Shown piece by piece: positions 1 through 64,000 of a stretch of 64,000 bases of DNA (within the stretch, counting starts at the first letter, position 1; every line of letters starts with the position of its first letter). This DNA comes from Eledone cirrhosa (lineage: Eukaryota): the NCBI GenBank assembly GCA_964016885.1, contig OZ024743.1, forward strand, positions 365,738,001-365,802,000, written 5' to 3'. The notes below the pieces were generated by a model that was given only the letters and a program-made list of their open reading frames with translations, ran no database searches and was not told the origin of the DNA. Both the position numbers and the translations under genes were made by a program.

Positions 1-134
1 CATAAATATACACACATATACAAACACATACATACATATACACACATCCACACTAAGAACATACATACACACATATATATAAACATATACATATACACAC
101 ATACATACATATACACATATACATACAAATACAC

Positions 135-185
<51 letters not shown>

Positions 186-815
186 TATGTATATACACGT
201 ACATATACACACACATATACATATAATCACACATACTATATAGACACAGATATATATAACCACACACATACATGCACATGTACAACACTTACATACTAAT
301 ATACATACAGAAATACACATACATAGCTATATATACACACAAATATATACAGACTTACATATATACATACAGACTAATACTTACGCATCTATATATCGGT
401 ATATACATACAAACACCACTACACTATCACACAACTTAGAAATACAAAGAGAAAGGTATATACCTATACACATACATATACAAATAGAAAAACATATAGA
501 TATATATATATATATATATACACACACATATACATATACATATATATATATATAACATATATATATATATATATATATACACATACATATACACATACAC
601 ACACATACACATATACACACATACATACATGTACACACACATAGAAATATTTACGCATACACACATACACACATACATATAAAGTCATATACACACATAC
701 ACCTACACGAACATACACATACACATATATAAAGATATATATACACACACACACACACACACAACACATACACACATACACATATATATAAAAAATAAAT
801 AATAAAGATATATAC

Positions 816-870
<55 letters not shown>

Positions 871-1521
871 CACATAAATATACATACACATACATACACA
901 CATACATAGACATACTTGTACATACATACACGTACATCGATATATATACATATATATATACACACATAGACATATACATACATACACACACAACTTACAT
1001 ACACACATATATATACATGTATATTCATACATAGAATTAGATATATAATCATACATACATATGCACTTACTTATACTCATATATACAAATACATACGCAT
1101 CCATATATGCGTATATACATAAAAACACCACTACAACCTCACCTAACTCAGACATACAAATAAAAATAATAATAAAAAGGCATATGTATATACATATATA
1201 CACGCATTAATAGAGATATACATATACATACATATATATACATATATATACATATATACATATATATACATATATATACACACATACACTCATACATATA
1301 TATATATAGATACCCACACACTCATACCACCATAAATACACATACAAACACCCACATATACATATATATACACACGTATATATATATATATATACACACA
1401 CATAAAAAACAGACATGCACATATATATATACTTTTTTACACTTATATATACACATATTATATACACATACACAACCTCACATATACACACATACACATA
1501 AGTTATATTATAATAATAAAA

Positions 1522-1564
<43 letters not shown>

Positions 1565-1654
1565 CATATATATATATATACATATATACACATATAAACA
1601 TATACATACATATATACACACATACGAATATAGACATATATTCACACATAGACA

Positions 1655-1700
<46 letters not shown>

Positions 1701-1969
1701 CACATACATATACACAGACACATATACACACTCACATATATATGTGTGTGCACACACACATATATACACACATACACATATATACACATAAACACATATA
1801 TGTGCATACATGCACACACACATATATCACATAGATACGAAGATAGACATATAAATAGAGAGACATACATATATATACAACACACATACACACACATACA
1901 TACACACACATATACATATACATATATATATACATATATATATATATTCCTATATATACATATATACAT

Positions 1970-2003
<34 letters not shown>

Positions 2004-4882
2004 ACATACACACATTCACATACACATACATATATACATGCATATATACACATATATACATACATACACACTCATATATACACACACAATCTTACATTCA
2101 TATTTGCATGCGCATATATGTATTTTTATATTTAGATATAAATACCCAAACCTATATAGACACTTACCTACATATAAATTCATACATACACGCTTACAAA
2201 TACAGATGATAATAGTATGGGGGAAAGGGGGGGTTTGGAGAAGGGGATCATAGTAAATATATGTTTCAAGAAACATAGAATATTTTCCGTATCTTTATCC
2301 AATGTATGTTTTTACATAGTTTCAGTGTTAGGAAATACAACAAACAAGAACTAAGGCAAAATCTATGCATCTCAAAATAAACAAGTATACCATTAATTAT
2401 ATGTTAACTAAACCAAAGATAGTTAACATATTGATTTCTAAGGTGTAAATTAGTTAGGTTTATAATATTTGAAGTAGAATTTTGAAGTTAAATAGTAGTA
2501 GAGTATTAATTATAGTATAACTAAATTAAAGTTAATAACGTTATGGTATCAATATTAGGAAATGAATTTAGTAATAGGGAAAAAACAAATAAAATAAAGT
2601 ATTACATCGGTAGTAGAATATAAATTATAGGTTAACTAAATTAAAAATTATATATTTATTTCTATAGTATATGTTAATTAGGTATATAATACATAAAGCA
2701 GATATTGTATTTTATCAATAGCATAATATAATTATATGCAAATAGAAATCAAAATTAATACACATACATATACATATACATACACATACATATATACATA
2801 TATATACACATATATATATATATACATATATACACATATACATACACACACACATACACATACACATATACATATACATATCTTTTTCAAAAAAATTGCA
2901 TAGAATATATTAACTAGGTATATATCCAAAACACATCCCATTCTATGATTACATGACATTCTGCAATTCGTCTGTATAAGGATACTAATTTTAAGCAAAT
3001 TAAAATTAAATTTTTAGGTTGATTAAAATTAAAACCAAATTATAAATATATTTCTAAAATGTATATTAATTAGGTCTATAATACTAAAAATTATTTCTCT
3101 GTCATTGGATACACGATATTATTTTGTTATATTTTATCTGTAAAAGAATTATAATAAAAGGTTTAAATAAATTAAAATCAATCTATAAATTAAATTACTA
3201 AGTATATATTAGTAATATTTAAAGGTTTTTCACAATTTATGATTACATAATATTTTATATTCTCATCTGTAATAAAATTTTAATTAAATTAAATTTATAG
3301 GTTAACTAACATTTAAATTAAATTAATTTCTAAAATAATGTTATTAATTAGGTTTATAATATTTAAATGTTTTTTTTAGTTTATGATTACACGATATAAT
3401 TAATTCCTGTCGTTTATTTAATAAGATATCCTTAGACTTCATTATTTCAAATAGTTCTTGGGAACATAATCTACATTCATTTCTATTATTTTGATAAGGG
3501 GTGGCTCTTTTGAGCACACTCCAGGTCAAATCATATTCTATATTCTTATTTTTATAACTATTGATTTTTTCTGCTAGAGATGTTGTATTAGCCAGTGCGG
3601 CATTTTTAAAAAACTATGCTTGTGGGTATTAAACCTTGTCTTAAAATTGTTAGAGGTAGCTCCTATATATGAGCAAATAGAATCTTTAGTTTTAACATTA
3701 CATTTATAGACTATGTTGTTAACAAGACAATTCCCTTTTAATGGGCAGTTTGCTTTGTTTCTACAGTTACATCCTTTCGTTAATTCTGTATTTGAGGAGA
3801 TATTATGGTTAATTTGATGTACTGGTGGTATACTTATGGTTTTCTTACATTTATATGCATTATATGCACTTATATTTTGTTTTATGTTATTTGTTGTAGA
3901 GTATGAGAATTTAACTGTAGACCTATTTAAGATTTGATGGTATTTGTGGTTTGGCGGGAAGTTTTTCTCAAGGATATAAAAAAATTTTTTAGCAATATTA
4001 TCCTTAACTTGTAAATTAAAAGGAGCATTATACCAAGTAACCCGTCTATTACGGTTTCTATGTTGTTTATTATTTTTATTATTTTTATAGGTTGTATCGT
4101 GATTTTTACTAGGAGGATTAATGTTAATGATCTCACCACAACTATTTTTAGTTATATTTGTAGATTTAGGTGTTTTATCCTTTTTATTAGGAGTTTTATT
4201 ATTAATATTTATTAGAGTTGTATGATGAGTAGTTTTTTGAGAGTTACTATACTTTATATTAGAAGATTTGGTATTTTGGGGTATAGTGTGGGTGGCATTT
4301 AGGTGTGTACTTTTCATTTGGTGTTTGTTGGTAATATTATGTTGTATGCTTTCAGTATTTTTAGTAGAAGGTATATACTCTAATCTATTTTTGTGGCCAC
4401 TTCTATCTAGAGCTTCGTTATAGAAGGTCGCATTTTTATCAAATACATCTTGGTTAGAAGAAAGGTTAGAAATTCTAAGTGATATATTATATGCAAGGTT
4501 TTTAAGGATAGATTTAGGGTGATTAGATTGTGAGTGTATGTAATGTAAGTTTTGGTTAGGTTTATGGTAAGGTTGGTAGATACCCGTAGCTAAATCTAAA
4601 GTTATGTATATATATGTATATATGTATATATAGGAATATATATATATATGTATATATATATGTATATGTATATGTGTGTGTATGTATGTGTGTGTATGTG
4701 TGTTGTATATATATGTATGTCTCTCTATTGATATGTCTATCTTCGTATCTATGTGATATATGTGTGTGTGTGTGCATGTATGCACATATATGTGTTTATG
4801 TGTATATATGTGTATGTGTGTATATATGTGTGTGTGCACACACATATATATGTGAGTGTGTATATGTGTCTGTGTATATGTA

Positions 4883-4940
<58 letters not shown>

Positions 4941-5030
4941 TGTCTATGTGTGAATATATGTCTATATTCGTATGTGTGTATATATGTATGTATATGTTTA
5001 TATGTGTATATATGTATATATATATATATG

Positions 5031-5079
<49 letters not shown>

Positions 5080-5729
5080 TTTTATTATTATAATATAACT
5101 TATGTGTATGTGTGTATATGTGAGGTTGTGTATGTGTATATAATATGTGTATATATAAGTGTAAAAAAGTATATATATATGTGCATGTCTGTTTTTTATG
5201 TGTGTGTATATATATATATATATACGTGTGTATATATATGTATATGTGGGTGTTTGTATGTGTATTTATGGTGGTATGAGTGTGTGGGTATCTATATATA
5301 TATATGTATGAGTGTATGTGTGTATATATATGTATATATATGTATATATGTATATATATGTATATATATGTATGTATATGTATATCTCTATTAATGCGTG
5401 TATATATGTATATACATATGCCTTTTTATTATTATTTTTATTTGTATGTCTGAGTTAGGTGAGGTTGTAGTGGTGTTTTTATGTATATACGCATATATGG
5501 ATGCGTATGTATTTGTATATATGAGTATAAGTAAGTGCATATGTATGTATGATTATATATCTAATTCTATGTATGAATATACATGTATATATATGTGTGT
5601 ATGTAAGTTGTGTGTGTATGTATGTATATGTCTATGTGTGTATATATATATGTATGTATATCGATGTACGTGTATGTATGTACAAGTATGTCTATGTATG
5701 TGTGTATGTATGTGTATGTATATTTATGT

Positions 5730-5785
<56 letters not shown>

Positions 5786-6070
5786 GTATATATCTTTATT
5801 ATTTATTTTTTATATATATGTGTATGTGTGTATGTGTTGTGTGTGTGTGTGTGTGTGTATATATATCTTTATATATGTGTATGTGTATGTTCGTGTAGGT
5901 GTATGTGTGTATATGACTTTATATGTATGTGTGTATGTGTGTATGCGTAAATATTTCTATGTGTGTGTACATGTATGTATGTGTGTATATGTGTATGTGT
6001 GTGTATGTGTATATGTATGTGTATATATATATATATATATATTTGTTATATATATATATGTATATGTATA

Positions 6071-6101
<31 letters not shown>

Positions 6102-6415
6102 CTATATGTTTTTCTATTTGTATATGTATGTGTATAGGTATATACCTTTCTCTTTGTATTTCTAAGTTGTGTGATAGTGTAGTGGTGTTTGTATGTATAT
6201 ACCGATATATAGATGCGTAAGTATTAGTCTGTATGTATATATGTAAGTCTGTATATATTTGTGTGTATATATAGCTATGTATGTGTATTTCTGTATGTAT
6301 ATTAGTATGTAAGTGTTGTACATGTGCATGTATGTGTGTGGTTATATATATCTGTGTCTATATAGTATGTGTGATTATATGTATATGTGTGTGTATATGT
6401 ACGTGTATATACATA

Positions 6416-6470
<55 letters not shown>

Positions 6471-6604
6471 GTGTATTTGTATGTATATGTGTATATGTAT
6501 GTATGTGTGTATATGTATATGTTTATATATATGTGTGTATGTATGTTCTTAGTGTGGATGTGTGTATATGTATGTATGTGTTTGTATATGTGTGTATATT
6601 TATG
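1..6604. repeat. Large inverted repeat: arms 1-1980 and 4603-6604 (left arm runs off the window), microsatellite-rich
   Basis: Unique words inside the TA/CA mosaic match in reverse complement (e.g. 1-60 vs 6545-6604; ACAACCTCACCTAACTCAGAC vs GTCTGAGTTAGGTGAGGTTGT). The ORF track gives mirror-image ORFs (381..638- vs 5963..6220+; 703..1203- vs 5398..5898+). Confidence 0.95.
3344..4602 (-). mobile_element. 5'-truncated Penelope-like element (Naiad-like): RT thumb, linker, CxC-CPL-C Zn motif, GIY-YIG endonuclease; frameshift near 3610
   Basis: [78 protein letters not shown], continuing in another frame as TWSVLK..CRLCSQE..LLNKRQELIISCNH. Colinear with the ORF at 62149-63987. Confidence 0.92.
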
Positions 6605-6657
6605 TATGTGTGTGTGTGTGTCTATGTGTATATATATGTATATTATATATATATATA

Positions 6658-6696
<39 letters not shown>

Positions 6697-7403
6697 ATAT
6701 ATGTATATATATATATATTTATTTTCTTGATATATTTCTTTTTTCTTTTTTCTTTTTTCTTTTTTCTTTTTTCTTTTTTCTGTTTTCTTTCTATTCTTTC
6801 CTCTTTAATGTTTATTTATTATTTTTTATTTTTATTTTTTTATTTTTATTTTCTTAGTTTATAGATACATCTATATTAGGCAGTCTGCTCAGACCGTTGA
6901 ATACTGACCTCTCCCCCCCCCCCTCCCACCTAATTTCTGTATCTTGATCTAAAAATGTGTGTGCCAGTGTTTTATGTGAGTGAATTAATATCCATGTGCT
7001 TATGATTTTATATCCACATATATAAATGTGAGTGGGGGTGTGTGTGTGTTTGTATGTTCGTGGTTATGTGTATATTTATGCATATACGCGCGTGTATGTG
7101 TGATTGTACGGATATGTGTGAGTATGAAAAAATATATTTATATACTTAATTTCATAAGTGTCAATACGCATCTTATCTGTGCATTATAAACTTACAGAGA
7201 CATTAACCTTGAAATTTTGTATTTGCATCCATCCTTTTAGTATGCGTATACAAATTATACATACATTTTTGTAAAATATGTGTAAGGGTTTTACATGTAT
7301 ATACACACACCGAACTGCATTTAACCCTTTGTGTTTTCATTGGTCAATTTTGTTCCCAAACGGACCTGAAATTTTGAATTGTTGTTATTATCAATAAATA
7401 TAC

Positions 7404-7557
7404 TTCATTATTTCTGAAGACGGCGTATATATGTGTTGGTATGTATATTTAATCTTGATAATTTGTATAATTTTGTATAATTTTGTACATAGATCTGTTG
7501 AATATGCATACCAATTCTAACACATATATATCCTAGAAACGATCGTTAAATAATGAA
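7404..7557 (+). ncRNA. Type I hammerhead ribozyme with very long stem II, at the 3' end of the inverted pLTR arm
   Basis: TTCATTATTT-CTGAAGA-[115-nt hairpin]-GAAA-CGATCG-TT-AAATAATGAA; 10-bp stem I and palindromic stem III. Confidence 0.8.
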
Positions 7558-7738
7558 CTTTTTTTGTTTAATATAAGGAATTGTTTATTCATTATTTGTT
7601 TAATATTTTATCTTGACTCTGTATACCGTTTATCTTTCACCGAAAGTGATTTTTCATTACATCTCTTCTTTCCATGATATCCGGAATACATTGAGTTCTT
7701 CATACGGATTGGACACTACCGTAAACTCTTGGTAGATT

Positions 7739-7958
<220 letters not shown>

Positions 7959-7959
7959 A

Positions 7960-8087
7960 TGTGAAGGCGTGTGGCTGTGTGGTTAGAGAATTGAATTCGC
8001 AATCGTGAAGTTGTGAGTGAGTTCGTTTCCCGGACCGGGTGATGCGTTATGTCCTTGAGCAAGACACTTTATTTCACGTTGCTCCTT
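7960..8087 (+). mobile_element. tRNA-derived CORE-type SINE (related copies ~20210-20330+, ~47770-47888-, ~53480-53585-)
   Basis: A-box-like GTGGCTGTGTGG, B-box-like GAGTTCG..CCC and CORE-like TGTCCTTGAGCAAGACACTT. Confidence 0.65.
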
Positions 8088-8090
8088 CTA

Positions 8091-8133
<43 letters not shown>

Positions 8134-8137
<4 letters not shown>

Positions 8138-8790
8138 TAATAATGGAGCTGCAAATGGGTTACATATGAAAAAGTTTGTCCTCATCAGTGGCCATCCAAC
8201 CGTCGTAGGCATTTCGTCGCATTAGAGGCCATATACCTCAGGTTGGTGCGAGCAACGGCTAAAAAAAAGTCGTTGGGACACGTAAATAAGGGGGACGCTA
8301 GGGTAAACGAACAAAATGGTTTAAGCAGCAGAAAGTCATGAAAAAGGAAACAAGTCCCAGATTTCTATGAATATAAATTCGGTGAAATCGTGAACGAGAG
8401 AATAAAGACCATCAAACCTGGTTGAAATGTGAGCAAGGAAGGAATTTCGCACAGGTCTAACGGGAGGAAGAAGGGCTCTGGTCTGCGAATTCGGTAAACA
8501 TAAGTTCTGTGAAGTCGCAGACGAGAGAGAGAGAGAAAAAAAATTCATACCGGCTTGGCCAAGTGCCCACGAGAAAAGGAATACGGACAGGTCAAACGGG
8601 AAGAAAGGGGAGGAGGAGAGGTAGTGACAGAGAGTGAGTGAATGAAAGGTGAGGAAGAGGCTAACAGAGAGAGAGACTGCTAGAAAGGGTAAAGACACAA
8701 AGAACGAAACTCTGTGACTTCACAGAACTTATGTTTACCGAATTCGCAGACCAGACCCCTTCTTCCTCCCGTTAGACCTGTGCGAAATTC
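8134..8790 (-). mobile_element. Non-coding TA-inserted element, family A copy 1 (~575 bp plus a short inverted segment 8714-8790)
   Basis: Near-identical to 45448-46032. 8714-8790 is the reverse complement of ~8443-8520. Carries the rearranged-HHR candidate at 8181-8246. Confidence 0.85.
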
Positions 8791-9004
8791 ATATGACTCC
8801 AGTTCCTCAGGGAATTAACAACCCAACAAGGAACTAGGCATATCAGAGTATTGACAATATTATACACCTAAACAACATATGTACTTGTCTATACCATACT
8901 AATTCAAACTGCCTGAAGAGGTCACTGCCAAAGATGGCTGTCACTGAAATATATATAGCAGTAATAAACGAAGCTAAATTTTAATCATTTGACTTTTATT
9001 TAAC

Positions 9005-9010
<6 letters not shown>
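8791..9010 (+). mobile_element. PLE 3' end fragment (GIY-YIG C-terminus, HHR, AATAAA, then TA tract)
   Basis: Reads MTPVPQGINNPTRN* (T..P.G.N terminus typical of PLE endonucleases), followed by an HHR and AATAAA at 8963. Confidence 0.65.
8908..8962 (+). ncRNA. Type I hammerhead ribozyme
   Basis: ACTGC-CTGAAGA-GGTCACTGCCAAAGATGGCTGTCACT-GAAA-TATATA-TA-GCAGT. Confidence 0.8.
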
Positions 9011-9057
<47 letters not shown>

Positions 9058-9060
<3 letters not shown>

Positions 9061-9373
9061 ATCAAAAGATGGTTAAAAGAGTTCCATGTATTTTATTATG
9101 CGCATTTCAAAAACAAATATCATCATGCAATAATATTTGTGTTTTCATCAGATAAAATAGGAAGACATGATATGAAGGTTAAAAAAACACTTGTGAATAG
9201 TGCAGTTTTAAATCAGCATATTAAAACTGCACTATTCACAAGTTTTTTTTAACCTTCATATCATGTCTTCCTATTTTATCTGATGAAAAGGCAAATATTA
9301 TTGCATGATGATATTTGTTTTTGAAATGCGCATAATAAAATACATGGAACTCTTTTAACCATCTTTTGTTCTT
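9058..9373. repeat. Fold-back element: ~154-bp arms, 9-nt loop, between (TA)n tracts
   Basis: 9058-9211 is the reverse complement of 9221-9373 with a few mismatches. Confidence 0.95.
9272..9342 (+). ncRNA. Type I hammerhead ribozyme (mirror copy 9089-9159 on -)
   Basis: TATTTTAT-CTGATGA-AAAGGCAAATATTAT tgc ATGATGATATTTGTTTTT-GAAA-TGCGCA-TA-ATAAAATA. Confidence 0.88.
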
Positions 9374-9468
9374 TTATATTATATATACTCCAGTCCTACA
9401 AACTGTAGAGTGCTTCTTATCCGATATCTGCATTGGTTTATTGTACTACAATAAAACTCACCTCCTAC

Positions 9469-9563
<95 letters not shown>

Positions 9564-9717
9564 ATATAGGTAAATTCTCTACCCACACGAAATCGTTCCT
9601 CTCACTATGCTTTCCTTTTTGGTTGGTATCCTAGTGATGGTGGCTTAAACCATAGAGCGAGTGATAGAACGATCGGAGATAGACCGGTTCTTCCGATGAC
9701 TTCGTTTCAATATTATA

Positions 9718-9777
<60 letters not shown>

Positions 9778-9851
9778 TATTGAAATTTCCGTTGAAAACA
9801 GAAAAAGTCATAGAAGTGAAGAGTGCTCTATGTAAGTACCAGAGCAAAATT

Positions 9852-10033
9852 TAATGTATAAAAATCAATACAATATAATTACCTCGTCACCAGAGGTTTC
9901 CCAATGAGGCGAATACGAAAGAAACGTCTTCATTCGTTCGTCAGACGAACGAATGAAGACGTTTCTTTCGAATTCGGTTCATTCGGGAAACCTCTGGTAA
10001 TGAGGTAATTATATTGTATTGATTTTTATACAT

Positions 10034-10035
<2 letters not shown>
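9852..10035. repeat. Fold-back hairpin (~90-bp arms, centre 9943) containing the 3' half of an HHR
   Basis: Arms pair around CGTC-A-GACG. The right arm has CGAATGAA..TTCATTCG-G-GAAA-CCTCTGG-TA but no intact CUGANGA. Confidence 0.8.
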
Positions 10036-10091
<56 letters not shown>

Positions 10092-10382
10092 ACCACAGCT
10101 TTTTTGTAGCTTGAAACAAGCTAAAGAAAGAAAGAATTAACAAGCTAAAGACTTCCGACCAAACACACTCACATATACAAACATACACGCACCTACACAC
10201 ACACACACACATATATACAAATACACGCACGCACACACACCTGCACATATACGCACACATTATATATTTCTATGGTTGTAGAATGAGTTTTATAATTGTC
10301 TGCAGCATAACTTACTGAATGACCTTTGTATGACTTATGAGGTGTTACCACCAATGAAACATAACTAGAGAGAGTGAGAGAG

Positions 10383-10430
<48 letters not shown>

Positions 10431-10739
10431 GGAAAAAGGGGAGAAAGAAAGTGAAAAAGAACGAGAGAGACTAGAGGGGGTAGAAAGACAACCATAAAGG
10501 TAGACGATATGACCGAGAAAAATACTTTATGGGGAGCATTCTGCATACTGAAGACAAATATGGTAAGGGTTTTACATATATAATATATTTAAGCAACTGA
10601 GATTGTATAATCAATTAGGAGATTTAAGTTCACCTACAGTTTTCTTACTGTAAAACCAATAAGGGAAATAAACACAATGAAATCAAATGATCAATTGCTT
10701 TTGACAATGTAGATTGGATTGGGTTTAGTCTTTAAACCC

Positions 10740-11420
10740 AACTGGTGGCAGTTACGGATGTTTCAATATTGCTAGACTTCTACAGCAAGGCATTTTCTAC
10801 CCAGTTGACAAGACAGCATCAAGCAATCAGTTATGACGATTCTAACCATTCATGTCTTTGACATGGCTTGATAAGCTTTCTCCATTCTGGTAAGTATTTC
10901 GCTTGAGTTTGCTATTTGTTAAGATCAATTCCTTTCCTCTTCATTCATATTACTTTTTGCACTATCATTGAATCTCAGTCTAGGTCTTCCTTCGTTTCTT
11001 TTCCCTGTACATAGTTGGGTGGCTGCTATTGTCTATCTTGTGTGTGTGGCACAGCCATCGTAGATTTCTATCAATGAGGATTTCCATCATAGGAGGCAAA
11101 CAAGGACGCCGGAGGATCCTTTCAATCCCAGTCTTGTCAAACAGAGTAATATTCATGATTTGCTGCAGCTGTCTCATCATGAATGCATGTAACTTGTCTA
11201 CTTGAGCTTTATAGACAGCCCAGGGGGGTGGGGGCATCATAGCCTGGCTTACCTTACATTTGACCCGTATAGAAGACCTACCTATTTTTCCACACTCTCT
11301 CCTGCTGTCTGTCAAATGCAGCGTTAGGTCTGCATTATCTGGGATGGGGCTGCCTATGTATTTGAATACTTTACACTAAACTAGTCCTTCATGTCTAATG
11401 GTGATGTTTTCTTGTTACAG
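10740..11420 (-). mobile_element. Degraded RTE-type LINE 3' fragment
   Basis: WAVYKAQVDKLHAFMMRQLQQIMNI..ILRR..LRWLCH resembles the post-RT region of RTE LINEs. Confidence 0.7.
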
Positions 11421-11672
11421 GGGTAGGTAAGTTTTTTTAACAAATACTTATACATATATACATAGTTAAAAATGAACGAAGAAAACACAGGAGGCATTTC
11501 TAGACAGTTATATTAAATTCACGATTGGTGGAAGTGGCTGAAGTTTCAAGGTCTCGGATATATGTCCTTTATTAGGAAAGTTCGGATAGGGGGAAAACAG
11601 GAACTCCGAGGAGTAATAAGGGTTTTAAGGAGGGAAGTTACAAAGTAAATAAGTATATATATATATATATAT

Positions 11673-12542
11673 AAAACATGGGAAGAAAGAGGAAAACTGC
11701 ATGGTTGCACATGGGTTACATATTATAAAATTAGTCCCTCATCAGTGATTTGCCAACCATCATTGGTATTTCAACGCATTAAAAATCATATACCTCAGGT
11801 TGGTGCGAGCAATAACTAAAATAAGCTATTGGGACAAGTGAATCGCGTAAAGCGAGTGAGACAAGTAAACAACATAGAAGGCAGAGCAAACCGAAGGTAG
11901 GAAAAAAGCAAGCAACATGATGGTTATCCGATCAGCATAAGCTGGGTGAATTTCATGAGCGGTCAGAAAACAGACCGTTCGACGTGAATGAGATGTGAGA
12001 AAGAAAGAATCCCACTACTAACGAACGGGAGGAAGTGAGAAGGGGATAAACAGAGAGTGAGTGAGTGGAAGTGCGAGGAAGAGGTCAGTCGAGAGAAAGT
12101 GTAACTGACAGAGGGGGCGAAAGAAGGTGAGAGAAACAGAGAGAACGGGGGAGCAGAAAGAGAGAAACAGACAATCGCAGTCGAGGTAAATATGTATAAA
12201 AAACATGGGAAGAAAGAGGAAAACTGCATGGTTGCACATGGGTTACATATTATAAAATTAGTCGCTCATCAGTGATTTGCCAACCATCATTGGTATTTCA
12301 ACGCATTAAAAATCATATACTTCAGGTTAGTGCGAGCAATAACTAAAATAAGCTATTGGGACAAGTGAATCGCGTAAAGCGAGTGAGACAAGTAAACAAC
12401 ATAGAAGGCAGAGCAAACCGAAGGTAGGAAAAAAGCAAGCAACATGATGGTTATCCGATCAGCATAAGCTGGGTGAATTTCATGAGCGGTCAGAAAACAG
12501 ACCGTTCGACGTGAATGAGATGTGAGAAAGAAAGAATCCCAC

Positions 12543-12547
<5 letters not shown>
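11673..12547 (-). repeat. Family B: 527-bp unit in ~1.65 head-to-tail copies between (TA)n tracts; distant relative of family A
   Basis: AAAACATGGGAAGAAAGAGG at 11673 and 12200. Shares GGGTTACATAT..CTCATCAGTG..CCAACC..CATATACCTCAGGTTGGTGCGAGCAA with family A. Confidence 0.9.
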
Positions 12548-12613
<66 letters not shown>

Positions 12614-12927
12614 AAAAAAGAAAGTTATATATATATATATAGAGAGAGAGAGAGGGAGAGAGAGCAAGAGAGATTTACATTTGATTTTAATATACGAAGT
12701 TTACGGAAACTTTCTTAATATTTTGTGTATAAATGTGGTGGATTGTCAGGATTATTAAACCATTAAACAAAAGGCCTTGTGATCATTGTTCGAGCTCTTT
12801 AGATACTGAGGTCATATAGGTAACCAGTCAATTACTGGTGCCGTTTATTGACTAGCCCCTACCCCTAAGTATTCTTTGTTTCATCATTATATTAGATATA
12901 ATATTATTATCTATAAGGATAATATAT

Positions 12928-13120
12928 GACAGTGGATTAGCAGTATCGGTAGAGCGTCAGACACCATGCTTTGCAGCATAGGGTTATGGCCTTTTACATT
13001 CTGAGTTCAAATCCCGCCGAAGTTAACTTTGTCTTTCATCCTTACGGGGGCGATAAAATAAAGTACCAGTAATGCACTGGGGAAATTGCTGGCCTTGTGC
13101 CAAGTAGAAACAATTATTAT
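12928..13120 (+). mobile_element. tRNA-derived SINE, abundant family (other copies ~13493-13632-, 21375-21720-, 30505-30972+, 34440-34645+, 43733-43920-, 47960-48135+, 48528-48740-, 48753-48933-)
   Basis: B-box CTGAGTTCAAATCC, body CCTTACGGGGTCGATAAAATAAAGTACCAG, 3' GGCCTTGTGCC..TAGAAAC and an (ATT)n tail, repeated many times in the window. Confidence 0.85.
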
Positions 13121-14128
13121 CTATACGGATGCTTGGTTGAGACAGACAAATTACCGTGCGACGTTTACGTTCTGGCTTCAAATCTAATAGAGATCTATTT
13201 GTCTGTTTGTCCTTCTATGGATCAATGAAATTAATATCAGTTGGATATATTTGGGCCCTTGTGTCAATGGCAGATATTTCCACATATACCTCTTTTTATG
13301 TGCACACTCAGAGATCCGTATATACACACACATGCACACATATATGTATATATATTTTTGTTTCATTTAGAAGTGACTACAGGGCTAATACTGTTCCGTT
13401 CGGCTTTGTATTAAGTAATTATGTATGTACATTCATGCATACACGTATATATCTATATCTGCGTATGTGTGTGTATGTGAAGAAAGTACGTAATAATTGT
13501 TTCTACTTGGCACAAGGCCAGCAATTATCCCAGTGCATTTCTGGTACTTTATTTTATCGACCCCGTAAGGATGAAAGGCAAAGTTAACCTCGGCAGGATT
13601 TGAACTCAGATCATAAAGGGACGTAACTATGAAGAAAGTACGTAATAATGATAACCAATACACAACCGAAAGCGATGGTTATGACGATGGTTGGGATGAT
13701 GATTATGTTACTGACTATGCCATCATCAATTACAACGAAGAAGATAAATGGCAACAACGACTTGAACGAACATTGTACATAGAAAATATTTTAACATAAC
13801 AGAAACAGGCAGAATATGAAAGAGCGGAAATGAGAATGAGAGAGCGAAGGAGAGAGAGAGGAGTGAGAGAAGGAGAGTGTGGGAGAGGATGGGCAATTGA
13901 GGCTTTGTATGAAAACATCTGTCGTGAAGAAGTGTAGGGAGTAGAGGAAGTCGTATATTAATATTCCGACACCAAATATGTATAAGGTCATATAGAACAA
14001 GATATATAACATTTTGTACGTCGTTGTAACACATACCACACCGGATGACATTCTTTGGTGTACATAAACGTTTCTTCAGTCCTTAGGTAGATACATAGAT
14101 GGATAGATAGACAGGCGGCAAACAGACA

Positions 14129-14640
14129 CTAGTATTTAAATTCATTCACTTCATCGTGCTGACATGATAAAACTTTCCATCTCACTCGATCCAACATTAA
14201 CTGCCTCAGTTCTTCAGAGGATACTTCTGTATCTTTCTCAATGACTCTTTTTAATGTCTTAAGAGGTCTTCTGTGTTTGCGTTTCGCATTAGTGGGTTCC
14301 AACAGTAAAGGTTTTGTAGCAGGTCCGTTGCCTCTCATGACATGACCTGCAAACTGAGGACGCCTGATACGGAGGGTATGGCTAATGGGCGCGAGGTTGC
14401 TGTACATAAGTTTTTTTGTAACACGGTCGAGAGATTTGATGTTTTTTATCCTTCTGAGCAGCAACCATCTAAAGCTTTGGTGATAGGTGTTATCACTGAT
14501 CATGATTCATAGGAATACACTGTAGTTTTGAATAATCTCACTTTGGGATTTGTGGTTATGTTAGATTTCCACGCCTAATTTTCATTTGACGAGTTGGTTT
14601 ATGCCCCAAGGTATTTGAAATCATCTACTTTATCGAGAAC
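14129..14640 (-). mobile_element. Degraded RTE-like LINE 3' fragment
   Basis: LDKVDDFKYLG at ~14605-14637, then RRPQFAGHVMR..KRKHRRPLKT..DRVRW. Confidence 0.7.
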
Positions 14641-14669
14641 AAATAGTTAGTTTCTTAGATAGATAAATA

Positions 14670-15660
14670 GATTTCTTTATTTGCCACAAGACGGAACGGT
14701 GGGGGGTTTTACAAATAATCGTATAAACAAATTTAACAGTTTAAATGAACAATCGGAATCCGCAATAGGGAGGAACGTTACTGCGGGGTTGTTTTACACC
14801 CCGTAGATAAAACAACCCTCAACACCAGGAGCAGGTTTTGTAAGTGCTTTCGTCTTCCCTCTTTGGTCTTCTTCAACCTACAGGTTTATATACAGAGAAC
14901 GCTCATTCACTCAGGCCATTTTCGCCACATTCATCCAGATTTTAGCGAATTTGAAGTGGTATTTAAAAAAGAGAATGAGTTGTTGGCCGGAGAGGAAGGT
15001 GTTTGCCCTCAGTCCTTTCAGTCTCGTCCACCATACTACTTCTTTCGGCATAGCACTCAGACAGAGGAAAATCACTTCTCCTTCGGTGTTAAATGAAGGC
15101 TTGCATCTTGGACAGGTCCTGTTGGCAGGATCCCTGCCAGGGCGCCCGTACCTGTAGATTTTACCTCGAACTGGTAAAGCTTCTCGATAACACTGCCAGG
15201 CCAGATACTTCTGGAAGTTGTCCATAGGCCCTGGAATAGACTGGCCAGTTCGTCCTCTTCGACGCCCAAAATCTCCCCGAGAACGTCGTTGCACTTATCC
15301 TCCACTAATCTCCTATAGAATGTTGACGTGGACTTTCCACTGATTGCTGTTTCCGCATGGTAGAGGACTGTGAACACCTGAACGCACTCTAGGTGCCAGG
15401 CACCCATTTTCGGTCTTCGCTTGACCCAGGACAGTAGCTCCGTTTGCGATCCGAGCTGTGGAATAGCTTGTCTCACGAACGACGACCACATCGGTTCACT
15501 GGTCAGGAATACATGGAGATGGCGTAGCCTCAGCGCATGTTTGCGCATCATCAGCCAGAGCATACCCAGCCCTCCGTGAAAAGGGTGTTGGCAGCAGCTG
15601 GATCTCCTCACCAATGGAGTCAGGTGGCTCACCCTCCATGATTGATGGAGTTTCCTTTCA
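14670..15660 (-). mobile_element. Tx1/L1-like LINE ORF2 C-terminal remnant
   Basis: HPFHGGLGM motif, LAWQCYREALPV and CPRC Zn-knuckle remnant, with AATAAA on the minus strand at ~14676-14681. Confidence 0.65.
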
Positions 15661-16184
15661 GAGTCTTGATGTGGGTTTTACATTCGGAGTTTCCACGTCC
15701 CGAGGAAAGCTCTCCTTAATACCTTTGTACGCATCGAGTGTCATACGAAACATCATGAGATCTTCCGCTACTCGAAATGCGCTGGTGCCGAATATTCCCC
15801 CTCCTTTTCTATGTCTTGCCTTCGTGCTATCAGGGCCATCAAATCATTGTTGGTCCTTCTTACTAGCACGAAGTTATTTTGTTTTTGTGATTGTTCTGGT
15901 TGTTTACGTTTGGCAGATTGTGATGGTGGTGATGGTGGTGGTGGTGGTGGTGGTGTTGTGGAAGTATTTGTGTTTGTTATGTGTGTGGTGCCTGCATCTT
16001 TTGTTGTGTGTGTGTGATGTGTGGAGTCCTTTTTTGGGGTTTCGGTTTTTTTTTCTTTTTACTTTTTATTTGTTTGTTTTTTTGCTTTATCTTCGCTACT
16101 GGAAGACGAGGTGTCTGTGTCTGGAAGTGTGTTTGTGTGTGTGTTTTGACCTCCTGTTGTTGGTTTGGTTGAGTATATGTAACT

Positions 16185-16843
16185 TTAACCTCAGAATTAT
16201 GAAAGCCACATCACCACCAACCCCAAGAGCTCACCCGCACCTGGATGTTCTTGCAGAAGGAGAGAAATATGTCCCCTTCAACAACAATATCATATACCCG
16301 CAATAGTCTATGAGGCTGAGGTTACATCTACTCGACCAAGCCAATAACTGGAAGTCAAAAGATATGTAGATATGACTGAGAGTCGGTTTAAAGAACGTTT
16401 CCTTAACCATCAGACGACTTTTAGACACTCAGATAAGCGATCCTCCATGAAGCTGATGAGCTACATATAGTCACTCAAAGATGCGGACGTGGATTACTCC
16501 ATTCAATGGAAAGTTCTGACCAAATCTAGGCCACATGGAAATGGGAGTTTGTCTTGTGGACTGTGGCTCGATGAACGAATAAATATCTTACTAAGATTAC
16601 GTAATAGTACTTTCAACAGTTTAACTTGAGTTGTCTGCCTTGTCGACGTCCACGCGCATAGACCAGTCAGCTCATATACACTCCCGTTATCGGCACAACC
16701 TCACTCGAGTTGAGAATACATTAGGTGAAACGCGCGTGCTTGAGTATGGCTTTCTAACTTGTGGAACTAACTTTATACCGAACTCATCCTATGGACTGAG
16801 TGCTCTACTCCCTACAGATATAACCTCCCGGTGTTTTTCCACT
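16185..16843 (+). mobile_element. PLE (Naiad-like) GIY-YIG remnant plus 3' end
   Basis: Hand translation GCSCRRREICPLQQQ..IVYEAEV..YVDMTESRFKERFLNH..YSIQWKVL..CGL with internal stops. Followed by an HHR-like fold and a TA junction. Confidence 0.8.
16703..16745 (+). ncRNA. Hammerhead variant (U3:A8 core; cleavage-site nucleotide is G, probably inactive)
   Basis: ACTCGAG-TTGAGAA-TACATTAGGT-GAAA-CGCGCG-TG-CTTGAGT. Confidence 0.65.
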
Positions 16844-16885
16844 ATATATATATATAGAGAGAGAGAGAGAAAATTGAGGTTGGTA

Positions 16886-17663
16886 ATGGCACATGGAATA
16901 TATAAGAGACAGAATACTTTTTTGTGAAAAAACATATAATTTTATAAGGTAAGGAAATAATAAAGGGTATAAAAAATGACCGGTTTCGATGGGTCTGCAA
17001 AAGCCATCTTTTCAAATGTTGATTAATATTAAGAAAATTAATAATAAGAAGAGTTAAAATTTGAGATTTGAAAATTCAAGTATAAAATTCAGTGTGGGAT
17101 TTCATAGTAGTTTTCATCTTGGTAGCAGCAATATAATGTATATAATTATCACTACTATTAAAGACCAGAGACCAATTCTGTAGAATCAGGTTTATTCGTT
17201 GACAGACCATGCCTTTGTGTGACCAACACATCCATGTTAAACCCTGCACGTGCACACACATATATCTATATATATATACGCACACAGAATTCACCACTGT
17301 CGGTTGCGGGGCCCAATCTACATGAAGAACTCAATGTGATCAGAATGACTTGTATTTTAATTTCACTGTCCTAACTTCTTATATTATGGAAAAAATATAT
17401 GTGTATGTATGTATATATATATATATTTGGAGGCCATTTCTCTATGTGTGTGGGTGTATTATGTGTATGTGTGTGTGTGTGTGTGTATGTGTGTGCATGT
17501 GGATGTATGTATGTGTATGTATTGTGTGTGTGTGTGTGTATGTGTATGTATGTGTGTATCTGGATGTATGCGTATGTGTATATATATGTGTGTGTGTGTA
17601 TATATATATATGTGTGTGTATGTGTATATATGTGTGTGTGTGTGTATATATGTGTATGTACAC

Positions 17664-17717
<54 letters not shown>

Positions 17718-17866
17718 GTGTATCTGGATGTATGTGTATGTATATGTATGTGTGTGTGTGTATATATATATGTGGGTGTATGTGTATATATGTGTGTGTG
17801 TGTGTGTATGTGTGTATGTGTGTATGTATATGTATGTGTGTGTGTATGTATGCGTGTATATGTATA

Positions 17867-17907
<41 letters not shown>

Positions 17908-18414
17908 ATATATATATGTATGTATATGTATATGTATGTGTGTGTGGATGAGGGTATGTGTGTATATATAGGTGTAAGTGCACTAAATCCCTATCTATCA
18001 CTCTCCCCTCTCCTACCGACCACAGGGAGATATATGTATGTATATTGCTTCCACCCCCTCACTGACCAGCAGCTGGCCATCTGGCCATTGCTAAATCTGA
18101 CCTTTATAAAATAACCCACTCCCCCAAATAACTCCTCATTGACTACCAGAAAGGCACACAGCAGTCAACTTGCTGCTACCAAGATGAAAACTACTATGAA
18201 ATCCCACACTGAATTTTATACTTGAATTTTCAAATCTCAAATTTTAACTCTTCTTATTATTAATTTTCTTAATATTAATCAACATTTGAAAAGATGGCTT
18301 TTGCAGACCCATCGAAACCGGTCATTTTTTATACCCTTTATTATTTCCTTACCTTATAAAATTATATGTTTTTTCACAAAAAAGTATTCTGTCTCTTATA
18401 TATTCCATGTGCCA
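16886..18414. repeat. Inverted repeat, 245-bp arms (16886-17130 / 18170-18414) around a TG/TA-rich spacer; each arm carries a U3:A8 HHR (16973-17020-, 18281-18328+)
   Basis: Arms match in reverse complement. HHR: AACAT-TTGAAAA-GATGG..CCATC-GAAA-CCGG-TC-ATTTT. Confidence 0.9.
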
Positions 18415-19408
18415 TAAATTAAGAAAAATAAGTACAAGCCAGTATTGTGGTAACTACCATCACCCAGACGGTCTTTGATAGAACCGTTTCGCAATATTAT
18501 TTGTGAAGAGATATACCAAATTCCAGGCTCATCAGTGGCTGATGAAATTAGTATCCTCCTCACTTCTAAGTCAAATAGAAAACTGGAAAATGTGTGTATA
18601 TATATAACGCACATGGTTCCCGAACTTAGCATGTCGCGCATACTTACGCCACTAAAAATAGCAGCCGGGTCTACACGACATTTGAAATAGCTCTACGAAT
18701 TAACGGAGCTGAATATATCAAAAGCATGTATTGAGTTAAAAACTCAAAATAGTCTCATTACCGTAAATTAGCTCTAGGAAAAAGATTTTTCCGAGCCGTA
18801 TATAACTGAACAAAAAGGAAAAACGAACACAGACATATATATATATATGTTCAAATCGTAATGCACCAAAATCGCTAAGGTAAAAAAAATACTAACTAGA
18901 GACACACGGAAAAATCTTTTTCCTAGAGCTAATTTACTATTTTGAGTTTCTAACTCAATACATGCTTTTGATATATTCGGCTCCGTTAATTCGTAGAGCT
19001 ATTTCAAATGTCGTGTAGACCCGGCTGCTATTTCTAGTGGCGTAAGTATGCGCGACATGCTAAGTTCGGGAACCATGTGCGTTATATATATACACACATT
19101 TTCCAGTTTTCTATTTGACTTAGAAGTGAGGAGGATACTAATTTCATCAGCCACTGATGAGCCTGGAATTTGGTATATCTCTTCACAAATAATATTGCGA
19201 AACGGTTCTATCAAAGACCGTCTGGGTGATGGTAGTTACCACAATACTGGTTTGTATTTATTTTTCTTAATTTATTCTTAAATTGACTCTAGCAAACCCT
19301 ATTGTCTGTAGTTAGTATTTTTTTCACCTTAGCGATTTTGGTCCATTACGATTTGAACACATATATATATATGTGTCTGTGTTCGTTTTTCCTTTTTGTT
19401 CAGTTATA
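18415..19408. repeat. Family C: inverted pair of circularly permuted ~510-bp units (arms 18415-18793/18907-19275 and 18801-18904/19303-19408)
   Basis: Two interleaved inverted repeats; mirror ORFs 18475..18690+ / 18999..19214- confirm the first pair. Confidence 0.88.
19145..19231 (+). ncRNA. Type I hammerhead ribozyme (mirror copy 18458-18544 on -)
   Basis: CATCAGCCA-CTGATGA-GC..GC-GAAA-CGGT tctatcaaag ACCG-TC-TGGGTGATG; GUC cleavage triplet. Confidence 0.88.
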
Positions 19409-19428
19409 TATATATATGTATATGTATA

Positions 19429-19489
<61 letters not shown>

Positions 19490-19551
19490 TATATTTATAA
19501 ACATATATATATATATGTATTTATATGTATATATTATATATATATAAATAC

Positions 19552-19728
<177 letters not shown>

Positions 19729-19922
19729 TGCACAAACAAATGTACGCAATATTAATGTATTATTTCATATTATAGATAATTGAAAAAAATAGGATGTTTC
19801 CCAGGCATTTAGGAATTAGCATTTTTCAGTGCATTGCGAACAAATACACCCACACACAGACCATACATACACACTCATACACAAAAACGCACATATACAC
19901 ACATATACACACATACACACGC

Positions 19923-19985
<63 letters not shown>

Positions 19986-20717
19986 GTGTGGTTTATGTGT
20001 TCTTCCGTAGTGGCACCTGACGTTACCCATGGAAGATAAGCAACAGTAGTTGTTTAATTAACAGGATTTCCGGTCTTCTGGCCTCAAACTTCACCTTTTT
20101 CCACCTTACTTGTTAACTGTATCGCACATCCTACGAAATGTTAGTCAAGAATATATATTCTAGCATTGATAATATAGTTCTTTTTAGATAGTAGAGTAGC
20201 AATACAGCGTTTGTTATTTGCTTATGGTGGACACAGCATCAGAAGTTCGCTTTACCATCATTCCGTCCCAGGTTCGATCCCACTGGGTTACATCTTGAGT
20301 AAATGTCATTTACATTCCCTTGTGTCGACCAATGACTTGTCATTAAAATTGGTTAGATGGGAACTGTTTGGAAACGCGTCGGATGGAATGAACAAGCAAT
20401 TAAAAGGGCTAGCCTTGTTACACTTTATGTGACAGTGAATCTCTCTGAAGACTACGTTAGGTATTTTGTTTCAAGAATGCTCAGCCACTTGTGCGTTAAT
20501 TTCATGAGGCAGCGTCGTCGGAACCGATAGATGTTAATACTTATTCAGGAACAAGAACAGTGTCTCCGATGGACCTCCACAGTGTTTCCATCTACCAAAT
20601 TTCATTCATGGGGATTGCTCTAAACGAACATTAATTGTAATAATTAATTTAAAAATAACAATGAAAAAAACAGACATAAAAATGACACGTGTCGATAACC
20701 TAACAAACAAAATATTA

Positions 20718-20763
<46 letters not shown>

Positions 20764-22191
20764 GTATTAATATCAGCAAACTATACCATCGCTACCTTAT
20801 TGCTATATGTCTGGAAGACGCTCTCTGTCGTGTAGAACGTTAATGTTTTCAACAACAGAATGGAGAAAACCTTATCTCGAAGGATAGCGAGAGAGAGACA
20901 CGTTTGTCTATATTGAACTCACTTTCCCAAGTTAACGTGCACCGGGATTAAACCCGAAACAACTTGGTTACGAAGTGAACGTCTTAACCACACAACCATG
21001 CCCATGTACATGAAATCACTATATTTACTCAATCATTTTTATTCGGTGATGCGAATTACTGAGATGAGCACCAAAAGTCTTATTAAAGTTTACGCGGCAT
21101 TGCAATGTCTTTTTCTTTCTGTTGTAGATTCCATTAAACAGATTATTGCAGGCCCTTTCAAATGGTTCCTCGTGTGTCATGTATGAACGCACTCTATGAT
21201 ATTTGCTAACCACCAGTGAAGCACTCTTTCTGCCATGACTATAATGTTCACAATAGTAGAATATAGCTTGCAAAATATCTATATCAAAATAAATATATCG
21301 TATTTTACAAGAGATGAATGGATAGAGTACAATATAATTCTATTTGGATCATCAAATGAACAGGTATAGCATATTGATTTCTAATTTAAGCACAAGGCCA
21401 GCAATACCTTGGGAAAGGGAAAGTCGATTATATCGACCCAGTAGTTAACTGATACTTTCTTTTATAACCCAAGTTAATAATTGTTTCTACTTTTGGCACA
21501 AGGCCAGCAATTACCCAGTGTATTACTGGTACTTTATTGTATCGACCCCGTAAGGATGAAAGGCAAAGTTAACCCAAGTTAATAATTGATACTTTATTTT
21601 ATCGACTCCAGAAAGGTAAGGTTGACCTCAATGGTATTTGAACTCAGTCCGTAGAAAGTCATAACTAAACACAGCAAAGTATTTTGTCCAACGATCTACC
21701 GATAATGCCAACACTCCGCCCTAAACACGTGTTCAATGATTAGATATGTTCGATGTTACATATTTTTTCAATTTGATTTATTGTCAGTAAAAATCTTTTT
21801 AAACTACAACAGAAATGTCAAAGAAATGCATTCTTAGATAAATTCTTTCAGATCAGTTTATATTTCCATCAGCTGCAGTTCAGAAAAGAAAAGAAAAAGG
21901 AACGAAAGTATTCCTATCTAATTTACACCTTTATTCTCACACACACACACTCGTACCCACCAAAATAAATGTGTGTATTTGCCCCCCCCCCCCCTCTCTT
22001 TCTCTCTCTCTCTCATTCTCTCTCTCTCTCTCTCTCTCACTCTCTCTGTGCGCGTATGGGTTTAAATCCGTGAAATATATGAATTTATATAAGCACATGC
22101 ACGGGTGCATGAAGAAATATATTTTTATACGTACATACATATATCACACATATATATGTGTGTATGAATGTCTATATATATGTGGGGGTGA

Positions 22192-22232
<41 letters not shown>

Positions 22233-22260
22233 TATATATATTTACATATACATATACATA

Positions 22261-22399
<139 letters not shown>

Positions 22400-22563
22400 A
22401 TATATACATCTAAACTGTCTCATACACACATGTTTATATTAAGTATATTTATGTTTATATATTATTTATTGAAAACACTAACAGCATATTTGCATTACGT
22501 ATATACTTGTGCGTGTGTACACGTATGTGAGTGAATATGTATGTGTGTGTGTATTTGTGTGTG

Positions 22564-22637
<74 letters not shown>

Positions 22638-23689
22638 CGTTTGCGTGCGCGTGTGTGTGTGTGTGTGTGTTATTCAAACAAAAAAGCCACGTGTATTTCG
22701 AGGAGATTGCCCCCTCACTGGTTGCGCATGGTTTCATACCAATTCAAACGTATTTCTCTCACTCTCTCTCATTATATAAGGAGGTTCCGTATAGAAGGAT
22801 ATCAACAATGTAAGCAATATTCATCTATACATGTGTGTGAACCTTTGGAACTTACTTTCTCACTCCCTTGCCCTCTCTCCCTTTCTCTCTCGCTCTCTTT
22901 TCTTCTTTGCGTCAGAGAGAAAGGATGAGTCTTTGTGTTTGTGTACATAAAAATATGAGATACAAAATAGGCATTTTCATTAATAGATGAAAAACATATT
23001 CGAGTTTATACTGCGGTTTTTACGAATTTGTTCAACTATAGCAACATATAGAAATAAATATAAGAAGCGAAAAACATGGACAATGAAAATATAGAAAAAA
23101 AAACTAAGGAAAGCATAAAAGGAATGATGGAAGGAAGAAAAAATATTCATGCGAATAAGCAAAAAATAAAGAGGATTATATATAAGAAATCGACAAAGTT
23201 GAAAGCATTTTTTAATGAAATTATATTATTTTCGTATTAATATATAGAAGAATAAAAGAATATGAGGGCATATTTTCTGCTGGAGTGTGAAGGCAGAGCA
23301 ACGTTGTTAAGGTATATAAAACATAATCTTTAACATGCAAATGGAAAAAATTTCTGAATTTCCGCTTATATCGTTGGATGTACCAGCAATCCATATAAAG
23401 TTACAAAACTAACGTGAAGGAGAGCTTTGACTGTAAAAGCGACATCTTTCAAGTGTGTATATATATATATAATGTACATACAAATGCATATATATATATA
23501 TACATATATATATATATGTTAGGTGTGTAACAAGTTACAGGCGACGCGTCGTTCGAAACACTCAATGCTGTTACGGGGTTCGTTTCGGCTGTAGAGTGTT
23601 GAGTGTAAATAGAATTAAAATAGTTGAAGTCAGCGTTGCAGCATATGTACAAACCTTTTCGACATCTCATCAGATATGCGAGCTCATAT

Positions 23690-23728
23690 ATTGTCTCTAT
23701 ATATGTGAGTAGGTACGTTTGTGCGTGT

Positions 23729-23786
<58 letters not shown>

Positions 23787-24407
23787 CAATATGGGAATTC
23801 CAAACGCAGAAAATAACTGTAAAAATGATCGATCCCTATAAATAATAGCGTAGAAAATCGTGTAAAGTTCCCCTATAGATGAAAAAAGCTGGGTTCGATT
23901 CCGTCTATGGGTCTAATTTTATCTGATTTTATAACGATCGACTGTAGGTAGACTATTTTCTGCGATTGGCATTACCACAATTTCAAATTCTAAATCAACC
24001 AGCGTTCCGATGTATATATATATATATATATATGTATATATGTGTGTGACTGTGTGTGTGTGTGTGTGTACATGTATATATGTGTATATAAATACACACA
24101 CACACATATATATACACACACACACAGACACACACAGACACACACATACATACATATTTATATACATCGGAACGCTGGTTGATTTGGAATTTGAAATTGT
24201 GGGAATCTCAATCGCAGAAAATGCTCTACCTACAGTCGATCGTTATAAAATCAGATAAAATTAGACCCATAGACGGAATCGAACTCAGTCGCGGCTGTTG
24301 GCCAGCTTTTTTCCATCTATAGGGGAACTTTACACGATTTTCTACGCTATTATTTATAGGGATCGATCATTTTTACAGTTATTTTCTGCGTTTGGGATTC
24401 CCATATT

Positions 24408-24460
<53 letters not shown>

Positions 24461-24502
24461 AGATACACACACAAACGTACACACTCACATACATAGAAAC
24501 AA
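23690..24502. repeat. Inverted repeat, arms ~23690-24016 / 24161-24502, spanning microsatellites
   Basis: Mirror ORF ends (..[22 protein letters not shown]) and reverse-complement match. Contains a tRNA B-box-like GGTTCGATTCC. Confidence 0.88.
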
Positions 24503-24839
24503 TAGAAAATGTCACCTACACGCACCCACTGGTAGACATACACATACCAACTATATAAGACTCCGAGACACCCACATGTTCATACACTCACACAGACTGA
24601 AGTAACGCACATCTACCAATTTCATCCCTTCGGGACACGTATACACACAACCACACCCATGACATTTGGTCATTCTATGAGAGTATCATTGTCAGCCTAT
24701 GAATCTTTCAGCCTCTGAACTTTTCAGCCGTCCCTCAAATCTGGGGATAGTTAAAGATGATACAGAATTTAAAATAGTCCGACTGACTATTTTTCGAAGA
24801 TATTGTATATTTTCTGTACATATACGTGTGAGTGTTGAA

Positions 24840-25030
24840 CCTCTGTAAAGGGTAACAACCTACTCGTGAAATTAACGAGAAAGTGGCTGAGCATTCCATA
24901 GGCACATGCTCCCTTTATTTCGTTCTCAGGCTGATTCAGTGCGGCCCTATGTGACACTAGGCTGGCTTCTTTGAATTACAGGTACAATTATTTTTTTTGC
25001 CGGTTTGGAGTATCGTGCAATGAAGTATCG
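24840..25030 (+). repeat. Dispersed SINE-like repeat segment (related pieces ~20400-20510-, ~42550-42715+, ~51850-51890+)
   Basis: Shared words GTGGCTGAGCATTCCA..ACAC(G/A)TG..GTTCTC..GATTCA..GCTGGC..TTTGAATTACAGG. Confidence 0.55.
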
Positions 25031-25277
25031 ATTCTCGTAGTCATTGATCGTAAGATCGCCACTCATTCACTCTAACCACTAAGCCACACACCTTCTTTTA
25101 CACATATAGTATTGACTAAAAATAGACGTATAGTACAGTATAGGGTGTTTATATTCGTATTTCCGACTTTAATTATCTATTAATGGGGTGTCGTCGACAA
25201 CACCTAACACATGACAGCCAGGTAAATCTTGTTAGAACATTTTACAACTGTTCGTAAAATAAAGAAAATAAAGAAAC

Positions 25278-25364
<87 letters not shown>

Positions 25365-25373
25365 TGTGTATAC

Positions 25374-25441
<68 letters not shown>

Positions 25442-25457
25442 TTGGGTGTATGTATAC

Positions 25458-25493
<36 letters not shown>

Positions 25494-25839
25494 CAATTAT
25501 TATACAATTATTATTATACAATTCTCTTGTATTCTCTGTCACATCCATTCCACTCTCTAAATACGAAACTGTTGATGACAACATTAATATCCATGTATCT
25601 ATTTGATTGTTCAGTTGAATAGGAAGTTAATTATATGTCCAAACGAAAGTTTGGAAGAAACGATTGTCAGCAATACAATGATTTGAACATAGTTTTGATT
25701 ATTGTGTAATTTATATTCCTGCTCTGTAAAACATCTGATGATTGAGCTATTTTTCTTACTGGTAATAAGGTAGTAAGGAATTACTGACCTTTCCTGTTTA
25801 TAGTTGTATATATATATAACTATAAATAATATTATTATT

Positions 25840-25927
<88 letters not shown>

Positions 25928-25936
25928 ATATATATG

Positions 25937-26000
<64 letters not shown>

Positions 26001-26005
<5 letters not shown>

Positions 26006-29000
26006 GACGTAAAATAAGAAAATATTTTTTTAAAAAAATTTTAAAAAAATTTTTTACTTACTTAAATTTTCACTCCAACTAATTAGTTTCTGCAATGGGA
26101 TAAAGACAGTTACGTAATCCAACTGTCGAGAATTCATTGCGTCATCAGGGAGTCTATTCTCAGTTAAGTCTCCAGGCAATGCGCGGACACTGGCGGCTCA
26201 TATAAAAATAATAATAATTCGGTAGATCGAACAGCTTGCGAGGACTGGATTCTATGTACCGAAATTCTCACTGCTTCAAGTCAAATGGCCGATTCTAAAG
26301 AATCAATCACGTGACACAGAGGCTAGTTAGAAGGAATGGGATGGTAAGATGACTGACGCCTACTAACACCCCAAAAAAAAAATTTTTTAGAAGTGGTTTT
26401 GACAAGTTTGCTCGACAAATCAGTGATTTGGAGATAAATATAGATAATTTAATATATCAACTAACATAAGCGCACAGATGCACGCCCATGCCAGCAAATA
26501 CACAGGTTATGTCATAGTACCTAGGTGGTTCAATGCAGGAGAATGCAGAACAATAATATAAAGGACGTAAAATAAGAAAATATTTTTTTTTAAAAATTTT
26601 AAAAAAATTTTTTACTTACTTAAATTTTCACTCCAACTAATTAGTTTCTGCAATGGGATAAAGACAGTTACGTAATCCAACTGTCGAGAATTCATTGCGT
26701 CATCAGGGAGTCTATTCTCAGTTAAGTCTCCAGGCAATGCGCGGACACTGGCGGCTCATATAAAAATAATAATAATTCGGTAGATCGAACAGCTTGCGAG
26801 GACTGGATTCTATGTACCGAAATTCTCATTGCTTCAAGTCAAATGGCCGATTCTAAAGAATCAATCACGTGACACAGAGGCTAGTTAGAAGGAATGGGAT
26901 GGTAAGATGACTGACGCCTACTAACACCCCAAAAAAAATTTTTTTAGAAGTGGTTTTGACAAGTTTGCTCGACAAATCAGTGATTTGGAGATAAATATAG
27001 ATAATTTAATATATCAACTAACATAAGCGCACAGATGCACGCCCATGCCAGCAAATACACAGGTTATGTCATAGTACCTAGGTGGTTCAATGCAGGAGAA
27101 TGCAGAACAATAATATAAAGGACGTAAAATAAGAAAATATTTTTTTAAAAAATTTTAAAAAAATTTTTTACTTACTTAAATTTTCACTCCAACTAATTAG
27201 TTTCTGCAATGGGATAAAGACAGTTACGTAATCCAACTGTCGAGAATTCATTGCGTCATCAGGGAGTCTATTCTCAGTTAAGTCTCCAGGCAATGCGCAG
27301 ACACTGGCGGCTCATATAAAAATAATAATAATTCGGTAGATCGAACAGCTTGCGAGGACTGGATTCTATGTACCGAAATTCTCACTGCTTCAAGTCAAAT
27401 GGCCGATTCTAAAGAATCAATCACGTGACACAGAGGCTAGTTAGAAGGAATGGGATGGTAAGATGACTGACGCCTACTAACACCCCAAAAAAAATTTTTT
27501 TAGAAGTGGTTTTGACAAGTTTGCTCGACAAATCAGTGATTTGGAGATAAATATAGATAATTTAATATATCAACTAACATAAGCGCACAAAATTTTTTTT
27601 GGGGTGTTAGTAGGCGTCAGTCATCTTACCATCCCATTCCTTCTAACTAGCCTCTGTGTCACGTGATTGATTCTTTAGAATCGGCCATTTGACTTGAAGC
27701 AGTGAGAATTTCGGTACATAGAATCCAGTCCTCGCAAGCTGTTCGATCTACCGAATTATTATTATTTTTATATGAGCCGCCAGTGTCCGCGCATTGCCTG
27801 GAAACTTAACTGAGAATAGACTCTCTGATGACGCAATGAATTCTCGACAGTTGGATTACGTAACTGTCTTTATCCCATTGCAGAAACTAATTAGTTGGAG
27901 TGAAAATTTAAGTAAGTAAAAAATTTTTTTAAAATTTTTTTAAAAAAATATTTTCTTATTTTACGTCCTTTATATTATTGTTCTGCATTCTCCTGCATTG
28001 AACCACCTAGGTACTATGACATAACCTGTGTATTTGCTGGCATGGGCGTGCATCTGTGCGCTTATGTTAGTTGATATATTAAATTATCTATATTTATCTC
28101 CAAATCACTGATTTGTCGAGCAAACTTGTCAAAACCACTTCTAAAAAAATTTTTTTTGGGGTGTTAGTAGGCGTCAGTCATCTTACCATCCCATTCCTTC
28201 TAACTAGCCTCTGTGTCACGTGATTGATTCTTTAGAATCGGCCATTTGACTTGAAGCAGTGAGAATTTCGGTACATAGAATCCAGTCCTCGCAAGCTGTT
28301 CGATCTACCGAATTATTATTATTTTTATATGAGCCGCCAGTGTCCGCGCATTGCCTGGAGACTTAACTGAGAATAGACTCCCTGATGACGCAATGAATTC
28401 TCGACAGTTGGATTACGTAACTGTCTTTATCCCATTGCAGAAACTAATTAGTTGGAGTGAAAATTTAAGTAAGTAAAAAATCTTTTTTTAAATTTTTTTA
28501 AAAAAATATTTTCTTATTTTACGTCCTATTATTGTTCTGCATTCTCCTGCATTGAACCACCTAGGTACTATGACATAACCTGTGTATTTGCTGGCATGGG
28601 CGTGCATCTGTGCGCTTATGTTAGTTGATATATTAAATTATCTATATTTATCTCCAAATCACTGATTTGTCGAGCAAACTTGTCAAAACCACTTCTAAAA
28701 AAATTTTTTTTGGGGTGTTAGTAGGCGTCAGTCATCTTACCATCCCATTCCTTCTAACTAGCCTCTGTGTCACGTGATTGATTCTTTAGAATCGGCCATT
28801 TGACTTGAAGCAGTGAGAATTTCGGTACATAGAATCCAGTCCTCGCAAGCTGTTCGATCTACCGAATTATTATTATTTTTATATGAGCCGCCAGTGTCCG
28901 CGCATTGCCTGGAGACTTAACTGAGAATAGACTCCCTGATGACGCAATGAATTCTCGACAGTTGGATTACGTAACTGTCTTTATCCCATTGCAGAAACTA

Positions 29001-29760
29001 ATTAGTTGGAGTGAAAATTTAAGTAAGTAAAAAATTTTTTTAAAATTTTTTAAAAAAAAAATATTTTCTTATTTTACGTCCTTTATATTATTGTTCTGCA
29101 TTCTCCTGCATTGAACCACCTAGGTACTATGACATAACCTGTGTATTTGCTGGCATGGGCGTGCATCTGTGCGCTTATGTTAGTTGATATATTAAATTAT
29201 CTATATTTATCTCCAAATCACTGATTTGTCGAGCAAACTTGTCAAAACCACTTCTAAAAAAATTTTTTTTGGGGTGTTAGTAGGCGTCAGTCATCTTACC
29301 ATCCCATTCCTTCTAACTAGCCTCTGTGTCACGTGATTGATTCTTTAGAATCGGCCATTTGACTTGAAGCAATGAGAATTTCGGTACATAGAATCCAGTC
29401 CTCGCAAGCTGTTCGATCTACCGAATTATTATTATTTTTATATGAGCCGCCAGTGTCCGCGCATTGCCTGGAGACTTAACTGAGAATAGACTCCCTGATG
29501 ACGCAATGAATTCTCGACAGTTGGATTACGTAACTGTCTTTATCCCATTGCAGAAACTAATTAGTTGGAGTGAAAATTTAAGTAAGTAAAAAATTTTTTT
29601 AAAATTTTTTTAAAAAAATATTTTCTTATTTTACGTCCTTTATATTATTGTTTGTTCTGCATTCTCCTGCATTGAACCACCTAGGTACTATGACATAACC
29701 TGTGTATTTGCTGGCATGGGCGTGCATCTGTGCGCTTATGTTAGTTGATATATTAAATTA

Positions 29761-29765
<5 letters not shown>
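26001..29765. repeat. 557-bp tandem satellite, ~2.85 units in one orientation then ~3.9 units inverted (switch at 27588/27589), inside (TA)n
   Basis: TAAAGGACGT at 26001, 26559 and 27116; its reverse complement ends near 27972, 28527, 29085 and 29642. Units differ almost only in homopolymer lengths. Confidence 0.97.
28377..28458 (+). ncRNA. Type I hammerhead, one per satellite unit (also 27820-27901+, 28931-29012+, 29490-29571+, 26072-26153-, 26630-26711-, 27186-27267-)
   Basis: ACTCC-CTGATGA-cGCAATG..GACAGTT..AACTGTC..CATTGCa-GAAA-CTAATTAG-TT-GGAGT. Confidence 0.87.
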
Positions 29766-29825
<60 letters not shown>

Positions 29826-29830
29826 GTATG

Positions 29831-30080
<250 letters not shown>

Positions 30081-30675
30081 GTACATAAAATTGGAAGATG
30101 CCGACATGGTAACAAACTAAGATGGCCAGCAGGAGCGCCATATGGGAGTTGCTCAGAAATTCTCCTCATTCTGATACTCATTGTCGTACAGTTGTTGTCA
30201 CTTATGATGGAAATACCACACAGTCACATACACAGACCTAATCAATTATTTAAAAGTTTAAGGCTATCAGAGCCGGTACAGTAGTAATGCAAAACCCTAC
30301 CTCTATAAAACACATATCAAATTTGTGTCTCCCAGGAGAAGAAAAAATGACCTACAAATATTTATAAGTACAAAGTACTAGATATCTTTTAATATTTTAT
30401 TTCTCCCTTTATTTCTGTATGAATTTTTCATCTTATATTTTGTCGTTGGTTTTCTTTTATTATTATCATCATCGTCATCATCATCTTCGTCAACGGTGAC
30501 GTCTATGGTAGAATCAAGAGAGTATCAGGCGAAATGCTTTACGACAATTAGGCACGTTGTTAGCTCAGATTCCACCGGCGGGGATAACTTTGTCATTCAC
30601 CCTTCAGAGGTCGATAGAATAAAGTACCAGTAAAACACTTGTGTCTAAATTAGAAATAATTATTATTGGTGGTGG

Positions 30676-30709
<34 letters not shown>

Positions 30710-30984
30710 CTTCTTCTTCTTCTTCTTCTTCTTCTTCTTCTTCTTCTTCTTCTTCTTCTTGGTGGTAGAATTATTAAAACGTCAAACAAAATGCTTTGCT
30801 TCAATTGATTATGGTTCATTACAGGACTGGGTTCAATTAGCACCGAGGTCAACTCTGTCTTTCAGCCATCCGGGGTCGATAACATAAAGAACTACTCAAG
30901 TGGTTAGTCGATGTAATCGACTAATATACCCCACCTCAAAAATTTGCTGTCCTTGTGCCTAAAACAGAAACTATCATCATCATC

Positions 30985-31035
<51 letters not shown>

Positions 31036-31264
31036 GTCGTCGGTATTATTCGTAACATTATTTCATTGTTGGGTCTAGGTTACTCTGTTTCAACAATGAA
31101 TCTAGCTTCTCAAGGTGTGGCTCTTATTTGTTGTAATCACTCGCCTATCGATGTTGCATCAACCACACTTGTCGCATGCATGGGGTAAATCCGTTGATAT
31201 ATGTAGTTTGTAATAGACACCTTGTGGGTGTTAATCGGATAGTCTAGACGAGCTGGTGAGAAAA

Positions 31265-31727
<463 letters not shown>

Positions 31728-31743
31728 GTATATATAAATATAT

Positions 31744-31801
<58 letters not shown>

Positions 31802-31809
31802 CATACATG

Positions 31810-31849
<40 letters not shown>

Positions 31850-31858
31850 TATATTCAT

Positions 31859-31917
<59 letters not shown>

Positions 31918-31926
31918 TATATTCAT

Positions 31927-31990
<64 letters not shown>

Positions 31991-32020
31991 ATATACATAT
32001 ATATATATACATATATATGT

Positions 32021-32066
<46 letters not shown>

Positions 32067-32071
32067 GTATG

Positions 32072-32149
<78 letters not shown>

Positions 32150-32222
32150 TATATATATATTCATGCGCACACACAAATATATATATACATATATAATTAT
32201 ATGTATCTACATGTATATACTT

Positions 32223-32255
<33 letters not shown>

Positions 32256-33191
32256 CATAACGTGTGTGTGTGTTATGAATATATATACATATACATACTT
32301 ACATATATGAATACATATATTAAGTTCATCTTGAATACACGCCCATCTCGAATATTTATAATGACACAGAGTTAACAATACTGGAAGACACAGATCGTAA
32401 ACCTGATAAAATTTATAACAATCAACAAAGAGACAAAATCTCTTATACAAAATACCAAAACAACAATGCAGAAAGCAAAAAAATTTCATCATATTTTAAG
32501 ATCTATTTTATGTTAAACAATGTGAAATTTGACCGCACACCCAATTTTTTTTTTTTTCAAGGCGTATATAAATTATAGACATAACGTTTCTACAACTATA
32601 AAAATAACTATTATTTCTGCGTCTTATATTTTAGGCGTTAAACCTTTGTGCTTTTGGGGTAGGAAAATACAGGGAAATGATCATAACTTTTTTCTGTCGG
32701 GAGATGTGAGAACAACTAAATAAGAGAATGGTCGTTTCGTAAATTAATCTTAATTTGTAAGTCTTCCAAGTCAACAGGCAAAGCGAGAATATTAGAAGAG
32801 TGAAGAATCTTGTGTGATGTAGATTTATTAAAGATAACTGGAATTGAGCAAAGTGGTGTGAGTATAACAAATAAAACAGCAGTAAAATGGTTTCTTATAT
32901 TACAATTTAAGATATATGGGAAAGATTTAATCGATTAAAGGTTTTAAAAAAAGGTAAAGCCTATTTCCAAACCAGAGGCTCCTCTGGCCAGACCTGAAAG
33001 ATGGAAGACTCCCCACCCCAGGGCATAATACCATCTACCACAGGGTTAATCCCTCGTTGTTGCTGATACTTATTTTCAGCTGGATTGAGAAGAGGGGCCT
33101 GAGAATCTAACCTACGACGTTACGATCGTCATCACAACATTCTAACCACTAGGCTGTTCGCCTTCATGTACACTCCCAGGATTAAATGGGC

Positions 33192-33293
33192 GAAGAAGAA
33201 GAAGAAGAAGAAGAAGAAGAAGAAGAAGAAGAAGAAGAAGAAGAAGAAGAAGAAGAAGAAGAAGAAGAAGAAGAAGAAGAAGAAGAAGAAGAA
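33192..33293 (+). repeat. (GAA)n microsatellite; a (GTT)n(CTT)n array lies at ~30676-30760 and many long (TA)n, (CA)n, (GA)n tracts occur throughout
   Basis: Read directly from the sequence. Confidence 0.98.
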
Positions 33294-35228
33294 GGGTTTG
33301 TCCTACTTCTGAGGTTTCTATAAATATTTCTATAAACATCCGCCTTTATTTACAATTACTTCCCTTTGTACTAAAAAAAAACTACAGGAATTAGAAACTA
33401 CCCCAGTACAGATATTTATTTATCGACCCCGTAAGGTTGCAAAGCGAGTTTTGAACTCAGAACATAGAATTTTAAATGTTGCCATCAGTTATTTTATCTG
33501 ACGCTCTCGTGCCTTCACCAGTTTGAATGCTGTTAGCATTTGAAGACTTCTCTATTTGATGGAAAGACCTTTCTTGAAAACAGACCCCAGAATGTATGTG
33601 TGTGCGTGTGTGTGTGTATGGTTAACGATTGCAATAACCAGATTTACAGATGTATGGGCAGTACACATGTGTAGGGCGTGTTTGTGTTTTGTGTAGGATT
33701 AGCAGCTGCTCAGGTTTAATATATTCTCTGGCCCTGAAAAAAAGATGTGTAGCTTTTTTACATAGCTTTGGTTTTGTACGGGATGTGTCAACACCTTGAA
33801 ATTTTATCGAGAATCCTACGGTCTAACATTTATAAAGCGTGTAATGGTTTTATCTATTATTTATGTGATGTGATAATGAAGTATTGTGTAAATGTTTACT
33901 TAAAATGTGCAGTCAGGTCAGAACAGGGGTGGGGGTAAGTACCAATAGGCAATTAGCAAGAGTCTACGACTTTAAAGAGACCTATTCTCCTCAAGTTCTT
34001 ATTTTTTCATTCTGTACACACTATATATATACATATACAAACCAAACATAGATCATGTATATTTAGGTACTTTCCTAAAATACTTAATCGGCAATTTTAA
34101 ATGGAGCCTATATTTCCCATCTAGTCTATTAACAGCTTTATGAGCCTAAATGTCTCACATGTCCATTAGCTTTGCATGACCCTAAGTGTAGTATGTATGA
34201 TTTCCTATCTTTTAAAACGATTGTCGAATTCGTTTGATATGAAATTCCTCACAATCCGAAATATGCCCCAAGACGAAATCAAATGAAGCACCAGACATAT
34301 ATATTAATGTAGATATATATATTAATGTAGATTTGTGTGTCAAATGTCAACTGTTCATTTTTCTTTGTGACTTGTATATGATGACCGTTTGTTTATCATA
34401 GCATTGTTTCGTTGCTAAGAGTATTGATTTCATTATTAAATGTTTATTAGAACATCGAAAGAAATGCTTTGAAGTATTTCTTCCGGCTCTTTACGTTCTG
34501 AGTTCAAACTTCATTGAGGTTAATTTTGCCTTTCATTCTTCCAGGGTCGATAAAATAAAGTACCATTCAACACTGGGTCGATATAATCGATTTTCCGCTC
34601 GCCATAAATTGCTCGCCTTATCCTTAAATACGGAAACATTATTAACCGTCTATGTTTAGTTGATTTCTGTAGAATATAGAGGCTTTATCAACTATAGTGT
34701 ATTTTTTCTATTTAGTTTTGAATCGTGTTGCATTTCATTGCAGTTGCTACTTTTTGTAAGTGCAGAATAAACCAGCAGAAAAGTGCTGTACTTATATAAC
34801 CAATGTACGAAGATCATAACATTTACGTTTGCATTTGAATATATAATATATATCTCATTAGACATTAGTACCTCATGCGTGGGATTACAAGCTTGTGGTT
34901 CGTTATTAATAAGATATTTAATTTTAATGTTTTATTTTATATTATATTATATTATTATATATTTTGTATTACAAGTGAAAATATATAGTCTAGTGCAATG
35001 TATGTTGCGTTATTTTACGACGTTTTGATAATGTAAACATCTATTCTATAGTTATATATATTTGAATCATACACATTTTATTAGTCTATATTTATATTAT
35101 AGTAACCATATCACATGATTACATGTTTGTATCCGGGAGGATGTTAATTCGATACTTTAAATAGCTCTAATACGTTATATACATCTGAGACTTTAAATAC
35201 ATCATATATTTGTATATTCCCTTTCAAT

Positions 35229-35290
<62 letters not shown>

Positions 35291-35829
35291 AATATTAGTT
35301 TGTTTATGTTACTGACTCTCTAAAACGCATTTAGCCTCCCACCCTAACATTTGCTCCCTTCTCACTCCTTTTCTCTAACTTTAAATCTCTCGTTTTTTTT
35401 TCCTTCTCTCTCTCTCACTCTCTCTCTCGCTCTTCTCAATCTTTTGATTTTCAAACAAGATTACTTCTATCTCTCAACATTGGTTTCTTTGGCACCGTAT
35501 CTCAAATAAGGATAATTCTTGTCAAGAAAAGCAAGGAACACAATTTTCAAATCTAAAATGATTAAAATTTGTATGAGGTTATGCAGGAAAGAATGAATCT
35601 GATTTTGTGTAAGTACAATGATAATGCCGGATATGTTTAAATCGTCTTCGATTTCCTCGCCGAAGTATAGCCTTGAGTATACCAGACTTGAGAATATACA
35701 TGATTCTAAAAGAAACCCAAAACATTCAATGATTATGCATTTAATACATGGATAAATTCCCCAGAGATAACTCTGCATGAAAACGATATAGTTAAGCAGC
35801 AGCTAGCCTGCTTAATTTAAGGAGACCGC

Positions 35830-36830
35830 ATCCACCAAAAAAGTAAAGGAGAAAATCTCTTCTTAGGAGAGTTATGGGGAAAAGTCTTCAAACACTCCTT
35901 CCAAAGGGTTCTGTTAGGAACAATATTTTTCAATTGATCCGGCTGGATCCCCAAGCAAAACTAATCGACCTCATGGATATTATCCAACCATTTTGCTCGT
36001 GGTCTACCCCTGGGTCTCCTGCCGGTTGATTTTGCCTGTAAAATTTGTCCAATGATTCTTTCCTGAGACGTTCTAATCACATGCCCGTAGTATCGGAACT
36101 GTGCTCTCTCAATTCGGAGATATATCTGCCCTACATGGAGTGACACTCTGATCTACGAGCTACGCACTCTATCGAGTAACGTTACTCCATGACCATTTGG
36201 GGTAACCATATCTCGGCCACTTATTTTTGCTATCGTATTTTTTCAGTCATTACACAAGATTCATTACCATAGATAAGGGTTGGCACGAATGCCGAATTGA
36301 AGTTAGCGAGTTGGGCTCTTTCACCTACATCCCTTCTTCTGATTACTGAATGCTAAAGCTGGCGCATTACTACACCAGCTCATGCAATTCTTGCACTTAA
36401 TGCAGCCTTTTGCATTCCATCACTCGTGAACACGGCCGCGAGATAATTGAACTTCTCCACTTGCTTCAGTGGAACTCCACTCACATGTGGAGTGCACTGT
36501 GCAGGCTCACTCGAGAGGACCAGAGTTTCAGTCTTCGTAGCACTGATTTTCATTCCACCCGTACAGCACTCTGTAGAAAACCTATGAAGTGCATGTCGGA
36601 GATCATCTTCTGACAATTTAAGTCATACTATAAGTGGTCCGCAATTCCAGCAGACTGATCCTACACCCACCTGTCGTGAAACCGCTCCCAACCCGTTTGC
36701 GCTTGCCAATCCTATTCATGAAGATTATGAATGAGAGAAGTGACAGTAAGCACCCTTGGCGGAGTCCGACTCCCACATTCAATGGTTTCGATTTAGAACA
36801 ATTTATCCAGATACTAGGCAATTAATATAG
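35830..36830 (-). mobile_element. RTE-clade LINE, degraded RT and C-terminal region (related 3' piece ~41056-41160)
   Basis: GVGLRQGCLLS..FIIFM, GMKISATKTE, QVEKFNYL, FRYYGHVIR..GRRPRGRPRAKW. Confidence 0.88.
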
Positions 36831-37454
36831 AGATATAAGGAGAAAAGTCAAAATCGAAATTGTTTGAAGACTGAATGCATTAAAATTCATTATTTAATTT
36901 CGCCGTCAACGAATAGTTGTTATGCACATTGGATTGACCAGTTCAGGTAAATCCAAGTTTGAATTTTATTCAAACTTGGATTTAACTGAACTGGTTAGAT
37001 AAATCGCTGAACTTGGAAGATAAATCGCTTTTTTATTGAGAGGACTTTGCTTCTAATGAAAGACCCATTAGCTGAGAAGCTTCTATAAGGAATCTTTTAT
37101 GTTTTGCTGTCTACAAGGAAAATAACACATTTTTCATATTTATATAAATTTTCACAGCGTGGTTTATAAACTGCTGCTCATATATATACAAATATACCCG
37201 CGTGTGTGTGTGTGTGTGGTGTGTGTGTGTGTGCGGGGTGGGGAGGGCTGTTGTTATTATTGTTACTCTTTTAACTTTTTTAGCAGAGTGAACGTCAGTG
37301 AACAGCGGGTTTTACAGTATGCATGTAATGAGGGTAGGAATCATATCCCAGCAGTGCGTAAATGGATGTTTCAGGTCTGACTTCGTTGTTGTGTGTGTAG
37401 TGAACCGTTAACAGCTGGCTATGGTGTACACACATGCACACACACCGGATTATC

Positions 37455-38260
37455 AGGATCAGGACGTTGTCAGCTGGTGCGTTGTCGTGGTCATGCAGCC
37501 ACGAGTTGTCCTCCAACAACTCTCACCTCTTCTCGAGTAGTGAATGAAGCAAACGCCGCAGGTTCTCTTTATAGACATGCTGGCTGATCATCTGGCCCTG
37601 TGATGAGAACTCTATGTGGATGATACCCTTCACATTGAAGAATGCGATAAACATGACTTTGATTTTGGACTTCGACTATCTTGTTTTCTTCGGCCTCGGC
37701 GACTCCGGCCTCATCCACTGAAGATTCTGACGCTTGGACTCCGGTCATCTCGATGATCCGTGATTCATCACCGAGGATGATTCTTCCCAGAAAATCTGGT
37801 TCAGTTTCAAAACACTCGAGGATATCCTGACATACCTGCACGCGCCGCTTCTTTTGGTCATCGTTCAGCAGCTTCGGCACCATTTTCGTTCAGATCTTCT
37901 GCATGTCCAAATCTTCGGTGATAATCTTACAAACGCTGTCGAAGTTCACTTGTGCCCAGCTCACTTGTGATCAGTCGAACAATCAGCCGTTGTTCGCCAC
38001 GCACTACCTGCATCACGCGATAAACGTTGGCCTCAGTCCTGCTCGTTAAAGGGCTTCTAGTTGTGAGGTCGTCTTCCACGTCCTCGTCTCCCTCTTCGAA
38101 AACCCATTATATCGATATTGTCTCATCTCTGCACACGTCCTACAGAATTCCGAGTGCGTCTGATAGAGTTTTCACTAGCCGGACCCAAAACTTCAGGCTG
38201 GTGGGTTGCTCTGTGCCCATCGAACGATGGCCTAAAATTGTATCGCTGTTAGCAATAGCA
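37455..38260 (-). mobile_element. Mariner-family transposase pseudogene
   Basis: MVPKLLNDDQKKRRV (WVPxxL motif), IILGDES (first catalytic D) and WLHDHDNAPA (second D), split across frames. Confidence 0.88.
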
Positions 38261-38353
38261 CATGAAAAAACATGATGGCGAGAGAGAGCTGAGATCGCAG
38301 TTATATACTCCCAGGATTTACGTCACACAGTGACGTAACACGCTAAACCCTAC

Positions 38354-38432
<79 letters not shown>

Positions 38433-38434
<2 letters not shown>

Positions 38435-39745
38435 TGTTATACTTTGGGAGGGTCATGTTGCCAATAAGAAATACACGCACCAGTTGCTTTCACTCCAATT
38501 TATTATAAATTAAATTTATAAATTTAAGAATTTATAAATTTCCGGTTGGTTGGTTGGTTCCACAACCAGACGATTATTCATATATTGTCAAAGTTCTTTC
38601 GTCACACATTCTGTGACCTCTTCAGTGACTGGAGATTATTTTCTTTGTTTTGTGCCTCTCCTTTGTTCTGTCCTACACCATCTTGTTTTTGTGTGTGTTG
38701 TGTGCTTAGTTTGCGCATGTGTTACATCCGGGTGTCAGTGTGTGTTTTTATTTGTTTATTTATTTGTTTATTTACATGTTACTGGTTGGTTGTTTGTTCT
38801 ATGTGTGTGTGTTTTCATTTTGTCCTTATTCGTAAGTTGTGATGTTGCTATTCCATTCATGTTTTCTATTTAATTTTGGTTGAAGTTCATTTATGTTTAT
38901 TGCCTCTGTGATTTGTCTAAACATTGCGTCTTTTCTGTGTGTAGATTTTATTTTTATTTCTATGTTCTCTAATTTACCCTTATGTTCTATTTTGGCATGT
39001 TGGTGGAGTATTGATGATTCTTTTTTATCTTGAAGCTCTCGCCAGTGTTCATTTAACCGTTCTCCTATACTACGAGCTGTCTCACCTATGTACACTATAT
39101 TCTTATCTTTACATTGTCCTTCAGTACATCTTATGCTATATACTACATTTCTAGTTTTACAGTTAATATGGGGGTTTAGTTTACAGATTATGCATTTCTT
39201 ATCTATACAGTGAGATCTTTGAAAAGGGTATGTATTGCTAATAAGTGTTTATATGGAGGTACCTGGTCTTTCTACTATCTTAATATTAAGTTTAAGTTTA
39301 TCTAGGGCCCTTCTAAATTTGTAAGCTAATTCACCTCTAGGGGTTGTATTGATGAACATTACACTCTGGTATTTATTGCTCTCATACCATGAGTTTATTC
39401 TATTAACCTTATTCCTAGTTCTTTCTATTCTATTCCAAAATTTGCTCGTCTTATGGTCTTGTTACAATCAGAGAGATAAAATCAGAGTATATAGAGGAGC
39501 CAGAACCAAATGGGGAAAAATGGTAAATAATGATAGAAATGGGACCTGCCCCTTGTATAGGAGCACATTTTAGAATAGAATAGAAAGAACTAGGAATAAG
39601 GTTAATAGAATAAACTCATGGTATGATAGAAATGAATACCAGAGTGTAATGTTCATCAATACAACCCCTAGAGGTGAATTAGCTTACAAATTTAGAAGGG
39701 CCCTAGATAAACTTAAACTTAATATTAAGATAGTAGAAAGACAAA
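38433..39745 (-). mobile_element. 5'-truncated PLE (possibly Nematis-like GIY-YIG) with internal inversion; related 3' end at ~40095-40440
   Basis: IVYSIRC..YIGETARSIGERLNEH..HAKIEH..RQITEAINI..LNRKHEW. 39267-39440 is inverted at 39568-39741. The element ends in a TA tract at 38433. Confidence 0.85.
38587..38629 (-). ncRNA. Minimal type I hammerhead downstream of the GIY-YIG ORF (degenerate homolog ~40277-40316-)
   Basis: Minus strand GTCA-CTGAAGA-gGTCACAgaatgTGTGAC-GAAA-GAAC-TT-TGAC. Confidence 0.78.
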
Positions 39746-39959
39746 AAAGACAGTTAGTCCATCCCTAAAGTAACTGTCGTTTTTGTTTATTATTATTATT
39801 ATAACAAAAACTCCGGATAAACATATATCGTTGAGTGCTTGACATTTGTTATATAAAAGTCGGCTGATTCTAAATCAACTAACTCTCTCTAATTGAACAA
39901 TATATAGGAGGATCCGCTATTGTTCTCAATTGGTATGGTGAACTAAACTGTTGTGTTAC

Positions 39960-40099
<140 letters not shown>

Positions 40100-40655
40100 C
40101 TTGGGTAGGGTCATATTGCCAGAATTAATAACAGAACACACTCACTGTTTGGTTGGTTTTCGCCTCTGTATCTTTTATATCAGTTAATTTATTCGGTCCT
40201 CAATGTTTACCATTGACTGACCAACGGTCAAAAATACAGATATGATATAGACACAAACACATATATATATAGTCTAACAAAGTTCTTTCGTTGCACATCT
40301 GCAACATCGTGAGTGGTGCTATTATGTTTCCTCCTGTTGTATTGTATGTCTACGCCATCTTTATTTAATCTGTTTATTTATGCGTGTGTGTCTGTCTGTG
40401 TGTGTGGGCGTGTGGTTTTGTGTATGTGTGTGTGTCTCTGCCTGTCTGTGTACGTTTATATATAGTTCAAGATATGACAAGACTAGTAGAGATATGCAAT
40501 ATATATGTATATATAATTAAGAATGGATTTTCGAAGGGGATAGAAAAGAAACTGCAGTTAAATAAGTTAGTAGAGAGAAAGCATATTTATTTTATATAGA
40601 AAGGACTTCTACAGAACCAGGCTTGAAGTCGATTCTAAAAGATATATATATATAC

Positions 40656-40715
<60 letters not shown>

Positions 40716-40776
40716 TTATATATACATGTATATATATATATTTATATATACATGTATATATATATATTTAGAGAGG

Positions 40777-40814
<38 letters not shown>

Positions 40815-41314
40815 GAGGGAGAGGGCGAGAGTGTGAGAGAGGGAGAGATATATATTTAAAATTGGGACCGTAGGGCCAAGCAGTTTCAGCTTTTGTCACA
40901 AGCCGAAACCAGTTGACGCCGCTATACCCACACTACGTCTCCCGTGCATCGAGTAATCACATGATTAGTGGTCTCCTCGGTCTTAGCACCGCAGACTCTC
41001 TCTCTCTCTCTCTCTCTCACTATATATATATATATATACATACATACATATATATCTTCTTCTTCTTCTTCTTGTGAGGGTCGTCCTGTCAGAAGCAATC
41101 ATCTCCAGCTGATCCGGTTGGATCCCCAAGCGTGACCAGCCAAGTTCATGGATCTGATCCATCTTGTTCAGGGTCTACCTCTGTGGTCCAACGATTGAAA
41201 AGTTTATACGCACTCACCTCTCTGAATAAGCAGTAAAACAAATATATATTTATATAAACGTAAAGGACTATATGTGCATGTGTCTGTCTGTCTGTCTTTC
41301 TATCTATTTGTGTG

Positions 41315-41483
<169 letters not shown>

Positions 41484-43261
41484 TAAAATAACAGATTCAA
41501 GTTTAAGGAAAGAATCACTGCTTTCACCCTTAACGGGATCTTCTAAGTTTCAGAAGATCCCGTTAAGGAGGAAAGCAGCGATTACTTGCTTAAACTTTAA
41601 TCTGTTATTTTAATAAATATTTGCTCCACGGTTTTTTATATATATCTATATATATATAATCCTTATCGAGCCTTATTTGGATTTTAGTCTTCACATTTTA
41701 TATATATATATATTTTTATATATATATATATAGTAATAATAATAAATGTGAAGACTAAAATCCAAAGAGGGCTCGATAAGGATAAATATATATCAGATAT
41801 ATGAAAATATGTAAATATGTAAAACATTCCAAAAATAAATTCTGCATTTAATAACTGCATGTGCACATGCACACATATAACTCAAAACATACACCTCTAC
41901 ACATACAATAACATCCATACTTGCACACAAATGCATGCAGACATATTTACTTAGTTGATGTTGTGTAAATTCAAAATGTTAGAAATCGACTCTCTCTCTC
42001 TCTCTCTCTCTATTGGTTAACATTTGTGAAATTATAAAATCAGAACATACATACGTACATACATGCATGCATACATACATACATACACACATGCATACAT
42101 GCATACATGCATACATGCATACATACGTACATACATACATATGAAGTTGAGTGCGTGCAAAGCTGGAGACAGGTTATCAGTATTCATGAAATAAAATAGA
42201 TTATCCCGCCACTTAGAACAAACCTAACAAACAAAAACGTTTATCATCATTACCACCCATATGACACCCATGTAACCATATAGAATCAGTGTGCCCGGGG
42301 AAATAGTGAAAGCTTAAAGCTGTCGTCAAGGGGGATGTTCTGACAACACCCAACTGTTTCAATTAATTCTTAATTACATTGCTTGGTGAATGTACAGAGA
42401 TCACAGAATGGAGTACATAAACTAGACAACGTAAGCCGTTACTGGATCTGCTAGAAGTAGCAGTTAAATATCCCTTAAATAACATTGTATTGAATCTCAG
42501 TCGATTCCGACGGTGCGTTTTTCAGTTGTTTCATCAGCAGCCTGCTTGTAAAATTAACGTATAATTGGCTGAACATTCCAGAGACACGTGTACCCATAAC
42601 ATAGTTCTCGGGGAGATTCACCGCGAGAGAGTGTGTGTCGAGGCTGTCCCTGTGAGTTATAAGGACAACTCATTTTCGCCAGTTGAATAGACTGGAGCAA
42701 CGTGAAATAAAATGTCTGACATGTGCCTTCATAAATGGCATCTACGATCTTAAAGATCCACATATTGAATATTGTTCTCCATAGTTTAATATAACATTTT
42801 AAAAAGCTGAGATGGCCATAGATGGAGTGCCTTTGATTATCGATACTCTCGATTGAAAGTGAATTATGGCTAAACAAAAGTGATAATTTAGTGAAGTGTA
42901 TTTGTATGCGTGTATCATTGAAAGTGAGTGTGTGTGTTTGACGCGTGCGTAGATAAAATTTCGGTGTACATATGAGAGTTTCAGCTGGTTGGAAGGTGGC
43001 TTAGCCCCATGTCGGCATAGATCTATAAGTTGTATGAACAAAAGCTTTTCAACCGCAACTATCCCGTCTTTTTCTGACACAGCAATAGCATGGTCTGTAT
43101 TTCTCAATGTAATCTTCCTCTCTTTTCTTTTCTGTTTTTCATGTTTTATGACACGGTGGTATGATTAGACCAAAACAAACCTGGCAATTGGCCCACGCCT
43201 GATGTGAAATGTGAATAAAGACGGTGATATTTAATATACACACACACACACAAACAGACAG

Positions 43262-43305
<44 letters not shown>

Positions 43306-43607
43306 TTATATATATATGTATATTTATATATATACATATATATATATAAATATACATATATATATATATGTATATGTGTGTGTGTCTATTAAATATCACA
43401 TATATATATATATGATATTTAATAGACACACACACATATACATATATATATATATATGACTTTTTCTATTTTCAACGGAAACTTCAATACATATATATAT
43501 ATATATATATATAAATATACATATACATATATATATGTATATGTGTGTCTGTTTGTGTGTGTGTGTGTGTATATTAAATATCACCGTCATTATTCACATT
43601 TCACATC

Positions 43608-43643
<36 letters not shown>

Positions 43644-44424
43644 TAACTATAATAAAGGAAGGTCTGCCGGACTGTGTACGGTTTATTATTGTTTATCCCG
43701 TTAGTAAAATAAGTTGGATTACTTTGAATAAATAATTGGTTCTACTTTAGGCACAAGGCCAGCAATTACCCAGTGCATTACTGGTACTTTATTTTATCGA
43801 CCCCGTAAGGATGAAAGGCAAAGTTAACCTCGACGGGATTTGAACTCAGACCGTAAAAGGACGTAACTATGCTGGAAAGCATGGCATCCAACCCTCTACC
43901 GATACTGCCAATCCACCGCCCTTTGAATAAATAATGAATTAATATCACATAATTTATTTACTCAATTTTGTAAAGAAAAATAATTTCGTAAAAATAAATA
44001 ATTTAAAATTGACTTCTTTTCAAAGTTGCACTTCCGGTATATCGTCGCCACCACAACCACTTCAACTACCATATATATAGAAAGAGAGAGCGTGTGATGT
44101 CAACACTTCCATTGGCGATCGCTTAAAGAAACATACTAATTTTCTTCTAATGCAGTTTATATATAATATCGTCTTTTTTTAATGCATCATGGATTACGTT
44201 ACTGATTACATAAGACAGTGTAACGCAGTCTTCGTTCTATTTCTGTGTATATTGTCAATTACGATTTTATTTGATGTATCATATCTACATGTATATATAC
44301 TTGCGTATAATATCAATATACACACTACACATGCTAGCAGAAAACCACCCGAAGGATGGTTTTTCTGCTAGTATAGTTAATGATTGAAACAAAACAAAAC
44401 ACAAAAAGCAAAATTATAGTTATA

Positions 44425-45235
44425 TTAGGTCCCCGTTGAGAGGAAGTGAAAGAGATTTCAACGTTTGGGACAGAAGTCCTTCTTCAGGAAAGTTTGGATA
44501 AGGGGAGAACAGATAGACGTATGAGTAGTGTGGGAAGGTTACGGAAGGAATTTAAGAAATAAAAGAGGGTTGGGAGGAGAAGGAATGGCAGGGGGTGGAA
44601 GTCCAGTCTGGGGTGGAGGGCATGGTCGAGGGTACGAGGGGTGGTTATGTGTGTGCGTGTGTGCGTGTGTGTCTGTGTCGAAGGGAAGAAAATGGTAGAG
44701 GTACGTGGCTCCTATGTGTGGGTGGCCCCAGAGTTTTGTAAAGTTGAAGTGTGCACAATAAGGCCACAGACGGAAAAGTTGCGGGTGGAGTGTTTAGTGG
44801 AGCGGAAGAGTCGGGCGACCGGTAACCGGCTTCCGAGGCGGATGTGCCGGAAGTGCTCGACGAACCAGCCCGCCAGTCGCCGTCGTGTCTGTTCGATGTA
44901 GGCAGCTCTACATAGTGTACAGTGGAGTGTGTAGACAAGACTGGAGGTTGTGCAGCGGAAGAAGTCCGGACACGGAAGGATTGGTCGTTGGGCCTCGGAA
45001 GGTAGTGGTGGTGAAGTGAGGGCAAGTGTGGCAGCAGGTATGGGCGCAGGGGTGGGATTCGGGAGAGGAATTTGGAGGAGTAAGGGAGCTACGTATGAGG
45101 AGATTCCGCGGTCTGCGTGCGCGCTTGACGGAGGGGAGGGGTGGCAGTGGGAAGATGATGGATGTGGAGGGGTCTGACTGGAGGCGGCGGAAGAGCCGCA
45201 GGATCGTCCGCTGGAGTGGCAAGGTGGCGGGGTGG
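44425..45235 (-). mobile_element. 5'-truncated PLE (Neptune-like) linker and GIY-YIG remnant, with mutated minimal HHR at 44456-44491
   Basis: YHP..FPLPPL..RNLLIRSSL..PC..CHTC..FRCTTSSLVYTLHCTLCRAAYIEQT..EH..PVARLF. HHR TTTC-CTGAAGA-aGGACttctGTCC-CAAA-CG-TT-GAAA (G12 to C). A more decayed relative lies at ~11544-11580. Confidence 0.85.
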
Positions 45236-45335
45236 TATATATATATATACCTTTTCCTATCACCCACTCTACTACCCTAAGTATTGAGTACTCTGGTGCG
45301 TCATGGTCCATCTGGTTCCTTACCACAATTCCCTC

Positions 45336-45445
<110 letters not shown>

Positions 45446-45447
45446 TA

Positions 45448-46437
45448 TGATAATAATGGAGCTGCGGCGCTGCAAATGGGTTACATATGAAAAAGTTTGT
45501 CCTCATCAGTGGCCTTCCAACCGTCGTAGGCATTTCGTCGCATTAAAGGCCATATACCTCAGGTTGGTGCGAGCAACGGCTAAAAAAAGTCGTTGGGACA
45601 CGTAAATAAAGGGGACGCTAGGGTAAACAAACAAAATGGTTTAAGCAACAGAAAGTGATGAAGAAGAAAGAAACAAGTCCCAGATTTCTATGAATATAAA
45701 TTCGGTGGAATCGTGAACGAGAGAATAAAGACCATCAAACCTGGTTGAAATGTGAGCAAGGAAGGAATTTCGCACAGGTCTAACGGGAGGAAGAAGGGGT
45801 CTGGTCTGCGAATTCGGTAAACATAAGTTCTGTGAAGTCGCAGACGAGAGAGAGAGAAAAAAATTCATACCGGCTTGGCTAAGTACCCGCGAGAAAAGGA
45901 TTACGGACAGGTCAAACGGGAAGAAAGGGGAGGAGGAGAGGTAGTGACAGAGAGTGAGTGAGTGAAAGGTGAGGAAGAGCCTAACAGAGAGAGAGAGACT
46001 GCTAGAAAGGGTAAAGACACAAAGAACGAAACAGACTGGTGGCAGCGGAAGCCGGTATGAATTTTTTTTCTCTCTCTCTCGTCTGCGACTTCACAGAACT
46101 TATGTTTACCGAATTCGCAGACCAGACCCCTTCTTCCTCCCGTTAGACCTGTGCGAAATTCCTTCCTTGCTCACATTTCAACCAGGTTTGATGGTCTTTA
46201 TTCTCTCGCTCACGATTCCACCGAATTTATATTCATAGAAATCTGGGACTTGTTTCTTTCTTCTTCATCACTTTCTGTTGCTTAAACCATTTTGTTTGTT
46301 TACCCTAGCGTCCCCTTTATTTACGTGTCCCAACGACTTTTTTTAGCCGTTGCTCGCACCAACCTGAGGTATATGGTCTTTAATGCGACGAAATGCCTAC
46401 GACGGTTGGAAGGCCACTGATGAGGACAAACTTTTTC

Positions 46438-46441
<4 letters not shown>
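45448..46441. mobile_element. Family A copy 2 as a fold-back: arms 45485-45876 / 46049-46441, flanked by (TA)n
   Basis: Reverse-complement arms, near-identical to 8134-8710. Confidence 0.92.
46359..46424 (+). ncRNA. Candidate non-circularly permuted hammerhead (also 8181-8246-, 45502-45567-, 11738-11803-, 12265-12330-)
   Basis: AGGTA-TA-TGGTCTT..C-GAAA-TGCCT..AAGGCCA-CTGATGA-G. All core strands are present but in the order UH, GAAA, CUGAUGA; stems covary between families A and B. Confidence 0.55.
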
Positions 46442-46478
<37 letters not shown>

Positions 46479-46631
46479 CATATATACATATATAGGTTAT
46501 ATTTTTATCAAACGAAATAATATTCTTGTTGTAAGTGTATGTAATTTATGTAATTTAATAAATGGATTATTTATTATATATATATACATATATTTATATA
46601 CATATATATACATATATATATATATATATAC

Positions 46632-46744
<113 letters not shown>

Positions 46745-47519
46745 GTGTGAGTGTATGTGTGTGTGTGTGTATGTCTGTATGTGTGTGTGTGTATGTACAT
46801 ATATGCGTATTTGTATCAGCAGGTATGAGTGAGTGTTTATGAGTACACATGCAATCTTCATAAACAGTTGGAATAAAGAGGAAGGCATATGAAGACTAGT
46901 ATCATTACCCCTACTTTATTTGTCGTTATCCAGTAGTTAGTCTGATTTAAAACCCGTTTAAAACTTATGAGAATCAATGTTATTCACTTTTAGTTTGTAT
47001 CGTATTCGTTGTTCTTTCAAAGTGTTACAACTAAACTTTCAACGAAGTCATCGTATTTCAACTGCTTTCACTCTATATTCATTCCAGACATACCATTGAA
47101 TGGGGATACCTACTGTCAATTGACTGTGCTATTAATGGACCAGTGTGCTTTCCTACATCACAATACACCAGCCAAACAATTTATTTAACGATATATTTAT
47201 TTTATAAAAATGAACAGAAGGGAGCCATATACTACTCCCGGCAGAATATGAATATGGTAAAAACAAAATTTTAATATGTATGTGTTAAATGAGGGTATGC
47301 GTAAATAAACGGTTTTACTGGATGTACATTCTAAAGGATATTATAAGTTCTGATTCAAACCCCTTCTATATAAAATTTGCCTTACATCGTTCTGCAGTCG
47401 ATAAATAAATACGGTTTTAGATAGGATAACTTGTGATGTCTTTAGAGCCTAAGATGGAATGGCTAGTGGTATTTGTTTCGACTTGTTACGTTCTAAATTC
47501 AAATCCTGCCGTGCTGTAC

Positions 47520-47650
47520 TTGTCTGAAGTTTGTTTTGAGCCAGATGCTTATCCCGGTTTCTGTGGCGTTAAGCGACACGACGCCCCCCTAAACAGGACG
47601 CCAGTCCATCGCAGGGTTAAACCTCCAGCTGTTGCTGGTACACATTTTAT
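47520..47650 (+). repeat. Fragment of an older SINE/LINE-tail-like dispersed repeat (similar piece ~33010-33085)
   Basis: CCAGTCCATCGCAGGGTTAAACCTCCAGC..GCTGGTAC..TTTTAT resembles 33030-33085. Confidence 0.4.
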
Positions 47651-49964
47651 GGTTTATTCTTTTCGAAGTGAAATTTGGTTACTGGAGGGACGAGAGTTTG
47701 TATATATTTGTGTGGATACTGTTTGTGTAAATTTATTTCAGCCAGTGTAAATAAATACTTTGTATATAAGAGCAACGTAAAATGAAGTGTTTTGCTCAAG
47801 AACAGCACACAAGCCAGTCCAGGAAGTGAACCCACGATCTTATGATCGTAAGTCCAACACACCACTAAGCTACGCACCTTCTCACACAACCTAATCCAGG
47901 AATCGAACCCACAACGTTAAGTGGTTTACTTCTGCCGTAGTCATAATCTGTTATCCAGTCTGACAAATGCATTGCGGTATTTTTTCCGGCTGTTTACATT
48001 TTAATTTCAAATCCCTCCGAGGTCAATTTTGCCTTTCATTCTCCCGAAGTTGTTAACTATAGTCACAGTCAAGTAGTAGGGTCAATTTAATCGACTTTCC
48101 TCTCCTTCCAAATGGTGTGCCTAAATTAGCATCAATTATTTTAATCACACTTAACTGATTATTTTTAACTACACCTTTCACCTGTCTAGACTGTCGTTTT
48201 TCATCATACTCTTTTCCTTCCTGATACTTTAAGTTACAAATACCAATATTGAATATATTCCGGAAATAAGACAGCTGTTGCCTGTTATTAATGGATATAT
48301 GATACAATCATCCGCTGCTGAGAAGCTAAAAACATCAAGTGTGTCTTCCGTCACATGCATACCAATAAACATGAGGTAAATTTTAAAATATTCTGAAAAT
48401 AAAAAGATAGGTATTTATAATTGCAATACAAATACATATACTTCAAAGGTCATAGGCTCTGTTCTTTCTTCTAATCTGATGAGCTCAATGATGATGATGA
48501 TGATTATAATAATAATAATAATAATAATGGTTTCTTATATAGGCACAAGGCCAGTAATTTGGGGGAGGGGGAAGTCGATTAAATCAACCCCAGTGCGTGA
48601 CTGGTACTTTATTTTATCGACCCCGTAAGGATGAAAGGCAAAGTTAACAACGGCGGGATTTGAACTCAGATCATAAAGGGCCGTAACTCTATGCTGCAAA
48701 GCATGGTGTCCGACTCTACCGATACTGCCAATCCACCGCTGATAATAATAATAATTGTTTCTACTTTTGGCACAAGGCCAGCAATTATCCAGTGCATTAT
48801 TGGTACTTTATTTTATCGACCCCGTAAGGATGAAAGGCAAAATTAACCTCGGCGAGATTTGAACTCAGAACGTAAAGGGCCGTAACTCTAAGCTGCGAAG
48901 CATGTTGTCCTACGCTCTACCGATACTGCCAATTCATCTTTATTAACTACAAAAAGGTTTACAAAAAAATACATTGAGGATAGCAGAGGACGGTACAGGA
49001 CAGTACAAATATGGGTTTCTGCATGTATAAAAGCAAAACAAAAGCAAAGTATGTAACAAAAGATCGAAACAAAGGAAAATTCTCCAATAGCAGGGAGACT
49101 TCCGAGGGTAACTCGTGGAGAAAGCCTACAAAAATCCACGGGAACATATCTGAATAAAAATAGCAGAGGAACGTTGAAACGTTAGAACAGAAAAAATAAA
49201 ACAAACAAAAAAACAGAATATATAACATATTGCAGTATACTCGTGTAATTATAGTCACCTACCAGGGCATCAGAAAGTAGAATAACGCTTAGTTGAAAGC
49301 AGAGATGAGCCTTAAAACAGAAGAATGGAAGAGGGCGAAAGATACATGCAAGTGAAACCCGAAGTGGCGAACTAGTAGACCACTTTCCCTACAGGTGGAA
49401 GTAAAATAAAAAAAAGGCGTAAAATAAGGAAAGTTGTAAGAGTGTTGTAAGTTGATAATAACTTTAACAGAACTTGATTATAATGGAAGAAAAGAAACTG
49501 CCTAGCTCTATCTAAAGGTTGTTTTTTTTCAAAAATAGTATATAACTAAAAACCACAATTCGGACTTCTCTGTAGTTTCAACGCCTAAGACAATATATTG
49601 CATGTATGTTTTGACAGTAAAATGTGGCTGTGATATCTAGCGGATCATGCGACCACTCACCAATTCTTGTAAAACTGGAAAATATGTCTCGCTAAAGATA
49701 TAATTGTTTTATAAGTTTCGCTCTCAAAACCTTTACTACTTATTTCACTATTTCTTTGGAAAGGTCTTAAAATGAGGGGTACATTGCATGTAATAATAAG
49801 ACGAAAATGTTAAAAGCGAAAGTAATTAATACAAATTATATATGGTGTCAAGTTTATATAAAATTACTATTACAGTATTAAGTGTATTATGGATCATAAA
49901 TGCATAATATTTATAAAACTGGGTTACATCTCCAAGTCGTCCCATTTCATACAATATGCAATCA

Positions 49965-50042
49965 ATCTTGAAATCCGAAAAACATCCGAAAGCCGAAACG
50001 TTCCTAGTTCCATGCATTCCAGATAGAGGTTTATCATTTGTA
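49965..50042 (+). mobile_element. Possible Tigger/pogo-like MITE right end
   Basis: AAATCCGAAA..TCCGAAA..CCGAAAC subrepeats, then GCATTCCAGATAGAGGTTTATCATTTG|TA resembling a Tigger-type TIR plus TA target site. Confidence 0.45.
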
Positions 50043-50691
50043 TATGATATTTTTCATCAGTTTTTGTAAGTCGTACTAAACCATTTGATGTGGAAGTGAA
50101 CAATATGCTATTTTTTCAATTGTCACATGAAGCTGAAGAAATCTCGCATTCCACGTTCTTGGGGATGGTTCTTTGATTGTGCTAACGGTGTTTAAATACT
50201 TCGAATAAGCCAAATAATTCTGTAAAATTAAATTTATCAACATACATTTAGAATTTAAATGTGATGCATGGGGAAGGGTATTATAAACCAAGAAACATGA
50301 ATAAATATGTGACGAAACCATGAATCCATCAGGTCCTAGGGAGAGTAATGACGGTGTCGACTTTATACAGTGTATCTTACACAAATCAACCCGGCGAAGT
50401 CTATCGCACTTCGTAATATACCCACATCACATGTCTATATAAAATATTACTAATATTTAACCTATCACACAAAGGATTTTCGTGGTGATACTAAACTATA
50501 ACCAAATTTGAAAGCATTAAAATAATATAACTACTGCCTGTAGAAGGATTTCCCTGTGGTGAGGACAGGACAAGAAATCTGTTCTCTGATTTTTTTCGGT
50601 ACATTATCCACTGCATATGCAGATATAAACTACTTACTCAGAATTTTATTCAATTAAAGACGAAATTCTAAATACATGAAGAAATGTAGAA

Positions 50692-50773
<82 letters not shown>

Positions 50774-51450
50774 TACAAACATGCAATTACATAAGCACAG
50801 TTATAAGCACAGTTATTTATATATATATATATATATATACAATATATAAACACACACACATACACATACAAACATTTCCTTTGAATTATAGATTATTTTA
50901 TCTTTCGTTTATACAATTTGCAAAGGGAATGAAAAAGAGTTAAAGTTAAGTGCAATGTTTATACGATTTAACTGCTGCATTAGCAGACAAGCCGGATCTC
51001 ATTTTATCTTTTCGTTCAAAACTATTTCTCCTTATCTTAGTTTTCAACCCGTAAAGATAAAATATATGCTGAAACATTAAAGACAAGGTATATTTATATC
51101 ATTTTATTTTGAAACACTCACAAAACAAAAAAAAATCAAATAGAAAAAAATATGCGTAATACGGCTTCAATCCGGTTTCGCGGCACTTTGAGGAAATGTA
51201 GCGTCGAGTTGACCAATACCATGTGAGGGAAATTTCGTAGATAGAAACTGTACGGAAAATATCATGTCTATATTAAATTGGTAAATTAAGATAACATGCC
51301 GCGAGAAAAAGGAATAGGTGCCAAAGTATTGAGCAAAAAAAAAATCTTGCCAAATTAAATAAAGAAATTAATAAGTTTTAGAAGAAAAAGAAATTATCTC
51401 CCATTTTATATGAATGAGCATGAATTGGAAATGGTGGAACGTATATATGC

Positions 51451-51563
<113 letters not shown>

Positions 51564-52954
51564 TCGTTTTCAAATATAAACACTGGAAATAAGTAAGCGT
51601 AGGCGAAGTTAAAACACCTCAAAATACGCCAATTTATTATAATAAACTGTACATACAAATTTCCTTAAAAATTTTTTCAAACAAGCATATTAAAAATATT
51701 TACACGTGGAGCAAATTACTCATTAAAGTATTACTAAATATAATTCCAATTGATTTACAATTGTTTCATCCCTTGTTGGGACTTATAAAAATCAATCATT
51801 TTCTGAACAAATACCTCATATATAGATATATATTATATAATTATCAAGGAGACTCAGTGTGACAATGCTGGCCCTTTCAATCAGAGGCACAATTTCCCCG
51901 ATGTCATTCACAACTTTGTCCAGGTTAACTTATATATATAAAAAACTTATATATAAAAAACTTATATATATAAAAGAAAACCCTCATTTTCTTATATATA
52001 TATATTTCTTATATATATATAACTTCTCTGTTTTTTAGCCTAAGAAAATATATATATGCCTATGTATATAATTACATGCATACATTTATTTTTTTAAATT
52101 AATTGAGTTCTTTACACGAGGAATTGATATTAGTTTTGAAATAACTAATTAACCCGCGTGTGTTTTATATTTTACTCTTAATTCGGCCGGAGATTTACAT
52201 TCCCATTTGCCCTTTAAAGCATAACTTTCCGTATTTACTACGGTTACGAGATGCGGTTTCTTATTCAGGTACAACCTCTGATTTTAGCCTAAGAAAATAT
52301 CTATATGCGTGTGTAATTTATACACGCATATATTTATTTTTTTTATTTCAATTGAGTTCTTAACACGTTGGATTGATAATGTTTTCGAAAAAACTGATTA
52401 ACCCGCGTGTATATTATTTTTTTTTCCTCCTTTCGTGGATCGTAGTTGTCTCCCCTTCCCGCTTAGTGACGCTATAATACTTCCTCAGTCAAAAACTGCT
52501 GGAATTTCAAATTTGCCGGTCATTCGATGCGGGAAGGAGCAACTTAACAGACACGATTTTTAACTGTGGTAAGAAATGTTTTTCTTATATCAAAGTTTAA
52601 TGGGCTTCCACTGATGATTTATAAGCGCCCACCTAAATATATTCTTACATGAATGTATATTAGGCTTCTGCATAAACTGGAAATATTCTCCGAATTTGTA
52701 GAAAACTTATAATGAAACAATTGTTTGGAATGAGAGATATATTTTAACTTTAATTATATCTCATAAAATAATACAACTGGCTTTTCCACATAATACATAT
52801 TGTTAGCACCCCAAACACTTAAATTGGGTTTATATTAAAATATAACCTAATGTTTGTTAAGTGAGATGGTTACCAGTCAGAGATTAGCTTTAAACTATTA
52901 TTGTATTAATATTTATATTAATATTTATATATATATATATATATATTGTATTAA

Positions 52955-52990
<36 letters not shown>

Positions 52991-53045
52991 AAAATGAGGG
53001 GGGGGGGTTATGAAAAAAAAAAACAGATGTCTTACACGAGTGAAA

Positions 53046-53287
53046 GGAAAAAAGATGTATTCGAAAATGCAACTGGAGTCTTTTTAAGAATATTTGTTTC
53101 CTTTACCGGTTTCACAGTTCTTATTATTTTCAAAAGTAGAATTGAGATGGAGGGTTTGTGCGAGAAAAACTGCAAACCCTCCATCTCAATTCTACTTTTG
53201 AAAAGCATAAGAACTGTGAAACCGGTAAAGGAAACAAATAAATATTCTTAAAAAGACTCCAGTTGCATTTTCGATTTCATCTTTTTT

Positions 53288-53289
<2 letters not shown>
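53046..53289. repeat. Fold-back element (~113-bp arms) with U3:A8 HHRs at 53195-53230(+) and 53101-53136(-); solo homolog at ~59992-60135
   Basis: CTT-TTGAAAA-GCAtaagaacTGT-GAAA-CCGG-TA-AAG, then AATAAA. Confidence 0.88.
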
Positions 53290-53353
<64 letters not shown>

Positions 53354-53923
53354 GCTATTTTTGACAAGGGCCATGAGTAGACACAATATCCTAGACCTTA
53401 TCAAATCGGACCGAGGAAGCATGTTTCCTTTGGTCTTTCCAATTGTAAACGGTAGGTCGCAAATCCAGGGAGATGGGGCAACGTCAAATAAAATGTCTTG
53501 CTCAAGGACATAACGGTTCGGGAATCGAACTCCCAACCTCATGGTTGAGAATCCAAGTCTAACCACTCGGCCACGCGCCTTCACATAATATAAATATTAG
53601 AAAAAAGCGAGGAAGTTTCGTTTACAGGTATATGATGTTTATTGTGTATCGACCGATAGATAGTATTAGCAATTGGAAAGACCAATGGAAACATTGTTTC
53701 CTCGGTCCTATTTGACAAAGGTCGATCGACTGTCGATATATCTGTGTGTGTGTGTGTGTGTAATAGCTATGCAAGTAAGGATTTGTTACATATTCGAATT
53801 TGTAACACAATAAAACATTCCATGAGGTCATTTTGAATAGCCATAGATCTCGTATGAAGTAAAATATTTCAGAACACTATGCATACACTGTCCCTTGTAC
53901 CCGCCGGCACAACATACATACAA

Positions 53924-53964
<41 letters not shown>

Positions 53965-54182
53965 GTAATTCATAGAGTGAGAATTTATATTACACTCATT
54001 TTTCTCGCTTTTTCTTATTCATTTATGTCTTTTTCTTTTGTAAATAATAAACATTTGTTTATAATCTATCAACAGAATCTTACATAAATATTACATTTTT
54101 TGGCAAATCATATGAAATAATGAACATGTGTGTGAGTGTGTGTGAGTGTGTGTGTGTCTGTGAGTGTGTGTATGGGGGAGTT

Positions 54183-54255
<73 letters not shown>

Positions 54256-54377
54256 GAAAGAAGGGGGAAAAATAATATTGTGTTAGTAAACATTACTTTC
54301 TTTAAATTTTTATTTCTAAGAATTTATACATATAAACTTATGCATTCTTCAGATGTAAATTCCTCTCTCTATCATCG

Positions 54378-54469
<92 letters not shown>

Positions 54470-54514
54470 ATATATATGTGTATATATGTGTGTAAATATG
54501 TGTATATATATGTG

Positions 54515-54579
<65 letters not shown>

Positions 54580-54604
54580 ATATATATATATATATGTATA
54601 TATA

Positions 54605-54636
<32 letters not shown>

Positions 54637-54737
54637 CACATATATATATATGCGCACATATATATATATGCACACACATATATATATATGCACACACACA
54701 TATATATATATACATATATATATATATACATATATAC

Positions 54738-54810
<73 letters not shown>

Positions 54811-55187
54811 AATATATATATATGTATCGCCTCCCCTACTACACTCTTCCTCTGTGATTTTGATCACAGATATTATATAATGAAACACAGTCTATCAGCA
54901 TGAGTATTTATAATAGTGTATGTGTCAGAATAATTGAGTGCTTTTGTGTGTAGTTGGTGATGTGATGGAAGCAACGACTTAAATATTTGTACGTGTAGAC
55001 ATCTATGTGGACATTTTAGGGGAGTATGTTTATGTATATGCCTCCATGTATGTGTATGTGTGATAGGGAAATAGTTGCATTCTCACACGCATGTACGCAC
55101 ACCTACATATGTATGTATGTATTTATGTATGTGGCTGTATATATGTGTGTATGTATGTATGTATTTATGGCTGAGTGTATGCTATGC

Positions 55188-55227
<40 letters not shown>

Positions 55228-55423
55228 GCATAGCATACACTCAAACATAAATACATACATACATACACACATACATATATACATATATATACACCCGCGT
55301 ACATACATACATTCATAGATACATACAATCATACATACATACACACATATATAAACGAAGAATCTTGTGTATCTGGAAGTTTTATTATTGTTTTGTTATC
55401 TCTCTCTCTCTCTCTCTCTCTCT

Positions 55424-55630
<207 letters not shown>

Positions 55631-55759
55631 ATATATATATTAGCAAGTATAATTGGAAAACTGTAGCGTTGAATAATGTTTTAAATCAAATTGATAATGC
55701 AACGAAATAATAGTAAGAGAACACAAATAGTTTCCAATCATCTGCCATCCTTTCTGCGT

Positions 55760-57280
55760 TCCAACATCCATTACATATTCCAAGGTACCTTGTGTGCGCT
55801 CAGCCATATAGCGTGGATTACCTGTGAAGCCAGATGGCAGAGTTCTGGCTGACCAACACAGGAAGGATTCATTCCATATATCAAGTGGATGTATTGCTCT
55901 GCTGTAAGTTTAGTTTGGTTGTTTTTAATGAATGCCAACTGTTCAGCTTCAATCGTGGCATAAACATTAATTGGCGTGTTAGTGTTCCCATTTTTAGGAT
56001 ATGGTTAAAGCAATCTCTTACCATGAAATGGAATGCATAAAAGTATTTGCAACTGACCAATTTATTAGTTTCTTTGGGTGTACTTGGGTTTATTTGTCTT
56101 AAGGCAAAATTTTATCCCTCCTGACCTCTCAAAAAATCAAAGGATACTGAAGTGCATTGTGTGCTCTGTGTGTCTCTGCAATTCTTCATAAATGACCAGA
56201 TCTCTCCTGTACAATAATGTATCTGGATCCATACTGTTTGTTGACCATCAGTACAGCTACTTCATCTTACGGTAGTTTGTTTTAATGCTTTTTGTGTACT
56301 TTTCCTGGGTTTTTTATCAGGTCTAATAGTAAATGTATACACGAGGTTTGCATGTGCTTTTTTCTAAGGCAAATTTGAATACTCTTTTGCCATAATGGTT
56401 TTCATGAAGCAGATTTTGCAGACTGCTAATAACTTGTAGCTGAAGACCACCGGAAATATTGCTGCATCGCTGAGTAGCTTCTTCTTCATTGTTGTCCAAA
56501 AAGTAAACTTGAATGAATTTTGGATCCTCATTAGGATGGGGGAGTAAACTGCTGATTAAATGGTAGCATTGGCCTTGGATTTTAAATGTTGTGAAATAAC
56601 TATAGTCAGTATGATCTTTTTCAGCTCAAAGGACATCACCTGAAATGCAGCATTATACCACATAATATTGCTCCTGAAGAGCTTTGTTGGTATGGTCTGT
56701 AAGCAGTATACAGATAACAGGCGGAGGGTTCTCTATCAGTGGAAGTCTGACCTTTCTTCCTAATCAACACATGCCAAGTGTTTCACCTTTCCATTTTCTC
56801 ACTCCACAACTACTGCATATAATATCCATGCCACCAATCATAACTTTAGGATCATTTCTACAATTCGTGGATGGATCGTATGAAAACGCAGCTCTTAGCC
56901 CAGCTTATTCTGAAAACTCCTTTGTGCTTGACAAATCTGCATCACATCTCTTATTGCCACTAGGTGATTTTCATATTGAACCTCCATTTGTTGTGATCAT
57001 CTTTCTTCTTGCTTTAATCTTTCAGTTTCCCGTCTCAGGTTCTGCTCACTTTCAGAAAGTTGTGATCATCTTTCTTGTTGTCTTAATCTTGTTGTTTTCC
57101 ATCTCATATCCTGTTGAATGCCAGTGTTGAGATGGTCATTCTTGTTGCCTGGCCCTTTTACTCTCAAGTCTTTTTGCTTATTGTTCTTGATTTTCTGTTT
57201 CACTTGAAGATTTCATTTGTTTGGTGGACCAAGTAGCCCTTCATATATATGAGCAGTGGTCTGATGACATGTTGAAATAA
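55760..57280 (-). pseudogene. Helitron Rep/helicase N-terminal region, decayed
   Basis: Hand translation: FRSNIMWYNAAFQVMSF, FKIQGQCYHLISSLLPHPNEDPKFIQVYF, IAETHRAHNALQYPLIF, FIKNNQTKLTAEQY, PRYMAERTQ. These are canonical Helitron_like_N motifs, with many stops. Confidence 0.88.
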
Positions 57281-57553
57281 ATGGTCTTCGAAAATATCGT
57301 GAAAAAACTCAATAGAAAGAAATATAAAAATACAGATAATGCAAATAGCAGTTGATCTTATATGGCAGTCCTAGATAGGTTGACACTGTCGGAATATTAG
57401 ATCAGTAACAACATAAAACAATATCCCCCAAAAGCTTTATTAATATATGCCGTACATTAATTTCAAATAACATCAATCGTATCATGAGAGATTGTCAGTT
57501 TACCTTTTTGTGTGATGTACAAAGACACCAACCACCAAAAAACTCTCTTTCAT

Positions 57554-57586
<33 letters not shown>

Positions 57587-57589
57587 GCG

Positions 57590-59998
<2,409 letters not shown>

Positions 59999-60027
59999 AA
60001 AACCACAGACCCTCCATCTCAACTCTA

Positions 60028-60063
60028 CTTTTGAAAAGCAGAAGAACTGCGAAACCGGTAAAG
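60028..60063 (+). ncRNA. Minimal type I hammerhead, U3:A8 variant
   Basis: CTT-TTGAAAA-GCAGaagaaCTGC-GAAA-CCGG-TA-AAG. Confidence 0.78.
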
Positions 60064-60129
60064 GAACCAAATAAATATATATATATATATATTTTTAAAT
60101 AAGACTCCAGTTTCATTTTCGATTTCATC

Positions 60130-60164
<35 letters not shown>

Positions 60165-60311
60165 GTTAAAATACTGGAGTGTGTTGGAGTTAAACACCCT
60201 CTTCGTATTATAGAAATGACAGTAAAAGGTATAGCTCAATGTAGTTAAACAGAGCCGAAAAATTAAGAGAGTAAAACAAAAAAGCCTTCAATACATCAAA
60301 AGTCTTTATTA

Positions 60312-60349
60312 GCCGACAATGTTTCGTCCTATTAAGGACTCATCAGGGC
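60312..60349 (-). ncRNA. Canonical minimal type I hammerhead in the 3' end of the intact PLE
   Basis: Minus strand GCC-CTGATGA-GTCCTtaatAGGAC-GAAA-CATTG-TC-GGC, then AATAAA. Confidence 0.93.
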
Positions 60350-62148
60350 AATTAAAACAACAAGAAGTAATATCGGCAGATACAAGCCGGAAGCTCCGAA
60401 GAATATGGAGTGTACATACACTAAAGTATTGCAAAAATGTATAATAAAAATAATAAAAATATATAATAAAAATTACTAAGGATGTATATAACATTAAGAA
60501 CCATATTACAAATATAGTCCAAAGCAAAAAAAACCTAGAGCTAAACAAAGGTGATTATATATAGCAGGAATTATATATAATACAATGTAATATAATATAA
60601 TATAATATAATATAATATACCTTTACCAACATTAAAATTACAATAAAAAGGTACAATATGCATATGTATATATGTGCGCACACGTACACACACATACACA
60701 TACAACAATACACACATCCATCTTCAACTGCACAAATTAAACCTTATTAAGAGTTTGAATATAAAAATAAGCATGATAGGAATGAAAATAATAATAATAA
60801 TATTACTAATACGTCTACCCAATATACATGAGGTAATAATATGATATAATTATAAGTAGCACATATAATAAATAATAAATAATACAGTTATATACTATAT
60901 AATACAATATAATAGAATAGATAATCTCCGGTTAATTTACACAAACAATATAGATGTCACAATAATAATATAATAATAATATATTAACATTTACAATATA
61001 CAATATACTAACATTTATAATAAACAATATAAAGGTACTCAAGTTAACAAATCAATTCATACTGGGTTACAGAGTAGATGAGGAAAAATAAATTGTACAA
61101 TACCTCAAAAAAATGTTGATGGTACAAAAGTTCAAACATCTTACATAATATATAAAGTTTAACATATCATAATGTTACATATAATTAATGGTAAGTAATA
61201 AGGATCAATATTACAATAAAAAATACAATATAATATAATATATTATATAAAATAAATTAATATAATATAATATATAATTACTTATAATTACAAGGTTGGT
61301 AGACAGACATGTATATGGATGAGTGAGTAAGAGCCAGACAGTAAATATAATGCACAGTAGTATTACAAATAAAATATAAAATATAAAATATAGAATAAAG
61401 TAAATAAATAGAATCAACCGGAAATTAAAAAACAAAAACAAACGTATACATTTAGGTCTCACATGCAGTTAAGTAGTTAAGTAAAAACTAAGGAAACAAC
61501 CCCTGTAAATAACTCAAAAACCCTATTTGATAAATTAATATTAAAAATATTTAAACTATTCAATAAGGCAGTATAATATTAGCTATAGTTTAAGTCATTA
61601 AAGTTTATAAACGTTAATATTTCGTTATAAATGTTTACAAAAAGGAATGAAAATTTTTTATTATCATATACATAACGATATCTAAAGAACTGACTTAAGC
61701 AGAATTAAGGTAGGCTAATAGGGACAGAAATGGAGAAATATATGGAGGATGCAAAGGGGCATAAAATATAGTCGATATACTATATTACATAATAGAAAGG
61801 AGCGTAAAGGAGGGGGGGGTTAAATATAATATATCATAGTCAATTTGGAGGGGTTGACACTAAGTTTATGTGCGCATGGGGGGGGGTTCCAAAGAAGAAT
61901 CCGAATAAAAATAAAAATAAAAATAAGAATAAAATAAAATAAATAGCGTAAAATATATAATCTTATATACATTCATAAGGTGTAATAGTGAAAATCTAAT
62001 GCATAAGAAGATAGATATAGTACAGTAGCCAAAAGATTATGAGAGCTAGAATAAAGATTCATCAAAAACCAATGATAATAATGATGATAATAATAATGTT
62101 GGCAAACAAAAGAACCTAAACTAAAAAATAAATAATGGAGTATACCAG

Positions 62149-63999
62149 CTAATGGGTACAATTTGTACTACTAGAACGTTTAGGTTTATAATAAAAGTAT
62201 GAATTAGAAATAGCATGGGGGCAAGAAGAGAATATCTCAGACTTTCTATTAAGTAAAGATGCGCTAGAGAAGATTATAGAGTGTGCCTCGAGGATACAGA
62301 GATTACAAAACTTAGTATGTGTAGAAAGGTGGTTAGAGCGTGCTACTAAACGCCAGTTAAGGCTATATGGTATATTAGCTCCCTTAAGATCCCAGATATA
62401 ATGTGCTAAAGAAGTAGAATTCTTAAACTTAACATGCTTGAAATTAGAGATATGAGAGTTAAACCTAGTCTTAAAAGTGTTAGATGTAGAGCCTATATAA
62501 GTTCTATTAGAGGAATTAGTTATAACTTCGCAAGCATAGACAATGTTCTTAGAAAGGCAGTTACCGTTTAAAGGGCAGTTAGCACTCACTCTACAATTGC
62601 ACTTCCGGGTGTTATTGGTTGACTCAAGTGGTGATGCATTACACGTAGGATTGCTATTAGATAAGGACTGTTCTGGTGGTAATGCATTGCCAGATCTGTT
62701 CAGACTAGTAGTATGTAGAGAGGAGAATCCATCCCTAATTTTCCTATTGTTAGTGCTAGCTAAATGAGAACTAATATTAGGGGTGGTAGAGAATGAAAGT
62801 TTAATAACATTTTTATTAAAAATACTATGGTATTTATGAGAAGGGGGGAAATTTTTCTCTAAGATAGAGAAGAAAGACCTAGGGATATTAGTTGATACTT
62901 CCTGATTATATGGCGGGTTAAAATAAGTATTTAATCGCCTTCTATTTTTATTCTTACCGACTCTACCATTATCAAATATCCCACCATCGAGACTAGGGTT
63001 ACTACAAGGATTAGTTAAAGCCGCATTCATAGAATCAGCCAAAATTTCATTAAGTCTATTACAGTTTCTACCTCCAGTAGATCTGCTGCTGTCCGGAATC
63101 CCATCATAAGGATTAGGGCCAATGATAGGATCAGTAGGAGCAACATTATTAGAATAAGATCCAGCAAAATTATCACCAATGTGTGAGCGCTCAGGGGGTT
63201 CAACTTGTTTCCTAGAGGTATTATATTCACTATTACGGGTCCGGTGGGTTAACTTATGTATGGGTTCAGATACACCTATATAATTTTTACGGTTACTATG
63301 TTTGCTACTCCCATTCATGGCCATGTTATGTGATATTATGTTATTATTATTAAAAGTAGACGGAGACTTTCTAAGGTTACTATTATTATATTGTATTTTA
63401 CTAGAGTAACCTGAATTTGCTAGGGCATTATTATAGTACTCCGCATGTTCATTAAATGTTCCTACGTCCTTAGAGAGTGTGGAAATCCTATTAGATACAC
63501 CCTTAATTATAGAGCTTATCATAGACTTAGGGTGGTTAGAATTGGGACTAACATAAGAAAGTATTTCATTAGGCTTATGGAAGGGTTTAAAACTATTAGT
63601 GACCAAGTCCAAAGTCACATCTAAAAAGTTAACCGCTCTATCATTTCTATCTATCGTGATCGAAAGGTTATAGCTTTTAAAAAACTTATAAAGCTTCTTC
63701 TTATTATGTTCTACATTGTTGGTGCTAGAGTTAATTACAAACAATGCATCATCACGATATAGTCCGCCTATAAGGTGCGGGAAGGTAGCATATAGTTCAT
63801 TAAGGAGGAACAACCCAACAAGATCAGTAACCTGGGCCGAATCACTCGAATCCATTGTAACGTCGAAATTATTGGGCGTGTTTTTACGGGTCCAAAATGT
63901 GTCCTCAAATTTAATAATAGTTTTACGAGCTGCTAGTATAATATCTACCTGTGATCGTGTAAGGCTGGACACTCTCATGGCCAACATTAAAGCTTTATT
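62149..63999 (-). CDS. PLE reverse transcriptase / GIY-YIG endonuclease polyprotein (frame open to the window edge)
   Basis: FDVTMDSSDSAQVTDLVG, GGLYRDDAL, VNFLDVTLDL, SNHP, YFNPPY, CNCRVSANCPLNGNCL, IVYAC..YIGSTSNTFKTRFNSH, CNLCILE, LLNRKSE. No stop in 612+ codons; the upstream codons NKAL are also open. Confidence 0.95.
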   Translation of the reverse strand, partial: NKALMLAMRVSSLTRSQVDIILAARKTIIKFEDTFWTRKNTPNNFDVTMDSSDSAQVTDLVGLFLLNELYATFPHLIGGLYRDDALFVINSSTNNVEHNKKKLYKFFKSYNLSITIDRNDRAVNFLDVTLDLVTNSFKPFHKPNEILSYVSPNSNHPKSMISSIIKGVSNRISTLSKDVGTFNEHAEYYNNALANSGYSSKIQYNNSNLRKSPSTFNNNNIISHNMAMNGSSKHSNRKNYIGVSEPIHKLTHRTRNSEYNTSRKQVEPPERSHIGDNFAGSYSNNVAPTDPIIGPNPYDGIPDSSRSTGGRNCNRLNEILADSMNAALTNPCSNPSLDGGIFDNGRVGKNKNRRRLNTYFNPPYNQEVSTNIPRSFFSILEKNFPPSHKYHSIFNKNVIKLSFSTTPNISSHLASTNNRKIRDGFSSLHTTSLNRSGNALPPEQSLSNSNPTCNASPLESTNNTRKCNCRVSANCPLNGNCLSKNIVYACEVITNSSNRTYIGSTSNTFKTRFNSHISNFKHVKFKNSTSLAHYIWDLKGANIPYSLNWRLVARSNHLSTHTKFCNLCILEAHSIIFSSASLLNRKSEIFSSCPHAISNSYFYYKPKRSSSTNCTH

Positions 64000-64000
64000 G

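What the first reader, a model, noticed from the sequence alone, without database searches (positions are those of the whole stretch)
26001..29765. 557-bp hammerhead satellite with a central strand switch (giant palindrome)
Seen: about seven almost identical non-coding units, each with one HHR (palindromic stem III CTAATTAG, GUU site, C.A at the base of a long stem II). The array flips orientation at 27588 and is bounded by (TA)n on both sides. Established: tandem HHR units release monomers that can circularise (newt, schistosome and cricket satellites; non-LTR retrozymes). Inference: the product of rolling reverse transcription on a ~557-nt circular RNA primed from both sides of a TA break. 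It is very young and longer than most described metazoan retrozyme units.
Basis: partly seen in the sequence, partly recalled or inferred. Interest (0 to 1): 0.8.

Follow-up and report, generated by a model that had tools for sequence, protein, structure and literature searches.

The report
Two-armed hammerhead retrozyme insertion
This palindrome is one of many scattered insertions of a 557-base non-coding repeat with a predicted self-cutting hammerhead RNA; its two mirror arms almost always end at two different fixed sites of the repeat, which likely means that a Penelope-type jumping-gene enzyme copied the RNA from both sides of a DNA break at once.

Summary
In detail: seven hammerhead-bearing units (554-559 bp, about 99% identical), three on the minus and four on the plus strand, switching at 27589, between (TA)n tracts. 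It is not a one-off. The family is genome-wide (538 and 253 exact end junctions; 12,089 copies of the ribozyme core motif), and 57 of 104 mapped insertions have the same head-to-head switch, at varying points. A 70%-identical sister family and coding Penelope-like elements (PLEs) in this genome do the same. This is the PLE 'tail' signature, here 122 nt. All units of one insertion share a haplotype across both arms, and hammerhead stem II covaries. Best reading: a non-autonomous PLE-mobilised retrozyme whose RNA is copied from both target strands, likely rolling on a monomer. Cleavage, circular RNA and the helper PLE were not shown.

The parts
25807..26002 (.). left (TA)n target tract
25998..27589 (-). 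left arm, 2.9 units; RNA 3' end at unit position 79 (site A) joined to (TA)n, 5' end at unit position 159
27589..29767 (+). right arm, 3.9 units; 5' end at unit position 250, RNA 3' end at unit position 201 (site B) joined to (TA)n
27499..27589 (.). unpaired spacer and head-to-head junction (1-nt overlap at 27589)
29748..30079 (.). right (TA)n target tract
27897..28453 (+). reference monomer (557 nt), numbered from the first base after the predicted cleavage site
26072..26153 (-). type I hammerhead, copy 1
26630..26711 (-). type I hammerhead, copy 2
27186..27267 (-). type I hammerhead, copy 3
27820..27901 (+). type I hammerhead, copy 4 (one C>T in the 5' strand of stem I, would keep a U.G pair)
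28377..28458 (+). type I hammerhead, copy 5
28931..29012 (+). type I hammerhead, copy 6
29490..29571 (+). type I hammerhead, copy 7
27975..28097 (+). 122-nt 'tail' between sites A (unit 79) and B (unit 201), shown for the reference monomer
28027..28079 (+). predicted long G.U-rich hairpin inside the tail, conserved in subfamilies (present in every unit)

Best explanation
The array is a single insertion of a non-coding, hammerhead-bearing repeat family that is likely mobilised in trans by a Penelope-like element (PLE), and the palindrome likely forms during insertion because both strands of a cut (TA)n target prime reverse transcription, one at unit position 79 and the other at position 201. 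Steps: (1) inferred: arrays are transcribed and multimers are cut by the hammerhead, probably slowly and as dimers, and monomers are ligated into circles; (2) inferred: a dimeric PLE RT/GIY-YIG protein binds the 122-nt tail and its hairpin and nicks both strands of (TA)n; (3) shown as a pattern, inferred as a mechanism: each 3'-OH starts at one of two TATA sites flanking the tail, one site per strand; (4) inferred: each RT runs several laps, giving arms of up to 6.5 units with one haplotype; (5) shown as a pattern: the two cDNA ends are joined head-to-head at variable positions, mostly with 0-5 nt of overlap. If only one arm survives, a plain 5'-truncated array ending at 79 or 201 results.
For: Ends: 153 of 159 complete 3' ends are at 79 (76) or 201 (77), and 150 of these 153 run into (TA)n; the unit has four TATA sites (75, 179, 193, 430) and only two are used. 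Pairing: of 54 complete simple inverted insertions, 48 are 79/201 (28 one way, 20 the other; L171 is one event duplicated, so 47), 1 is 79/79, 5 have one other end (p about 2e-13 against 50:50). Pattern lists on contig C1: 24 of 24 diverging end pairs within 30 kb are 79/201, none 201/201 although 87 of 126 listed ends are 201. Sister family (525 nt, 70% identical): 19 inverted insertions use the homologous pair 61/179, 3 have one other end, none the same end twice, among 30 loci. Coding PLEs here show short end on one arm and tailed end on the other (L097, L106, L109, L111). Template: in 32 arrays 60 variants are fixed in all units (44 across both arms), 44 are singletons, 6 partly shared; 339 of 340 unit-to-unit junctions at the cleavage site are exact. 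Either arm can be the longer (23 v 24), and in 9 of 46 independent pairs neither arm fits inside the other, as simple fold-back would need. Structure: stem II paired in 59 of 60 cells over 10 sequences, 3 of 6 pairs with two-sided changes; tail hairpin kept in 8 sequences, 3 pairs with two-sided changes. Literature: a purified PLE protein cuts and extends both target strands, starts at two RNA sites that bound the tail, and is predicted to be a dimer (PMC11167929).
Against: No coding PLE sharing the unit's hammerhead or tail was found in 130 PLE-bearing loci of about ten families (a small sample of more than 10,000 GIY-YIG candidates); the matches seen (L082, L103, L283, L290, L295) read as separate insertions next to PLEs. 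The 122-nt tail is 3-4 times the published 30-40 nt and longer than the 40-80 nt seen in coding PLEs here. One 79/79 insertion exists (L155). 14 of 56 junctions have the two 5' ends within 35 nt and 4 are perfect hairpins, which fold-back also explains; central deletions after insertion could mimic the 'no-fit' cases. 5' ends of long arms cluster just downstream of the cleavage site (15 of 65 v 7.2 expected, and 10 of 25 v 2.8), which fits linear cleaved templates (or A/T microhomology) as well as circles. In this very array one variant (363A) is shared by 2 of 7 units on opposite arms, unexpected from a monomer circle. C.A replaces the usual base pair at the foot of stem II and the site is GUU, so cleavage may be weak; 8 of 9 predicted Xenopus retrozymes did not cleave in vitro. 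In PMC11167929 initiation was not homologous to the target and did not need hammerhead cleavage.
Confidence: 0.68

Rival explanations
1. Same element and same PLE helper, but one priming event: the first cDNA folds back or switches onto itself, second-strand synthesis makes the mirror arm, and the endonuclease resolves it at the other site (self-priming and EN-resolution ideas of PMC3846280 and PMC8557442).
For: 4 perfect hairpin junctions and 14 of 56 near-symmetric ones; arm lengths correlate weakly (rho 0.34, p 0.02); both arms sharing a haplotype is expected too.
Against: 42 of 56 junction offsets are spread over the whole unit; 9 of 46 pairs cannot be nested; either site can be on the longer arm (23 v 24), so resolution would have to pick 'the other' site each time; the one variant shared between arms in this window is not in fold-back register.
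Confidence: 0.2
2. Twin priming as in the best explanation, but on linear RNA: partly cleaved multimers, or repeated end-to-end jumps onto cleaved monomers, with no circle. This concerns the template only and is compatible with steps 2, 3 and 5.
For: 5' ends of long arms are enriched in unit positions 556-60; L127 has both arms stopping at the cleavage site and L124 one arm; hammerhead cleavage was dispensable in vitro for a PLE.
Against: 339 of 340 junctions are exact, whereas template jumps often add or lose bases (recalled from R2 work, not checked); private variant sets fixed in all units (L060, L140, L155) require a monomer bottleneck; only 4 of 159 5' ends lie within 2 nt of the cleavage site.
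Confidence: 0.35
3. DNA-level origin: satellite arrays grow by unequal crossing-over and the palindrome arises by break repair or recombination after insertion.
For: One 50-unit array (G000:C4:291.98-292.01 Mb) shows higher-order variant patterns typical of later tandem expansion; L171 is a whole insertion duplicated.
Against: Fixed outer ends, one-of-each pairing, uniform polarity and TA targeting at dozens of unlinked loci are not predicted.
Confidence: 0.04
4. Assembly artefact from a chimeric fold-back long read.
For: The junction was not bridged in the 4 runs laid.
Against: The arms end at different unit positions, carry private variants and are separated by a 90-nt spacer; the same rule holds at 47 independent insertions (this one included) and in older subfamilies at 80% identity (L048, L255).
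Confidence: 0.02

Closest known systems
Metazoan non-LTR retrozymes (Cervera & de la Pena 2020, PMC7229834; Li et al. 2026, bioRxiv 10.64898/2026.07.22.740005)
   Same: Dispersed non-coding tandem repeats, one type I hammerhead per unit, GC below 50%, palindromic stem III suited to dimer cleavage, co-occurrence with PLEs.
   Different: Here about half of the insertions have two multimeric arms head-to-head with fixed, paired ends; the passages I read describe tandem arrays only. RNA, cleavage and circles were shown for coral, mussel and axolotl elements, not here. No homologous PLE pLTR was found here (Li et al. found one for 24 of 57 Xenopus families).
PLE insertion architecture: inverted 5'-truncated copy plus 'tail' at one end (PMC3846280, PMC8557442) and two RT start sites bounding the tail (PMC11167929)
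   Same: Head-to-head inverted arm, two alternative 3' ends, tail on one arm only, AT-rich or (TA)n targets.
   Different: Element is non-coding; tail is 122 nt rather than 30-40; both arms are multimers; start sites have TATA microhomology to the target (not so for PAc in vitro); the one-site-per-arm rule is counted here over many insertions.
L1 twin priming (recalled; PMC2837659 seen as a listing only)
   Same: Both target strands prime on the RNA; cDNAs join with short microhomology; inverted 5' part.
   Different: No poly(A); two fixed internal sites instead of the 3' end plus a random internal site; arms overlap in sequence and span several units.
Newt/axolotl satellite hammerheads
   Same: Weak palindromic helix III expected to work as a dimer (PMC7229834, PMC4209133 passages).
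   Different: Long interrupted stem II, C.A at its base, GUU site, larger unit.

Membership tests
Non-LTR retrozyme | Tandem non-coding repeats with a type I hammerhead in each unit | tested here: met
Non-LTR retrozyme | Unit of a few hundred bp, GC below 50% | tested here: met
   557 nt, GC 36%; above 150-450 bp of PMC7229834, within 51-972 bp of Li et al.
Non-LTR retrozyme | Dispersed copies on many chromosomes | tested here: met
Non-LTR retrozyme | Target-site duplication | tested here: inconclusive
   Both flanks are (TA)n, so a duplication cannot be delimited
Non-LTR retrozyme | Self-cleavage of monomer or dimer RNA | not testable with these tools
   Only folding energies: monomer hammerhead fold -18.1 v MFE -22.8 kcal/mol; monomer stem III +1.5, intermolecular duplex -9.0
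Non-LTR retrozyme | Expressed linear and circular monomer RNA | not testable with these tools
   No raw RNA reads were available to lay; haplotype pattern is indirect support only
Non-LTR retrozyme | Homology to the pLTR of a coding PLE | tested here: inconclusive
   None in 130 PLE-bearing loci; sample small against more than 10,000 candidates
PLE-type insertion | Inverted 5'-truncated copy, head-to-head | tested here: met
   57 of 104 insertions
PLE-type insertion | Two alternative 3' ends bounding a tail, tail on one arm | tested here: met
   tail 122 nt, longer than the published 30-40 nt
PLE-type insertion | AT-rich or (TA)n target | tested here: met
   150 of 153 canonical ends
Autonomous PLE | ORF with RT and GIY-YIG endonuclease | tested here: not met
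   Longest frame 52 codons; no linked ORF in the arrays mapped
Type I hammerhead ribozyme | CUGANGA and GAAA core, NUH site, stems I-III with stem I open | tested here: met
   core intact in 8 of 10 aligned sequences, point changes in two old copies
Type I hammerhead ribozyme | Canonical pair at the base of stem II (G10.1-C11.1) directly on the core | tested here: not met
   An invariant C.A lies between the core and the G-C pair in 10 of 10 sequences; effect on activity untested
Type I hammerhead ribozyme | Match to an Rfam hammerhead model | tested here: not met

The most novel reading that the evidence does not exclude
Twin-primed rolling-circle retrotransposition: a PLE protein dimer holds one circular ribozyme RNA at two fixed sites 122 nt apart and copies it for several laps from both strands of the break, one site per strand. 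This would be the general origin of the inverted pLTR and one-sided tail of Penelope-like elements, replacing the self-priming-on-antisense model, and would make a 557-nt non-coding circle a minimal substrate for the whole PLE cycle.
Probability: 0.4. Interest if true: 0.75.

Novelty: new variant of a known kind. Interest (0 to 1): 0.55.

Why it matters
How PLEs make their inverted repeats and one-sided tails is described as undefined in PMC8557442, and how animal retrozymes integrate is left open in the 2026 preprint. This young, abundant family records both in countable form: fixed start sites, a one-site-per-arm rule, and one haplotype per insertion. It links retrozymes to PLE enzymology by insertion signature rather than by co-occurrence, and it names a short RNA and two mutable sites for an in vitro test. 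The parts (retrozymes, inverted PLE ends, tails, two start sites) are each already in print, so this is a sharper case, not a new class.

Tried and rejected
Rfam: nothing at gathering score, only unrelated sub-threshold snoRNA models. No tRNA seen in the tail of the ARAGORN output for a natural dimer. Laying 27210-27900 on 4 runs gave no piece bridging 27589; uninformative because contigs break in repeats and the raw reads are reduced-representation. Helper PLE: GIY-YIG and three protein searches and BLAST of two unit families against 130 loci found none; a suggestive likeness to the 3' end of the L105 family scored 71 against shuffles 59.8 +/- 6.9, max 94, and was rejected. The relaxed hammerhead scan at the end crashed and was not repeated. 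Two apparent same-end pairs in the sister family (L218, L230) and one in this family (L134) proved to be adjacent separate insertions; L155 stood as a real exception. Direct enrichment of 5' ends at the cleavage site is weak (4 of 159, p 0.03). TSD search not possible in (TA)n. Earlier-findings look-ups by sequence and by place were empty.

Full report
Observation. The window holds seven hammerhead-bearing units, three on the minus strand and four on the plus strand, 554-559 bp apart. The left arm spans 25998-27589 and the right arm 27589-29767; they meet with a 1-nt overlap and leave a 90-nt unpaired spacer. Both outer ends run into (TA)n. The unit is non-coding, 36% GC. I number it from the first base after the predicted cleavage site (window 27897 = 1). 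The window lies on a 379-Mb contig of a 3.0-Gb genome. That the animal is an octopod is my recollection of its repeat landscape and was not tested.

The ribozyme. Rfam does not detect it. The core reads CUGAUGA, C, six-pair stem II with an internal loop and a second helix, A, GAAA, CUAAUUAG, UU, then stem I. In ten natural copies from subfamilies down to about 74% identity in this region, stem II is paired in 59 of 60 cells, with two-sided changes at three of six pairs; stem I keeps five or six pairs in eight of ten; stem III and the C.A are invariant (anchored on the core because the MAFFT alignment was out of register). Stem III is unstable as a hairpin (+1.5 kcal/mol) and stable as an intermolecular duplex (-9.0), which fits the dimer mode described for metazoan type I hammerheads (PMC4209133, passages). 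Activity is predicted only; the C.A and the GUU site could make it slow.

The family. A DNA search gave 209 matches from 40 of 572 candidates, most at 98-100% identity. Exact patterns for the two kinds of end give 538 and 253 hits, and the 19-nt core motif 12,089, with zero for reversed controls. I mapped 104 insertions in this window and in fetched stretches; loci were chosen from the best DNA hits and from the two end-pattern lists, so they are not a random sample. 56 have one switch, minus then plus, one has a more complex layout, 47 have one strand. My grouping rule would split a tail-to-tail pair at a canonical end; the few such neighbours seen were of different subfamilies and separated by (TA)n. 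Junction positions differ from locus to locus, and 35 of 56 junctions have 0-5 nt of overlap.

The rule. Of 159 complete RNA 3' ends, 76 are at unit position 79 and 77 at 201; 150 of these 153 run into (TA)n. The unit has four TATA sites and two are used. Of 54 complete inverted insertions, 48 pair 79 with 201 (47 independent, since L171 is duplicated), one pairs 79 with 79 (L155, fetched on purpose as a candidate exception), and five have one other end, two of them cut by later insertions. Pairing the two pattern lists on contig C1 gave 24 of 24 diverging pairs of the mixed kind. A sister family (525 nt, 70% identical, 1,753 candidates) uses the homologous sites: 19 mixed, 3 other, 0 same among 30 loci. 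Between the sites lies a long G.U-rich hairpin that folds on the sense strand only (-27.4 v -4.4 kcal/mol) and is kept across eight sequences, with two-sided changes at three pairs.

Link to PLEs. The genome is rich in GIY-YIG elements (10,596 candidates; RT and GIY-YIG domains). Inverted insertions of four coding families end short on one arm and with a 40-80 nt tail on the other (L097, L106, L109, L111). Published work describes the inverted 5'-truncated copy and a 30-40 nt tail often at one end only (PMC8557442, PMC3846280; passages). A purified Anolis PLE protein cuts and extends both strands, starts at two RNA sites that bound the tail, with no strand preference, and is predicted to be a dimer (PMC11167929, main text and start of methods). 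The retrozyme ends are therefore a PLE signature. The helper itself was not found: no coding element among 130 loci shares the unit's hammerhead or tail. The pyrimidine tract before site A resembles that of the families with a CxxC linker (Neptune-like by the description), which makes them my guess, not a result.

Template. In 32 arrays with three or more long units, 60 variants are fixed in every unit, 44 of them across both arms; 44 are singletons and 6 partly shared. Divergence is 0.10% within and 0.59% between insertions (homopolymer regions masked, the 50-unit array left out). 339 of 340 junctions at the cleavage site are exact. Each insertion thus comes from one homogeneous template and the lineage passes through a monomer. 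A circle is the simplest such template, and circles are shown for other animal retrozymes (PMC7229834, passages). Against: 5' ends of long arms are enriched just after the cleavage site, one insertion has both arms stopping there (L127), and in this window variant 363A sits in one unit of each arm. I put a circle at about 0.55.

Twin priming or fold-back. Fold-back needs the second arm nested in the first; 9 of 46 independent pairs are not nested, either site can be on the longer arm, and most junction offsets are spread across the unit. Central deletions could blur this test, and four perfect hairpins fit fold-back, so it stays at about 0.2. Chimeric reads and DNA recombination do not predict two different fixed ends.

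Novelty. Non-LTR retrozymes, their likely PLE dependence (bioRxiv 10.64898/2026.07.22.740005, parts 1-3 of 5 read), PLE inverted ends, tails and two start sites are all in print. In six searches and the passages read I found no description of retrozyme arrays with two multimeric inverted arms, of a counted one-site-per-arm rule, or of a cephalopod retrozyme (PMC13282606 has no mention of ribozymes); subscription papers and closed supplements were not seen. Other agents in this scan noted PLE-type inverted ends on non-coding repeats in other genomes; these are unchecked notes and suggest the pattern recurs. Verdict: real, a new variant of a known kind, interest 0.55.

Noticed in passing
window 38357-39742: Coding PLE fragment (GIY-YIG frame 38829-39248, minus) with its own short hammerhead at about 38630 and an inverted arm 39457-39742; same minus-then-plus layout. 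Retrozyme insertions often land in the TA run at the end of this family (L032, L129, L141).
   Followed up: partly
window 57631-59894: Decayed PLE with CxxC linker and GIY-YIG, plus strand, with a match to an inverted short arm at 59534-59893.
   Followed up: partly
window 62152-63999: 616-codon open frame on the minus strand with a weak C-terminal GIY-YIG match; another PLE-like family, runs off the window end.
   Followed up: partly
window 9043-9387: 348-bp palindrome (95%) with a hammerhead-like motif on each strand (palindromic TGCGCA at stem III); the motif recurs in L100 and L111.
   Followed up: no
window 1-1980 and 4603-6604: Inverted pair of 2-kb microsatellite-rich blocks, 98.5% identical; possibly the arms of another inverted insertion that extends beyond the window start.
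   Followed up: no
L105:1174-2506 (G000:C3:308.73 Mb): A second retrozyme-like family: about 780-bp unit, hammerhead with long stem II and palindromic CCATGG stem III, also inserted head-to-head in TA.
   Followed up: no
L061-L064 (G000:C4:291978856-292007555): An inverted insertion of this family whose 79-arm grew to about 50 units with higher-order variant repeats: a retrozyme turning into a satellite.
   Followed up: partly
L144:1179-1594 and L151:2850-3080: 201/79 arm pairs separated by 416 and 231 bp of unrelated sequence: capture at the junction or later insertion.
   Followed up: no
window 28214-28229 (each unit): A block with TCACGTGA (E-box-like, label recalled) is identical in the 70%-diverged sister family; possible internal promoter.
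   Followed up: no
run X4 (organism B) on window 27210-27900: Contigs of a run under a different organism label hold the unit nearly unchanged (216 nt with 1 difference): close relative or horizontal transfer, not resolved.
   Followed up: no
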